Position numbers and translations under genes: made by a program. The notes under the pieces are model-generated. The model was not told where the DNA came from. It searched no databases and saw nothing but the letters and a program-made list of their open reading frames with translations. This document shows positions 1-64,000 of a DNA stretch of 64,000 nucleotides, one piece after another; the first letter of the stretch is position 1, and every line of letters starts with the position of its first letter. The stretch is from positions 1-64,000 of the forward strand of contig JANPEF010000082.1 of the NCBI GenBank assembly GCA_031431875.1. Direction: 5' to 3'. This DNA is from Candidatus Eiseniibacteriota bacterium (GTDB lineage: Bacteria; Eisenbacteria; RBG-16-71-46; DASYSL01).

Positions 1-1920
1 AGGTTGCCTACACGTTCACGGCAACGGCGACGGATGACGACCTGCCGGTGCAGACGCTCACGTTCTCGCTCCTTGGTGCACCGGCTGGTGCCGCCATCGA
101 CGCTGGCACCGGAGAGTTCACCTGGACGCCGAGCGAAGCCCCGGGCCCGGGCGAGTATCCGTTCACTGTTCGGGTGACCGACGGCGTCGCGACGACGGAC
201 GCTGCTCTAACGATAACCGTCACCGCAGCGACCCTCGCTCACGAGCTCGCTGGAGTGACGCTCGCCGCAACGATCCCCGAGCAGGTCGCCTACACGTTCA
301 CAGCAACGGCGACGGATGACGACCTGCCGGTGCAGACGCTCACGTTCTCGCTCCTTGGTGCACCGGCTGGTGGCGCCATCGACGCTGGCACCGGAGAGTT
401 CACCTGGACGCCGAGCGAAGCCCAGGGCCCGGGCGAGTATCCGTTCACGGTGCAGGTCAGCGATGGCGTCGCGACGAGCGACGCTGCGATCACGCTCACG
501 GTCACGGAAGCGAACGCCGCACCTGCACTCGCAAACGTCCCGGCGGCCGTGACGATCCCCGAGCAGGCGGCCTACACCTTCACAGCAACGGCGAGCGACG
601 ACGACCTGCCGGTGCAGACGCTCACGTTCGAACTCGTTGGTGTACCTGCCGGTGCCGCCATCGATGCCGGCACCGGCGAGTTCACGTGGACTCCGACCGA
701 AGCCGAGGGTCCGGGCGAGTATCCGTTCACGGTGCAGGTCAGCGACGGTATTGCGACGACGGTTGTGGCGATCACGCTCACGGTCACGGAAGCGAACCTC
801 GCACCCGCACTCGCCAGTGTCCCGGCATCCGCGACCATCCCCGAGCAGGCCGCCTATGCCTTTACCGCGACTGCATTCGACGACGACACGCCAGCGCAGT
901 CGCTCACGTTTTCTCTCCTCGGTGGACCCGCCGGCTCCGGCATCGACGCCGGCACCGGCGAGTTCACCTGGATGCCGACCGAAGCTCAGGGTCCCGGCGA
1001 GTACCCCTTCATCGTGCAGGTCAGCGACGGGGTTGCGACGACGGTCTCCGCAGTCACCCTGACCGTGACCGAAGCCAACGTCGCGCCGGTGGTCACCGGT
1101 GTGCCGGCTACAGCGACGACTGCCGAGCAGGCCGTATACACGTTCACGGCGAAGGCGACGGACGGTGATCTTCCGGCACAACCACTCACGTTCTCGCTGT
1201 CGGGAGCTCCGACGGGCGCGAGCATCAACCCGGGATCGGGGACCTTCACCTGGACGCCCAACGAGGCGCAGGGCCCGGGCGTGTACGCATTCACGGTGCG
1301 GGCTGGCGACGGCATGACGACGACCGATGCCGCCATCACGCTGACCGTGACCGAGGTCAACTTCACGCCAGCCATCGCAGGTGTGCCGTTCTCGGCCACC
1401 ACGCCCGAGCGCGTGCCGTACACCTTCACGGCGACGGCGGCCGATCCGGACATCCCGACGCAGGCGCTTACGTTCTCGCTCGTCGCTGCGCCGTCCGGTG
1501 CGGCCATTCACCCCACGACCGGCGTCTTCACATGGACCCCGACCGAGGCGCAGGGGCCTGGCTTGTACCCGATCCTCGTCCAGGTGAGCGACGGGATCTC
1601 GAGCCGCGGCTCCGGCATCTTCCTCACCGTGGCCGAGGTCAACGTGGCCCCCGTGTTGTCGGGCGTGCCGGCGGCGGCGACGCTCGAGGCGACCGTTCCT
1701 TACGCGTTCTCCGCCTCGGCGACCGACGAAGATGCGCCGGTGCAGGCCCTCACGTTTTCCCTGGTCGGTGCGCCGGCGGGGGCAGGCATCGGGAGTGGAA
1801 CCGGCGCATTCACGTGGACACCGACGTTCGGGCAGGCACCCGGCACCTACCCGTTCGTCGTGCGGGTCACCGATGGCGTGGCGCAGACCGATGCGAACAT
1901 CGCGCTCACGGTCGAGGTGA
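1..1920 (+). repeat. Intragenic tandem repeat, ~282-bp period, about 7 units visible
   Basis: ctacacgttcac recurs at 8 and 290. The first two units are nearly identical in DNA and later units diverge. Confidence 0.85.
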
Positions 1921-3230
1921 CACCGCCCCTGCCGATCACCGATCTCGTCGCGGCGCGCGAGCCCGGCACATCGGGCGCGGCGACCGCGCCGATCCGCGTG
2001 ACGTGGTCGCCGACGCCGGGGGGCACCACTGTCGAGGTCTACCGTGCGGCGTTCGGCGGCTACCCGCGCTACGACGACGACGGAGGCGTCGCGCCGGGAG
2101 TCCCGACTTATCCGCCGGGTCCGCCGTGGGTCCTGACCGCGGTCACGGCGCCCGATCAGCTCGACGCGCCCCCGACGCGCGACTTCCATCACTATGTCGC
2201 GTTCGTGAACAAGGCCGGTCCGGCGACGTCGCCGGCATCGAACCCGACGGCGGGCACGCTCAACTATGTGCTCGGCGATGTGTCCGACGCGAACGTCCCG
2301 GGACAGGGCGACAACCACGTCGCGACCGCCGACCTCTCGCTGCTCGGTGCGCACTACGGGCTGACCGGCGGCGACGTGGCGCCGTTCGCGTACCTCGATG
2401 TCGGTCCGACGTCCAGCGGAACCGTTGTCGGGAGGCCGCTGACCGACCAGGCGCTCGACTTCGAGGATCTCGTGCTGTTCACGCTGAACTTCGATTTGCT
2501 CGGTGGCTGGGCGAGGGTTCCGTCGCGCTCGCTCGACGGTGCGGCCGTCGCCGAACCGGACGAGTTGCACCTCGATGTCTCGTCATCGGCGTCGGTCGGA
2601 GACTCGCTGGCGGCGGGCCTGGAGGTTCGCGGCGGCGGGGCGATCCAGGCAATGTCGGTGCGGCTGGGCTGGAATCCGGCCGTCGTGCGCCCGCTGGGGC
2701 ACTCGCTCGGAAACCTGGTCGGCGATGCAGGTGGCGTGCTCCTGTCGCCGCGCCCCGGCACGATCGACGTCGCGCTGCTCGGCGTGCGGGCGCAGGGGCT
2801 GCTGGGCCGCGGCACGATCGGTCGCGTCGACTTCGAGCGGATTGCCGCGGGCGATCCGGGCATCCGGATCGAGCACGTCACGGCGCGCGACGCCGCGAAC
2901 CAGGAGGTCGCGGTGCTGCAGTTCGCTCGCGTCGCCGCGGCCGACGTGCCGCTGGTGTCGGGCCTCGCGCGGCCGACGCCGAATCCGTTCGCCGGCGCAA
3001 CGATGCTGGCGATTCGCCTTGCGGCGGCGGGAACGGTCGACCTGGCCCTGTACTCCGTCGACGGACGAATGGTGAAGCGCCTGGCGCACGGCGATTGCGA
3101 GGCCGGGACCCATTTCGTCACGTGGGATGGCACGAACGAGAGCGGACGCCGCCTGCCCGCGGGTGTCTACTACGCGCGGCTGATTGTCGGCGGCGGGGTC
3201 TACCGGCAGTCCGTGGTGCTCGCGCGATGA
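3..3230 (+). CDS. Large secreted surface protein (5' end outside window): tandem Ig/cadherin-like repeats, dockerin-like duplicated motif, cohesin-like domain, C-terminal FlgD-Ig/T9SS-like sorting domain
   Basis: Frame open from the window edge. Seven ~94-aa repeats with the core GxFTWTP. Motifs LGDVSD..GDNHVATADLSLLGAHYG and LDVGP..DQALDFEDLVLF. Ends PNPF..YSVDGRMV..WDGTNESGRRLPAGVYYARL. Confidence 0.8.
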   Translation, partial: VAYTFTATATDDDLPVQTLTFSLLGAPAGAAIDAGTGEFTWTPSEAPGPGEYPFTVRVTDGVATTDAALTITVTAATLAHELAGVTLAATIPEQVAYTFTATATDDDLPVQTLTFSLLGAPAGGAIDAGTGEFTWTPSEAQGPGEYPFTVQVSDGVATSDAAITLTVTEANAAPALANVPAAVTIPEQAAYTFTATASDDDLPVQTLTFELVGVPAGAAIDAGTGEFTWTPTEAEGPGEYPFTVQVSDGIATTVVAITLTVTEANLAPALASVPASATIPEQAAYAFTATAFDDDTPAQSLTFSLLGGPAGSGIDAGTGEFTWMPTEAQGPGEYPFIVQVSDGVATTVSAVTLTVTEANVAPVVTGVPATATTAEQAVYTFTAKATDGDLPAQPLTFSLSGAPTGASINPGSGTFTWTPNEAQGPGVYAFTVRAGDGMTTTDAAITLTVTEVNFTPAIAGVPFSATTPERVPYTFTATAADPDIPTQALTFSLVAAPSGAAIHPTTGVFTWTPTEAQGPGLYPILVQVSDGISSRGSGIFLTVAEVNVAPVLSGVPAAATLEATVPYAFSASATDEDAPVQALTFSLVGAPAGAGIGSGTGAFTWTPTFGQAPGTYPFVVRVTDGVAQTDANIALTVEVTPPLPITDLVAAREPGTSGAATAPIRVTWSPTPGGTTVEVYRAAFGGYPRYDDDGGVAPGVPTYPPGPPWVLTAVTAPDQLDAPPTRDFHHYVAFVNKAGPATSPASNPTAGTLNYVLGDVSDANVPGQGDNHVATADLSLLGAHYGLTGGDVAPFAYLDVGPTSSGTVVGRPLTDQALDFEDLVLFTLNFDLLGGWARVPSRSLDGAAVAEPDELHLDVSSSASVGDSLAAGLEVRGGGAIQAMSVRLGWNPAVVRPLGHSLGNLVGDAGGVLLSPRPGTIDVALLGVRAQGLLGRGTIGRVDFERIAAGDPGIRIEHVTARDAANQEVAVLQFARVAAADVPLVSGLARPTPNPFAGATMLAIRLAAAGTVDLALYSVDGRMVKRLAHGDCEAGTHFVTWDGTNESGRRLPAGVYYARLIVGGGVYRQSVVLAR

Positions 3231-4048
3231 GCCGCCTCCATGCGATCGCGGTCGCCGCCGTGCTGGCACTCCTGATCGGCGCGGGTGCCGGCGTGGCGCA
3301 GGCCGGCATCGTCGTCGAACTCCAGCCGGCGGCGCTCACCGTGAGCCCCGGCGCCACGTTCGACCTCGATGTCGTAGTCACCGAGCCGGGCTCGAGCTTC
3401 AATGCGTTTGACGCGATCGTCGGCCACGATCCGGCCGCGCTCACGCTCGTCGAGATGGCCCCGCTTGCGCTGCAGGAGGGCGCGCTGATGACCACCGCAT
3501 GCGGTAGCCGGTTCCATCGCTTCCGCCGTGGCGCCGAGCGCGACACCGCGACCGTCGTGCTGCTGTGCAACGGTGTCTCGGTCGCCGGACCCGGGACGGT
3601 CTACCGCCTCCGCTTCCAGGCGTCGTCGACGCCGCAGACCACGACCGTCCAGCTGCTGCCGGGCACCCAGTTCTTCGATGCCGGGATCGCGGTCGCCGGG
3701 GTCATCACCACGGATGCGACGATCTCGATCCTCGCCGGCGTGGACGTGCCCGCATCGGCCGACGCCCACGGAGGACGTCTCACCGCGCAGCCGAATCCGT
3801 TCGCGGCGTCAACGCGCCTGGTCATCGACTCCCCGGGCGACGCGCTGCAGCGGCTCGACGTGTTCGATGCCCGCGGGCAGCTCGTTCGCCGGCTGGCACA
3901 TCGCCGGTTCGCGGCGGGCCGCAACGATGTCGCCTGGGACGGGCGCACCGACGGGGGCGAATCGGCGCCGGCCGGGCTCTATTTCGTGCGCCTGAGCGGC
4001 GGCGCTGCACCGCTGGTGACCCGCCTCGTCCGCACGACTTCCCGCTGA
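3227..4048 (+). CDS. Secreted cohesin-like domain protein with C-terminal FlgD-Ig/T9SS-like domain
   Basis: ATG overlaps the upstream stop (ATGA). Signal peptide MSRLHAIAVAAVLALLIGAGAGVAQA. TVSPGATFDLDVVV..FDAIVGHDPAAL..GPGTVYRLRF is cohesin-like. C-terminus PNPF..WDGRTDGGESAPAGLYFVRL. Confidence 0.75.
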   Translation: MSRLHAIAVAAVLALLIGAGAGVAQAGIVVELQPAALTVSPGATFDLDVVVTEPGSSFNAFDAIVGHDPAALTLVEMAPLALQEGALMTTACGSRFHRFRRGAERDTATVVLLCNGVSVAGPGTVYRLRFQASSTPQTTTVQLLPGTQFFDAGIAVAGVITTDATISILAGVDVPASADAHGGRLTAQPNPFAASTRLVIDSPGDALQRLDVFDARGQLVRRLAHRRFAAGRNDVAWDGRTDGGESAPAGLYFVRLSGGAAPLVTRLVRTTSR

Positions 4049-4064
4049 CGCTTCGTTTTGTGGA

Positions 4065-4092
4065 TTGACCCCGGCGAACCCGGCGGGATACT
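4065..4092 (+). promoter_or_regulatory. Possible sigma70 promoter TTGACC-N16-GATACT
   Basis: Consensus-like hexamers in the intergenic region upstream of 4166. Confidence 0.35.
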
Positions 4093-4165
4093 CGGTTGGC
4101 GCGGTCGAGCGATCGGGCCGCCGGACGTGATGCGTTCGGCGCAGGCGCGGAAAGTGGGGGACCAC

Positions 4166-4810
4166 ATGGCGGCTCAAGAGGACCTGGCCGGATTCGTGCG
4201 CGAAGCCCTTGCACACGGGGCCTCACGCGCGACGATCGAAACCACCCTGGCGGGCGCCGGCTGGCGGCCCGAGGAAGTGCGGCGCGCGCTGGCCGCCTGG
4301 GCCGACGTGCCGTTTCCGGTGCCGGTGCCACGCCCGCGGCCGTATCTCTCGGCCCGCGAGGCCTTCCTCTACCTCGTGCTGTTCACCGCGCTCTACATCA
4401 CGGCGTTCAGCCTCAACGACCTGGCGTTCAAGTTCATCGAGCAGGCGTTCCCCGATGCTGCGCAGCGCGGCGATGGCGAGTCGTTCCGCAACGGCGTGCG
4501 CTGGGCGATCTCGAACTTGATCGTCGCGTTCCCGCTGTTCCTCTGGCTCGCGGTGACCATGCAACGCGCCGTCGCCCGGGACCCGCTGCGTCGCGCGTCG
4601 CGCATCCGCAAGTGGCTCACCTACCTCACGCTCTTCCTCGGGGCGGGCATCCTGATCGGCGACCTGATCGCGCTGGTCAACGGCGTGCTGTCCGGAGAGC
4701 TGACCACGCGCTTCGGGCTCAAGGTCGCGGTCGTTGCCGCGATTGCCGGGACGATCTTTGGCTACTACCTGAACGACCTGCGCAAGGACGAGAAGGAAGA
4801 CGACGCATGA
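4166..4810 (+). CDS. Membrane protein, DUF5671-like
   Basis: N-terminal L..AGW motif, PVPVPRP..SAREAFLYL, four hydrophobic segments, SRIRKWLTYLTLF. Confidence 0.7.
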   Translation: MAAQEDLAGFVREALAHGASRATIETTLAGAGWRPEEVRRALAAWADVPFPVPVPRPRPYLSAREAFLYLVLFTALYITAFSLNDLAFKFIEQAFPDAAQRGDGESFRNGVRWAISNLIVAFPLFLWLAVTMQRAVARDPLRRASRIRKWLTYLTLFLGAGILIGDLIALVNGVLSGELTTRFGLKVAVVAAIAGTIFGYYLNDLRKDEKEDDA

Positions 4811-5304
4811 ACGGTGCACCCGGGGGTCGCGCGCTCCTGATCGTGATCGGCGCGGTCGTCGTCGCGGCCATGGTGGCCGGCCTGCTCGTGCTCGGCTCGC
4901 CGGTGGACGAGCGGGCCCGCCGGATCGACGAACGACGCCTGCGCGAGCTGCAGGAACTGCGCAGCGCGGTCGATCTCCACTTTCGGCGCGATGCCGCGCT
5001 GCCGGATTCGCTCGAGGAACTGGCCCGCCGCTCGCCGCTTCCCGTGCGCATGACGGAGCCCGACGGTGGACGCCTCTACGGCTACGAGGTGATCGATTCG
5101 ACATCGTATCGCCTGTGCGCCACGTTCACGTTCCCCACACCCGACCACGAGGACTCGCGCTACTACCACGAGAAGGAGTGGGCGCACGGAGCGGGCCGCC
5201 AGTGCTTCCGCTTCCGCGTGCGCCTCCGCGATCGGGACGAGATCGCGCGGCCCGAGGACGCGACCGGCCCCATCCTCGAAGGCATATCCGATTCCACGCC
5301 GTAG
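4807..5304 (+). CDS. Single-TM pseudopilin-like partner protein
   Basis: ATGA overlap. N-terminal TM segment, then GSP...R..R.DERR..L, LPDSLEEL and YRLCATF. Confidence 0.65.
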   Translation: MNGAPGGRALLIVIGAVVVAAMVAGLLVLGSPVDERARRIDERRLRELQELRSAVDLHFRRDAALPDSLEELARRSPLPVRMTEPDGGRLYGYEVIDSTSYRLCATFTFPTPDHEDSRYYHEKEWAHGAGRQCFRFRVRLRDRDEIARPEDATGPILEGISDSTP

Positions 5305-5461
5305 CCCGCGCCCGGCGAACTGGGCGCGACTCAACGTGGCGGTGGGGATGTTCGTGCGAAAGGTGATGCGGTTGTAGCGGATCCACCCGGCAGGAACGCA
5401 GTCAACTCGAGATCTGAGCCGTCATCCTTCCGCGCCGCGTACGGCGTGGGATTCGGGCGTG

Positions 5462-8437
5462 CTATCGAGCCGAAACGAGCTGACGAAGCCTCTGAGTCGC
5501 GTCGGCGATCTGGGGAGATTCGGGATCCGCGTGGGCCCACGCCCGAAGGAAGATGCGGTACTCGGTCGCGGCGTCAGCGCGGTGGCTTTGAGCCTCGAAG
5601 ACCTTTGCCAGCTCGTAATGCGCAAGCGCGTCGCCCGGATACAAAGTGAGGCAATCGCGCAAGACGCGCGCCGCCTGATCGCGTTCGCCGGCGTCAGCGT
5701 GAGCGCGTGCCAGGAGATGACGGTAGAACTCATCGAAGTATGCGGTCCTATAGATGCCGAGGGGACGGATCAGCGCAAGCTGGGCAAGGGCGCGACGCGG
5801 CTGACCTCTTTTGAGTTCAAGATCGGCGCGCATCAGAACACATCGTACGCGGTGAATAGTCTTGGACTGATCCGTCCGCCTCGCAAGATCAGCGAGTTCA
5901 CGGTCGGCGGCATCCAATGAGTCCGCGAGGAGGAGGGCCATGGACCTCCAGGCCCGAACTTCCCATTCTTCGTGGGCCGACAGACCGCTTCGTCGCGACC
6001 AGGCGCGCCACTCTCCCATGGCTTCACCGCTCCAGGGGAGGTCGTACTGGTGCGCGATGAAGAACTTGAACATGACGCATCTCCGTTCCCAGATCGGATC
6101 CGGTGCCTCGCTTCGGGTGCGATCCAGGAGCTCGAACGCACCCCGGAATCGCCCCTGTTCCGCGAGGAGACCACAGACTCCCGAGCCCGGAATCGTCGCG
6201 ATCAGGGAATAACTCTCAGCGGGAGAGAGCCCTGAGCCCAGCCGCAAGGAGTCGAGCGCGATAGTTGCCGCCGCTGCGTCACCGCGATAGTAGGGCATGG
6301 TTGCGAGACACGCTTTGGGATACAGATTGTTCGGATCAACGGCCAGCGCATGGCGAAATGCCTGGTCCGCACTGTCCGGCTTCGCGGTTCTCAGATAGGC
6401 GTCTCCGAGCATGCTCCAGCTGTCCGGGTTGAGCGGAAATCGGGCAGCGGTCTCGCGCGCTACGGCCAGTGCCTCCTGGCGGCGGTCGAGTATGTCGAGG
6501 TTGGATGCGAGCTGGAACCAGAAGGGGGCATGATCCGGGTAGAGGCGGCATGCCCGTTTGACGATTGGGAGGCGCTCCGCTGCCGTCCCGGTTGAAGACA
6601 CATATTCGAGAGCCTCGCGATCGTCGGGCCACCGCTCCAGAATGTCCTGGTAGGCTTTCACTGCGTCGTCGACCCGATAGTTTGCAGAGTGTCGCCAGGC
6701 TTCGAGTCTCATCCGATCCTTGACGTTGAGGCGAGATCGCAACCTCCACGCCAGGTCCGCCGTCGCCCGCGCCTTCGTCTCCGAGACAGAGCTGACACCG
6801 TAGATCGCCCGGGCGAGGCCGAAGTAGGCGAGCGCCGAGGTGGAGTCGAGCTCGAGGGCGGTCTCGAACTCGTTCACCGCATCCCGCGATCGCCCTCCTT
6901 CGAGTGCGAGCGAACCGGCGATGTAGTGGCGATAGGAATCCGGCGAGTTCGACGTCAGTTCTCCTACTGAGGGTCGGTATTCCGCCGGTCGCGTATCCGA
7001 AGATCGGGGGAGCGCACTTGCAAGCGTCGCCACGACCGAGTCCGCCAGGGTAACCAGGTCCGGCGCAATTGTTCGGCGACCCGCGATGCTCTCCCCGTTC
7101 GCAACGTCCACGAGCCTCCACAGGAGTGTTGTTCCATCGGTTGATTGGACGACCTCGCCGTTGAGCATGAGCGTTGCCCCTGCCTCCCGGGCGACCTGCA
7201 GGGCCTCGTCGGCTTCGATGCGACCTCGCGCCGAGCCAAGTCGGCGGCGGCGCACGTCTCGGAGCAGTTCCGGGCTGACGATCCGACAGGGACTCACTTC
7301 GACAAGAGCGGTGTACACCAGGCTCGTGATGCTCTCGGAGAGCGTGGAGTCGGACGTCGGGCCGAGCGGCTGGAAATCGAGGACCGCCAGCGCCGGATCG
7401 TGAGTGGCAGGGTCCGGTCCGGCCGAGCGCTGGAACAATCCGTAGGCGGTTGCCAGGACGACCACCACGAGGGCAGCGGATACAATCCATGGCGAAATCC
7501 GTGGCCCCGCCGCTGGCCTGCGCTTCGCGTCGTGTGCAACCTCGGCGCGGTGGCCCGCGGACTCGGCCAGCCACAGGAGCTCCCGCCGCAGGTCCCCGGC
7601 GGTCTGCCATCGATCTTCCGGGTCTCTTTCCAGGCACTGCCGAACGAGCCGTAAAAATTCGGGTGGCGCCACGGAAGTCAAGGCGGCCAGGGCCGCCGGC
7701 GAGTCGCGCATGATCTGGGCGATGGTCATGGCATCCGTGGTTCCGGCAAATGCCCGCTGTCCTGTCGTCATCTCGAGCAGGACGCACCCGAGCGCCCAGA
7801 GGTCGCTTCGAGCGTCCACCGTGCCGCCTTGAAGCTGTTCCGGCGACATGTAGGGAAGGGTCCCGACCACGGTGCCGGTCGCCGTGATCGGCTCATTCGA
7901 TCTTCCGGATTCCTGTGCAAGCCTCGCCGTCGCCTCGGGATCGCCCGCACGGTCGGGACGCGTCGTCATGAGCGCGAGGCCGAAGTCCATCAGCTTGGCC
8001 CCGCTCTTCGTCAACATCACGTTGGCGGGTTTGAGATCCCGATGAATCACGCCGGCACGGTGAGCCCGGTCGAGCGCGCTGGCGATTTGCGCCCCGATCT
8101 CCACCACCTCGGCGCGAGGAATCGCACCGCGGCTGAGACGTCGCGCGAGGGTCTCCCCTTCGACGAGCTCCATCACGAGGTAGTCGGTATCCCCCTCGGT
8201 GCCGATGTCGTGAAGGACGCAAATATTGGGGTGATTGAGGCTGGAGATGGACTTTGCCTCGCGGCGGAAGCGGGCTCGATCCTCGGATGAGATCGAACCG
8301 TGCTGCGGCAGGATCTTGATGGCGACATCGCGGCCGAGTCGCGTGTCCCGGGCTCTCCATACCTCACCCATGCCGCCCGCGCCGAGTAGGGCGATGACCT
8401 TGTACGGGCCGAGGTGAGTCCCGGGAACCATGGCCAT
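5462..8437 (-). CDS. Hanks-type Ser/Thr protein kinase with TM segment, TolB-N-like domain and TPR repeats
   Basis: LGAGGMGEV, VAIK, HRDLKPAN, DFGLA, GTLPYMSPEQ and DARSDLW motifs. TM around WIVSAALVVVVLATAYGLF. TPR-like helices follow. Confidence 0.9.
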   Translation of the reverse strand: MAMVPGTHLGPYKVIALLGAGGMGEVWRARDTRLGRDVAIKILPQHGSISSEDRARFRREAKSISSLNHPNICVLHDIGTEGDTDYLVMELVEGETLARRLSRGAIPRAEVVEIGAQIASALDRAHRAGVIHRDLKPANVMLTKSGAKLMDFGLALMTTRPDRAGDPEATARLAQESGRSNEPITATGTVVGTLPYMSPEQLQGGTVDARSDLWALGCVLLEMTTGQRAFAGTTDAMTIAQIMRDSPAALAALTSVAPPEFLRLVRQCLERDPEDRWQTAGDLRRELLWLAESAGHRAEVAHDAKRRPAAGPRISPWIVSAALVVVVLATAYGLFQRSAGPDPATHDPALAVLDFQPLGPTSDSTLSESITSLVYTALVEVSPCRIVSPELLRDVRRRRLGSARGRIEADEALQVAREAGATLMLNGEVVQSTDGTTLLWRLVDVANGESIAGRRTIAPDLVTLADSVVATLASALPRSSDTRPAEYRPSVGELTSNSPDSYRHYIAGSLALEGGRSRDAVNEFETALELDSTSALAYFGLARAIYGVSSVSETKARATADLAWRLRSRLNVKDRMRLEAWRHSANYRVDDAVKAYQDILERWPDDREALEYVSSTGTAAERLPIVKRACRLYPDHAPFWFQLASNLDILDRRQEALAVARETAARFPLNPDSWSMLGDAYLRTAKPDSADQAFRHALAVDPNNLYPKACLATMPYYRGDAAAATIALDSLRLGSGLSPAESYSLIATIPGSGVCGLLAEQGRFRGAFELLDRTRSEAPDPIWERRCVMFKFFIAHQYDLPWSGEAMGEWRAWSRRSGLSAHEEWEVRAWRSMALLLADSLDAADRELADLARRTDQSKTIHRVRCVLMRADLELKRGQPRRALAQLALIRPLGIYRTAYFDEFYRHLLARAHADAGERDQAARVLRDCLTLYPGDALAHYELAKVFEAQSHRADAATEYRIFLRAWAHADPESPQIADATQRLRQLVSAR

Positions 8438-8557
8438 GGGGAAATCGTACCTCAGGTTGCATGAGAGATGCTTACGAGCCGGGGGGAGGGTAGACCAGTC
8501 TACTGGAAGCCACTCTTCCGCGGTGAACGGAGAGCCACGACGGTGAGTTCCCGGCGG

Positions 8558-9072
<515 letters not shown>

Positions 9073-9076
<4 letters not shown>

Positions 9077-10578
9077 CGGCCCTCCCCGGTGCGATCGGCA
9101 AACTTCCAGCGCGCGATGGCCGCGCCGCCATCGTCGCCGCCCGGGGCGACCGGACGCACCGAGCGTGCCTTCTCGTGCGCGTGCAGCGAGGCGGCCAGCA
9201 GCGCGATCTCCTCGGTCTCGGGCGTGGCCGCCAGCGAGGCGGCCGAGAACAGCTCGCCCAGCAGGCCCGTGTGCACGTCGCCGCGGTCGAACTCGGGCAG
9301 CGCCAGGAGCCAGCGGTGGAAGCCGACGTTCGAGGCGACGCCCTCGACGACGGTCTCCTCGAGCGCGCGACGCATGCGCGCCAGCGCCTGCGCGCGATCC
9401 TCGCCCCAGGCGATCACCTTGGCGATCAGCGGGTCGTATTCCATGGGCACGCGGAAGCCGTGGTACACGCCGGCGTCGGTGCGGATGCCCGGACCCTGCG
9501 GCAGGCGCAGCCGCTCGATCACCCCGGCGCTGGGCATGAAGTTGCGCAGCGGATCCTCGGCGTAGATGCGGCACTGGATCGCCGCGCCGCGCGGCGACAT
9601 CGCGGCCGCTGGAAGCGAAAGGCGCTGCCCGTCGGCGATCTTCACCTGCTCGGCGACCAGGTCGAGGCCGGTGACGAGTTCCGTGACCGGATGCTCGACC
9701 TGCAGGCGCGTGTTCACCTCGAGGAAGTAGAAGTTGCCGTCCGGGTCGGCGATGAACTCGACCGTGCCGGCGTTGACATAGCCCGCCGTGCGCGCGATCG
9801 CGCAGGCGGCCTCGGCGAAGCGCGCGCGGATCTCGGGCGTGAACAGCGTCGACGGGGTCTCCTCGACCACCTTCTGGTGGCGGCGCTGGATCGAGCAGTC
9901 GCGCTCGCCGAGGAACACGATGTTCCCGTGCGCGTCGGCCAGGATCTGCGCCTCGACGTGCCGCGGGCGCTCGACGAAGCGCTCGAGGTACACGCTGTCA
10001 TCGCCGAACGCGGCCTTCGCCTCGCCGCGCACCAGCTCGAGCGCCGAGTCGAGTTCGGCCGCCGAGCGCAGCACGCGCATGCCCTTGCCGCCGCCGCCGG
10101 CTGCGGCCTTGAGCATGAGCGGGTAGCCGAGTTCGTCCGCGACCTTTTGCGCTTCCTTCATGTCGGCGAGCGCGCCCTTGGAGCCCGGCACGAGGGGTGC
10201 CCCGGCCTTGAGCGCGATCTCGCGCGCGGCGAGCTTGTTGCCCAGACTCGCGATCACGTGCGGTGGCGGGCCGATGAACGTCATGCCCGCGTCGACGACG
10301 GCCTGCGCGAACTCGGCGTTCTCCGACAGGAACCCGTAGCCGGGGTGGATCGCGTCGACGTGCGCCTGCTGTGCCACAGCGATCAGGCGCGGGATGCTGA
10401 GGTAACTCTCACGCGCCAGGCCGGGGCCCAGGCGGTACGCCTCGTCGGCGAGCAGAACGTGCAGCGCGGCACGATCCGGATCCGAGTAGACGGCGATCGA
10501 GGTGAGGCCCAGGTCGCGCAGCGTGCGAATGACGCGAACGGCGATCTCGCCCCGGTTGGCGACGAGGACGCGCTTCAC
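9073..10578 (-). CDS. accC: Acetyl/propionyl-CoA carboxylase, biotin carboxylase subunit
   Basis: VANRGEIA, HPGYGFLSEN, GGGGKGMR, ERDCSIQRRHQK, EVNTRLQVEHPVTE. Confidence 0.93.
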
Positions 10579-11081
10579 GCGGGATCTCCATCGGCGGGCG
10601 GCGTGGAGTCGCGTGCCGGCGGTGCGTCGAACGGCACGAACGCCGGCGCGTCGATCCCGATCACGGTGCGGCCGGTCGTGAACGAGTGTGCCTCCGGCGA
10701 CGGACCGTCGCCCTCGATCGCGACCACGGCGGTGGCCACTCCGCCGTCATGCGCCAGCGAGATGGTCGCGTGCGTCGCGCCGATGGTGCGCGCGACCTCC
10801 GCGGCGCGGCCGGTGATGTAGAGATGCGGTCGACCGTGCGGGTCATGGCGCACCTCGAAGTCCTTCCAGCCGACGCCGTTCGACCAGCCGGTGCCCAGCG
10901 CCTTCATGCCCGCTTCCTTCGCCGCGAAGCGCGCGGCGAAGTGGCGCGCCGGCTCCTTGTGCCGCGTGCAGTACGCGGTCTCGCCGGCGGTGAACAGTCG
11001 GCGCGTGAAGCGCTCGCCCTTCGCCAGGGCGCCCGCGATGCGCGCCACCTCGACGAGGTCGATGCCGAGTCCCAGGATCAC
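10575..11081 (-). CDS. acpS: Holo-[acyl-carrier-protein] synthase
   Basis: GLGIDLVEV, FAARFAAKEAGMKALGTG, G.P. GTG start overlaps the upstream stop. Confidence 0.9.
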   Translation of the reverse strand: MILGLGIDLVEVARIAGALAKGERFTRRLFTAGETAYCTRHKEPARHFAARFAAKEAGMKALGTGWSNGVGWKDFEVRHDPHGRPHLYITGRAAEVARTIGATHATISLAHDGGVATAVVAIEGDGPSPEAHSFTTGRTVIGIDAPAFVPFDAPPARDSTPPADGDPA

Positions 11082-12517
11082 GCGCGCGGTCCTGCCAGCG
11101 CGGACGCGGGCTCGAGCGTGGCGACCGGCGTCGCATCCCACACCAGGGGCACGTTCGAGACGACCGCGCGGCGGCGGCCGTCGGCGCGCCGCGGGATCGT
11201 GTCGACGGCCTGCAGCTCGAGGGAGAGCGCCGCATCGACGTCGTGCACGCCCGCGGCGAGCGCGGCCTGCGTGCGCACCTGCGCGGCTTCATTCCACTCC
11301 GCGGCGGGCCGGATCTCGAACACCAGCGCATCCGGACGGGTCTGGAGCACGCGCCAGTCGGCGATCGCCGGGGCGTCTGGAGCGTCGACGATCGTGTCGA
11401 GCAGCCACTCGAACCAGTCGCCGTGGATGCGGCGGCCGGCGGGGGAGGTGACCAGTTCGTCGCTGCGGCCGTCCGTCAACAGGAGCCGCTCGCTGGTGCG
11501 GCCGCACGAGCACGTCGGCTCGGGAATGCGGCAGCCCACGTCGCCGGTCTTCACGCGAAACATCGGGTAGGATCGATTGTCGAGAACCGTGGCCACGAGT
11601 TCGCCGTCCTCGCCGTCGGGGACAGGCTCGCCGTCGCGCAGCACCTCGATCAACACGCGCTCCATCGAGACGTGCAGCCCGTTGCGCGCATCGCACTCGT
11701 GCGCGGCCTCGCCCAGCTCGCGGGTGCGCCACGCATCGAAGACCGGCGCGCCGAGCAGGGCCTCGAGGCGGGCGCGGCGTTCCTCGCCCAGGCTCTCGCC
11801 GCTCGACTGCACCGCGCGCGGCTTCCAGCCGTCGGCGGGCGCGGCGGCCGCGTAGCGCAGGAGCGCGCTCGGCGCACCGCACAACAGCCCGGCATCGAGC
11901 TTCGCACCACGGGTGGCAAGCCCGGCGGCTGCGCCGTCGTCGGCGCCGGGCTCGAGCTGTGCCGGGTGCAGCCACGCGCCGCCGCGCAGCGCGCCGCGCA
12001 GCGTGCCTGCGGCGTGCGGAAGGAGCGTGCCGTGGTCGGCGCGGCCGGTCAACTCGAGGCGGGGAAGGCGCCAGTCGAGGCCCATCCAGCCGACGTGGCG
12101 CAGTTCGTCGACCTGGCGTTCGCGGCGCGTGAGCGGATCGAGCCAGATCGGCGCGGCGGGAGCGTCGCCCGGCTGCCCGGGGAGCGGCGGCGCTTCGATC
12201 CAGTCGGTTCCCGGCGCGTCGCCGGCGACGAGGTCGCGGGCGAAGTCGCGGCGATCGCGCGCGTCGAGCGGCGGCAACGCGGCGAGGTCGCGGATCGAGC
12301 GCACCAGTTCCGGGTGGATTCCGTAGCGGGCGAAGCGTCGGCGCCAGAACGCCGTTGCGCCGCCGGCGTGGGCGAGCAGGGACTTGAGCCGCTCGACCTG
12401 CAGCGCCCCGAGGGCGCGCCGATCGAGGCACTCGTTCGCCGCGCAGGCACGGAAGAGCGCCGGGGCACCGGCGCGGAAGGCGGCGAAGGATCGCAGGCTC
12501 TTGGCGAACAGGGGCAT
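11078..12517 (-). CDS. Phenylacetate-CoA ligase/CapK-like protein, catalytic motifs degenerate
   Basis: LQVERLKSLLAHA, DLAALP.L, GELVATVLDNRSYPMFRVKTGD, GRSDE, GRRIH. Lacks TSGSTG. Confidence 0.75.
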   Translation of the reverse strand: MPLFAKSLRSFAAFRAGAPALFRACAANECLDRRALGALQVERLKSLLAHAGGATAFWRRRFARYGIHPELVRSIRDLAALPPLDARDRRDFARDLVAGDAPGTDWIEAPPLPGQPGDAPAAPIWLDPLTRRERQVDELRHVGWMGLDWRLPRLELTGRADHGTLLPHAAGTLRGALRGGAWLHPAQLEPGADDGAAAGLATRGAKLDAGLLCGAPSALLRYAAAAPADGWKPRAVQSSGESLGEERRARLEALLGAPVFDAWRTRELGEAAHECDARNGLHVSMERVLIEVLRDGEPVPDGEDGELVATVLDNRSYPMFRVKTGDVGCRIPEPTCSCGRTSERLLLTDGRSDELVTSPAGRRIHGDWFEWLLDTIVDAPDAPAIADWRVLQTRPDALVFEIRPAAEWNEAAQVRTQAALAAGVHDVDAALSLELQAVDTIPRRADGRRRAVVSNVPLVWDATPVATLEPASALAGPRA

Positions 12518-12701
12518 GGGCTTCGCGATCGTGGGTGGACGGGTCGATGCGACGGATTGCGCGCATGATGCCCCCGGCAGGCGGTTCGTGCAAGCGATCC
12601 GGCGGCCCGGCGAGGTCCCAATCCCCCGCGCTTGACAGCGCGCCGCCGTGGCCGCATCAATGGTGCATTCCCTGCCCCGAACCGGCTCCCGGAGATCGCC
12701 C

Positions 12702-14906
12702 ATGCCCCCTGTGCGCAGCGCTGCCGCCCTGCTCCTCGCCTTGCCGCTCCTGCTCGCGCCAACGGTCGCCCCCGCCGCGCCTGCGAAAGCCCCGCCGGTC
12801 GCACCGATCGAGGACGTGACCGACGTCTACTGGGGCGTCCCCGTGGCCGATCCGTACCGGTACCTGGAAGACCGGAAGGACCCCCGTGTGCTCACCTGGA
12901 TCAAGGGGCAGGCCGATTTCACGACCGGCGTGATGGCCGCCGTGCCGCACCGCGACGAGTTGCGCGCCCGCATCGCCGAGTACGACGCCGGGCGTCCGTG
13001 GAAGGTGTTCGACATCGAGCCGCAGGCCGACGGAGGCCTCTTCTACCTGAAGCAGAAGGCGGGCGAGAACCTGGCGAAGCTCTACGTACGACCTGCCGGC
13101 GGCACGAGCGAGCGCGTGGTGGTCGATCCGTCGACGCGCACGCCGGCCGACGGCGGCCACTACTCGATCAGCTGGGCGCAGGCTTCACCCGACGGGAAGC
13201 GCGTCGCGATCGGCCTGGCCCCCTCGGGCTCCGAGGAGGACATCCTTTACGTCATTGACGTGACGAGCGGCGCGGCGCTCGGCGACTCGATCACGCGCAT
13301 GGAGGCCGCTTACGTCGAGCCGATGTGGCTGCCCGACGGCAGCGGCTTCTTCTACTCCCGCTTGCGCGACCTGCCGCCCGACGCCCCCGAGACCGAGGGT
13401 TATCGCCTGTCCCGCGCCTTCCTGCATCGCCTCGGCACGCCGGTCGCGAGCGATCCGCAGGTGTTCGGTCACGGGGCGAACCCGGCGATCGTGATGACCG
13501 AGGAAGACTTCCCCGCGATCGAGCTGCCCGACGGTTCGCCCTTTGCGCTGGGCCGGATCACGCACGGCGACTCGAACCAGCTCACGCTCTACAGCGCCCG
13601 CCTCGACGACCTGGTTGCCCACGGCAAGGACGCGAGCTGGAAGCTGATCTGCGACGTGCCCGACTCGGTGACCGGGTTTGCCGTGCACGGGACGACGATC
13701 GATCTGGTCACCTCGCGCGATGCGCCGCGCTTCAAGGTTCTGCGCACCGATCTCGCCGCGCCCGACTTCGAGCACGCGACGCTCGTCGTGCCGCCCGGGC
13801 ACCTGGTCGTCGACGGCATCCGCAGCGCGAAGGACGCGCTCTACGTGCAGTTCCAGCGCGGCGGTGCCGGCTCGATCGGGCGCGTGCCGCATGGCGCAGC
13901 GCCGGCGGTCGCGATGCTCGCGCTGCCCGACGACTTCCAGGCCGGCGTCCTCGTGGCCACGCATCCGAGCCTCCCCGGCACGTTCGTCGAGACCAAGGCG
14001 TGGACGCGGGCCGGAAAGACCTATTACTTCGATCCTGCGAACGACCGGTTCACCGACTCGAAGCTCAACCCGGTCGGCCGCTACGACGCGGTGCCGGGCT
14101 ACGCTTCGATCGAGGTCGAGGCGCCGTCGCACGACGGCGTGATGGTGCCACTGTCGATCCTCCACAAGGTCGGCCTGAAGAGGGACGGCTCGAACCCCGC
14201 GTACCTCACCGGCTACGGCTCGTACGGCATCAATCGCAACGTGAACTTCGATCCGAAGCAGCTCGCGTGGCTCGAGAAAGGCGGCATCATCGCGGTCGCC
14301 CACGTGCGCGGCGGCGGCGAGTTGGGGCAGGAGTGGCACAGCGCCGGGCAGAAGGCGAACAAGCCGAACACGTGGAAGGACTTCATCGCCTGCGGCGAGT
14401 ACCTGGTGCGCGAGGGCTGGACGTCCCCGGCGAAGCTCGCCGGTCAGGGCGGCAGCGCCGGCGGCATCACGATCGGCCGGGCGATCACCGAGCGCCCCGA
14501 CCTGTTCGCGGCCGCGCTGCTCGACGTGGGCTCGCTCGACGTCGTGCGCATGGAGACGACGACCAACGGCATCCCGAACATCATGGAGTTCGGGACCGTG
14601 AAGAAGGAGGACGAGTTCCACGGGTTGCTCGCGATGAGCGCATATCACCACGTGCAGGACGGCGTGAAGTACCCCGCCGTCATGCTCTCGCACGGGATCA
14701 ACGACCCGCGCGTCGAGCCCTGGGAGTCTGCGAAGATGTGCGCCCGCCTGCAGGCCGCGACCGCCAGCGGGAAGCCCGTGCTGTTTCGCGTCGATTACCA
14801 GGCCGGCCACGGGATCGGTTCGACGCGCAACCAGCAGCAGGCGACGCTGGCTGACAAGTGGGCGTTCCTGCTCTGGCAGATGGAAACCCCGAAGCCGCTG
14901 CCCTGA
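12702..14906 (+). CDS. Prolyl oligopeptidase (S9A), exported
   Basis: Signal peptide, [30 protein letters not shown] nucleophile motif, D.RV, AGHG. Confidence 0.92.
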
Positions 14907-14908
14907 CC

Positions 14909-16840
14909 GTGGACGCTGCCGCGCACGAGCCGCGCTTCCGGTTCCAGGTCGCCGTCGCCGTGGTCGCGTTGCTTGCGATCGCGGCGTCGCTGCTTCTGGG
15001 CGCGTTCGCGCCCGGCGTGCCGGCGCTCGTCGGCATTCCCGCCGCCACGCTGCCGCTGTGGGTCGCGCTCGCGTTCGGGGGCGTGCCGCTGGTGATCGGG
15101 GTGGTGCAGCGGCTCCTGCGCGGCGAGTTCAGCGCCGACGTGCTGGCCGCGATCTCGATCGTGGCCTCGGCCGTGCTCGGGCAGCACCTCGCCGGCGTGC
15201 TCGTCGTGCTCATGCTCGCCGGAGGCCAGGCACTCGAGTCCTTCGCGGCGCGACGGGCCTCGTCCGCGCTCAATGCGCTGGCGAAGCGCATGCCGACGGT
15301 CGCGCACCGCCGGGGCGACGACGGGCTCGTCGACGTCGCGATCGACGCGGTCGAGGTGGGCGCTGAGCTCGTCGTCCTGCCGCACGAGACGTGTCCCGTC
15401 GACGGCATCGTCGTCGAGGGCCGCACCACGATGAACGAGGCGTACCTCACCGGCGAGCCTTACTTCCAGGAGAAGATCCCGGGCTCGGCCGTGCTGTCCG
15501 GCGCCATCAACGGCGAGGGCGCGCTGGTGATCCGCGCGACGAGCCGCGCCGTCGACTCGCGCTACACGCAGATCATGCGCGTCATGCAGGACGCCGAGCA
15601 GCGCCGGCCGCGGATGCGGCGGCTCGCCGATCGCCTTGGCGCGTGGTACACGCCGCTGGCGCTGGTCGTCGCGATCGCGGCCGGGATCGCGTCGGGTGAT
15701 CCCGTGCGCTTCCTGGCGGTGCTGGTCATCGCCACGCCGTGCCCGCTCATCATCGCCATTCCGGTGGCGATCATCGGCGCGGTGTCGCTGGCGGCGCGGC
15801 GCGGCATCATCGTCAAGGATCCGAGCGTCCTCGAGGAGATCGACACCTGCCGCACGGCGATCTTCGACAAGACCGGCACGCTCACCTACGGCGAGCCACG
15901 CGTGAGCGAGGTGATGCCGCTCGCCGGCCACGCGAGTGACCGCGTGCTTGCGCGCGTGGCGAGCCTCGAGCGCTACTCGCGTCATCCGCTCGCCGGGGCG
16001 ATCCAGATCGCCGCCGAAGCGGCCAATCTCGCCATCGATCCAGCGACGGAGGTCTCCGAGCGGCCGGGCCAGGGACTGCGCGGCACCGTCGACGGCGTCG
16101 TCGTCGAGGTGACGAGCCGAAAGGCGCTGTCCGGGCGCGACACGGTCGCGCTCGCCACGCTCCCCGACTCGGGCGGCGGGCTCGAGAGCGTCGTCCTGTT
16201 CGACGGCGTCGTGGTGGCACTGGTGCGCTTTCGCGACGAGGTGCGCGCCGACGGCGGGCCGTTCGTCCGGCACCTCGAGCCCAGCCACGGGTTCAGCCGC
16301 GTGCTTCTGGTCTCGGGCGACCGTGAGAGCGAGGTGCGCCACCTCGCCGCCCAGGTCGGCATCACCGAGGTGCACGCCAGCCAGAGCCCGGAGCAGAAGC
16401 TGGCACTCGTGCGCGCCGAGACCGCGCTCGCGCCCACGCTGTTCATGGGCGACGGGATCAACGACGCGCCGGCGCTCGCCGCCGCAACCGTGGGCGTCGC
16501 GTTCGGGCAGGGCAGCGACGTGACCGCCGAGGCGGCGGGGGCCGTGATCCTCGACAGCTCGCTCGGGCGCGTCGACGAGCTGCTCCACATCGGGCGGCGC
16601 ATGCGCGGCATCGCGCTGCAGAGCGCGGTTGGCGGCATCGCGCTGTCGCTGCTGGGCATGCTCGCCGCGGCGCTCGGCTACCTGCCGCCGGTCGCGGGTG
16701 CGCTGCTGCAGGAAGCGATCGACGTCCTGGCGGTGCTCAACGCGCTGCGCGCCTCGTTCGCGCCGGGAACGCTCGCCGACTACGAGGGCGCGGCCGCTGC
16801 GATACAACGAAGCGTGGCGTCGTCGCGGGCGGACGGGTAG
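14909..16840 (+). CDS. Heavy-metal P-type ATPase, P1B-5 subclass
   Basis: [31 protein letters not shown] signatures [14 protein letters not shown] and [18 protein letters not shown]. Start position uncertain. Confidence 0.9.
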
Positions 16841-16849
16841 TCTCGGCGC

Positions 16850-17365
16850 ATGGAACGCCGCAGTGTCGAAGCCATCGTCCGGTCCCTCAACGATGCGAAC
16901 GTGCGCTACCTCGTCGTCGGGGGCCTGGCGGTCGTCGCACACGGCCACGCGCGCTTCACCGGTGATGTCGACCTGGTCCTCGATCTCGACCCGGACAATG
17001 CATTGCGGGCGGTCGAAGCTCTCGCCGCCCTCGACTACCGGCCCCGGGCCCCCGTGCCGATCCGGGAGTTCGCCGACCCGGCCCGGCGGGACGATTGGGT
17101 CGCGACGAAGGGACTGACCGTCTTTTCGCTCTCCAGCCCGGCGCACCCCGCGACCGAGGTCGACCTGTTCGTCGCGGCCCCGTTCGATTTCGACGTCGTG
17201 TACCGACGTGCAGCTCGGTTCGAAGTCGCGCCCGCCGTCAGCGCCACGTTTGTGTCGCGTGCGGACCTGATCGGGATGAAGCGGCTTGCCGGTCGTCCCG
17301 TCGACCTCGACGACGCGCGTATTCTCGAGTCGATGGACGACCCGGGGCCGGGGCACGAACCATGA
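16850..17365 (+). CDS. Nucleotidyltransferase-fold protein (DUF6036/AbiEii-like)
   Basis: YLVVGGLAVVAHG..R.T.DVDL and C-terminal MK..AGRP.DL.D. Confidence 0.75.
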   Translation: MERRSVEAIVRSLNDANVRYLVVGGLAVVAHGHARFTGDVDLVLDLDPDNALRAVEALAALDYRPRAPVPIREFADPARRDDWVATKGLTVFSLSSPAHPATEVDLFVAAPFDFDVVYRRAARFEVAPAVSATFVSRADLIGMKRLAGRPVDLDDARILESMDDPGPGHEP

Positions 17366-17559
17366 GCGGGACCGACCCGAACGGACCCGAGAGTGCGGGC
17401 TGGGATCGCGGATTCGAGGGCCACGCCGAGGCGCAGCGGCGTCGGATCGCAGCACTGCCCCTGTGGCTGAGGATCGAGTGGCTCGAGGAAACGCAACGCC
17501 TCCTCGAGCGGATGAAACGCGTCGATCTCACGATGCGTCCCGACGACATCCTTCCCTGA
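17362..17559 (+). CDS. Small hypothetical protein (65 aa), probable partner of the nucleotidyltransferase
   Basis: ATGA overlap. [26 protein letters not shown]. Fills the gap to xfp. Confidence 0.6.
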
Positions 17560-17569
17560 AACGAGCCCG

Positions 17570-19996
17570 ATGACCCCTCTACGAACCACACCCGGCCCCG
17601 CTCTCCTCCGCCGCATGGACGCGTGGTGGCGCGCGGCGAACTACTTGTCGGTCGGACAGATCTACCTCTACGACAATCCGCTCCTGCGCCGACCGCTGAC
17701 CGTCGAGGACATCAAGCCGCGCCTGCTCGGGCACTGGGGCACGACGCCCGGCCTCAACTTCATCTACGTGCACCTCAATCGCATCATCGTCGAGCGCGAC
17801 CTGGGCGTGCTGTACGTCTGCGGTCCCGGTCATGGCGGGCCGGGCATGGTCGCCAACACCTGGCTCGAGGGCGTCTACAGCGAGGTGTACCCGGACGTGT
17901 CGCAGGACGGGGAGGGGATGAAGCGGCTGTTCACCCAGTTCTCGTTCCCGGGCGGCATCCCGAGCCACGTCGCGCCCGAGACGCCGGGCTCCATCCACGA
18001 GGGCGGCGAGCTGGGCTACGCGCTCGTGCACGCCTTCGGCGCGGCGTTCGACAATCCCGATCTCGTCGTCGCCTGCGTGATCGGCGATGGCGAGGCCGAG
18101 ACCGGGCCGCTCGCCGCCAGCTGGCACTCGAACAAGTTCCTGAATCCCGCGCGGGACGGCGCGGTGCTGCCCATCCTGCACCTGAACGGCGCGAAGATCG
18201 CCGGGCCGACGGTGCTCGCGCGCATCCCGCGGCCCGAACTGGCCGCGTATCTCACGGGCTGTGGCTGGGATCCGATCTTCGTCGACGCCGACGATCCGCT
18301 GCCCGCGCATCGCGCGATGGCGCGTGCCATGGACCGCGCGTTCGACGCGATCGCAAAGGCGCAGAAGGCCGCTCGCCGCGCCGGCGTGCGCGCCGGACGC
18401 ACGGTGCGTCCGCGCTGGCCGATGATCGTGCTGGTCAGCCCGAAGGGGTGGACCGGGCCAGCGAAAGTCGACGGCAGGCAGGTCGAGGGTACATTTCGCG
18501 CGCACCAGGTTCCGCTCGCCGACGTGCACCACCATCCCGAGAGGATCGCGCAGCTCGAACGCTGGCTGAAGAGCTACAAGCCGCGCGAGCTGTTCGACGC
18601 CGACGGCCGGCCCCGCCCCGAGATCCTGGGCCTCGCGCCGGCAGGCGAGCGGCGCATGGGTGCGAATCCGCACGCCAACGGCGGGGCGCTGCTGCGCGAC
18701 CTGCGCCTGCCCGACTTCCGCGCCTACGCCGTTCCCGTGCCCGTGCCCGGCGCCGTCGACGCCGAGGCGACGCGCGTGCAGGGCGCCTACATCCGCGACG
18801 TGATGAAGAAGAATGCCGACCACGGGAACTTCCGCGTGTTCAGCCCGGACGAGACGGCGTCGAATCGCTGGAACCCGGTGTTCGAGGTCGAGAACCGCAT
18901 GACCACCGAGCCGATCACGAAGGACGATGACCACCTGTCGCCCGACGGCCGCGTGCTCGAGGTGCTGAGCGAGCACCTGTGCGAGGGCTGGCTCGAGGGC
19001 TATCTCCTCACCGGGCGGCACGGGTTCTTCTCCTGCTACGAGGCGTTCATCCACATCGTCGACTCGATGTTCAACCAGCACGCGAAGTGGCTCAAGTCCA
19101 CGCGTCACATCCCGTGGCGGCGGCCGATCGCCTCGCTCAACATCCTGCTCTCGTCGCACGTCTGGCGACAGGACCACAACGGGTTCAGCCACCAGGACCC
19201 GGGGTTCATCGATCACGTGGTGAACAAGAAGGCCGAGGTGATCCGCGTCTACCTGCCGCCCGACGCGAACACGCTGCTCGCGGTGACCGACCACTGCCTG
19301 CGCAGCCGCCACCTGGTCAACGTCATCATCGCCGGCAAGCAGGACGCGCCGCAGTGGCTCGACATGGACGCCGCGGTCCGCCACGCGGCGGCCGGCGCCT
19401 CGCTGTGGGAGTGGGCGTCGAACGACCGGGGTGGCGAGCCCGACGTGGTGATGGCCTGCGCGGGCGACGTGCCCACGCTCGAGACGCTGGCCGCGGTCGA
19501 GCTGTTGCGCACGCACGCGCCGGAGCTCAGGGTGCGCGTCGTCAACGTCGTCGACCTGATGACGCTCCAGCCCGAGAGCGAACACCCGCACGGGCTGTCG
19601 GATCGCGACTTCGACACGCTGTTCACCCGCGACAAGCCGGTCATCTTCGCCTTCCACGGGTACCCGTGGCTGATTCATCGCCTCACCTACCGGCGGACGA
19701 ACCACGCCAACCTGCACGTGCGCGGGTTCAAGGAGGAGGGGACGACGACGACGCCGTTCGACATGGTCGTGCTCAACGACCTCGATCGCTTCCACCTGGT
19801 CATGGACGTGATCGATCGCGTGCCCGGGCTCGGCTCCCACGCGGCGTATGCGAAGAAGGCGATGGCCGACGCGCTGGTCGCCCACACCGAGTACATCCGC
19901 CGCCACGGCGAGGACATGCCCACGATCCGTGACTGGCGCTGGGCCGGTACCACGCCGGTCAAGGCGACGGCCCGGCCGAAGGGAGCGCGCCCGTGA
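17570..19996 (+). CDS. xfp: Xylulose-5-phosphate/fructose-6-phosphate phosphoketolase
   Basis: [53 protein letters not shown]. Confidence 0.96.
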
Positions 19997-21225
19997 ACGT
20001 CCTCGTCCTCAACTGCGGCAGCTCGTCGCTCAAGTTCCAGGTCGTCGCCACCGACGCCGCGGCGATGGAGGCCGACTCCGATCGCGTGCTCGCACGTGGC
20101 GTAGTCGAGCGGATCGGCAGCGAGGCACTGCTCACGCTGACCGCCGGCGACGCGCCCGCCGTGCGCACCGCCGAGCCGCTGCGCGATCACCGTGCGGCGC
20201 TCGAGGCCGTGCTGCGCTGGCTCGTCGGGGGCGCCGTGCCGGGGATCGCTTCGCCCGGCGACGTGCACGCCGTCGGCCACCGCGTCGTCCACGGGGGCGA
20301 GACGCTGACCGCCGCGACCCTCCTCGACGAGGCGACGATCCGCACCATCGAGGCGTGCATCGACCTGGCTCCCCTGCACAACCCGGCCAACCTCAAGGGG
20401 ATCGACGCGGCGCGCACCGCGTTCGGTCCGGGCGTGCCGCAGGTCGGCGTGTTCGACACGGCGTTTCACGCGACGATGCCCGAGACGTCTTACCTGTACG
20501 CGATCCCGTACCCGATGTACGTGCGGCACCGCGTCCGGCGCTACGGCTTCCACGGCACGTCGCACCGCTACGTGGCGTGGCGCTATCGCCGGATCGCGGG
20601 TGTCGCGCGCGAGGCGACGAACGTGGTGAGCCTGCACCTGGGCAACGGCGCATCGGCCTGCGCGATCAAGGGTGGCATGTCGCTCGACACGACGATGGGC
20701 ATGACGCCGCTCGAGGGTCTGGTCATGGGCACGCGCTCGGGCGACCTCGATCCGGGTATCCTCGAGTTCCTTCACCACAAGGAAGGCCTCTCGCTCGGCG
20801 AACTCGATTCGATGCTCAACAAGCAGTCGGGCCTGCTCGGTGTCTCCGGGCTCACCAGCGACATGCGCGACCTGCTCGCCGAGGAGGCGGCCCACGGCGA
20901 TCGCCGGGCCCGCCTGGCGATCGACCTGTTCTGCCTGCGGGCGCGCAAGGCGATCGGCGCCATGCTGGCGCGGATGGGCGGCGCCGACGCGATCCTGTTC
21001 ACCGGTGGCATCGGCGAGAACGCCGCAGCGGTGCGGGCGCGCATCCTCGACGGCATGGAGTGGTGCGGCGTCGCGCTGGACACGGCGATGAACGACGCCA
21101 CCGTGCACGGCAAGGAGGGCGAGATCGGCGCCGCGGGATCGCACCTGCGCGTGTTCGTCATTCCCACCAACGAGGAACTGATCATCGCGCGCGACACGGT
21201 GCGCTGCGTCACCGGGACGCCGTGA
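19993..21225 (+). CDS. ackA: Acetate kinase
   Basis: [47 protein letters not shown]. Confidence 0.96.
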
Positions 21226-21252
21226 CGCCGGTCGCGCCGTGCGCATTCGAGG

Positions 21253-21434
21253 CGCGCGCTGGTTGAAAAGGCGCTCGCGGCACTGCGCACCGCGAGGAGA
21301 TCACGCTGCATGCTCTACCTTCTCGGAGTCAACGGGGACGGCCTCGCATTCTGGCGGCAGCTCGGCGCACAATCCCGGGGCGGGTTGCACCTGCTTTCCA
21401 TCGATCTCGAGGCACCATCGATCTCGAGGCCTGA
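21253..21434 (+). pseudogene. Remnant of the C-terminal half of a GNAT acetyltransferase
   Basis: Translates RALVEKALAALR..RCMLYLLGVNGDGLAFWRQLG..LHLLSIDLEA. No N-terminal half. A 17-bp tandem duplication displaces the stop. Confidence 0.5.
21398..21430 (+). repeat. Tandem direct repeat CCATCGATCTCGAGGC x2
   Basis: Exact copies at 21398-21413 and 21415-21430. Confidence 0.9.
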
Positions 21435-21497
21435 CAGGCGGCGCATCCGGTGTTAACCTCGCGGCCTCGCCGACCCACGGCCACGGAGGATTCGACG

Positions 21498-22919
21498 ATG
21501 ACCGATTTCCGCAGGACCACGGGGGGCACGGTCGCCCTCTCCACCGAACAACTCGACACGCTGCGCGCCTCGTTGCGCGGTCCACTCCTTCTCGCGGGCG
21601 ATGACGGCTACGACGCGGCGCGTGCGGTGTGGAATGCCATGATTGACCGCCGGCCCGCGGCGATCCTCCGCGCGCACGGCGCCGGGGACGTCATCCAGGC
21701 AGTGAACTTCGCCCGCACCCATGGTGTCCTGCTCGCGGTCAAGGGCGGCGGGCACAGCATCGCCGGCAAGGCGACGTGCGACGGCGGCCTCATGCTCGAC
21801 CTGTCCCTCATGCGCTCGGTGCGGGTCGAGCCGAAGAAGAAGCGGGCGCGTGTCGAGCCCGGCGCGCTGCTCTCCGACTTCGACCGCGAGACCCAGGCGT
21901 TCGGACTCTCGACCCCGACGGGCATCAACTCGACAACCGGGATGGCGGGTCTGACGCTGGGCGGCGGGTTCGGCTGGCAGAGTCGCAAGCGCGGCCTCAC
22001 CATCGACAACCTGATCGGCGTCGACATCGTGCTCGCCTCGGGTGAGCTGGTCGAGGCGAACGCGAAGCAGAACCCCGACCTGTTCTGGGCCGTGCGCGGC
22101 GGCGGCGGCAACTTCGGCGTCGTCACCTCGTTCGAGTATCGCCTGCACAAGCACGGGCCCGGGGTGTATGCCGGGCTCATCGTCTACCCGTTCGACCAGG
22201 CGCCCGCGGTGTTCGAGGGCTACCGCAAGTTCACCGCCGAGGCGTCCGAGGACATGACCGCGTGGCTCGTGCTACGCAAGGCGCCGCCGCTGCCGTTCCT
22301 GCCGGCGAAGGTGCACGGGAAGGAAGTCGTGGTCGTCGCGTTCTGCTGGATCGGGGCGCCGCGCCGGGGCAAGTCGATGGCCGCCCCGCTGCGCAAGTTC
22401 GGCAAGCCCGTCGGCGAGATGCTCGCCGTCATGCCTTTCGCCGGCTGGCAGACCGCGTTCGATCCGCTGCTCGAGCCGGGCGCTCGCAATTACTGGAAGT
22501 CGCACGACCTTCACAAGGTGACCGGCGACGTCGAGGGAATCCTGCTCGATGCCGTCGGCCGCCTGCCCACCGGCGAGTGCGAGGTGTTCGTCGGGCACCT
22601 GGGTGCTGCGGTCAATCGCGTGCCCATCGGCGACACGCCGTATCCGCATCGCGACATCGACTTCGTCGTCAACGTGCATACGCGCTGGCGCGAGGCGGCG
22701 GAGGACGCGGGCTGCATCGCCTGGGCGCGCGGGCTGTTCGACGCGCTCACCCCGCACGCGACCGGCGGCGTGTACGTCAATTTCATGCCCGAGGACGAAA
22801 CGCAGCGCGTCGCGGTGGGAGCCTACGGCCCGAACTACGCGCGCCTCGTCTCGCTGAAGTCGAAGTACGACCCGCAGAACCTGTTCAGCCTCAATCAGAA
22901 CATCCAACCGAAGGGCTGA
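21498..22919 (+). CDS. FAD-binding oxidoreductase (berberine-bridge/BBE family)
   Basis: RBS ggagga. WNAMIDRRP, KGGGHS, GLTLGGGFG, LFWAVRGGGGNFGVVT, YVNF, KYDPQNLF. Confidence 0.92.
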   Translation: MTDFRRTTGGTVALSTEQLDTLRASLRGPLLLAGDDGYDAARAVWNAMIDRRPAAILRAHGAGDVIQAVNFARTHGVLLAVKGGGHSIAGKATCDGGLMLDLSLMRSVRVEPKKKRARVEPGALLSDFDRETQAFGLSTPTGINSTTGMAGLTLGGGFGWQSRKRGLTIDNLIGVDIVLASGELVEANAKQNPDLFWAVRGGGGNFGVVTSFEYRLHKHGPGVYAGLIVYPFDQAPAVFEGYRKFTAEASEDMTAWLVLRKAPPLPFLPAKVHGKEVVVVAFCWIGAPRRGKSMAAPLRKFGKPVGEMLAVMPFAGWQTAFDPLLEPGARNYWKSHDLHKVTGDVEGILLDAVGRLPTGECEVFVGHLGAAVNRVPIGDTPYPHRDIDFVVNVHTRWREAAEDAGCIAWARGLFDALTPHATGGVYVNFMPEDETQRVAVGAYGPNYARLVSLKSKYDPQNLFSLNQNIQPKG

Positions 22920-22940
22920 GCCGACGCGAGGGCCGGTGCC

Positions 22941-23327
22941 ATGATCGACGAACTCCGTACCCATCTGCACTACGACGAGCCGCTGGCCGTCGAGTTCTAC
23001 GTCCTGCGGCACTACCGCCACCTGCTCACCGATGCCGAGCGCACCGCGTTGGACGCGGGCCTCGCGCGCTGGTGGGACCGCCTGCTCGAGCACATGCACG
23101 AGTGGGGAGCGCACGCCCGCGCGGCCACGGTCGCGCCGCCGTGGGAGCCGCTGCCGCTCGACCCGGCCCACGCCGAGCAGGCGCGCGCCGTCGTCGCCCG
23201 GTTGCGCGCGACGCATGGGGACGCGATCGCGATCGCCCGCTGTGCCGCTTGCCGGCGCGTGCTGCGCGACGCGGCGGTCGCGACGTGTCCGTGGTGCGGG
23301 GCGGCGGCGGGAGCCGGAGGGGCGTAG
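22941..23327 (+). CDS. Hypothetical protein with C-terminal zinc ribbon (CAAC..CPWC)
   Basis: 128-aa ORF filling the gap, with two CxxC pairs. Confidence 0.6.
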   Translation: MIDELRTHLHYDEPLAVEFYVLRHYRHLLTDAERTALDAGLARWWDRLLEHMHEWGAHARAATVAPPWEPLPLDPAHAEQARAVVARLRATHGDAIAIARCAACRRVLRDAAVATCPWCGAAAGAGGA

Positions 23328-23381
23328 GTCCCTGTGGTAGAATCGCTGCGCTCGGTGCGACCCCTTCTCCTGGAGGCTCCC

Positions 23382-25631
23382 TTGCTCGACTCTGAACTCC
23401 AGCCACGCCTGGCGCGCTCCTTCGGCGTGCTCCTCGCCCTCGCGGCCCTTGCCGCCTCGTCGCCCGCCCGCGCCCAACTCGATTGCCCGACGCCGCAGCT
23501 CATGGGGTCCCCGGTACCGGTGATCACGGGCCCGAATCCGATCTTCATGGCCTGCACTGACTTCGACAAGGATGGCGATCTCGACCTTGCCGTGACGAAC
23601 AGCGACTACGCCGGCGGTGGGTCGCAGGCCTCGGTGGCGGTCCTGCGCAACAACGGATTCGGTGCATTCACCCTCGACGCGACGTACCCCGTCGCGTCGA
23701 ACGCCTACGGTATCGTGGCCGGTGACTTCAACGAGGACGGCATCCTCGACCTCGCCGTGGCATGCCGGTCTGCGTCGCAGATCTGCATCCTGCGCGGACA
23801 GGGCGCCGGCGGCCTGGGCGACGGAACGTTTGCCCCGGCTATCGCGTACCCGGCCGGGGGGGGGCCGTTCCAGCTCGTGACGGGCGACTTCAACGGCGAC
23901 GGGAGTCTCGACCTGGCCGCATCCATCAACGATGCCGCACGCGTCGCGATCTACCGCGGCGCGGGCAACGGCACGATCGGCGCACCGCTCCTCGCGACGA
24001 TCGGCAACATCTCGACGGGGCTCGTCACCGGCGACTTCACCGGTGACGGCGTCCTCGACCTCGTCGCGACCGAGAACTACTTCGGGCGCATCGCGCTCCT
24101 GCGAGGCACGGGCACGAACGCGACCGTCAACGGCGGGTTTGCGCCGGCCGTCGCGTTTGCGGCGGGCGTCGAGCCGTTCGATCTCGAGGTGATCGACTTC
24201 AACGAGGACGGCATCCTCGACCTGGCGGTCGCGAATGGCAACCTCGGCGGGACCGTCGTCCTGCGCGGAGGAAGCAGCGGCGGCGTGGCGAACGGGACAT
24301 TCACGACTGTGGCCACGCTCGCCACCGGCACCACGGCCGGCATTGCCGCGCTCGATGCCAACGTGGATGGCATCCTCGATCTCGTAGCGGCCGAGAGCTT
24401 GCTGCCGTTCGGGCGTCGGCTCCACCTGTTGCTCGGTCAGGGCGCGGGAGGTGTGGGGAGTGGAACATTCGTTCCGGGAGCCGTCATCGGCCTGCCTTCC
24501 TTCCCGTACCAGGTGATCGCGGAGGACCTCAACGGCGACACGTTCGTCGACCTCGCGGTCACGGAGTACCAGTCCGACCGGATCGAGTTGTTGCGCGGAG
24601 GCTGCGGTGGCGCGCTACCCGATCCGCGCAGTCCCTACCTCACCGACGTGCGCGATGTCCCTGCCGACGAAGGCGGTCACGTCTACGTTACCTGGCTGCG
24701 CAGCGGGCTCGACGTGACGGGGGGCGCGGTGACTTCGTATCGCGTCTGGCAGCGCATCCCCGACGAACTGGCGCTGCCTGCTGGTGCGACGGCGACGTCC
24801 TCGGTGGAAGGCCCTGCGTTGCGCGAAGCCGGCGGCAAGCTCGAGCGGGTCGAGGCCGGTCCTGACGGTCGGCTGCTCGTCACCTTCTGGGAACACGTTG
24901 CCACGATTGCGGCGCAGCGGCTGGAGGGCTACGGCTACACGGCCACGACGAGCGAGGACTCGACCGCGGAGCGACCTGTCTCGACCGCGTTCTTCGTCAC
25001 GGCGGCGACCGCGAACATCGATGTCTTCTTCTCCTCGAACGTGGACAGCGGTGCGTCCATCGACAATCTCGCGCCGTCGGCGCCCGCGGGCCTCGCCCTG
25101 CTCGCCTCGAGTCCCGCCGGGCGCACGCTTCGCTGGGCGGCGAACCGCGAGCCGGACGTCGAGTTCTACCGCCTGGAGCGGGCGCCTTCGCCGGCATTCG
25201 TCCCGGGCGAGGTGGTCGTTCTCTCCACGCAGCCCGACACGGAATATGTCGACACGGACCTGTCGGTCGCGTCCTACCGGGTCGTCGCCCTCGATCACTC
25301 CCGCAACTCCAGTCCACCCTCGGCGATCGTCAATGCCGGATCCGTCGAGGTCGCGCCGACGTCGCGGCTCGCGCTCGCCGGCACGCACCCGCATCCCGCG
25401 CGCGCGGGCTCGCTGCGGATCGCCTTCTCGCTCGCCGATGGTGGGCCCGCCCGGCTCGAAGTGTTCGATGCCCGCGGTCGGCGGGTCGCCTCGCGTTCGC
25501 TCGACGGGCAGGGCGCGGGGGATCACGTCGTGAGCTTTGCAGGAGAACGACGGTTCGCGCCGGGGCTGTACTGGGCGCGCCTCACGCAGGCCGGGGCGAG
25601 CGCGGAGCGCAGGATCGTCGTCGTGGATTGA
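23382..25631 (+). CDS. Secreted FG-GAP/VCBS repeat protein with FN3-like and C-terminal FlgD/T9SS-like domain
   Basis: RBS ggagg before TTG. Signal peptide. Repeated DFNxDGxLDLAV. C-terminus EVFDARGRRV..APGLYWARL. Confidence 0.85.
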   Translation: MLDSELQPRLARSFGVLLALAALAASSPARAQLDCPTPQLMGSPVPVITGPNPIFMACTDFDKDGDLDLAVTNSDYAGGGSQASVAVLRNNGFGAFTLDATYPVASNAYGIVAGDFNEDGILDLAVACRSASQICILRGQGAGGLGDGTFAPAIAYPAGGGPFQLVTGDFNGDGSLDLAASINDAARVAIYRGAGNGTIGAPLLATIGNISTGLVTGDFTGDGVLDLVATENYFGRIALLRGTGTNATVNGGFAPAVAFAAGVEPFDLEVIDFNEDGILDLAVANGNLGGTVVLRGGSSGGVANGTFTTVATLATGTTAGIAALDANVDGILDLVAAESLLPFGRRLHLLLGQGAGGVGSGTFVPGAVIGLPSFPYQVIAEDLNGDTFVDLAVTEYQSDRIELLRGGCGGALPDPRSPYLTDVRDVPADEGGHVYVTWLRSGLDVTGGAVTSYRVWQRIPDELALPAGATATSSVEGPALREAGGKLERVEAGPDGRLLVTFWEHVATIAAQRLEGYGYTATTSEDSTAERPVSTAFFVTAATANIDVFFSSNVDSGASIDNLAPSAPAGLALLASSPAGRTLRWAANREPDVEFYRLERAPSPAFVPGEVVVLSTQPDTEYVDTDLSVASYRVVALDHSRNSSPPSAIVNAGSVEVAPTSRLALAGTHPHPARAGSLRIAFSLADGGPARLEVFDARGRRVASRSLDGQGAGDHVVSFAGERRFAPGLYWARLTQAGASAERRIVVVD

Positions 25632-25697
25632 GTTTCTGGTGCGCCGTCCACTCGCTGCCCGCGGAACCCGCCATGTTGCTTCGCAAGGGAGTGCCCC

Positions 25698-26369
25698 ATG
25701 ACCATACGCTCGATGTTGCACCCGCTCGCCCCCGTGCTTCTCATGTTCATGCTGATGACCTCCGCGTCCGTCGCTCGCGGCGCCGAGGAGGAGGCGGAGA
25801 GCCCGATGCAGCCCGGCGCCTGGGCAATTCAGTTCGGCATCGGCGACAACTTCGACCTGGAGTCGTTCTCGGGTGGAGCGTTGTCGGTCAAGCGCCACTC
25901 ATCGGCGAACTGTGCCTGGCGGGCCGGCGTCAATCTCTCCGCTTCGAGTCTCGGACGGGATACCTCGGTCGAGTTCGCGGACTCGACGACCCTGGAGGAG
26001 GAGGATTTCGACACCGAGTTCGCCGGAGTCGACCTCGACTGGCTCCGCTACTTCGGCGCCGGCACGACGGTACGCCCTTACTTCGGGTTCGGTCCGCGCG
26101 TCTCCTGGAGCCACGGCGGGTCATCCAACTCGGCACGGGAACGCGACCAGCACTCGTGGTCCGTTGGCGTGGGCGGACTGCTCGGCGCGGAGTACCGGGC
26201 CGCGTCCGCGATCGGGATCCACGCGGAATATCGCTACGCCCTCAGCTACACCTCGCGGACAGAGGAATTGCGCGCGGAACTCGATGTCCCTCCAGTCCTG
26301 CGATACGAGGACACGAGCTGGCAGCTATCGGGCGGCGGAGTGCGCTTCGGGCTGAGCGCCTACTTCTGA
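25698..26369 (+). CDS. Outer-membrane beta-barrel protein
   Basis: Signal peptide, alternating beta-strands (RPYFGFG, LGAEY), terminal FGLSAYF. Confidence 0.8.
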   Translation: MTIRSMLHPLAPVLLMFMLMTSASVARGAEEEAESPMQPGAWAIQFGIGDNFDLESFSGGALSVKRHSSANCAWRAGVNLSASSLGRDTSVEFADSTTLEEEDFDTEFAGVDLDWLRYFGAGTTVRPYFGFGPRVSWSHGGSSNSARERDQHSWSVGVGGLLGAEYRAASAIGIHAEYRYALSYTSRTEELRAELDVPPVLRYEDTSWQLSGGGVRFGLSAYF

Positions 26370-26399
26370 GTCCCGTGCGTCGAGGGCTTCGCGCCGGGG

Positions 26400-27929
26400 T
26401 CAGCCCTTCGCGGCAGGTCCCGGCGCCACTCGCCCGTAGGTGACGCCGAGGCCGCGCAGCCGCTCGGCGAGGCCGGCCGTATCCGCGAAGAAAGCCGCCG
26501 GCAACCGCCACGTCCAGTTGTCCGCGACCGTCCCCGGGAAGTTGATCCGCGCTTCGTCGCCCAGCCCGAGCAGGTCCTGCGGGGTCGTGATCGCGAGCCC
26601 CCCGACCGACCCCCACGCCATCCGGATCAGGTCCCATGGCACGCTGCCCGACGAAGGGCCGCGGTAGGCCTCGAAGTACGTCCGCTCCGCCGCCGGCGCG
26701 TGCGCGTGCCAGCCGGCCGACGTCGCGTTGTCGTGCGTGCCCGTGTAGACGACGCAGTTCGGGACGTGATGATGAGGCAGGAACGGGTTCGTCGGGTCGG
26801 TGAACGCGAACTGCAGGATGCGCATTCCCGGCAGGCCGAAGCGATCGCGCAAGGCGAACACGTCGGGCGTGATCTCGCCCAGGTCCTCGGCGATCAGCGG
26901 CAGCCCGGCGAGCCCGCGCTCGAGTGCGGTGAGGAAGGTGGCCCCCGGCCCGGGGACCCAGCGCCCGGACTCGGCGGTGACCGCGCCGGCGGGGACCTCC
27001 CAGTAGCCGGCGAAACCGCGGAAGTGGTCGAGCCGCACCAGGTCGACGAGCTTGAGCGCGGACTTCATGCGCGCGATCCACCACGCGTAGCCCTCGGCGG
27101 CGTGCGCTTCCCAGCGGTAGAGCGGGTTCCCCCAAAGCTGCCCCGTCTTCGCGAAGTAGTCCGGCGGCACGCCCGCGACGACGGCGGGGCGGCCCTCCGC
27201 ATCCAATTGGAAGAGTCGACGATGCGCCCACACGTCGGCGCTGTCGTGGGCGACGAAGATCGGCGTGTCGCCGATCAGCGAAACGCCGCGAACACGCGCG
27301 TGTGCCCGCAGCGCGGACCACTGGCGCGCGAACGCCCACTGACGGAACGCTTCGTGGCCGGTCGCGACGCGATGCTCGGCTCGCGCCGCGGTGATCGCCG
27401 CGGGGTGGGCGTCGCGCAGCGCCACCGGCCAGTCGACCCACGGGCCGCCGCCGTGCGCACGCTTGAGCGCGATGAACAGCGCGTAGGTGTCGAGCCACGC
27501 GGCCTCGCGCGTGCGAAAGGCGACGAAGTCGGCGGCGACCGCGGTGGTCGGGCCCGGCGTCGAGGCGACGAGCAGGCGATCGGCCGCGCGCACGAGCAGC
27601 GGCTCCTTCCACGCGTAGACACGCGCGAAGTCGATGGGGCCATCGCCGAACGCGGGAGCATCCGCCAGGTCGGCGGCGGTGAGCAGCCCGTCCGCGACCA
27701 GCGCTTCAGGCGAGATCAGGAGCGGGTTCCCGGCGAACGAGGAGAACGACTGGTAGGGCGAGTCGCGATACCCCGTGGGCCCCAGCGGCAGCACCTGCCA
27801 CCACGCGCATCCGGCCGCGGCGACGAAGTCGACCCAGCGATGTGCGGCCGGACCGAGGTCGCCGATGCCGTACGGACCGGGCAACGCGGTGGGATGGAGC
27901 AGGAGGCCGGCGGATCGACGGAGGCTCAT
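26400..27929 (-). CDS. malQ: 4-alpha-glucanotransferase (GH77)
   Basis: LLHPTALP, WQVLPLGP, SPYQSFSSFAGN, GQLWGNP, RLDHFRG, IAEDLG, YTGTHDN. Confidence 0.95.
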   Translation of the reverse strand: MSLRRSAGLLLHPTALPGPYGIGDLGPAAHRWVDFVAAAGCAWWQVLPLGPTGYRDSPYQSFSSFAGNPLLISPEALVADGLLTAADLADAPAFGDGPIDFARVYAWKEPLLVRAADRLLVASTPGPTTAVAADFVAFRTREAAWLDTYALFIALKRAHGGGPWVDWPVALRDAHPAAITAARAEHRVATGHEAFRQWAFARQWSALRAHARVRGVSLIGDTPIFVAHDSADVWAHRRLFQLDAEGRPAVVAGVPPDYFAKTGQLWGNPLYRWEAHAAEGYAWWIARMKSALKLVDLVRLDHFRGFAGYWEVPAGAVTAESGRWVPGPGATFLTALERGLAGLPLIAEDLGEITPDVFALRDRFGLPGMRILQFAFTDPTNPFLPHHHVPNCVVYTGTHDNATSAGWHAHAPAAERTYFEAYRGPSSGSVPWDLIRMAWGSVGGLAITTPQDLLGLGDEARINFPGTVADNWTWRLPAAFFADTAGLAERLRGLGVTYGRVAPGPAAKG

Positions 27930-27969
27930 GGGGACGCACGATACGGCATCGCGGCCCACGCGGGAATCG

Positions 27970-30580
<2,611 letters not shown>

Positions 30581-30603
30581 GCCCGTCACCCCGAGGAGTC
30601 CCG

Positions 30604-30945
30604 ATGTTCCGTTCCGTTCTCGCCGCCCTGCTCGTCGCGACGCCCGCGGCGGCGCAGACGCCCGGCGCCGGCTCGCCGATCGCCGCCTACCTGCCCTTCC
30701 TGCAGATCGGGCTCATCTTCGTGATCATGTACTTCCTCCTGATCCGTCCGCAGCAGAAGCGCCAGCAGGCGCTGGCTGCGCTGCAGGGCGGGCTCAAGAA
30801 GGGTGATCGGGTGGTCACGCAGTCCGGGATCATCGGCACCATCGCCGGCGTCGGCGACACGACGACGACGCTGCTGGTCGACAAGGACGTGAAGATCGAG
30901 TTCCAGCGCTCGGCGATCATCGGCCTCGTCGGCGACAAGAGCTAG
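30604..30945 (+). CDS. yajC: Preprotein translocase subunit YajC
   Basis: MYFLLIRPQQKRQ, LKKGDRVVT..GI.G. Follows tgt. Confidence 0.92.
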   Translation: MFRSVLAALLVATPAAAQTPGAGSPIAAYLPFLQIGLIFVIMYFLLIRPQQKRQQALAALQGGLKKGDRVVTQSGIIGTIAGVGDTTTTLLVDKDVKIEFQRSAIIGLVGDKS

Positions 30946-30955
30946 GCCCGCCGCG

Positions 30956-31501
30956 ATGCCTGTCCTCCCGCTGCGCATCTACGGCGATCCCGTCCTCCGG
31001 GCCAAGGCCAAGCCCTTGCTCGAGGTCACCGACGCGACGAGGCCGTTCGTGCTCGACATGTTCGACACCATGCTCGCCGAGGATGGTGTCGGCCTCGCCG
31101 CGCCGCAGGTCGGCGCGTCGCAGCGCCTGCTCGTGCTCGCCGTGCCGGTCAAGCGACACAAGCGGATCGACATGACGTTGATCAATCCCGAGATCGTGCG
31201 GGCCGAGGGCTGGGAGGTCGGAGAAGAGGGCTGTCTCTCCGTCCCCGGGGTGTACGACGAGGTGAAGCGCGCGTCCTCGATCGCGGTCAAGGCGCTCGAC
31301 GAATCCGGGAAGCCGGTCGAGTTCGACGCCGATGGATTCCTGGCGCGGGCGATCCAGCACGAACTCGATCACCTGAACGGCGTGCTGTTCGTCGACCGCC
31401 TCGGGATGCTGCAGAAGCGGATGCATCGCAACGAGCTCAAGGCGCTCGAAGAGGGGCGTACGCCGCAGGGCGGAGGCAAGCACGAGGGTCCGGCCCTGTA
31501 G
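30956..31501 (+). CDS. def: Peptide deformylase
   Basis: GVGLAAPQVG, EGCLSVP, QHELDHLNG. Confidence 0.96.
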   Translation: MPVLPLRIYGDPVLRAKAKPLLEVTDATRPFVLDMFDTMLAEDGVGLAAPQVGASQRLLVLAVPVKRHKRIDMTLINPEIVRAEGWEVGEEGCLSVPGVYDEVKRASSIAVKALDESGKPVEFDADGFLARAIQHELDHLNGVLFVDRLGMLQKRMHRNELKALEEGRTPQGGGKHEGPAL

Positions 31502-31519
31502 GGCCGCGCTCCCGCCGCC

Positions 31520-32497
31520 GTGCGTATCGTCTTTCTCGGAACACCCGAGTTCGCCGTGCCGTCGCTCGAGGCTCTCGCCGCGCGCTTCGACGTGGCGCTG
31601 GTCGTGGCGCAGCCGGATCGTCCGCGTGGTCGCGGACGCGAGATCGCCCCGCCGCCGGTCAAGGCGCGCGCATTCGAGCTGGGGCTGCCGGTGCTGCAAG
31701 TCGAGAAACCGAACCGCCCCGGCGTCGTCGCTGCGCTCACGGCCGTGCATGCCGACCTGTTCGTGGTGGTCGCCTACGGCGCGCTCCTCTCGCCTGTGCT
31801 CCTTGCGGCGCCGCGCCTTGGTTGCATCAACCTGCATGCGTCGTTGCTACCAGCCTACCGTGGCGCCTCGCCCATCCAGGCGGCGATCCTCGACGGGCGC
31901 ACGACGACAGGGAACACGACGATGTGGATGGCCGAGGGGCTGGACACCGGTGACGTGATCCTGTCGCGCGAGATCGCGATCGGTCCCGACGAGACCGCAG
32001 GCGAACTGTCGACGCGACTGGCGGTCGACGGCGCCGCGCTCCTCGTCGCGACGGTCGAGCAGATCGAAGCGGGGACCGCGCCGCGCACGCCGCAGGATGG
32101 GGCGGGTGTGACTCTGACGAAGAAGATCAGGAAGGACGACGGCGGGCTCGACTTCATGGCGCCGGCCGTCCGGGTTCACGACCGGGCACGGGCGATGACA
32201 CCGTGGCCGGGAGCCCAAGCAGTCTACGAAGGCACGTCGCTCCGCTTCGAGCGGACGCGCGTGGCGCCTGGTGCCGCGGACGGCACGGGTGAGAAGGACG
32301 CCGCCCCGGGGACGATCCTCGGGCCGGGCCCGGAAGGCGGGCTCGTGGTTGCATGCGGCGAAGGATGGCTCGAAGTGCTGCGGGTCCGGCCCGCGGGCAA
32401 GAACGAGATGAACGCGCTCGATTGGTGGCGCGGACTTCGCACGGGGACAGGCTCCGCCCCGCGCTTCAGCACCCCGAGCCGTGAGGAACAGAGATGA
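31520..32497 (+). CDS. fmt: Methionyl-tRNA formyltransferase
   Basis: FLGTPEFA, QPDRP.GRG, INLHASLLP.YRGASPI, GLDTG. Confidence 0.96.
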   Translation: MRIVFLGTPEFAVPSLEALAARFDVALVVAQPDRPRGRGREIAPPPVKARAFELGLPVLQVEKPNRPGVVAALTAVHADLFVVVAYGALLSPVLLAAPRLGCINLHASLLPAYRGASPIQAAILDGRTTTGNTTMWMAEGLDTGDVILSREIAIGPDETAGELSTRLAVDGAALLVATVEQIEAGTAPRTPQDGAGVTLTKKIRKDDGGLDFMAPAVRVHDRARAMTPWPGAQAVYEGTSLRFERTRVAPGAADGTGEKDAAPGTILGPGPEGGLVVACGEGWLEVLRVRPAGKNEMNALDWWRGLRTGTGSAPRFSTPSREEQR

Positions 32498-35061
32498 TGA
32501 AGAAGTCGCGTGGACCCAAGGGACCGAGCGTGTTGCCCCGCTCCGCACAGGACAAGGAAGGCCGCCCGAAGCGCGGTCCGGCACCGCGCAGTGGTGGGGG
32601 CCGTGATGACGCGCGCCCGGCGCGTCCGGCGTCGAAGTTCACGCGCGACGGTGCGCGTCCGGCGCGTCCTTCGGGCCCGCGGCGGGATGACGCGCGTCCG
32701 GCACGTCCCGCGGGGCCACGCCGCGATGACACGCGCCCGGCCCGCCCGTCCGGCCCGCGCCGTGACGATGCACGTCCGGCGCGTCCCGCGGGCCCTCGTC
32801 GCGAGGGCGAGCGTTCGTACTCGCCGCGCACCACCCGCGATGACGTTCGCCCGGGCCGTCCGGCGCCGAAGTTCACCCGCGATTCCGCGCGCCCGGCGCG
32901 TCCGTCCGCCCCGCGCCGCGACGATGCACGTCCGGCACGTCCGTCGGGCCCGCGCCGCGAAGGCGAGCGTTCGTACTCGCCGCGCCCGCGTCGCGATGAC
33001 GCCGCACCGGCGCGTCCGACCTCGCGTTACCAGCGCGACGACGCGCGCCCAGCCCGGCCGCGCCCCGATGGCGACAAGCCGTACCGCCCGCGCGCGACCG
33101 GCGATGCCGCCCGCCCGGCCCGTGCGGCCTCGAAGTTCACGCGCGATGCCGCCCGTCCGGCCCGTCCCGCCGGCCCGCGTCGCGAAGGCGATCGTCCGTA
33201 CACGGCAAAGCCGCGTGGCGCGGGTGATCGTCCGTACACGGCAAAGCCACGGCGTGATGCCGGAGACCGCCCGGCGCGTCCCGGCGGCGCCCGGCCGTTC
33301 GCCAGTGCCCGCCCGGGAGCTGGAGCCCGCCCTGGAGCTGGCGCCCGTCCGGGAGCTGGCGCCCGTCCGGGAGCTGGAGCTCGTCCGGGAGCTGGAGCTC
33401 GTCCGGGAGCTGGCGCCCGTCCGGGAGCTGGAGCTCGTCCGGGAGGCGCGCGTTCGTTCGCCGGTGCCCGTCCGGAGCGTCCCGGCGCGCCTCGTGCCGC
33501 TGCCGGCCGCGGCTATCGTCCGCGGGACGAGTTCGACAACCCGCGCGAGGGGCGCCGCTTCGCCCGTCCGCAGCGCTTCGACGCGAAGACCGGCCTCGCC
33601 ATCGCCGAGGACGCGCCGCGTCCGAAGAGGGAGAAGCCGGGCCAGGCCGGCGGCGCGCCGAGTGCGGCCACGCCGAAGCGCGGCCCGAACGTCCGCGACC
33701 TCGCGTTGCAGGTCCTCTTCCAGGTGCAGGTCAAGCGCGCCTTTGCCGAGCGCATCATCGAGGACCTGGCGGAGCAGATGAAGCTCGACCGGCGCGACCG
33801 CGGCTTCATGAACGAACTGGTCAAGGGCACGCTGCGCCAGCGCGCGACGCTCGACTGGCAGCTCAATCGCTTCATGCACGTCGGCCTCAACTCGACGCCG
33901 GCGTGGATCCAGAACGCGCTTCGTCTGGGCGCCTACCAGCTGATCCACCTCGATCGGATCCCGCCCCGCGCGGCGGTCGACGAGACGGTCAAGCTGGCGC
34001 TCAAGTACGGGCACCCCGGCACCGCGGGTCTCGCCAACAGCGTGCTGCGGCGCATCGCCGAGGCGGTGAGCGTGGGTGATCTCGCGCTTCCGGCGCCGAC
34101 CAAGGACGACGGGACGCCGGACTACGACGCGCTGGTCGCGATCACGTCGCATCCGCGCTGGTTGCTCGAGCGCTGGGTGCCGCGCTACGGCGTCGACGGG
34201 ACGATCGCGCTGTGCGAAGCGAACAACCGTCACGCGCACCTGGGCCTGCGCGCCAATCGCCTGCGGCTCGACCGCAAGGAGCTGCTCAAGCGCCTGGAAG
34301 AAGCGGGTCTCAAGGGCACGCCGGGCAAGTACTGCGATCACACCGTGTGGGTCGAGGCCGACGCGGACTTCGCCGACTTCCCGAGTTATGCGCGCGGTGA
34401 CTGCACCGTGCAGGACGAGAGCGAAACGCTGGTCAGCCTGCTCGCTGCGCCGAAGTCCGGCGAGCGCATACTCGACCTGTGCGCCGCGCCCGGCGGCAAG
34501 AGCACCCACCTGGCCGAGCTGATGGGCGACACGGGCGAGATCGTGGCGGTCGAGAAGATGGCTCCGCGGGCCCGCACCATGAGCAAGCAGATCCTGCGGC
34601 TGGGCCTCAAGTCGGTGAAGGTCGAGGTGGCCGACGGCACGTCGGCGAACCTGCTGCTGCTCGGCGCGGGCGGGATGTACGACCGCGCCGTCGTCGACGC
34701 GCCGTGCTCGGGCCTGGGCGTGCTCGCCCGGCGGGCCGATGCGCGCTGGCGCAAGCAGTCGTCGCTGTTCGAGGAGATGACCGCAGTGCAGTCGGCGCTG
34801 CTGCGCGCCGCCGCCGAGGTGGTCAAGCCGGGCGGCGTCATCGTCTACAGCGTGTGCTCGTTCGAGCCCGAGGAGACCGACGAGATCATCGCCTCGTTCC
34901 TCGCGGGCAACCCCGAGTGGCGCAAGGATCACGCCGCGGCGTTCCTGCCCAAGGAAACTGTGGAAGAGGGTGGCTCGATGCGCGTGTTGCCGCACGTGCA
35001 CGGGATCGACGGTGCGTTCGCCGCCCGACTCGTGCGTTCGTCGCGGCCGGACGGGGAGTGA
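32494..35061 (+). CDS. rsmB: 16S rRNA m5C967 methyltransferase RsmB with a ~400-aa low-complexity N-terminal extension
   Basis: NusB-like domain (ELVKGTLR, LRLGAYQL), SHPRWL, QDE, LDLCAAPGGKS, VDAPCSGLG, YSVCS. Position after fmt. Confidence 0.92.
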   Translation: MMKKSRGPKGPSVLPRSAQDKEGRPKRGPAPRSGGGRDDARPARPASKFTRDGARPARPSGPRRDDARPARPAGPRRDDTRPARPSGPRRDDARPARPAGPRREGERSYSPRTTRDDVRPGRPAPKFTRDSARPARPSAPRRDDARPARPSGPRREGERSYSPRPRRDDAAPARPTSRYQRDDARPARPRPDGDKPYRPRATGDAARPARAASKFTRDAARPARPAGPRREGDRPYTAKPRGAGDRPYTAKPRRDAGDRPARPGGARPFASARPGAGARPGAGARPGAGARPGAGARPGAGARPGAGARPGAGARPGGARSFAGARPERPGAPRAAAGRGYRPRDEFDNPREGRRFARPQRFDAKTGLAIAEDAPRPKREKPGQAGGAPSAATPKRGPNVRDLALQVLFQVQVKRAFAERIIEDLAEQMKLDRRDRGFMNELVKGTLRQRATLDWQLNRFMHVGLNSTPAWIQNALRLGAYQLIHLDRIPPRAAVDETVKLALKYGHPGTAGLANSVLRRIAEAVSVGDLALPAPTKDDGTPDYDALVAITSHPRWLLERWVPRYGVDGTIALCEANNRHAHLGLRANRLRLDRKELLKRLEEAGLKGTPGKYCDHTVWVEADADFADFPSYARGDCTVQDESETLVSLLAAPKSGERILDLCAAPGGKSTHLAELMGDTGEIVAVEKMAPRARTMSKQILRLGLKSVKVEVADGTSANLLLLGAGGMYDRAVVDAPCSGLGVLARRADARWRKQSSLFEEMTAVQSALLRAAAEVVKPGGVIVYSVCSFEPEETDEIIASFLAGNPEWRKDHAAAFLPKETVEEGGSMRVLPHVHGIDGAFAARLVRSSRPDGE
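33313..33438 (+). repeat. 18-bp tandem repeat x7 encoding (PGAGAR)7
   Basis: Units ccgggagctggMgcYcgt, counted directly. Confidence 0.92.
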
Positions 35062-35065
35062 TCGC

Positions 35066-35875
35066 GTGAGCGACGAGCCGCGGGAGATGACGCCGCCGGA
35101 ACCGGAAACGGGTCCGGCGGTCGTCCCGCCGAAACGGCGGGGGCGTTTCGCTCGCTCGTTGCGCGCGTTCGTCGGCACGATCGTCGTCGCGGGCCTCGCC
35201 TTCATCACCGGGCTCCTGCTGTTCGATCGCGTCGTCATGCCGCGCTTCACCCGGCAGGCGGGCGACGTGATGGTGCCCGACCTGTCGAACCTGAACAAGC
35301 AGCAGGCCGAGTCGGTGCTGGCGCGCGGCGGATTGCAGCTCTCGGTCGCGGCCGAGCGCTTCGACGCTGCGGCGCCGCGCGGCTTCGTCATCGCGCAGGA
35401 TCCCGAGCCCGGCCGCCCCGTGCGGGCGGGCCGTCGCGTGTCGGTGACGATCTCGCTGGGCGAGGAGTTCGCCAACGTGCCCGAGTTGTTCGGCGAATCG
35501 CTGCGCGGCGCGCGCCTGTTGCTCAGTCGAGCGGGGCTGCGCGCCGGTGCGATCGGTCGCGTGATCACGTCTGAAACCGGTCCGGGCCTCGTCGTCGCGG
35601 CCGAGCCGGCGTTCGGCGCGGTCGTCCCGCGTGGAACGACGGTCAACCTGCTCGTCTGCGTGTCGAACGAACCCGAGGCGTTCGTCATGCCCGACCTGGT
35701 CGGCCGTGACGCACAGGCCGCGGAGCGTGACCTCGAGTCGCTCGGGTTTCGCGTCGACGTGAACGGGCCGGGTTCCAACTTCGCGCGCATCGAGTCGCAG
35801 AACCCGCCGCCGGGTGCCCGCGTGCTGCGCGGGCAGACGATCGTCCTGACCGTCGCCGGACGCCTCATCCAGTAG
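35066..35875 (+). CDS. Membrane-anchored triple PASTA domain protein
   Basis: TM segment, then VPDL, VPEL and MPDLVG repeats with VIAQDPEPG. Lies between rsmB and rpe. Confidence 0.88.
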   Translation: MSDEPREMTPPEPETGPAVVPPKRRGRFARSLRAFVGTIVVAGLAFITGLLLFDRVVMPRFTRQAGDVMVPDLSNLNKQQAESVLARGGLQLSVAAERFDAAAPRGFVIAQDPEPGRPVRAGRRVSVTISLGEEFANVPELFGESLRGARLLLSRAGLRAGAIGRVITSETGPGLVVAAEPAFGAVVPRGTTVNLLVCVSNEPEAFVMPDLVGRDAQAAERDLESLGFRVDVNGPGSNFARIESQNPPPGARVLRGQTIVLTVAGRLIQ

Positions 35876-35900
35876 TTCGACCGATCTCCGGGGGCCGCGC

Positions 35901-36725
35901 ATGCTCGTCTCGCCGTCGATCCTCTCCGCCGACTGGACCCGCCTCGACCACGCCGTGCGTCTCGCCGACGAGGGCGCCGACTGGCTGCACTGCGACGTGA
36001 TGGACGGACACTTCGTGCCCAACCTCACGTTCGGTCCACCGATGGTGGCCGCCCTCCATCGCATGACGAAGCTGCCGCTCGACGTCCACCTGATGATCGA
36101 CCAGCCGCTGCGCTATGCGCGCGCGTTCGCCGACGCCGGCGCGGCCGTGCTCACCGTGCACGCCGAGGCGCCCGGCGTCGCCGGCCCCGGCTGGCCCGCG
36201 CCCGTGCGCTCGCATGGCGAGGGCGGGGCGGGGGACGATGCGGCGGGTCCACCCGCTGCAGCCGCCGCGCCGCTGGCCGGAGGGGCACACCCGATCGACC
36301 TGCGCACGCTGCGCGCGACTCTCGAGGCCCTGCGCGCGCTCGGCGTGAAGCCCGGCCTCGCGCTCCGGCCCGACACCGGCATCGACGAGATCGAGTCCGT
36401 GCTCGACGTCGTCGACGTGCTGCTGGTCATGACCGTGTACCCGGGATTCAGCGGGCAGTCGTTCCTGCCCGCGCCGCTCGAGACCATTCGCCGCGCCGTC
36501 GGCGTGCGCCGCGCGCGCGGGCTGTCGTACCTGATCGAGGTCGATGGCGGCGTCGCGATCGAGGACACGGGCCCGCGCGTCGCCGCCGCCGGCGCCGACG
36601 TCGTGGTCGCCGGGCACGGCGTGTACCGGCAAGTCGATCCGGTCGCGGCGATGCGCGCCCTGCGCGCGCTCGAGGCGGGGGCGTATGCGCCGGGCGGCGA
36701 TGCCGACGGGGGAGACGCCGCATGA
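35901..36725 (+). CDS. rpe: Ribulose-phosphate 3-epimerase
   Basis: PSILSAD, HCDVMDGHFVPNLTFG, DVHLMI, MTVYPGFSGQ, EVDGG. Confidence 0.95.
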   Translation: MLVSPSILSADWTRLDHAVRLADEGADWLHCDVMDGHFVPNLTFGPPMVAALHRMTKLPLDVHLMIDQPLRYARAFADAGAAVLTVHAEAPGVAGPGWPAPVRSHGEGGAGDDAAGPPAAAAAPLAGGAHPIDLRTLRATLEALRALGVKPGLALRPDTGIDEIESVLDVVDVLLVMTVYPGFSGQSFLPAPLETIRRAVGVRRARGLSYLIEVDGGVAIEDTGPRVAAAGADVVVAGHGVYRQVDPVAAMRALRALEAGAYAPGGDADGGDAA

Positions 36726-37399
36726 GCGCCGGAGCCGGATCCGCCGAGCACGACGCGGTCGAGCCCGGCCGTGTCCCGGCCACGCGGCCCGCGAACTTCG
36801 GCCCGCCCGACGCCCTGCGCACGATCGTCACGAGCCCGCGCGCGACGGTGCGCTGGCTGCTCGATCACGGAGACGGGGGGTTGTGGGCGTACCTGCTCGT
36901 CGGGACGCTCGCATTCCTCACCGCGACGATCACGGCCGCGATGGAGTCGAGCCTCACGCTGGACCACCTGTATCTCATGGCACCCGGACTCGTCTTTCGC
37001 GTGGTACCCGTCTGCGCGCTCCTCCTCCTGATCTTTCTCGGTGGCACGTTGCTCGCCGGCCGGATCCTGGGTGGGGCGGCGCGGGGGAAAGACTCGATCC
37101 TCGCGATCGCCTGGGGCCTCATCCCGCTCGTCGCGGTCCTCCCGTTCGCGATCGCGCGGGCGCTTTTCGAATCCTCGCTACCGGGGCCGCTTGCCTCGGC
37201 CCTGGACTGTGTTGCAGTCGCGGCATCGCTGGCGGCGGCGGGGTTGACCGTTCCCACATTCGCCGAAGGCGAGCGCTTCTCCTCGAGGCGAAGCGTCGTC
37301 GCCCTCATGCTCGGGGTCACGATCGCCTGCGCGGTCCACGTGGTGACCGGGCTTCCCAGCGTGTACTTTCAATACCTCATCAGCGGCCGCGTGGGCTGA
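36722..37399 (+). CDS. Multi-pass membrane protein (Yip1-like)
   Basis: ATGA overlap, about five hydrophobic segments, I..SPR.T N-terminal motif. Confidence 0.6.
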   Translation: MSAGAGSAEHDAVEPGRVPATRPANFGPPDALRTIVTSPRATVRWLLDHGDGGLWAYLLVGTLAFLTATITAAMESSLTLDHLYLMAPGLVFRVVPVCALLLLIFLGGTLLAGRILGGAARGKDSILAIAWGLIPLVAVLPFAIARALFESSLPGPLASALDCVAVAASLAAAGLTVPTFAEGERFSSRRSVVALMLGVTIACAVHVVTGLPSVYFQYLISGRVG

Positions 37400-37407
37400 G
37401 TCGCGAC

Positions 37408-38181
37408 GTGACTGCATCGCCACTCGCCCGCCTCGAATCCCGCGTCGTCGCCTGCCGCGCCTGTCCGCGCCTGGTCGCCTGGCGCGAGGAAACCGCGCGC
37501 GTGAAGCGCCGCGCGTACCGAGACGAGACGTACTGGGGCCGGCCTGTCCCCGCGTTCGGTGACGTCGACGCGCAACTGCTGCTCGTGGGCCTCGCTCCCG
37601 CTGCGCACGGCGGCAACCGCACCGGGCGCATGTTCACCGGCGACTCCTCGGGAGACTGGCTGTACGACGCGCTGCATGCGCACGGGTTCGCCAGCCAGGC
37701 GACCTCGACCAGTCGCGACGACGGCCTCAGTCTCACAGACACGTTCATCACCGCCGCCGCCCGCTGCGCGCCGCCCGACAACAAGCCGACGCCCGACGAG
37801 TTCGCGGCCTGCCGCCCGTTCCTCGTGGCCGAACTGGGGCTGCTGGGCGAAGTTCGCGTCGTCGTCGCGCTCGGCGCTCTGGCGTGGGAGCACGCGCTGC
37901 GCGCGTATGAGGAGCGTGGCGGACACGTGAAAACGCCGCGCCCGAAGCATGGGCACGGCGTCGAGATCGCTCTGGATGGAATCGCCGGGGACACCTTTGC
38001 CGGCGGGCGGGCGATCACGCTGCTCGGCTCCTACCACCCGAGCCGGCAGAACACGCAAACCGGCCGCCTGACGCGGCCGATGCTCTACGCCGTCTTCGCC
38101 CGCGCGCGCGACCTGCTGCCCGACTCGTCGGCCCGCGCGGCGGCCATGAAGGCGCGCACACGCTCGACGTCGACCGGCTGA
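37408..38181 (+). CDS. Uracil-DNA glycosylase family 5 (UdgB-like, 4Fe-4S)
   Basis: CRACPRL, YWGRPVP, GLAPAAHGGNRTGRMFTGDSSG, CAPPDNKP, YHPSRQNT. Confidence 0.92.
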   Translation: MTASPLARLESRVVACRACPRLVAWREETARVKRRAYRDETYWGRPVPAFGDVDAQLLLVGLAPAAHGGNRTGRMFTGDSSGDWLYDALHAHGFASQATSTSRDDGLSLTDTFITAAARCAPPDNKPTPDEFAACRPFLVAELGLLGEVRVVVALGALAWEHALRAYEERGGHVKTPRPKHGHGVEIALDGIAGDTFAGGRAITLLGSYHPSRQNTQTGRLTRPMLYAVFARARDLLPDSSARAAAMKARTRSTSTG

Positions 38182-38948
38182 TCGAGCTTCCCGTCGCGCT
38201 TGAACCACGTGCCGACGATCGCGCCGTGCGCCACGTCGAGCGTGGCGCGGATGGTCGCATCGTTCACGCCCGAGCCCACCAGCACCGGCGCCTCGGGGAC
38301 CGCGCGCCGCACCGCGGCGACGTCGCCCAGCGCGGCGGCCTTGCCCGTGCCCGCGCCGGTGACGATCAGGGCATCGGCAAGCCCGCGGCGGAACGTGTCC
38401 TCGGCCATCTGCGGCAAGAGCGTCTCGCGGTCGCCCGCCAGCGGCTGCGCATGCTTGACCAGCACGTCGGCGAGGATGGCGATGCGCGTCGCGCCCAGGC
38501 GGCGGCGCTCGGCCAGCGTCTCGGCGGCGCGGCCGGTGAGCACGCCCTGATCGGTGAGCATCGCGCCGGCATGCACGTTGACGCGGATGAAGTCACAGTC
38601 GGCCGCCGCCGCGATCGACAGCGCGGCGAGCGCGTCGTTGCGCAGCACGTTGACGCCCAGCGGCACCTTGACCACGCGGCGCAGCTCGCGCGCGATCGCG
38701 GCCATCGCCGCGACCGTTGCCGGCGGCACGTGATCGCCGTGGAACGGCGCGTCGCCGAAGTTCTCGACGATGATCGCGTCGATGCCGCCAGCCTCCAGCG
38801 CCCTGGCGTCGAACAGCGCGCCTTCGAGCGCGGCGCGCATCGCATCGGCGGCACGTTCGGGGGCGCGGGCGGAGCCGGGCAGGGGCGGCAGGTGGACGAC
38901 GCCGATCAGCGGACGGCGTTTCCAGTCGAGTGCGGACGGTGACGGCAT
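38085..38948 (-). CDS. BtpA/SgcQ family protein
   Basis: IGVVHL.PLPGS, ENFGDAPF, GVNVLRND, DFIRVN, ADVLVKHA, LADALIVTG..TG. RBS ggaggagg. Confidence 0.9.
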   Translation of the reverse strand: MPSPSALDWKRRPLIGVVHLPPLPGSARAPERAADAMRAALEGALFDARALEAGGIDAIIVENFGDAPFHGDHVPPATVAAMAAIARELRRVVKVPLGVNVLRNDALAALSIAAAADCDFIRVNVHAGAMLTDQGVLTGRAAETLAERRRLGATRIAILADVLVKHAQPLAGDRETLLPQMAEDTFRRGLADALIVTGAGTGKAAALGDVAAVRRAVPEAPVLVGSGVNDATIRATLDVAHGAIVGTWFKRDGKLDQPVDVERVRAFMAAARADESGSRSRARAKTA

Positions 38949-38981
38949 GGTTCCTCCTCCAGTCATCAACGGGGCGTCAAG

Positions 38982-39305
38982 TCAACGGGCTCGATAGCGG
39001 GAGTCGACCGACCACTTGAGCACGGTTCGCCAGTGAGTCTCGCGGAGGCGCTCGGGCATCGCCGGGAGGCCCGCGGCGATCAAACGGCTCTCCAGATCAT
39101 GCACGTGGATTCGCGCCGCGACCCGTGGTGACGATGGGAAGTCGTGACGCCGTGTCCGCCCGGCGATCCTCGCCTTCAGCGCACACTCCAGCGCATACCC
39201 CGCAAGGTCGTACGCCCCCGACCACTGCCCGGACCGGAACAGCAACTTGGACTCACGCAGGCGTTGTCGCGAGAGTCTCTGCAGGGCTCGTCGATTGAGC
39301 TGCAT
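38982..39305 (-). pseudogene. HEPN-domain protein, apparently C-terminally truncated
   Basis: RL.E.K.L...GAY.LAGYALECALKA.I..HDL..L..AGL..W...SRY, then a stop three codons later. Confidence 0.55.
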
Positions 39306-39405
39306 CGGGCTCGACCGCTCCACGGGGGCGGATTCTGCGGGGGCGGGATCACTCGGGCGCAGTCTACCATGGCCGCTGCCGCGCCCGCCCCGGCCGGATG
39401 CCGCC

Positions 39406-39434
39406 TTGTCCGGACCCGCCCCCCGTGATAGTCT
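39406..39434 (+). promoter_or_regulatory. Sigma70-type promoter TTGTCC-N17-TAGTCT with extended -10 TG
   Basis: Canonical spacing, 110 nt upstream of ffh. Confidence 0.55.
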
Positions 39435-39544
39435 GCGCACCGTCCATCCGGTCGCCGTCCGGAGCCCTTCGCGGCCCCGGTCGGCGTTCGTTTCTCCGCT
39501 CCGAATCCGTCTGAATCGTCGTTTCCGCGAAAGGCCGTCCCCGC

Positions 39545-40900
<1,356 letters not shown>

Positions 40901-40966
40901 GCCGCACGCGAACCCCTATCGTTGCGGGCCGTGTCGCGCCCGCGTTTCCCTGGAGGCAACACCGTC

Positions 40967-41383
40967 ATGGCCGTCGTCATTCGTCTGCGCCGCATGGGCG
41001 CCAAGAAGGATCCCAAGTTCCGCATCGTCGTCGCCGAGTCGAAGTCGCCCCGTGACGGGCGCTGCGTCGACGAGATCGGTCACTACAATCCGCAGCCCAA
41101 GGAAGCCGAGCTCAAGGTCGACGTCGAGCGCGCCACGTACTGGCTGTCGGTCGGCGCGACGCCTTCGGACCAGGTGAAGTCGCTGTTCAAGAAGGCGGGC
41201 GTCAAGCTGCCCGTTCGTGCCACCGCCAAGAAGGTGAAGAAGGCGGCTCCCGCCGCGGATGCGAAGAAGGCGAAGAAGGGTCCGCCCAAGCGCGTCGTCG
41301 CCAAGAAGGCGCGCGCCGCCGCCAAGGCCGCCGCGCCGAAGAAGGCCGCGAAGAAGGCGACGAAGAAGGACGCCAAGAAGTAG
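40967..41383 (+). CDS. rpsP: 30S ribosomal protein S16 with Lys/Ala-rich tail
   Basis: [34 protein letters not shown] ggagg. Confidence 0.96.
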
Positions 41384-41420
41384 CGTTACACGCGCCGCGC
41401 GGGGCGGCCGCGCTTTCCCC

Positions 41421-41446
41421 GGCGTTCCTCGCGCGCGAGGGACGCC
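41421..41446 (+). terminator. Stem-loop between rpsP and hemC (possible terminator or processing site)
   Basis: GGCGTTCCTCG/CGAGGGACGCC 11-bp stem with only a weak U-tract. Confidence 0.35.
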
Positions 41447-41464
41447 GTTCGCCCTGGAGGGTTC

Positions 41465-42406
41465 GTGAGCGCTTCGCGTCATCACCTGAAGCTCGGCGCC
41501 CGCGGCAGCGCGCTGGCTGTCGCGCAGGCCGAAGTCGTCGCGACCGCCCTCAAGGCGGCGCACAAGGGCCTCGACGTCACGATCGAGAAGATCGCGACGC
41601 AGGGCGATAGGGACCTCGACCGCCCGCTGCACCAGCTGGGCGGCAAGGGCGTGTTCACCAAGGAACTCGACGACGCGCTTCTCGAGGGGCGCATCGATCT
41701 CGCCGTCCACTCGCTGAAGGACGTGCCGACGGAGCTGCCCGAGGGCCTCGCGCTCGCGGCCGTCGGTCACCGCGCGCATCCGTTCGACGTGCTGCTCACG
41801 CTCGACGGTCGCATCCTCGACGAACTCGAGGAGGGCGCGAAGATCGGCACGTCGAGCCTGCGCCGTCGCGCCCAGCTCCTCCTCTACAATCCCGACCTCG
41901 AGATCGTCGATGTGCGCGGCAACCTCGAGACGCGATGGAAGAAGCTGCAGGCCGGGCAGGTCGACGCGCTGTGCCTCGCCGCCGCCGGGCTCGAGCGCCT
42001 GGGCTGGCAAGATCGCGTGAGCGAGATCTTCACCCAGGAAATCATGGTGCCCGCGGTCGGACAGGGCTTCCTCGCCATCGTCACGCGCGAGGACGACTCG
42101 AAGACGCGCTCTCTCGTCGAAGCCTACGAGGACCCGAAGGCCCGCATCGCGGCCGATTGCGAGCGCGGCTTCCTCGCGGCCCTGGGCGGTGGCTGCCAGG
42201 TGCCGGCCGGCGCGCTCGCCCAGGTGGTCGACAGCCAGGTCGTCATCGAGGGGATCATCGCCAGCCCCGACGGGATTCACGTCTATCGCGGCGATCACCA
42301 GGGCCGGAAAGCCACGGCCGCCGCGATCGGCAAGCGCCTCGCCATCGACCTCCTCGATCAGGGCGGCGATCGCATCGTCGCCCGGGCGCGCGCGCAGAAG
42401 GCCTGA
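41465..42406 (+). CDS. hemC: Hydroxymethylbilane synthase
   Basis: RGSALA..Q, GKGVFTKE, AVHSLKDVP, GTSSLRR, RGN..TR, GGCQVP. Confidence 0.96.
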   Translation: MSASRHHLKLGARGSALAVAQAEVVATALKAAHKGLDVTIEKIATQGDRDLDRPLHQLGGKGVFTKELDDALLEGRIDLAVHSLKDVPTELPEGLALAAVGHRAHPFDVLLTLDGRILDELEEGAKIGTSSLRRRAQLLLYNPDLEIVDVRGNLETRWKKLQAGQVDALCLAAAGLERLGWQDRVSEIFTQEIMVPAVGQGFLAIVTREDDSKTRSLVEAYEDPKARIAADCERGFLAALGGGCQVPAGALAQVVDSQVVIEGIIASPDGIHVYRGDHQGRKATAAAIGKRLAIDLLDQGGDRIVARARAQKA

Positions 42407-42408
42407 CG

Positions 42409-43251
42409 ATGTCCGATCCCGGGCCGCTCGCCGGGCGCACCGTCGTCGTGACGCGCACGCTCGCGCAGGCCGGCGAGCTGACCGACGCGCTGCGCCGCCT
42501 CGGTGCCCGTGTGCTCGAGGCACCGGTCGTCGAGCTGGCCGATCCGCCCGACTGGGCACCGTGCGACGCCGCGGTGGCCGCGCTCACGACCTATGACTGG
42601 ATCGCCTTCACCAGCGGTAACGCGGTCGATCGCTTCGTGGCTCGTGCTGCGCGCGCGGGCCGCGACGTCGCCGCCGTGCTCGCCGCGGTGCGCATGGGAC
42701 AGTCGGCCGGTCCCCGCGCCGCCGCGATCGGCGCCGCCACGGCGCGCCGCCTGTCCGCCCGGGGCATTTCCGCCGCGCTGACCGCGGACTCGGCCCGCGC
42801 CGAGGGCCTGTTCACCGCGCTCGAACGCCTGGGCGCCGCGCGACCGGGCCGCCGCGTCCTGGTCCCGCGCGCATTCGAGGCGCGCGAGACGCTGCCCGAC
42901 GCACTGCGCAGCGCGGGGGCCACGGTCGACGTCGTTCCGGTGTATCGTGTCGTCGCGACGGCCTACGACGCCGCGCCCGTGGCCGCCGCGCTGCGCGAGG
43001 GCCGGGTCGCCGCGATCACGTTCCTGAGCGGGAGTGCGGCGCGTGCTTTCGTCGTGGCGCTGGCGGCTGCCTCGTCGGCGGAGGAAGACCCGCCGGCTTT
43101 CGCCGGCGTTCAGGCCGTCGCCATCGGTCCCATCACGGCCGCGGTCGTGCGGGGGCTGGGATTCGAGCGGGTTCACGAGGCGACCGGCGCGGACATCGCC
43201 GCGGTCGCCGCCGCCGTCGTCATCGCCTGCGAGGAGGATTCGCCATCATGA
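42409..43251 (+). CDS. hemD: Uroporphyrinogen-III synthase
   Basis: [30 protein letters not shown]. Lies between hemC and hemB. Confidence 0.9.
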
Positions 43252-44234
43252 TGTTTCCCGAGTCGCGCCTGCGCCGCCTGCGTCGCACCCCCGCGTTGCG
43301 GGCGATGGCGCGCGAGACGCGCCTCCATCCGGCGCAGTTCATCGCACCGGCGTTCGTCGTGCCCGGCAGCGGCGTGCGCCAGCCGATCGAGATGATGCCC
43401 GGCGTCGCTCGCGTGTCGGTCGATCGCCTGGTCGAGGACGCGAAGGCGCTGGCCGGCCTCGGGATCGGCGGTGTGCTGCTGTTCGGCTTGCCGGCGGCCA
43501 AGGACGCCGTCGGCTCGGGCGCGTGGGCCGAGGACGGGCCGGTGCCCGCTGCACTGCGTGCGCTGAAGAAGGCCGACACCGGCCTCGTGCTGTTCGCCGA
43601 CGTCTGCCTGTGCGAGTACACCGACCACGGCCACTGCGGCGTGATCGAGGGCGGCCACGTCAACAACGACGCGACGCTGCCGCTGCTCGCCCGCGCCGCG
43701 GTCGCCTACGCCCAGGCGGGCGCCGACGTCGTCGCACCCTCGGACATGATGGACGGGCGCATCGGCGCCGTGCGCGAGGGGCTCGACGAGGCCGCTCTGC
43801 CCGACACCGCAATCCTCGCTTACGCCGCCAAGTACGCTTCGGCGTTCTACGGGCCGTTCCGCGAGGCCGCCGGCTCGACGCCGCAGTTCGGTGACCGCCG
43901 CGCCTACCAGATGGATCCGTCGAACCTGCGCGAGGCGATGCGCGAGATCGAGCAGGACCTGAACGAGGGCGCCGACGCGGTGATGGTCAAGCCCGCGCTG
44001 GCGTACCTCGACGTGATCCGCGCCGCTCGCGAGCGCACCGACGCCCCGGTCGCGGCCTACAACGTCAGCGGCGAGTACTCGATGGTGAAAGCCGCCGCCG
44101 CGCAGGGACTGGTCGACGAGCCGCGGGTCGTGCTCGAGATCCTCACCGGGATCCGCCGCGCGGGTGCCGACTGGATCCTCACCTACCACGCGGCCGACGC
44201 GGCGCGCTGGCTGGCCGAAGGGAAGCTCGCGTGA
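43248..44234 (+). CDS. hemB: Porphobilinogen synthase (Zn-type)
   Basis: [52 protein letters not shown]. Confidence 0.97.
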
Positions 44235-45532
44235 GCCACACCCGCGGGCCGGTGGGCGAAGCGCTGTGGCGCGAGGCGCAGGAACTGCTGCCCGGCGGCG
44301 TCAACTCGCCCGTGCGCGCGTTCCGCGCCGTGGGCGGGAACCCGATCTTCTTCGACCGTGGCGAGGGGCCGTACCTGTTCGACGTCGACGGCAGGCGTTA
44401 CATTGACCTCGTGGGTTCGTGGGGTCCACTCATTCTGGGCCACGCCCACCCGCGCATCGTCGCGGCCGCCACGCGCGCGATCGAGCGCGGCTCGTCATTC
44501 GGTGCGCCGAGCCCGGGCGAGGTCGAGCTGGCCCGGCGCGTCCTCGCGATGGTGCCGTCCCTCGAACAAGTGCGCTTCGTCAACTCGGGCACCGAGGCGG
44601 TCATGTCGGCCATCCGTCTCGCCCGTGCGGCGACCGGGCGCGACGTGATCGTGAAGTTCGAGGGCTGCTACCACGGCCACGCCGACAGCCTGCTCGTCGC
44701 CGCCGGCTCGGGCGCGCTGACGCTGGGGATCCCCGACAGCCCGGGCGTGCCGAAGGCGCTCGCCGCGCTCACCGCGGTGCTGCCATACAACGACCTCGCC
44801 GCCGCGCAGGAGTTCTTCGCCGCACGCGGGGGCGAGGTCGCCTGCCTGCTGGTCGAGCCGATCGCCGCCAACATGGGGGTCGTGCCGCCGCGACTCGGGT
44901 TCCTCGAGGGCCTGCGCGCACTGTGCGATCGCCACGGCGTGCTCCTGATCTTCGACGAGGTGATGACCGGCTTCCGCGTCGCCGCCGGTGGGGCGCAGGA
45001 ACTGTACGGCGTGCGGCCCGACCTCACCACGCTGTCGAAGATCCTGGGCGGCGGCTTCCCCAGCGGCGCCTACGGCGGATCGCGCGCGCTCATGCAGCTG
45101 ATCGCGCCCGCCGGACCCGTCTACCAGGCCGGCACGCTGTCGGGCAACCCGGTCGCGATGGCCGCGGGGGCCGCACAGCTGGCGGTGCTCGCCGAGACGA
45201 AGCCGTGGCCCGCGCTCGAGGCCAAGGGCGCGCGGCTCGCTGCGGGCCTGGCCGTCGCCTGCGCCGAGGTCGGCGTCGAGGCGACCGTCACGCGCGTGGG
45301 CTCGATGGGCACGCTGTTCTTCCTCGCCGGTGAGGCCGGCGATTTCGCGGCCGTGAAGCGCGCCGACACCGCGCGCTTCGGCCGTTTCCATGCCGCCATG
45401 CTCGAGCGCGGGGTGTACCTGCCGCCGTCGCAGTTCGAAGCCTGGTTCCTGTCGACCGCGCACGACGACGCGGTCATCGACGAAGTGATCGCCGCCGCAC
45501 GGGGAGCGCTCGCCGCCCTCGTCGCCGCCTGA
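44231..45532 (+). CDS. hemL: Glutamate-1-semialdehyde 2,1-aminomutase
   Basis: [43 protein letters not shown]. Confidence 0.97.
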
Positions 45533-45549
45533 CCCGGAGATTCGATTCG

Positions 45550-46836
45550 ATGCATGATCCTCGCTTCCTCCGCGAACAGAAGGACGTCGTCCGCGTCGGC
45601 GTCCTCAAGAAGGCCGGCGCCGTCCCGGCGCAGCTCGAACGGTTCTACGCGCTCGAGGAAGAGCGCCTGACGCTGCTCCAGGAGGCCGACGCGCTCAAGC
45701 AGAAGCGCAACCAGGCGAGCGAAGAAGTGGCGCGCATCAAGAAGGCCGGCGGCGACGCCGCCGGGATCATCGCCGCGCAGAAGTCGGTGGGCGACCGCAT
45801 CAAGCAGCTCGATGAACGCCTGCGTGTCGTCGAGGAGGAGGGCGAAGAGGCGGCCGCGTGGATCCCGAACCTGCCGCACGACTCGGTGCCCGAGGGCCGC
45901 GAATCGAGTGCCAACGTCGAGGTCGCGCGCAACGGCACGCTCCGCACCTACGACTTCACGCCGAAGCCGCACTGGGAGCTCGCCGCCGCGCTGGGCATCA
46001 TCGACTTCGAGCGCGGACCCAAGCTCGCTGGCGGCGGCTTCCCGCTGTTCGTCGGCGACGGCGCGCGCCTGGTGCGCGCGCTGATCGACCTCATGCTCGA
46101 CCTGCACATCGAGCAGCACGGCTACACCGAGGTGCACACGCCGATCGTCATCAACTCGCGCTCGCTCCGCGGCACCGGCCAGCTGCCCAAGATGGCCGAC
46201 GACATGTACAAGATCGAGGGCGAGGACCTGTGGCTCAATCCCACGGCCGAGGTTCCGGTGACGAACATCTACGGCGACGAGATCCTCGAGCCCGGCGTCA
46301 TTCCTGCCAAGCTGACCGCGTACTGCCCGTCGTTCCGCAAGGAGGCGGGCGCGTACGGCAAGGACACGCGCGGCATCCAGCGCCTGCACCAGTTCGACAA
46401 GGTCGAGATCGTGCGCTTCGTCCCCGCCGAGACCAGCTACGCCGCGCACGAGGAGCTGCGCAAGGACGTCGAGGACGTGCTGAACCTGCTCGAGCTGCCG
46501 TTCCGCGTGCTCCTGCTGTGCGCCGGCGACATGTCGTTCGCCGCCGCCAAGTGCTACGACTTCGAGACGTGGGCACCCGGCCAGGAGGCGTGGCTCGAGG
46601 TCAGCTCGTGCTCGAACTTCGAGGCGTTCCAGGCCCGCTGCGCCGGCATCCGTTTCCGCCGCGAGGCCGGGGCGAAGGCCGAGTTCGTGCACACGCTCAA
46701 CGCCTCGGGCCTCGCCCTGCCCCGGATCGTCATCACGATCCTCGAGCAGAACCAGGAGGCCGACGGCCGCGTGCGCCTGCCCAAGGCGCTGGTGCCCTAC
46801 ATGCGCGGCCAGGAGTGGCTGGCGCCGCGTTCCTAG
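45550..46836 (+). CDS. serS: Serine--tRNA ligase
   Basis: PN.PH.SVP.G, GTGQLPK, PTAEVP, FRKEAG..GKDTRG..RLHQF.KVE, HTLN.SGLA. Confidence 0.97.
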   Translation: MHDPRFLREQKDVVRVGVLKKAGAVPAQLERFYALEEERLTLLQEADALKQKRNQASEEVARIKKAGGDAAGIIAAQKSVGDRIKQLDERLRVVEEEGEEAAAWIPNLPHDSVPEGRESSANVEVARNGTLRTYDFTPKPHWELAAALGIIDFERGPKLAGGGFPLFVGDGARLVRALIDLMLDLHIEQHGYTEVHTPIVINSRSLRGTGQLPKMADDMYKIEGEDLWLNPTAEVPVTNIYGDEILEPGVIPAKLTAYCPSFRKEAGAYGKDTRGIQRLHQFDKVEIVRFVPAETSYAAHEELRKDVEDVLNLLELPFRVLLLCAGDMSFAAAKCYDFETWAPGQEAWLEVSSCSNFEAFQARCAGIRFRREAGAKAEFVHTLNASGLALPRIVITILEQNQEADGRVRLPKALVPYMRGQEWLAPRS

Positions 46837-46845
46837 AATCTGCTC

Positions 46846-49377
46846 GTGCTATCGTCCGGGCTCGTGCCCTCCATCCGGAGAAGTAACCCGAACCCATCGC
46901 GAACCGCTGCGCGGCCGTGCGCGGCGGCGACCCCTGCGATCGCCTTCGCCCTGCTTATCCTCGGGGTGGCGACCGGATCCGCTGCGCGTGCCGCACCGTC
47001 GCCGAACCCGCCCGCGGCCGGGGCCGATTCCGCGGCGAGCGCCCCCATGCCCGCACCGCCCCGCATCTCCCGCGTCTTCGACGAGTTCATCGTGCGCGCG
47101 AAGCTCGACGACATCGAGTCGAGCCGCACCCTGCGCACGCTGACCGCCAGCACGCTCGCCCGGCTGCCGGTCGACGGCCTGCGCGACGCGATTGCCTTGC
47201 AGGCCGGCGTCATCGCCCAGGGCGGCGAGCTGCACGTGCGTGGCGGCCGGGTCGGTGACGTCTCCATGGTGGTCAGCGGCGTGCCGTTGGCGGATCCGCT
47301 GCGCGATCATCCGTTCGACCTGCCCCTGCTCGCCGTCGAGCGTGCCGAGCTGATCTCGGGTGGACTCGCCGGGCGCGATGGCGGGACGATCGCCGGCGTC
47401 CTCGATGTGCGCACCGTTGCGCCGCCCGATCGGCTCGAGACCACGTTCTCCTGGCAGAGCACGGCCGGCGCGGCCCCGCGCTACGACCGCTACTCGGCCC
47501 GCGTGGGCACGCCGATCGGCGCGCGTTATGGCATCGTGGCCAGCGGCGAGGTGACCCTCGACGACACGCACCTGCCGGCCCTGCGCACGCCCGACGAGCG
47601 AGAGGTGATCGGCGTGCCCATCGGCTGGCGCGGCGACAATCGCCTGCTCGCCCACGTCAAGCTCGCGCCGGTGCGCAGCAAGGGCGGGCCGATGCTCGAG
47701 ATCGTGTTCGACCGACGAGTCGAGAAGCCCTACGACCCCGCGTGGTCGCTGGTCGGCTGGGCGACGCCCTGTGTCGAGCCCGAGAGCTGCCTCACCGGGC
47801 CGGGGTTCAGTCCGACGGAGTTGCCCGGGTATACCCCCTGGAATGCCGCGGATCACCTGCCGACCAACGACACGCGCCGCATCGCGACGATCCTGTCGTG
47901 GACGCGCACGGGCACCGGCCGCCGCCTCGGGGGCGCGCTGGCATGGATGCGGCAGGAGGAACGGCGTGCTCCGGGCGGGTCCCACGACGACTCGTACGTC
48001 ACGCCGGAGAACCGCCCGCTCTATGGTCCGTACGACAGCCCGACGAGCGATCCGTTCCACGTCTACCGCGGGGAGTGGTCCCTCTATCACGAGAGTCGCG
48101 CCGAGCGGCTCTTCGCCCGCGTCGACGGAGTCATCGAGTCGGGCCCGCGCGTCACCTGGCGCGGCGGCGTGGGCGCGACCTACGACGCGGTGCGTCTGCA
48201 CGAACTCGACGGCTTCCAATTCGACCGGAAACTCGACTCGTTGCGTGCCTACGAGGCCTGGGCGCCCGGTGGCTTCGCCTACGCCGGAGGGCAGTTCGTC
48301 CACGAGGGAATGGTCGCCCACCTCGACCTCCGGGCCGAGTGGTTCACCGCCGGACCGCAGGCCCGCCTGCAATCGATTCCGGGGGACGGACGATCCATCG
48401 TCTCGCTGCAGCCGCGCCTCGGCATCGCCTTCCCGCTGGGGGATCGGGACGCGGTGAGCCTGAGCTACGTGCGCATCGAGCAGAACCCCGCGCGCGACTT
48501 CCTGTACGACAATCGGCTCCGCATCGACGGCCGCCAGCCGCTGGGCAATACGGGACTCACGACCGCCGGAATGATCTCGTACCAGGCAGCGCTCAAGCAC
48601 CTCTTCGGCGAACGACTCTATCTCCAGGCCGCCGTCTTCTACCGCGATATCTTCTCGCAGATCGGCGCGCGCAACTCCATCGCGCCGGACCGCCTGCCCG
48701 TGCGCCGCTACGAGAGCGCGGACAACGGCTACGTCGGCGGCTTCGAGCTGTCGCTGCTGCGGGATGTCGGGGAGCGCAGTCACCTCGAGGCGCACTACAC
48801 GTACATGAATGCCCGAGGTACGCAGTCGCTCGAGGAAGGGGACCCCTACGGGCTGAGCATCGGCCAGCGTCCGCAGTCGATCGAGGCCACGCCGCTCAAC
48901 TGGGATCGCCGGCACACGATCGCAGTCGCCGTATCGCGCCGCGCGGGGAAGGCCTGGTCGTTGTCGTGGGCGACGCGCGTCGGCTCGGGCCTGCCGTGGA
49001 CGCCGCGCGAGCGTCGTACGCTCCTGTCGTCGTACGAAGAGGTGAACAGCCGGCGCTTCCCCTGGGTGGAGTGGACGGACATCGGCGTGCGCTGGACCCC
49101 GCACCTGTATGGACGGTGGCTCGAGTTCGGTCTCGACGTGCGCAACCTGTTCGACGAGCGGATCGACGCCAAGGCCGCCGTCGACGGGTATCCGAACTCG
49201 CGGATCAACACGGTCTTCGACGACTACGGCGCCTACCGCACCGAGACCGGGCTGGGGGGCGGGGCCTACTGGAACGATTCCGACGGTGACGGGCTCCCGG
49301 GCTGGGTCCCCGTCGGCGACGACCGGCTGCTGCTCCCCGGCCGCTCCGTGCGGTTGCAGGCGGGCGTTCGCTGGTAG
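46846..49377 (+). CDS. TonB-dependent receptor-like outer-membrane protein
   Basis: Plug motif L..GV...LHVRGGR, barrel strands (PRLGIAFP, NLFD), terminal RW. Start position uncertain. Confidence 0.8.
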   Translation: MLSSGLVPSIRRSNPNPSRTAARPCAAATPAIAFALLILGVATGSAARAAPSPNPPAAGADSAASAPMPAPPRISRVFDEFIVRAKLDDIESSRTLRTLTASTLARLPVDGLRDAIALQAGVIAQGGELHVRGGRVGDVSMVVSGVPLADPLRDHPFDLPLLAVERAELISGGLAGRDGGTIAGVLDVRTVAPPDRLETTFSWQSTAGAAPRYDRYSARVGTPIGARYGIVASGEVTLDDTHLPALRTPDEREVIGVPIGWRGDNRLLAHVKLAPVRSKGGPMLEIVFDRRVEKPYDPAWSLVGWATPCVEPESCLTGPGFSPTELPGYTPWNAADHLPTNDTRRIATILSWTRTGTGRRLGGALAWMRQEERRAPGGSHDDSYVTPENRPLYGPYDSPTSDPFHVYRGEWSLYHESRAERLFARVDGVIESGPRVTWRGGVGATYDAVRLHELDGFQFDRKLDSLRAYEAWAPGGFAYAGGQFVHEGMVAHLDLRAEWFTAGPQARLQSIPGDGRSIVSLQPRLGIAFPLGDRDAVSLSYVRIEQNPARDFLYDNRLRIDGRQPLGNTGLTTAGMISYQAALKHLFGERLYLQAAVFYRDIFSQIGARNSIAPDRLPVRRYESADNGYVGGFELSLLRDVGERSHLEAHYTYMNARGTQSLEEGDPYGLSIGQRPQSIEATPLNWDRRHTIAVAVSRRAGKAWSLSWATRVGSGLPWTPRERRTLLSSYEEVNSRRFPWVEWTDIGVRWTPHLYGRWLEFGLDVRNLFDERIDAKAAVDGYPNSRINTVFDDYGAYRTETGLGGGAYWNDSDGDGLPGWVPVGDDRLLLPGRSVRLQAGVRW

Positions 49378-49412
49378 CCGAGCCGCCGGGGCGAAGTGCT
49401 ATCTTCGAAGCC

Positions 49413-50777
49413 GTGACCCCGGACCCGGACGACCACGCCCCGACTCCCGCACCCGTCGCCCGCAGCCGCACGCCCGCGCGCCGCCGAGGCTTTCTCGGCC
49501 TCGGCCTGGGCCGCGCGGGCCTGCCGCGCCTGTTCCAGGGCTACCTCTTCCTCGGTGTCGCCGGCATCGTGCTGGCGGTCTTCGTCTTCACCAACGTCGT
49601 CGTCGCCCGGTTGGCCTCGCAGGTGCAGTCGACGTCCGAGGTCTTCGCGCGTTTCTGCGCCACCGCTTCCTTCCCGGCGACGACCGACACGACGCTCCAG
49701 GCGATCGTGGGCGACGTCATCCAGGGCCTCAACTTCCCGATCGTGCTGACCGACGCGCGCGGGGTGCCGCGTGCCTGGAAGGGCATCGCGACCCGGACCG
49801 ACGACGTGCCAGCCGACTCGATCGAGGCGTTCGCGAGCGGTCGGCTGATCGATCCCGACTTGCGCGGAAAGATCGAGAGCATCCAGGCCGACGTCGAACG
49901 GATGGACCGACGCCACGCCCCGATCGCGATGACCCGGCCATCGGGCGGCGATGCGCTCGGCCAGGTGCACTGGGGCGACCCGCCGGGTCTCGAGCTCCTG
50001 CGCTGGCTGCCGTTCGTTGCCCTGGCGGTGATGCTGCTGTTCGTCGGGCTCGCGGTGTACGGCGCGCGCTCGATCAAGCTGTCCGAGCAGCGCTCGATCT
50101 GGGTCGGGCTGGCGCGCGAGACCGCCCACCAGCTGGGCACGCCGATCTCGTCGCTGCTGGGCTGGATCGAGCTCCTGCTCGACCGGGTGAAGAGTGGCAG
50201 CGGCCCCGACGTCACGCTGCCCCGGGCCGAGATCGCGGCCATGCTCGGTGAGATGGAGAATGACGCCGCCCGTCTCAACAAGGTGGCGTCGCGCTTCAGC
50301 CACATCGGTTCGATCCCGAACCTGGCGCTCATGGACATCACCCCGGTCGTGGCCGAGGCGGTACACTACCTGAAGCGTCGCCTGCCGCACCTGGGGCGGA
50401 GAATCGACATCCGCGAGGTGTATGGCGATGTGCCGCCCATCAACGCCAGCCGCGAGCTGCTCGAGTGGGTGGTCGAGAACCTCCTCGTCAACGCGATCAA
50501 CGCGGTCGACGAGAAGGGGGGCTGGATCGAGATCCGCCTCGAGCGCCGCCCCGAGACCGAGCGGGTCGAGCTCACGGTCACCGACAACGGCCGGGGCATG
50601 ACGCCCGAACAGGCGGCTCGCGCATTCGAGCCGGGCTTCACCACGCGTTCCCGCGGCTGGGGTCTGGGGCTCGCGCTGGTCAAGCGCATCGTCGAGGAGT
50701 TCCACGGCGGCACCATCGAGATCCGGCGCACCGCGCCGGGGGAAGGGACCTCGTTTGGCATCGAATTTCCGACCTGA
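49413..50777 (+). CDS. Membrane sensor histidine kinase, PorY-like
   Basis: Two TM segments. H-box WVGLARETAHQLGTPISSL, FSHIGS.P, WVVENLLVNA, DNGRG, GWGLGL. Confidence 0.88.
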   Translation: MTPDPDDHAPTPAPVARSRTPARRRGFLGLGLGRAGLPRLFQGYLFLGVAGIVLAVFVFTNVVVARLASQVQSTSEVFARFCATASFPATTDTTLQAIVGDVIQGLNFPIVLTDARGVPRAWKGIATRTDDVPADSIEAFASGRLIDPDLRGKIESIQADVERMDRRHAPIAMTRPSGGDALGQVHWGDPPGLELLRWLPFVALAVMLLFVGLAVYGARSIKLSEQRSIWVGLARETAHQLGTPISSLLGWIELLLDRVKSGSGPDVTLPRAEIAAMLGEMENDAARLNKVASRFSHIGSIPNLALMDITPVVAEAVHYLKRRLPHLGRRIDIREVYGDVPPINASRELLEWVVENLLVNAINAVDEKGGWIEIRLERRPETERVELTVTDNGRGMTPEQAARAFEPGFTTRSRGWGLGLALVKRIVEEFHGGTIEIRRTAPGEGTSFGIEFPT

Positions 50778-50778
50778 G

Positions 50779-51666
50779 GTGACGGCCTTCGTCGCGGCGG
50801 CGCTGGCCGCGGTGGTGCTCGCGGGCGTCGGGGTGCCCGACGGCGCGGCGGCCCGGCGCACCCGCTCGCCGCGCCCGGCCTCCGGCGCGGACTCGAACAC
50901 GATCGTCTACGTCGTCGATGAATCGACCAGCGCGGCGCATACGCTCGTGCACGAGATCCGTTCCAACTACGGCGGCGACGACAACTTCGCGGCCATGGAC
51001 GGGATCCGCTACTACATCACCTACGTCATGCCCGGTCCCGAGGGCGCGCCGGTGCGCACCTGGACCGAGGCGCACTACATCTGGCTGCACGGCGCGCCGC
51101 GGGCGCGCATCGAGACCGTCGAGGACAGCACGGTCATCCTGGTCAACGGCGACACGACGCACGTGCGCCGTGCCGGCCGGTGGATCGACGATCCGGTCCC
51201 GGTCGCGGCCGCGCGCGAGCAGGCGCTCGACGCGATCTGGGCGGCGCGCCTGCCGCGCAACCTCAACCACCCCGGCATCCGCGCCCGCCAGCTTGCCGAG
51301 GCGCAGCGCGGCGTGCCGTTCACCACGCGCTACTTCTACGAGCATCCCGGACTCGACCGGCCCGAGGGCACCATCCTCGAGGTCACGTTCGCGCCGCCGG
51401 CATACACGCTGCAGCGGCTCTACACCTTCGATCCGCGCGCGAAGGCGTGGACGATCCTCGAACTCGCCGACGACAAGAGCCGCTACGACTGGACGTGGGC
51501 CGAGCGGCGCACGTTGCGCGCCGCGAACGCCGCGGGCGAGCCCGGGCCGATCCTGTGGACGGCGCTGGTGCAGGACATGCAACTCGAGGGCCGCATGCCG
51601 GACCTCCTGCTGTCGCCGCCCGATGCCGGTGCCGGCGTGGTGAGCACCCCGTCGAAGGGACGCTGA
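50779..51666 (+). CDS. Exported hypothetical protein
   Basis: Signal-like N-terminus, beta-rich body, typical codon usage. Fills the gap between the kinase and the regulator. Confidence 0.65.
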   Translation: MTAFVAAALAAVVLAGVGVPDGAAARRTRSPRPASGADSNTIVYVVDESTSAAHTLVHEIRSNYGGDDNFAAMDGIRYYITYVMPGPEGAPVRTWTEAHYIWLHGAPRARIETVEDSTVILVNGDTTHVRRAGRWIDDPVPVAAAREQALDAIWAARLPRNLNHPGIRARQLAEAQRGVPFTTRYFYEHPGLDRPEGTILEVTFAPPAYTLQRLYTFDPRAKAWTILELADDKSRYDWTWAERRTLRAANAAGEPGPILWTALVQDMQLEGRMPDLLLSPPDAGAGVVSTPSKGR

Positions 51667-51671
51667 ACGCG

Positions 51672-53249
51672 ATGGCCGACGAGACCAGGAAGCGTATCCT
51701 CTGGGCGGACGACGAGATCGACCTGCTGCGCCCTCATATCCTGTACCTCGAGGGGAAGGGCTACGTCGTCACGCCGGCGATGAACGGCGAGGACGCGCTC
51801 GAGCGCGTGCAACGGGAGCCGTTCGATGTCGTGCTGCTCGACGAGATGATGCCGGGCATGGGCGGCCTCGCCACGCTGGCCGCGATCAAGGAGCACCAGC
51901 CGACGCTGCCCGTGATCCTCGTCACCAAGAGCGAGCAGGAAGAACTCATGAACGAGGCGCTCGGCCGGCGCATCACCGACTACCTGATCAAGCCCGTGAG
52001 CCCGAGCCAGATCTGGCTGGCGATCAAGAAGGTGTTCGAGACGCAGGCGCTGCAGCAGGACCGCTCGGCGCGCGACTACGTCGGTCACGCGCGCTGGATC
52101 GCCGAGCTCGACACCAAGCGCGTGGACGCGGCGGGCTGGCTCGACGTGAGCCGCCGCCTGACCGCGTGGGACCTGGCGCTCGAGCACCTGTCCGAGCCCG
52201 GACTCAAGCAGGCCCACGCCGACAGCCGCCGCGAGCTCAACCAGGAGTTCGGACGCTTCATCGAGGAGCAGTATCCGCGCTGGGTGAAGGCGCCTGCGGG
52301 CGAACGGCCCATGCTCTCGGTCGATATCATCGAGCGCAAGGTGGTGCCGCACCTCAAGGCCGGCAAGCGCGTCACCTTCATCGTCATGGATTGCCTGCGC
52401 TTCGACCAGTGGCTGGCGCTGGCCCCGCTGCTCGAGCCGTACTTCGACATGGTGACCGAGCCCTACTACGGGCTTCTGCCCACGGCCACGCCGTACGCGC
52501 GCAACGCGCTGTTCTCGGGTCTGTTCCCCGACGAGATGGGCAAGAAGCACCCCGAGTGGTGGAACGAGGACACCAAGGACGACCGCAGCAAGAACCGCTT
52601 CGAACGCCAGTTCCTCGAGGCACAGCTGGCCCGCCTCAAGGCCACCCCCGAGAAACCGATCAAGTACGTGAAGATCTACACCATGGACGAGAGCCAGAAC
52701 GTGCGTCGGCAGGTGAGCACCTACGGTTCCCTCGGCATGGCCGCGCTGGTGTTCAACTTCATCGACATCATGGCGCACGGCCGCAGCGAGTCGGACCTGC
52801 TGCAGGAACTGGCTCCCGACGAGATCGCGTTCCGCGCCGTGCTGCGCGCCTGGTTCGCCCACTCGCCGCTGTTCGACGTGATGAAGGCGCTGTCGCTGCA
52901 GGACAACGTGATCGTCCTGACCACGGACCACGGCGCGGTGATGGGCAAGCGCGCGGCGCTGGTCCACGGTAACCGCGAGACCTCGACCAACCTGCGCTAC
53001 AAGTACGGCACCAACCTCACGGTCGACTCGCGCCAGGCGATCAACATCAAGGATCCGACCGCATGGCGCCTGCCGCCCGGCCACAACAAGAACTACCTGC
53101 TGGCGCGCGAGGACTACTACTTCGTCTACCCGACCCGCTTCCACGAATACGAGAAGGCATTCTTCGGCACCTTCCAGCACGGCGGCGTCTCGATCGAGGA
53201 GATGATCGTGCCGTGTGTCACGCTGACGCCGAAGGGGCGCGTGGGGTGA
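51672..53249 (+). CDS. porX: PorX-like response regulator (receiver plus PglZ/alkaline-phosphatase domain)
   Basis: ILWADDEIDLL.PHI, LDEMMPG, TKSE.E, D.LR.DQW, LPTATPYARN, TDHG, STNLRYK, TFQHGG.S.EEM. Confidence 0.88.
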   Translation: MADETRKRILWADDEIDLLRPHILYLEGKGYVVTPAMNGEDALERVQREPFDVVLLDEMMPGMGGLATLAAIKEHQPTLPVILVTKSEQEELMNEALGRRITDYLIKPVSPSQIWLAIKKVFETQALQQDRSARDYVGHARWIAELDTKRVDAAGWLDVSRRLTAWDLALEHLSEPGLKQAHADSRRELNQEFGRFIEEQYPRWVKAPAGERPMLSVDIIERKVVPHLKAGKRVTFIVMDCLRFDQWLALAPLLEPYFDMVTEPYYGLLPTATPYARNALFSGLFPDEMGKKHPEWWNEDTKDDRSKNRFERQFLEAQLARLKATPEKPIKYVKIYTMDESQNVRRQVSTYGSLGMAALVFNFIDIMAHGRSESDLLQELAPDEIAFRAVLRAWFAHSPLFDVMKALSLQDNVIVLTTDHGAVMGKRAALVHGNRETSTNLRYKYGTNLTVDSRQAINIKDPTAWRLPPGHNKNYLLAREDYYFVYPTRFHEYEKAFFGTFQHGGVSIEEMIVPCVTLTPKGRVG

Positions 53250-53764
53250 AGGCGGAAGAAGCGACGTTCACGTCCAGCCTCGGGTCGCTGGCCGCCACGA
53301 TGGAGTTCGCCGCGGCCCTGGGTGCCGCGCTGCGCGCGGGGGATCTCGTGTTGCTCGAGGGCGGCATGGGCGCCGGGAAGACCACGTTCGTGCAGGGCCT
53401 TGCCCGCGGCATGGGGCTGTCCTCCGCGGTCAAATCGCCGACCTACACTCTGGTCCACGAGCACAACGCGACGCAGGCGGGGCGCCCCGGCCTCGGCCAT
53501 CTCGACCTCTATCGCGTCCCGGTCGGGCGCGACCTGGGGGACCTCGGCGTCGACGAGTTGCTCGCGCGCGGCGCCGTGGCCGTCGAGTGGGGCGGCCGCC
53601 TGTACGGCCCCGATGCCGACGCGATGCTGCTCGTGTTTCGCAGCGCAGCCGACGACGAACCGGAGGAAACCCGACACGTGAGCATCACCGGGCGTGGACA
53701 ACGCGGGCTGGAACTCGCGGCCGATGCCATTCGCCGGCTGCGGGCGATCCCGCACGGGGCATGA
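53246..53764 (+). CDS. tsaE: tRNA threonylcarbamoyladenosine biosynthesis ATPase
   Basis: GMGAGKTTF, V.SPTY, H.DLYR, VEW. Confidence 0.93.
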   Translation: MKAEEATFTSSLGSLAATMEFAAALGAALRAGDLVLLEGGMGAGKTTFVQGLARGMGLSSAVKSPTYTLVHEHNATQAGRPGLGHLDLYRVPVGRDLGDLGVDELLARGAVAVEWGGRLYGPDADAMLLVFRSAADDEPEETRHVSITGRGQRGLELAADAIRRLRAIPHGA

Positions 53765-54981
53765 GCATGCTGCTCGCCCTCGAGGCCTCCGGCGCGCGCG
53801 CCGAAGTCGCGGTCTGCGATGTGGACGGCGACGTGCGGGCCGCGCGCCACCGGCCCGCCGCCACTGAGCATGCGCGGATCCTCGCCGGGCTCGTCGACGA
53901 GGTGCTCCGCGAAGCTGCGGTCGGCGCGCGCGACCTCGCCGGCGTTGCGGTCGACGTCGGTCCGGGCTCGTTCACCGCGCTCAGGATCGCGCTCGCCACC
54001 GCGCACGGCATCGCCCAGCCGGGCGCCGCGCGCGTCGTGGGCGTGACCTCGTTCGCCGCGCTGGTCCACGGCCTCATGCGGCCGAAGCGGGTGGTCATCC
54101 CGTTGGTTCCCGCGGGGCGCACGCTGCTGTACGCCGGGTTCTACCGCGCCGACGCGCAGGGGCGTCTCACGCTGCTGCGCGGCCCGGCGGCCGCCGACCT
54201 CCCGAGGCTGCAGGTCCTGGTCGAGGAAGCGCTCGCGCTTCGCGCGGGAAAAGTCGCGCCGCACTTCGTCGGGCCGGGAGCGGCCCGGGAGCGCGAGGGG
54301 CTCGAGGCGCGCTGGCCCGGCTCGACTGGCAACGGCGCCACCGTTGACGCGGCCGAGGGCCCCGCGGTCGAAGCGGTCGCCCGGCTCGGCGCGCAGATGC
54401 TCGCCCCGCGTGGCCCCGCCGGCATGCCCTTGCCCAACTCCGTTGCCGACGCCGACGGGGCGACCCGCCCGCTCTACGTCCGGGTGCCGCAGGCGGTCGC
54501 CAACCTGCCCGCCGAGCGCCCCTCGTGGCGCGAACTCACGCTCGCGCCGTTCACCGAGAGCGATCTCGACGAGGCGCTCGTCATCGAGCAAGCCGTGTTC
54601 AGCGATGCATGGCCGCGCCAGTTTTTCCTCGAGGAAATCCGCCAGGCGGGCTCGCGGGCGCTGGCCGTCCGGCACCGTGGTACTCTCGCCGGATACCTGC
54701 TGGCGTGGCGTCTCGACCATGAATGGCACCTGGGGAACATCGCCGTCGCGCCCGCCCACCAGCGGCGTGGCATCGGGCGCTTCCTGCTCGAGACGCTGGT
54801 GCGCGAGGCCGATGCCGCGGGCGACGTGTCGATCACGCTCGAGGTGCGGCCGTCGAATTTCGCCGCGCAGGAACTGTACCGTGTGTTCGGCTTCCGCGCC
54901 GTGGCCCTGCGCCGCGGCTACTATCAGGACACCGGCGAGGACGCGCTCATCATGATGCGTGATCCGCGCGCGGGTGCGTGA
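53761..54981 (+). CDS. tsaB: TsaB-RimI fusion protein
   Basis: N-terminal LLALEAS..H...GPGSFTALRI..PLYVR. C-terminal GNAT with IE..VF..W, NIAV.P..QRRGIG, LEVR.SN..A..LY, RRGYY..EDA. No stop between the domains. Confidence 0.88.
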   Translation: MSMLLALEASGARAEVAVCDVDGDVRAARHRPAATEHARILAGLVDEVLREAAVGARDLAGVAVDVGPGSFTALRIALATAHGIAQPGAARVVGVTSFAALVHGLMRPKRVVIPLVPAGRTLLYAGFYRADAQGRLTLLRGPAAADLPRLQVLVEEALALRAGKVAPHFVGPGAAREREGLEARWPGSTGNGATVDAAEGPAVEAVARLGAQMLAPRGPAGMPLPNSVADADGATRPLYVRVPQAVANLPAERPSWRELTLAPFTESDLDEALVIEQAVFSDAWPRQFFLEEIRQAGSRALAVRHRGTLAGYLLAWRLDHEWHLGNIAVAPAHQRRGIGRFLLETLVREADAAGDVSITLEVRPSNFAAQELYRVFGFRAVALRRGYYQDTGEDALIMMRDPRAGA

Positions 54982-54991
54982 AGGAGCGGGC

Positions 54992-55882
54992 ATGTCCTGG
55001 CTCAAGAAGAAGAAGACCGGGATCACGACGCAGGACAAGAAGGAGATCCCCGGCGGCCTGTTCATCAAGTGCGACGGCTGCGGTGAGATCCTCTACCAGC
55101 CCGAGCTCGAGGCAGCGCTGTGGACCTGTCCCAAGTGCAGCCACCACTTCCGCATCGCCTCCAGCGACTACGTCGGCCTGCTCGTCGACCCGGGCTCGTT
55201 CGACGAGCTGTTCACCGACCTGGTGGCCGAGGATCCGCTCGAGTTCAAGGATGCGCGCATGCGCTATCCCGACCGCTACGCCCAGGCGCGCAAGGCGACC
55301 GGCCTCAACGACGCCGTGCGCACCGGCCGCGCCACGATCGACGGCGTGCCCACAGCGCTCGCCGTGATGGACTTCTTCTTCATGGCCGGCTCGATGGGCT
55401 CGGTCGTGGGCGAAAAGGTCGCGCGCACGATCGAGCTGGCGATCGCCGAGCGCCGCGCGCTGGTCATCGTCACCGCCTCGGGCGGCGCGCGCATGCAGGA
55501 GGGCATCCTCTCGCTCATGCAGATGGCGAAGACCTCGGCGCTGCTGGCCACGCTCAAGGAGGCGCGCCTGCCGTTCCTGTCGGTCCTGAGCGATCCGTCG
55601 ACGGCCGGCGTGATGGCGTCGTACGCCTCGCTCGGCGACGTGATCCTCGGCGAGCCGGGGGCGCTGATCGGCTTCGCCGGGCCGCGCGTCATCCAGGACA
55701 CGATCGGCGAGGAACTGCCGGCGGGCTTCCAGCGCTCGGACTTCGTGCTCGATCACGGAATGCTCGACGCGGTCGTTCACCGCAAGGAAATGCGCGAACA
55801 CGTCGCACGGCTGCTCGGATTCTTCCGCCAGTCCACCGACGGCTTCCAGCCGGCCCCGGCGGACGCGCTCTACCGGCCCTGA
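54992..55882 (+). CDS. accD: Acetyl-CoA carboxylase carboxyltransferase beta subunit
   Basis: KC..C..CPKC zinc finger, GSMGSVVGEK, SGGARMQEG, LMQMAKTS, FAGPRVI. Confidence 0.96.
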   Translation: MSWLKKKKTGITTQDKKEIPGGLFIKCDGCGEILYQPELEAALWTCPKCSHHFRIASSDYVGLLVDPGSFDELFTDLVAEDPLEFKDARMRYPDRYAQARKATGLNDAVRTGRATIDGVPTALAVMDFFFMAGSMGSVVGEKVARTIELAIAERRALVIVTASGGARMQEGILSLMQMAKTSALLATLKEARLPFLSVLSDPSTAGVMASYASLGDVILGEPGALIGFAGPRVIQDTIGEELPAGFQRSDFVLDHGMLDAVVHRKEMREHVARLLGFFRQSTDGFQPAPADALYRP

Positions 55883-57201
55883 TCCCGCACGACGCGTATC
55901 GCGCGGCGCTCGAGCGCCTGTACGGTCTCGAGCGCGGCAAGACCGGCTTCGGCCTGGCGGGCACGCGCGCGCTCGTCGAGGCACTCGGCCGCCCTGACCG
56001 TGCTTTCCGCTCCGTGCACCTGGCCGGCACCAACGGCAAGGGCTCGACCGCCGCGCTGATCGAGCGCGGCCTGCGCGCCGCCGGCGCCCGCACCGGATTG
56101 TTCACCTCGCCCCATCTCGTCGACTTCCGCGAGCGCCTGCGCCTCGACGGCCGCCCCGCCGCGGCCGCCGACGTGGCGCGCGCGCTCGCCCGCGTCGAGG
56201 CCATTCCCGCGCCGCCGGGGCACCCGCGCACGTTCTTCGAGGCCACGTTCGGCCTCGGCTGCGCGCTGTTCGCCGACGCCCGGGTCGACTGGGGCGTGCT
56301 CGAGTGCGGGCTCGGCGGCCGGCTCGACGCGACCAACGTCGTCACGCCGGCGCTCGGCGTGATCACGCCGATCGGGCTCGACCACGCCGAAATCCTGGGC
56401 GACACGCTCGAGGCGATCGCCGGCGAGAAGGCCGGCATCTTCAAGTCCGGCGTCCCGGTCGTGATCGCCGCACAGGCGCCGGCCGCCCATGCCGTGCTGG
56501 TCCGCATCGCGCAGGCCGTCGGCGCGCCGCTCGAGGCGGGGTCCGAACGCGCGCGGCTCGTCGCCGTCGACCGCATCGGCCCCGAGGGCAGCGACGTGCG
56601 CTTCGACGTCGCGGGCTTCGGCGCGGTCGAAGCCCGGCTGGCACTGGTGGGCCGCCACCAGGTCGAGAACGCGCGCACTGCGCTGGCCGTGCTCTCGCTG
56701 CTGGCCGCGCGCGAGCCCGGGCTCGGGCTCGATGCCGCGTGCGCCCGCACCGCGCTGTCGAGCGTGCGCTGGCCCGGGCGCTTCGAGTCCTGCCCGGGCG
56801 AGCCGCGACTGTGGTGGGACGGGGCGCACAATCCCGATGGCGCGCGCGTCGTGCGCGCGGCGTGGCGCGAGGCGCTGGGCGATCCGCCGGGTACGCTCGT
56901 GCTCGGGGTCTCGACCGACAAGGATCTCGACGCGATGCTCGGAGCGTTCGCCGGCCCGTGGCGGCGCGTGCACGCGGTCGCCGCCGAGAGTTCGCGCGCG
57001 GTGCCGCCGGAGGCGCTGGCCGCCGCGGTCGGTCGCGCCTGGCCCGGGATCGAGGCGACGGCGCACGCGTCGGTCGCCACGGGTGTCCAGGCCGCGCTCG
57101 AACGCGCGACGGGGGACGAACGAGTGCTCGTGGCCGGTTCGCTGTTCGTCGTCGGCGAAGCCATGAGCGCGATGGGCGCGGCGGAGGTGGCGTGCTCCTG
57201 A
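55879..57201 (+). CDS. folC: Folylpolyglutamate synthase/dihydrofolate synthase (probable CTG start)
   Basis: HLAGTNGKGS, FTSPHL..FRER, TFFE, GLGGRLDATN, WPGRF, DGAHN, GSLFVVG. Confidence 0.92.
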   Translation: MIPHDAYRAALERLYGLERGKTGFGLAGTRALVEALGRPDRAFRSVHLAGTNGKGSTAALIERGLRAAGARTGLFTSPHLVDFRERLRLDGRPAAAADVARALARVEAIPAPPGHPRTFFEATFGLGCALFADARVDWGVLECGLGGRLDATNVVTPALGVITPIGLDHAEILGDTLEAIAGEKAGIFKSGVPVVIAAQAPAAHAVLVRIAQAVGAPLEAGSERARLVAVDRIGPEGSDVRFDVAGFGAVEARLALVGRHQVENARTALAVLSLLAAREPGLGLDAACARTALSSVRWPGRFESCPGEPRLWWDGAHNPDGARVVRAAWREALGDPPGTLVLGVSTDKDLDAMLGAFAGPWRRVHAVAAESSRAVPPEALAAAVGRAWPGIEATAHASVATGVQAALERATGDERVLVAGSLFVVGEAMSAMGAAEVACS

Positions 57202-60200
57202 GGCGAACCGTCGCGTTTGCGATCTCCGTGCTTCTTGCCGCGATCGCGGCCGTGGTTCCGGTCGAGGGGCAGGTGGCGCCCCCGGCTTCGGCTCCGGCTG
57301 CGCCCGCGCCCGTCGATTCCGCGCGCGCGATCGCGGACACAACCGCCGCCCTCCGCGATTCCGCCGCCGTTTCACGCGACACGACCCTCCCACCCGCGAC
57401 CGCGCCTCCGGTGCGGTCGATCATCACCCAACCCCGCCGCGGCAGCAGTCCGTACAACGTCGTCGCCGATCGCCTCGAGGGGGGACGCACCGCGCTCGAG
57501 GGCGAGGTGATCATGCTCATCGGCAACGTGACGCTGTCGCGCGACGGCACGGTGGTGAAGAGCCAGACCGGCCGCTACGTGAAGCGCGAGGGCACCATTT
57601 ACCTGACCGGCGGCGTCGACGCGGTCGACGGCGGGACCCGCGTCACGGCGCTGCAGGCCGCCTACAACGAGGCGACCGACTTCCTCACCCTCATGGGGCA
57701 GGTCGTCGTGCGCGACAAGGACCTGGTGCTGGAGTCCGACCAGGGCTCGTACGACCAGTCGCGCGGCCGCGCCGAGCTGTGGAGCCGCGTGCGGGGGCGT
57801 GACAGGACGCGCACGCTCACCGCCGATCGCGTCACCTACCTGCGCGACGAGCAGGTGGCACAGGCGCGCGGGCGCGTCGTCGCCCGCGACTCGACCGAGG
57901 GGCTCACGCTGACGGGCGAGGCCATCGACTACGACCGCCGGCGCGAGTTCGCGCTCGCCACCGCGCGGCCCACGCTGGTGCAGGCCGGGAAGAACGGGAA
58001 GGGCGCGACGACGCTGGTCGGCGACACGATCACCGTCGCCACGCCCGAGCGCATCGCGACCGCCGCCGGGTCCGTGGTCATCACGCGCGACAGTCTGCGC
58101 GCCGAGGCCGGCCGCATGGTGTACTACGATCGCGAGGAGCGTGGCGTGCTGACCGGCGAGCCGCGCGCGTGGACCGACGAGGTCGACGTGCGCGGCGACT
58201 CGCTCGAGATCTTCACCCGCGACCAGGGAATCGACCGCCTGCTCGTCCTCGCCAACGGGCGCATCGAGTACCACGCCGACTCCGGCGCCGACGCCGGCGG
58301 CAGGAGCCTGCTCACCGCGCAACGCATGGACGTCTGGTTCGACGCCGCGGACGACGGCATCGACAGCCTCTACGCCACCGGCGAGGCGGCGAACGAGTTC
58401 ACGGGGAAGCCGCTGCCCGATCGCCTCTCCGAGTCGAACCGGACGACCGGCGACCTGGTGCGTCTCTACTTCGACGGGAAGGACCTGCAGGAGGCGATCG
58501 TCACCGGCAAGGCCGCGGGCACGTATCGCGCCGAGCTCGCCGCCAGCGACACCGCCGGCGCCCGCGCGAACGCCGTGGAGTACGAGGCCGACCGCATCGT
58601 CTTCGAGGTGCCGAAGAACCGCATCCGCCTCGAGCAGAATGCGGTGCTGCGCTACGAGCAGATCGCGCTGCGCGCCCCTGAGGTCCTGTTCGACGTCAAG
58701 CAGCAGGTGCTCGAGGCCCGCGGCAACCCGCAGCTCGAGGACCGCGGCGACACGTTGCGAGGCACGTCGCTGGCCTACGACCTGGAGACCCGGCGCGGGA
58801 CGGTGTTCGGCGCGCGCACGCGCTACCAGACCGGGTGGTACGCCGGGGACAAGATCCGCCGTCTCGGCGACGACGTAATCGACGTGGGCGGCGCGCGCTA
58901 CTCCACCTGCAACCTCGACGACCCGCACTACGCGTTCCGCTCGGACCGGATGAAGATCTACCTCAAGGACAAGATCATCGCCCGGCCGGTGCTGTTCACG
59001 CTCAAGCACGTCCCGTTGCTGGCGCTCCCCTTCTACGTGTTCCCCATCCGTCAGGAGCGTACGTCGGGCCTGCTCGTGCCGCAGATCCAGTTCGGCTTCG
59101 GCGACGCGACCGGTGGGTATATCCGCAACGCCGGGTACTACTTCGCGCCGAACGACTACACCGACTTCACGGTCTCGGGCGACTGGTATCCGCAGGTGCC
59201 CTCGTGGGTGCTGCGTGGCGAGGCGCGTTACAAGTCGCTGTACAAGTTCGAGGGCCAGATGCAGGGGTCGATCGGGCGCTCGTTCTACACCACGGAGGAG
59301 CGGAATTGGGACTTCCGCGCCCAGCACGCGCAGACGATCAACGACGCCACGTCGCTCACCGCGCGGGCCAACTTCACCTCGAGTGCGGACTACACGCGCG
59401 ATCCGCTCACCGGCCTGCCGCTGGCGAACCGCATCGACCGCTTCCTCACCTCGAACCTGACGCTGTCGCACCGCCGGCCCTGGGCGTCGATCAACCTGGT
59501 GCTGTCCCGCCAGGAGGATCTCGACACGAATCCGATCAGCTCGCCGCTGCCCAAGCTGCAGGAGCAACTGCCGTCGCTGTCGATCGTGCTGCCGTCGCGC
59601 ACCCTGGGCCACAAGCCGGGGGCCACCGGCGGCGCGGGCTTCCTGCCGTTCCTGTCGACCACGTACCTGGGCTTCAATGCGCGCTTCCTCAACGACCGCA
59701 CCGTCTCGACGTTCCTGCGCCGCGACGAGTCGGGCGCGATCGCGGTGTTCGATACGTCGGTCGCCCGCCGCGCCTACCAGCACGTGGTGACGCTGAACGA
59801 CAATCGCCGCCTCGGCTTCGTCAACTTCGGACCGACGTTCCGCTGGACCGAGGTCGTCTACCAATACGATGCGACAGGCAAATCGCCGTCGGCCGGCGGC
59901 ACGTGGGCGGCGGGGGCGGGCGCCTCGATGACGCTGTACGGCACCTCGCACGGCGGGCTCGGTCCGATCACCTCGATTCGCCACGTGTTCCAGCCGATCT
60001 TCTCGTACTCGTTCCAGCCCCAATTCAGCCGCTTGCGCGTGCAGGTGCCGACCAGCGACACGACGTTCGCCACCGTCGACCGCTTCCCGCCGTTCGGCGG
60101 CATCGGGCTTTCGGGCACGCGACAGAGCTTCCTGTCGGTCAACCTGGTGAACCGCTTCGAGGCCAAGGTGCGGACCGAGAAGGGCGAGCGCGTGCTGTCG

Positions 60201-60851
60201 AACCTGCTCGGGATCGGCATCAACACCGCCTACGACTTCCTGCACGAGGCCAACGGCCGGGAGACGCCATGGCAGCCGATTCTGACCACGGTGCGCGTCC
60301 AGCCACCGAACTACATCAGCGGCGACCTGTCCCTGCGCCATGATCCCGCGGTGGACAAGCTGCTGCGCAACGCTTCGGCTTCGCTGTCGTTGCGCTTCGC
60401 CGGCGGGGGGCGTCCACCGGCGGTCGCCGAGATCCCGCTGGCCGGGAACGAGGCGCAGACTCGCGGCCCGCGCGACCAACTCGTGCCGTGGAGCCTGTCG
60501 ACCTCGATCAGTTACGGGGGCAGCCGGAACGTCCTCGAGAACTGGCAGCACAGCGAGTCGGCCAACCTCGTGGCCGAGATCCAGCCCACCGCCAACTGGA
60601 CGGTGCACTACTACAACCAGATCGATCTCAACGAGCGGCGGATCGTGGCCCAGGAGTGGTCGGTCACGCGCACGCTCCATTGCTGGCAGGCGCAATTCGT
60701 GCGGCGGTTCTCGGGGGGAACGGCCGATTACTACTTCAAGATCGGGATCCTCGACCGCCCCGAGATCTTCCTCGACCGCGGCACCGCCGGGCTGGGGACG
60801 ATCGGCGGCCTGGGCTCGCTGGGTGGGATCGGGTCCTCGCTGGTGCCCTGA
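57192..60851 (+). CDS. lptD: LPS-assembly protein LptD with extended OstA/beta-jellyroll repeats
   Basis: RBS ggagg plus GTG, signal peptide, repeated jellyroll units, YSTC....PHY, R.SGLL.P, GYYFA, R.LHCW. Confidence 0.85.
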   Translation: MLLRRTVAFAISVLLAAIAAVVPVEGQVAPPASAPAAPAPVDSARAIADTTAALRDSAAVSRDTTLPPATAPPVRSIITQPRRGSSPYNVVADRLEGGRTALEGEVIMLIGNVTLSRDGTVVKSQTGRYVKREGTIYLTGGVDAVDGGTRVTALQAAYNEATDFLTLMGQVVVRDKDLVLESDQGSYDQSRGRAELWSRVRGRDRTRTLTADRVTYLRDEQVAQARGRVVARDSTEGLTLTGEAIDYDRRREFALATARPTLVQAGKNGKGATTLVGDTITVATPERIATAAGSVVITRDSLRAEAGRMVYYDREERGVLTGEPRAWTDEVDVRGDSLEIFTRDQGIDRLLVLANGRIEYHADSGADAGGRSLLTAQRMDVWFDAADDGIDSLYATGEAANEFTGKPLPDRLSESNRTTGDLVRLYFDGKDLQEAIVTGKAAGTYRAELAASDTAGARANAVEYEADRIVFEVPKNRIRLEQNAVLRYEQIALRAPEVLFDVKQQVLEARGNPQLEDRGDTLRGTSLAYDLETRRGTVFGARTRYQTGWYAGDKIRRLGDDVIDVGGARYSTCNLDDPHYAFRSDRMKIYLKDKIIARPVLFTLKHVPLLALPFYVFPIRQERTSGLLVPQIQFGFGDATGGYIRNAGYYFAPNDYTDFTVSGDWYPQVPSWVLRGEARYKSLYKFEGQMQGSIGRSFYTTEERNWDFRAQHAQTINDATSLTARANFTSSADYTRDPLTGLPLANRIDRFLTSNLTLSHRRPWASINLVLSRQEDLDTNPISSPLPKLQEQLPSLSIVLPSRTLGHKPGATGGAGFLPFLSTTYLGFNARFLNDRTVSTFLRRDESGAIAVFDTSVARRAYQHVVTLNDNRRLGFVNFGPTFRWTEVVYQYDATGKSPSAGGTWAAGAGASMTLYGTSHGGLGPITSIRHVFQPIFSYSFQPQFSRLRVQVPTSDTTFATVDRFPPFGGIGLSGTRQSFLSVNLVNRFEAKVRTEKGERVLSNLLGIGINTAYDFLHEANGRETPWQPILTTVRVQPPNYISGDLSLRHDPAVDKLLRNASASLSLRFAGGGRPPAVAEIPLAGNEAQTRGPRDQLVPWSLSTSISYGGSRNVLENWQHSESANLVAEIQPTANWTVHYYNQIDLNERRIVAQEWSVTRTLHCWQAQFVRRFSGGTADYYFKIGILDRPEIFLDRGTAGLGTIGGLGSLGGIGSSLVP

Positions 60852-60924
60852 GCCGACCGCCGAGGCCTCCCGTCCGCAAGTTGCAAAGCCTTGCCCGCGC
60901 GCCGCTTGGGGCGGGGGGTGCCGC

Positions 60925-60954
60925 TTGACCGGGGATTTCCCCGGCCCGTACACT
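60925..60954 (+). promoter_or_regulatory. Sigma70-type promoter TTGACC-N18-TACACT with a palindrome in the spacer
   Basis: Hexamers at 60925-60930 and 60949-60954. CCGGGGA-TT-TCCCCGG at 60929-60944. Confidence 0.6.
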
Positions 60955-61007
60955 CGATCCATTCGCCGTACCCGCCGGGGGGTCCCCCGGCTCACAGGAG
61001 GAACTTC

Positions 61008-62360
61008 ATGTCTGTTTCGACGCTGCGCTCGCGGGCGCTCCTGCTCGTGTTCGTGTCCCTCGTCGTCCTTGGCTGGACGGCGTCGGGCGCGCGCACGCAA
61101 GGGAAGCTGACGGGCAAGGTGCTTCCGGTCATCAGCACGTCTGATGTGATCGGTTACACCGCGCCCTGCGGCTGACACACGCCCAAGGGTGGGCTGGCCC
61201 GGCGGGCCAGTTTGATCGACAGCACGAGGATCAAGTTCGGCGATGCGGTCGTCGTCGACGCAGGCGACTGGGCTCCGGACTTCACCAAGCCCAACGAGGC
61301 TCCCAAGCTCCAGTTCCTGCTCGAGATGGCGAACCTCATGAACTACGACGCCCTCGGTGTGGGCGAGCGGGAGCTTGCGTTCGGCCTGCCGACGATCCTC
61401 GAGTTGGCCGCGAAGTCGAAGTCGCCGTTGATTTCGTCGAACCTGATCGACAAGAAGACGGGCAAGCCCGTGTTCAAGACGTCGGTCATCGTCAAGAAGG
61501 GCGGCATCAAGGTCGGCATCTTCGCGGTCCTCGGACCGAAGATCGATCTGCCGGGCAACTCCGGCGAGCTGGTCACGGTCGATGATCCGATCGCGACCGC
61601 GCAGGCCATGGTCGCCGAGTTGCGCAAGCAGGTCGACGTCATCGTCTGCCTCGCGCACCTGGGCCGCGTCGAAGGCGAGGATCTCGCCGCGCAGGTGCCG
61701 GGGATGGATGTCGTGATTCTCGCGCACCACCCGGGCTTCGTCGCCCAGGGCCGGCGCGTCAACGCGGCGATCACGGTCGCCAGCGGTGAGCAGGGCCAGA
61801 ACGTCGGCTTCACGCAGGTGACGCTCGAAGGCAAGAAGGTGATGGACCTCACCTCGGAGACGAAGATCCTGATGCCCGAGATTGGCGACCGCGGCGACAT
61901 CGCGCGGATGGTCAAGGAGTTCGACGACAAGCTGAACGAGGAACAGCGCAAGGCGCAGCAGACGCAGACGCTGCAGAACTCGTCGACGGCGCCCGGGTCG
62001 GATCAGTACCTGGGCAGCGAGAATTGCATGAGCTGCCACCCGGCGCAGTACGAGCAGTGGAAGACGACGCAGCACGCGCACGCCTTCGCCACGCTCGAGC
62101 GGACGCAGAAGGATGCGACGCCCGAGTGCGTCCAGTGCCACGTGGTCGGCTTTGGCCGGCCGGGCGGGTACGAGAACGCGTCGAAGTCGGCGAAGCTCAA
62201 GAACGTCGGTTGCGAGTCGTGCCATGGCTACGGCACGCAGCACGACATGTTCGCGAAGACCGGCGGCAAGGTGGCCGAAGCCGTCTGCCTGACCTGCCAC
62301 ACCCCGGCGAACGACGCGGGCTGGAACTACGCGGCGAAGTTGCCGCGCGTCTCGCACTAG
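61008..62360 (+). CDS. Predicted selenoprotein (450 aa, Sec56): UshA/SoxB-like metallophosphoesterase-fold domain fused to a tetraheme cytochrome c (c554-like) domain
   Basis: RBS aggagg plus ATG 61008 and signal peptide. SDVIGYTAPCG[TGA 61173-61175]HTPKGGLARRAS continues in frame to VDAGD and CLAHLG, then CMSCH, CVQCH, CESCH and CLTCH. Confidence 0.85.
61191..61213 (+). promoter_or_regulatory. Candidate bacterial SECIS hairpin
   Basis: GGGCTGGCCC-GGC-GGGCCAGTTT. The G-starting apical loop begins 25 nt after the in-frame TGA. Confidence 0.7.
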
Positions 62361-62501
62361 GCGGCGGCGGGGGGCCGGGAGCGGCCCAGGGAAGGTAGCG
62401 TGCGACGCGGGCGCGGTGGTACCCTTGGCGGGTACCGCGCGCCCGCGCGGCGTTACGCCGCGGGACCCGCCTCCCCCGACTCCCTCACGCCGGAAGCGCA
62501 C

Positions 62502-63890
62502 ATGCCCCTGCAGCCCGATGGAATGACCTATTTCGAGGACATCATCCAGTCGGTCGGCAACACGCCGCTCGTCCGCCTGAACAAGATGACCAAGGGCCTC
62601 CAGGCCACCGTCCTCGCCAAGGTCGAATCGTTCAATCCCGGCGGCAGCTCGAAGGACCGGATCGGTCTCTCCATGATCCGCGCCGCCGAGGCCGACGGGA
62701 AGCTCAAGCCCGGCGGCACGATCGTCGAGTGCACCTCGGGGAACACGGGCGTCGGCCTGGCCATGGCGGCGGTCGTGCTGGGCTACAAGACCGTGTTCTG
62801 CATGCCGGACAAGGTGGCGACCGAGAAGATCAACCTCCTCAAGGCCTACGGCGCCGAGGTGGTCGTCTGCCCCACCGCAGTCTCGCCCGACTCGCCCGAG
62901 TCGTACTACCAGGTCGCTCGCCGCATCGAACGCGAGCGGCCGAATGCGTTCCTCACCAACCAGTACGACAATCCGGCGAACCCGGCGGCGCACTACCGGA
63001 CGACGGGCCCCGAACTGTGGGAGCAGACCGCGGGCAAGATCGACGTGTTCGTCACCTCGATCGGCACCGGTGGCACGATCAGCGGCACCGCGAAGTACCT
63101 GAAGGAGAAGAACCCGAAGGTCCGCATCGTCGGCGCCGACCCGATCGGCTCGATCCTCCACCAGTGGTTCCACACCCGCACCATGGGCGAGGCGCACACG
63201 TACAAGGTCGAGGGCATCGGCGAGGACTTCCTGCCCGAGGCCTACGACTGGAGCGTGATCGACGACGTCGTGCAGGTGAACGACAAGGACTCGCTGAACA
63301 CGGCGCGCCGCCTCGCCCGCGAGGAGGGCATCCTGGTCGGCGGCTCGTGCGGCACCGCGCTGCACGCCGGGCTGCTCGAGGCGAAGAAGATGAAGCAGGG
63401 CGGCGTGATCGTCGTCATGCTGCCCGACACCGGCGAGCGCTACCTGTCGAAGGTGCACAGCGACGAGTGGATGCGCGACAACCACATGCTCGATCCGGCC
63501 GAGACGCGTGTCGCCGACCTCGTCTTCGGCAAGTCGGCCGGCGGGAAGGCACTGCTGTCGGTCGCGCCGGGCGACCTCGTGCGGAAGGCGCTCGACCTCG
63601 TCCGCGCCTACGACGTGTCGCAGCTCCCGGTCCTCGAGGGCGAGGCTTCCGTCGGCACCGTGTACGACGCGGAGATCATGAAGCGCGTGCTCGACGACCC
63701 GACGGTACTCGGCCGCACGGTGCGCGAGATCATGGACCCGCCGCTGCCGGTGATCGGCGCGCAGGAACCAGTGACGCGCGTGGCGCAACTCCTCAAGCAG
63801 AAGCACGCGGCGGTGCTCGTCTCCGCCAACGGGGGAGGACCCAGCGGAATCCTCACCCGTCTCGATGTCATCTCGCTGATCGCGGAGTGA
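62502..63890 (+). CDS. Cystathionine beta-synthase (PLP domain plus tandem CBS domains)
   Basis: VGNTPLVRL, KVESFNPGGSSKDR, TSGNTG, NQYDNPAN, GTGGT, YKVEGIGEDF, PDTGERYLSK, C-terminal CBS pair. Confidence 0.92.
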   Translation: MPLQPDGMTYFEDIIQSVGNTPLVRLNKMTKGLQATVLAKVESFNPGGSSKDRIGLSMIRAAEADGKLKPGGTIVECTSGNTGVGLAMAAVVLGYKTVFCMPDKVATEKINLLKAYGAEVVVCPTAVSPDSPESYYQVARRIERERPNAFLTNQYDNPANPAAHYRTTGPELWEQTAGKIDVFVTSIGTGGTISGTAKYLKEKNPKVRIVGADPIGSILHQWFHTRTMGEAHTYKVEGIGEDFLPEAYDWSVIDDVVQVNDKDSLNTARRLAREEGILVGGSCGTALHAGLLEAKKMKQGGVIVVMLPDTGERYLSKVHSDEWMRDNHMLDPAETRVADLVFGKSAGGKALLSVAPGDLVRKALDLVRAYDVSQLPVLEGEASVGTVYDAEIMKRVLDDPTVLGRTVREIMDPPLPVIGAQEPVTRVAQLLKQKHAAVLVSANGGGPSGILTRLDVISLIAE

Positions 63891-63892
63891 GC

Positions 63893-64000
63893 ATGGTGCG
63901 CATCGACGCGAAATCCGGCCTCGGCACCCGCGCGATCCACGCGGGCAACGCCCCCGACCCGCGCACGGGCGCGGTCGCGGTGCCGGTGTACCAGACCTCG
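63893..64000 (+). CDS. Cystathionine gamma-lyase/synthase family protein (5' part only)
   Basis: MVRIDAKSGLGTRAIHAGNAPDPRTGAVAVPVYQTS, the typical N-terminus of the Cys/Met metabolism PLP family. Runs off the window edge. Confidence 0.85.
   Translation, partial: MVRIDAKSGLGTRAIHAGNAPDPRTGAVAVPVYQTS

Follow-up and report, generated by a model that had tools for sequence, protein, structure and literature searches.

An in-frame UGA predicted to encode selenocysteine joins two annotated reading frames into an UshA-like tetraheme protein of Eisenbacteria

Introduction

Selenoproteins related to the nucleotidase UshA have been recorded in bioinformatic surveys for some time. An entry 'COG0737, UshA-like, CxU' appears in the selenoprotein set of Zhang and Gladyshev in 2008 (PMC2398784), so the family has stood in lists of CxU proteins since then. 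The original prediction for the present locus had likewise named UshA-like selenoproteins as noted in bioinformatic work, with no function assigned. UshA-like CxU selenoproteins also appear in two reviews (PMC9312934 and PMC13188914). In the parts of these three papers that name the family it is given as UshA-like only, with neither a heme domain nor a function. The family is catalogued as NF041198 (UshA_like_PCGU, 'UshA-like (seleno)protein'), an identifier that we found only in a 2026 review when the literature outside subscription journals was searched. The same literature yielded no functional study of the UshA-like family, and no papers on selenocysteine in Eisenbacteria or on multiheme or tetraheme nucleotidase selenoproteins. 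A further family of degenerate UshA-like selenoproteins, NF049981 (UshA-like selenoprotein family 2), has the motif CxxU.

Several characterized systems resemble parts of such proteins. UshA-type 5'-nucleotidases, among them E. coli UshA (1ush), E. coli c4898 (3ivd), the Thermus enzyme (2z1a) and human CD73, have a calcineurin-like N-terminal domain with a dimetal site and a C-terminal nucleotide-binding domain. SoxB thiosulfohydrolase (2wdc) belongs to the same fold class, is periplasmic, has a manganese site and no hemes, and acts in the context of sulfur chemistry. Cytochrome c554 of Nitrosomonas europaea (1bvb, 1ft5) is a free-standing protein with four CxxCH hemes. One heme of cytochrome c554 is five-coordinate. 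DsbB and VKOR are quinone-using membrane enzymes of disulfide formation. Here we describe an Eisenbacteria gene that combines a 5'-nucleotidase fold with a tetraheme domain and an in-frame UGA. The stretch of DNA analysed, referred to below as the window, is 64,000 nucleotides long.

Results

Two reading frames on one strand form a single gene

Two forward-strand entries in the ORF list, 60891..61175 and 61212..62360 (a 382-aa frame starting at TTG), share one reading frame. The original prediction held that they are halves of one gene separated by a single TGA, and translation bears this out: with TGA read as U, the frame is open from the ATG to the TAG, and U56 is the only recoded position among 450 residues. 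The strong ribosome binding site that had been noted is present, and further upstream lies a promoter-like site with 9 of 12 consensus matches, one such site being found where 0.1 was expected in shuffled sequence (Table 1). The predicted signal peptide was also found: Arg7 and Arg9 precede a hydrophobic core (residues 10–23, Kyte-Doolittle values up to 3.4), and Ser-Gly-Ala comes before Arg29. Inspection of residues 1–28 revealed no twin-arginine motif and no lipobox, and residues 6–25 were modelled as a helix with low confidence. The motifs STSDVIGY and GGLARR flank Pro-Cys54-Gly-U56 and so straddle the TGA, as had been described.

Attachment of c-type heme requires a signal peptide. The downstream ORF, which begins MIDSTR, has none, in agreement with the earlier claim that it lacks an export signal. 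Gene callers do split the gene as foreseen: the 13 best database matches (77–100% identity) are 340–382 aa long, and every one of them starts past the TGA. Among the 150 best representatives from a library of 1.8 billion proteins, 65 appear to be cut short at the N-terminus.

Table 1. Features of the selenoprotein gene and its upstream region, in window coordinates
Feature	Position	Strand	Basis
Promoter-like site 5' of the gene (TTGACC and TACACT, spaced by 18 nt)	60925..60954	+	Consensus match only
Shine-Dalgarno AGGAGG, 6 nt 5' of ATG	60996..61001	+	Sequence inspection
Whole selenoprotein gene, 450 codons and TAG stop, one in-frame TGA	61008..62360	+	Translation; NF041198, 290 bits
Predicted Sec-type signal peptide, residues 1–28	61008..61091	+	Sequence and hydropathy
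Remodelled 5'-nucleotidase-type N-domain, approximately residues 36–325, including linker helix 296–324	61113..61982	+	Structural and column comparison
Pro-Cys54-Gly-Sec56-His-Thr-Pro-Lys-Gly-Gly-Leu loop (Cys54 codon, 61167–61169)	61164..61196	+	Invariant residues in alignments
TGA predicted to be read as selenocysteine, codon 56	61173..61175	+	Aligned codon TGA or Cys in related loci
SECIS-type hairpin; 7-bp core 61194–61200 with 61204–61210, loop GGC 61201–61203	61192..61212	+	Pairing in relatives
Cytochrome c554-like tetraheme domain, residues 330–450	61995..62357	+	PF13435, 1bvb, NF041198
Four CxxCH motifs	62025–62039, 62127–62141, 62211–62225, 62286–62300	+	Translation

The UGA at codon 56 is very probably decoded as selenocysteine

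TGA is otherwise the usual stop in the window: of 36 long ORFs that are GC-rich at third codon positions, 28 end in it. At codon 56 the picture in relatives is of another kind. The original prediction had pointed to homologues as the place where Cys or TGA should recur at this position, and they do so throughout: 74 other related loci show TGA at 53 aligned sites and a Cys codon (TGC or TGT) at 31. PCGC is invariant in an alignment of 19 homologues (19/19), and P53, C54, G55, C/U56, P59, K60, G61 and G62 are invariant in both a 20-sequence and a 69-sequence alignment. In a set of 80 sequences, C54, C/U56 and K60, the columns checked, are each kept in all 80.

The Sec forms also share a hairpin downstream of the codon. 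It starts 19–21 nt 3' of the TGA, and its loop lies 28 nt past the U of UGA. Of 48 Sec forms, 47 have the 7-bp core fully paired (7/7), whereas none of 31 Cys forms does, despite a near-identical peptide, GLARRA, at that place. All 329 cells of the core alignment are paired, and two synonymous third positions covary in one core pair (CG in 32 sequences, GC in 15), so that a compensatory change is present. Folded alone the element is unexceptional (z −1.44, with 19 of 200 shuffles folding equally well), and an Rfam scan of 60700–62700 at E up to 1 returned two chance-level matches and no SECIS family. A second, minor hairpin, which lies 3' of the TGA and 5' of the main one, fell in columns that vary among relatives and was dropped.

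Sec machinery had been expected elsewhere in the genome, and selA (461.6 bits), selB (334.6 bits), selD (373.7 bits) and a tRNA-Sec with anticodon TCA (68 bits) were all detected past their curated cut-offs. Taken together, the Cys in homologues, the retained TGA, the hairpin confined to Sec forms and the genes of the Sec machinery strongly support the predicted decoding of UGA 56 as selenocysteine.

We also considered that the TGA might be a true stop, an error of sequencing or a lesion in a pseudogene, leaving either the 382-codon ORF from the TTG at 61212 or a dead gene. Gene callers do give the 382-aa form, and translation under Table 11 stops at 61175. This reading is opposed by the recurrence of TGA with its hairpin in the other loci, and by a frame that is otherwise open over 450 codons; the short ORF would also miss both the signal peptide and the invariant motif. 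The site is covered by independent assemblies of other runs, and among 40 differences listed (54 more exist) none falls at 61173–61175, which, for a comparison of assembled contigs with part of the differences listed, is weak support. The RNA-library evidence is limited to one assembled contig, that of a relative (approximately 97% identical), and it may reflect DNA carry-over. The stop, error or lesion reading is largely refuted, and we regard it as scarcely credible.

The predicted protein falls within NF041198

The 450-residue protein scored 290 bits against NF041198, whose curated cut-off is 275, and 282.7 bits in the genome search, where in-frame pieces were summed. Its PCGU motif occupies residues 53–56, near the start of the N-domain. 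Judged by score, by the Pro-Cys-Gly-Sec motif, by the match of both domains and by the alternation of Sec and Cys among relatives, the predicted protein is a member of this catalogued family. It differs from the profile in leaving positions 272–396 (about 125) unmatched, so that 450 residues stand against 519 profile positions; here a helix of approximately 30 residues joins the domains. The score against NF049981 was 34 bits (cut-off 140), and the motif here is CxU, not CxxU.

The C-terminal 131 residues alone matched NF041198 at profile positions 397–518 of 519, with 116 bits. The fusion to a tetraheme cytochrome that had been claimed is therefore present but is not a discovery, because the curated family already spans the heme domain. 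The family is very large: a search at E up to 1e-30 gave 3,734 representative clusters. Its model was matched in 201 of 201 genomes of the phylum searched, a count to be read with the fact that the model matches ordinary nucleotidases too.

The N-domain keeps a 5'-nucleotidase fold and has lost the dimetal site

A Foldseek comparison matched the N-domain to 5'-nucleotidases (E 1e-21), and VIA-align gave Z scores of 34.1 with 3ivd, 33.5 with 2z1a and 32.2 with 1ush. The calcineurin-like fold was matched at an rmsd of 2.1–2.3 Å over 275–279 residues (Z 32–34), and the helix start GG-[LV]-ARR is common to this protein and the UshA-type enzymes. The metal site of those enzymes is not kept. Among the dimetal ligands of motifs I–V (DxH, GD, GNH[DE], H and GHxH), Asp46 is the only one retained, and it is kept in 80 of 80 relatives. 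In the motif I His column, at least 77 of the 80 carry some other residue (the six commonest residues were listed, and none is His). The motif II Asp column holds Gly in 59 and Asp in 11 of the 80; the Asn-His columns of motif III hold Glu or Asp in 65 and Lys or Arg in 67; and the motif IV His column holds Gln in 61. Alignment to the solved 5'-nucleotidase 2z1a gave the same ligand changes. A Cys-Gly-Sec loop is inserted, and its His57 is kept in 77 of 80 relatives.

The description of this domain as '5'-nucleotidase/SoxB-type' was thus right in its general part, the 5'-nucleotidase fold, and too specific in naming SoxB. SoxB shares the fold class (Z 31.1 with 2wdc), but its manganese site is not kept here and the SoxB equivalog TIGR04486 gave 74.3 bits against a cut-off of 550, so membership was rejected.

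A protein that is still a phosphoesterase or nucleotidase, with its cytochrome domain serving another purpose, would agree with the fold and with the top matches by sequence, which are to 5'-nucleotidases and 2',3'-cyclic phosphodiesterases. However, changes affect four of the five metal-binding motifs. Residues 330–450 form the heme domain and not the 5'-nucleotidase substrate-binding domain, leaving no nucleotide-binding C-domain, and at E up to 0.1 Pfam returned cytochrome families only, with no match to Metallophos or to the 5'-nucleotidase C-domain. We consider retained phosphoesterase activity highly improbable. Since the dimetal ligands are lost, the function that we favour for the protein is that of a putative heme-wired Cys/Sec redox centre.

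The C-terminal domain resembles cytochrome c554

The four CxxCH motifs named in the original prediction are at residues 340–344, 374–378, 402–406 and 427–431, and every one of the 75 long forms keeps them. PF13435, the family of cytochrome c554, was matched at 65.6 bits (gathering threshold 20.8). Comparison with 1bvb gave a sequence E of 1.2e-13 over the first three motifs and a structural Z of 9.3 (118 residues, 35% identity). The genome contains genes for cytochrome c maturation. Unlike the free-standing cytochrome c554, the tetraheme domain here is a 120-residue unit fused to an enzyme-like domain, and the free-standing c554 equivalog NF043010 scored 56 bits against a cut-off of 400. Two AlphaFold models each had a pTM of 0.68, with the placement of the domains relative to each other uncertain.

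Conserved distal His residues are also fewer than hemes: an 80-relative alignment showed three invariant non-motif His for four hemes and no invariant Met. It may be, then, that one of the hemes is open or takes its ligand from another place. At the last distal His position, 3 of 20 distant members carry Cys instead.

Neighbouring genes differ between Eisenbacteria and distant loci

We surveyed the genes adjoining the family. In Eisenbacteria a cystathionine beta-synthase gene lies on the same strand within the next two genes at 34 of 45 Sec sites, those with at least 1.5 kb of downstream sequence, and a Cys/Met PLP enzyme usually comes next. For the cystathionine beta-synthase copy in the window the score is 533 bits (cut-off 510). 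Distant members were located in metagenomes with a 6-sequence alignment, which replaced a 20-sequence alignment too diverse for the locus scan; in the 40 distant loci of 5 kb or more, there was no cystathionine beta-synthase or gamma-lyase neighbour (0/40). The adjacency to cystathionine beta-synthase is synteny confined to the phylum Eisenbacteria. Spacers to this gene were 124–275 nt where measured (four direct pairs with the Sec gene and six with a Cys paralogue), and in the window a large hairpin lies between the two genes. A functional link to cystathionine beta-synthase or gamma-lyase was downgraded because of the 0/40 distant loci and these spacers.

These data bear on the idea that the substrate of Cys-Gly-Sec is a small inorganic compound of sulfur or selenium, for example sulfide, polysulfide, thiosulfate, sulfite or selenite. 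The centre would then resemble in its action the disulfide in flavocytochrome c sulfide dehydrogenase, though without flavin, and in Eisenbacteria it would be tied to the adjoining transsulfuration genes. The phylum-level synteny, the fold shared with SoxB, the possibly open heme and the Cys at the last distal His position in some distant members are consistent with it. The distant loci, the spacers, the intervening hairpin, the low SoxB equivalog score and the lost SoxB metal site speak against it, and we hold it to be possible but not probable.

Genes upstream are variable and include LptD, peptidase S9 and a zincin-TPR gene. A heavy-metal P-type ATPase was found upstream in 16 of 74 loci and a cupredoxin-like gene in 6 of 74, at times together with the ATPase. 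Such neighbours, together with a loop that would occupy the former dimetal place and the near-universal Asp46 and His57, might suggest that Cys-Gly-Sec-His and Asp46 bind a metalloid or soft metal, for example Cu, Hg, As or Te, in a metal reductase or handling protein. We give this only a slim chance: the upstream genes vary, the ATPase is at least two genes away, and no metal-resistance neighbours occur in the distant loci. No gene partner kept across the whole family was found in the loci surveyed.

DsbA-like neighbours and the disulfide-generating systems of the phylum

In 3 of the 40 distant loci, a DsbA-like gene lies 11–31 nt downstream on the same strand. The three genes (loci L116, L124 and L127) carry the CxxC motifs YCGTCY, SCGHCY and YCHSCY, and that of L127, the sole copy examined in full, has a signal peptide. 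The pairing recalls VKOR-DsbA fusions. The genome of the window (98.45% complete) gave no match to DsbB, VKOR, DSBA or Thioredoxin_4, yet it encodes two heme-copper oxidases. Among 121 genomes of the phylum, each at least 90% complete, DsbB was matched in none and VKOR in 22. The DsbA-like genes in the three loci and the absence of DsbB from the 121 genomes are a hint of a disulfide-generating role.

This would be a narrower version of the thiol/selenol redox role that we favour. The family would comprise a heme-linked disulfide-generating enzyme in which Cys-x-Cys/Sec oxidises the thiols of DsbA-like or exported proteins and passes electrons on through the hemes, the job done elsewhere by DsbB or VKOR. 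CxC peptides mimic protein disulfide isomerase, and the match of the family model in every phylum genome searched also fits, although this model hits ordinary nucleotidases too. The analogy with DsbB and VKOR is functional only: the shared task would be the formation of envelope disulfides with electrons delivered to respiration, but those are membrane enzymes using quinone, whereas the protein described here would be soluble or periplasmic and use hemes, with no relation in sequence or fold. Several observations weigh against this narrower role. A DsbA-like partner is absent from this genome, and the adjacency in 3 of 40 loci possibly reflects a single clade. Genomes with VKOR carry the family as well, so there is no complementary pattern, and related genomes are non-independent samples. 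We therefore regard a disulfide-generating function as unlikely on present evidence.

Discussion

The observation made at this locus was confirmed in all its parts, and its interpretation is supported. Very probably the locus is one intact Sec gene that belongs to NF041198 and encodes a heme-wired periplasmic thiol/selenol redox protein. Of this reading, the redox role is what we infer from the type of motif and the domain fusion only.

The following scheme is proposed. Sec-dependent export and heme attachment would place the mature protein in the periplasm. Its N-domain would have retained the 5'-nucleotidase fold while giving up the two-metal phosphoesterase site, and the place of the lost metals would be taken by the invariant Cys54-Gly-Sec56-His loop, right after the retained ligand Asp46. 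The Cys54-Gly-Sec56 loop may serve as a thiol/selenol redox centre that alternates between a reduced form and a selenenylsulfide, and the c554-like domain could link it to the respiratory chain by shuttling electrons through four hemes. The likeliest substrate classes would be thiols or disulfides, of proteins or small molecules, or small sulfur or selenium compounds. In the disulfide-generating version, a strained Cys-Gly-Sec centre in the emptied metal pocket would feed respiration through the four c-type hemes. The broader proposal that UshA-like Cys-x-Sec/Cys tetraheme proteins are an unrecognised periplasmic disulfide-generating class, replacing DsbB or VKOR in aerobes like Eisenbacteria, is a speculative one that we doubt somewhat more strongly than that version itself.

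In public protein sets this gene and many of its relatives are truncated at the N-terminus and named 'hypothetical' or 'cyclic-nucleotide phosphodiesterase'; the truncated annotations miss the signal peptide and the active motif alike. If a function in heme-wired thiol oxidation or sulfur redox chemistry were shown, it would account for an orphan selenoprotein that is among the commonest and reveal why a one-electron heme wire goes with selenium.

A read-through frame encodes a predicted exported tetraheme selenoprotein

The ORF list of the window contains 60891..61175 and 61212..62360, both on the + strand and in the same frame. Translation of 61008-62360 with TGA as selenocysteine (Sec, U) gave 450 residues, with U56 as the sole recoded codon, in the context Pro-Cys54-Gly-U56-His-Thr-Pro-Lys-Gly-Gly. 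Near the N-terminus, sequence and hydropathy show two Arg residues, then a hydrophobic core (residues 10-23) and a cleavage-type site, Ser-Gly-Ala; four CxxCH motifs lie at residues 340, 374, 402 and 427. The single read-through frame, ribosome binding site, length and Cys54-Gly-U56 motif of the original prediction were confirmed by sequence, ORF list and translation, and its signal peptide and four heme motifs were borne out; the gene had been both seen and interpreted correctly, in all details of the observation.

Coordinates of the Sec gene, its neighbourhood and related features
Feature	Position	Strand	Description
Shine-Dalgarno AGGAGG	60996-61001	+	read from sequence
Start ATG	61008	+	read from sequence
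In-frame TGA, codon 56	61173-61175	+	read from sequence
7-bp stem, loop GGC	61194-61200 / 61204-61210	+	downstream of TGA; comparative pairing
Stop TAG	62358-62360	+	read from sequence
Conserved neighbourhood	window 61008-64000; related loci L013-L086		gene order
Extra segment	L013:7360-8440, L014:4528-5619 vs window 62360-62400		encodes 332-337-aa Cys paralogue without heme domain
DsbA-like genes	distant metagenome loci L116:1472-2092, L124:3164-3823, L127:4362-4997		downstream of Cys-form family genes; CxxC active sites

In a profile search the protein matched NCBIfam NF041198 ('UshA-like (seleno)protein') at 290 bits against a cut-off of 275. Its last 131 residues alone matched positions 397-518 of 519, and the tetraheme domain is therefore already part of the curated family, whereas model positions 272-396 have no counterpart in the protein. 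In the portions of the literature available to us, the GOS study (Zhang & Gladyshev 2008, PMC2398784) enters the family as 'COG0737, UshA-like, CxU', counting 76 sequences with Sec and 92 with Cys, and it appears again in two reviews (PMC9312934 and PMC13188914, the latter citing NF041198 and the 2008 paper); these portions give neither a function nor hemes for it, and the literature searched yielded no functional study. At E up to 1e-30 the family spans 3,734 representative clusters; among its best 150 representatives, 65 appear to have been shortened by gene callers. These results place the protein in a known family as a predicted exported, Sec-containing, four-heme member; the gene extends a very large group and does not define a new class. 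In many Eisenbacteria genomes the heme half of the model (343-519) also matched within open frames of ~600-1,500 aa, and in the window's own genome two weak nucleotidase-like matches fall in a frame of 1,257 aa (contig C28:31135-33795).

The TGA codon and the Sec machinery

Full-length database homologues carry Cys at position 56, PCGC being invariant in 19/19 aligned. Scanning one genome per species gave 74 loci, almost all carrying the label Candidatus Eisenbacteria; in these the aligned codon reads TGA at 53 sites and is a Cys codon (TGC or TGT) at 31 (the raw TGA total of 55 counts the window twice; 53 is without it). Related loci thus hold either TGA or a Cys codon, as predicted. The 13 closest database matches (77-100% identity, 340-382 aa) all start 3' of the TGA, the expected output of a gene caller on a Sec gene, in agreement with the claim that callers split it; reading this gene through is a correct annotation fix. 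The window's own genome (98.45% complete) encodes SelA, SelB, SelD and a tRNA-Sec with anticodon TCA, so that all four components sought were present, each above its curated cut-off. Cytochrome c maturation genes are also present. Elsewhere in the window TGA is the usual stop codon: of 36 long ORFs rich in GC at the third codon position, 28 terminate with it.

The site is covered by assembled contigs of four public runs, of which two belong to other studies. The 40 differences listed for them leave 61173-61175 untouched; 54 more lie outside that list. An RNA-library contig from a relative ~97% identical covers 61082-62400, which is compatible with transcription and is no proof of it.

A SECIS-type hairpin distinguishes Sec from Cys forms

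The stem downstream of the TGA pairs without a mismatch in 47 of 48 distinct Sec-form sequences, the sole exception (L055) being frameshifted, and in 0/31 Cys forms, even though these encode nearly the same GLARRA peptide. In the alignment of the 47 sequences plus the window, 329/329 cells were paired; the third pair is C-G in 32 sequences and G-C in 15, through two synonymous third positions, and none of the slid controls came near the observed pairing. The hairpin alone is unexceptional (folding z = -1.44) and an Rfam scan of the region returned no matching family; the case for it rests on the contrast between Sec and Cys forms. Short contigs from several unrelated metagenome and RNA runs matched just the 50 nt at 61164-61213, which hold the PCGU codons and the hairpin, and their flanks encode the other Eisenbacteria clade (TDVKGKT...). 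This match shows nucleotide-level conservation of the putative recoding signal.

Evolution of the locus

The usual Eisenbacteria order is Sec gene, (Cys paralogue), cystathionine beta-synthase, gamma-lyase-type PLP enzyme, DUF4097 protein and 455-aa protein, with the Cys paralogue 3' of both PLP genes in ~10 loci; this order was not found outside the phylum, in 40 distant metagenome loci. A quick maximum-likelihood tree was built from 80 sequences; its backbone consists of Sec forms, within which the Cys forms are nested as at least four to six changes. Cys forms are often tandem paralogues adjoining a Sec gene. The window's own genome holds the Sec copy only, and in two relatives (L013 and L014, 93-94% identical) an additional 1.08-kb segment separates the Sec gene from cystathionine beta-synthase. 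Of the Cys paralogue that this segment encodes, the window retains the final 20 nt, indicating that the segment was deleted there, and a contig from another study also crosses the junction. A large GC-rich hairpin between these two genes (62362-62492, -92 kcal/mol, z -2.35, no U tract) may act as a terminator or represent a repeat element.

Five loci (L041, L047, L051, L064 and L066) are binned elsewhere, as Terriglobales, Udaeobacter, Methylomirabilota, Verrucomicrobiia and Acidiferrales. Their Sec genes nest in Eisenbacteria clades of the tree; L047, L051 and L066 share the Eisenbacteria downstream order, and L041 and L064 end just past the Sec gene. Mis-binning of the contigs is the probable explanation, recent transfer the alternative.

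A nucleotidase fold that has lost most of its metal ligands

The AlphaFold N-domain had pLDDT > 90 and the heme domain 74-83 when 69 sequences were used; pTM was 0.68 in both models, and the mutual placement of the two domains is therefore uncertain. Structural superposition matches the N-domain to 5'-nucleotidases (3ivd, Z 34.1; 2z1a, 33.5; 1ush, 32.2) and to SoxB (Z 31.1), and the C-domain to cytochrome c554 (1bvb; Z 9.3, 118 residues, 35% identity). Foldseek and sequence matches also support these assignments.

Ligand columns were counted in 80 sequences, after five (L023, L031, L055, L068, L085) of the 85 built were set aside. These five public-MAG copies appear frameshifted, truncated or fused, probably through assembly errors. 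Asp46 is retained in 80/80. The motif I His column has no His in at least 77/80 (none of the six commonest residues listed is His), the motif II Asp column is Gly in 59, the motif III Asn-His columns are Glu/Asp in 65 and Lys/Arg in 67, and the motif IV His column is Gln in 61. Equivalent changes appear in the alignment to 2z1a, and a Pfam search of the protein gave neither a Metallophos nor a nucleotidase C-domain match. At the sequence level these substitutions show loss of the phosphoesterase site, and the protein is predicted to lack a dimetal centre. The invariant Cys-Gly-Sec-His loop begins eight residues past Asp46 and, by homology, would sit over the former metal site.

Across 75 long forms the heme domain has as invariant residues the four CxxCH motifs and three more His (356, 412 and the C-terminal 450), with no invariant Met. 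Cytochrome c554 has a five-coordinate heme. With just three invariant extra His, one heme here would be five-coordinate, as in c554, or ligated from elsewhere. In 3 of 20 distant members (P0175, P0185, P0223) Cys occupies the His450 column, where the others keep the C-terminal distal His; this is a hint of His/Cys heme ligation in that clade.

Proposed working and candidate substrates

We propose that Cys54 and Sec56 would form a redox pair that passes electrons to and from the fused hemes. One candidate substrate class is small compounds of sulfur or selenium: cystathionine beta-synthase is among the next two genes at 34 of 45 Eisenbacteria Sec sites with enough downstream sequence. However, this order occurs in 0/40 distant loci and the spacers are 124-275 nt, so the arrangement is read as within-phylum synteny.

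Thiols and disulfides are the other candidate class, with a possible thiol-oxidase role. A DsbA-like CxxC gene lies 11-31 nt downstream in 3 of 40 distant metagenome loci of at least 5 kb (from 80 fetched with six database members), and a signal peptide is present in L127, the one copy read along its whole length. The window's own genome has no DsbB, VKOR, DSBA or Thioredoxin_4 match, yet has two heme-copper oxidases; across the 121 genomes of the phylum with a completeness of 90% or more, DsbB turned up in none, VKOR in 22 and DSBA in 43. Against a thiol oxidase, the own genome is without a DsbA partner, the family is retained in VKOR-bearing genomes, and related genomes are non-independent samples. 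The family model matched in 201/201 genomes of the phylum searched, above cut-off in 59; the loose matches are non-specific, since they also occur in 9 of 14 control genomes. Genome tallies include one unpublished genome (G015), on which none depends. DSBA-family genes with a single in-frame TGA occur in several Eisenbacteria genomes and probably encode Sec-containing DsbA, which the GOS paper (PMC2398784) includes among its selenoprotein types. For the family itself, DsbA adjacency and the absence of DsbB are leads that merit a test at the bench.
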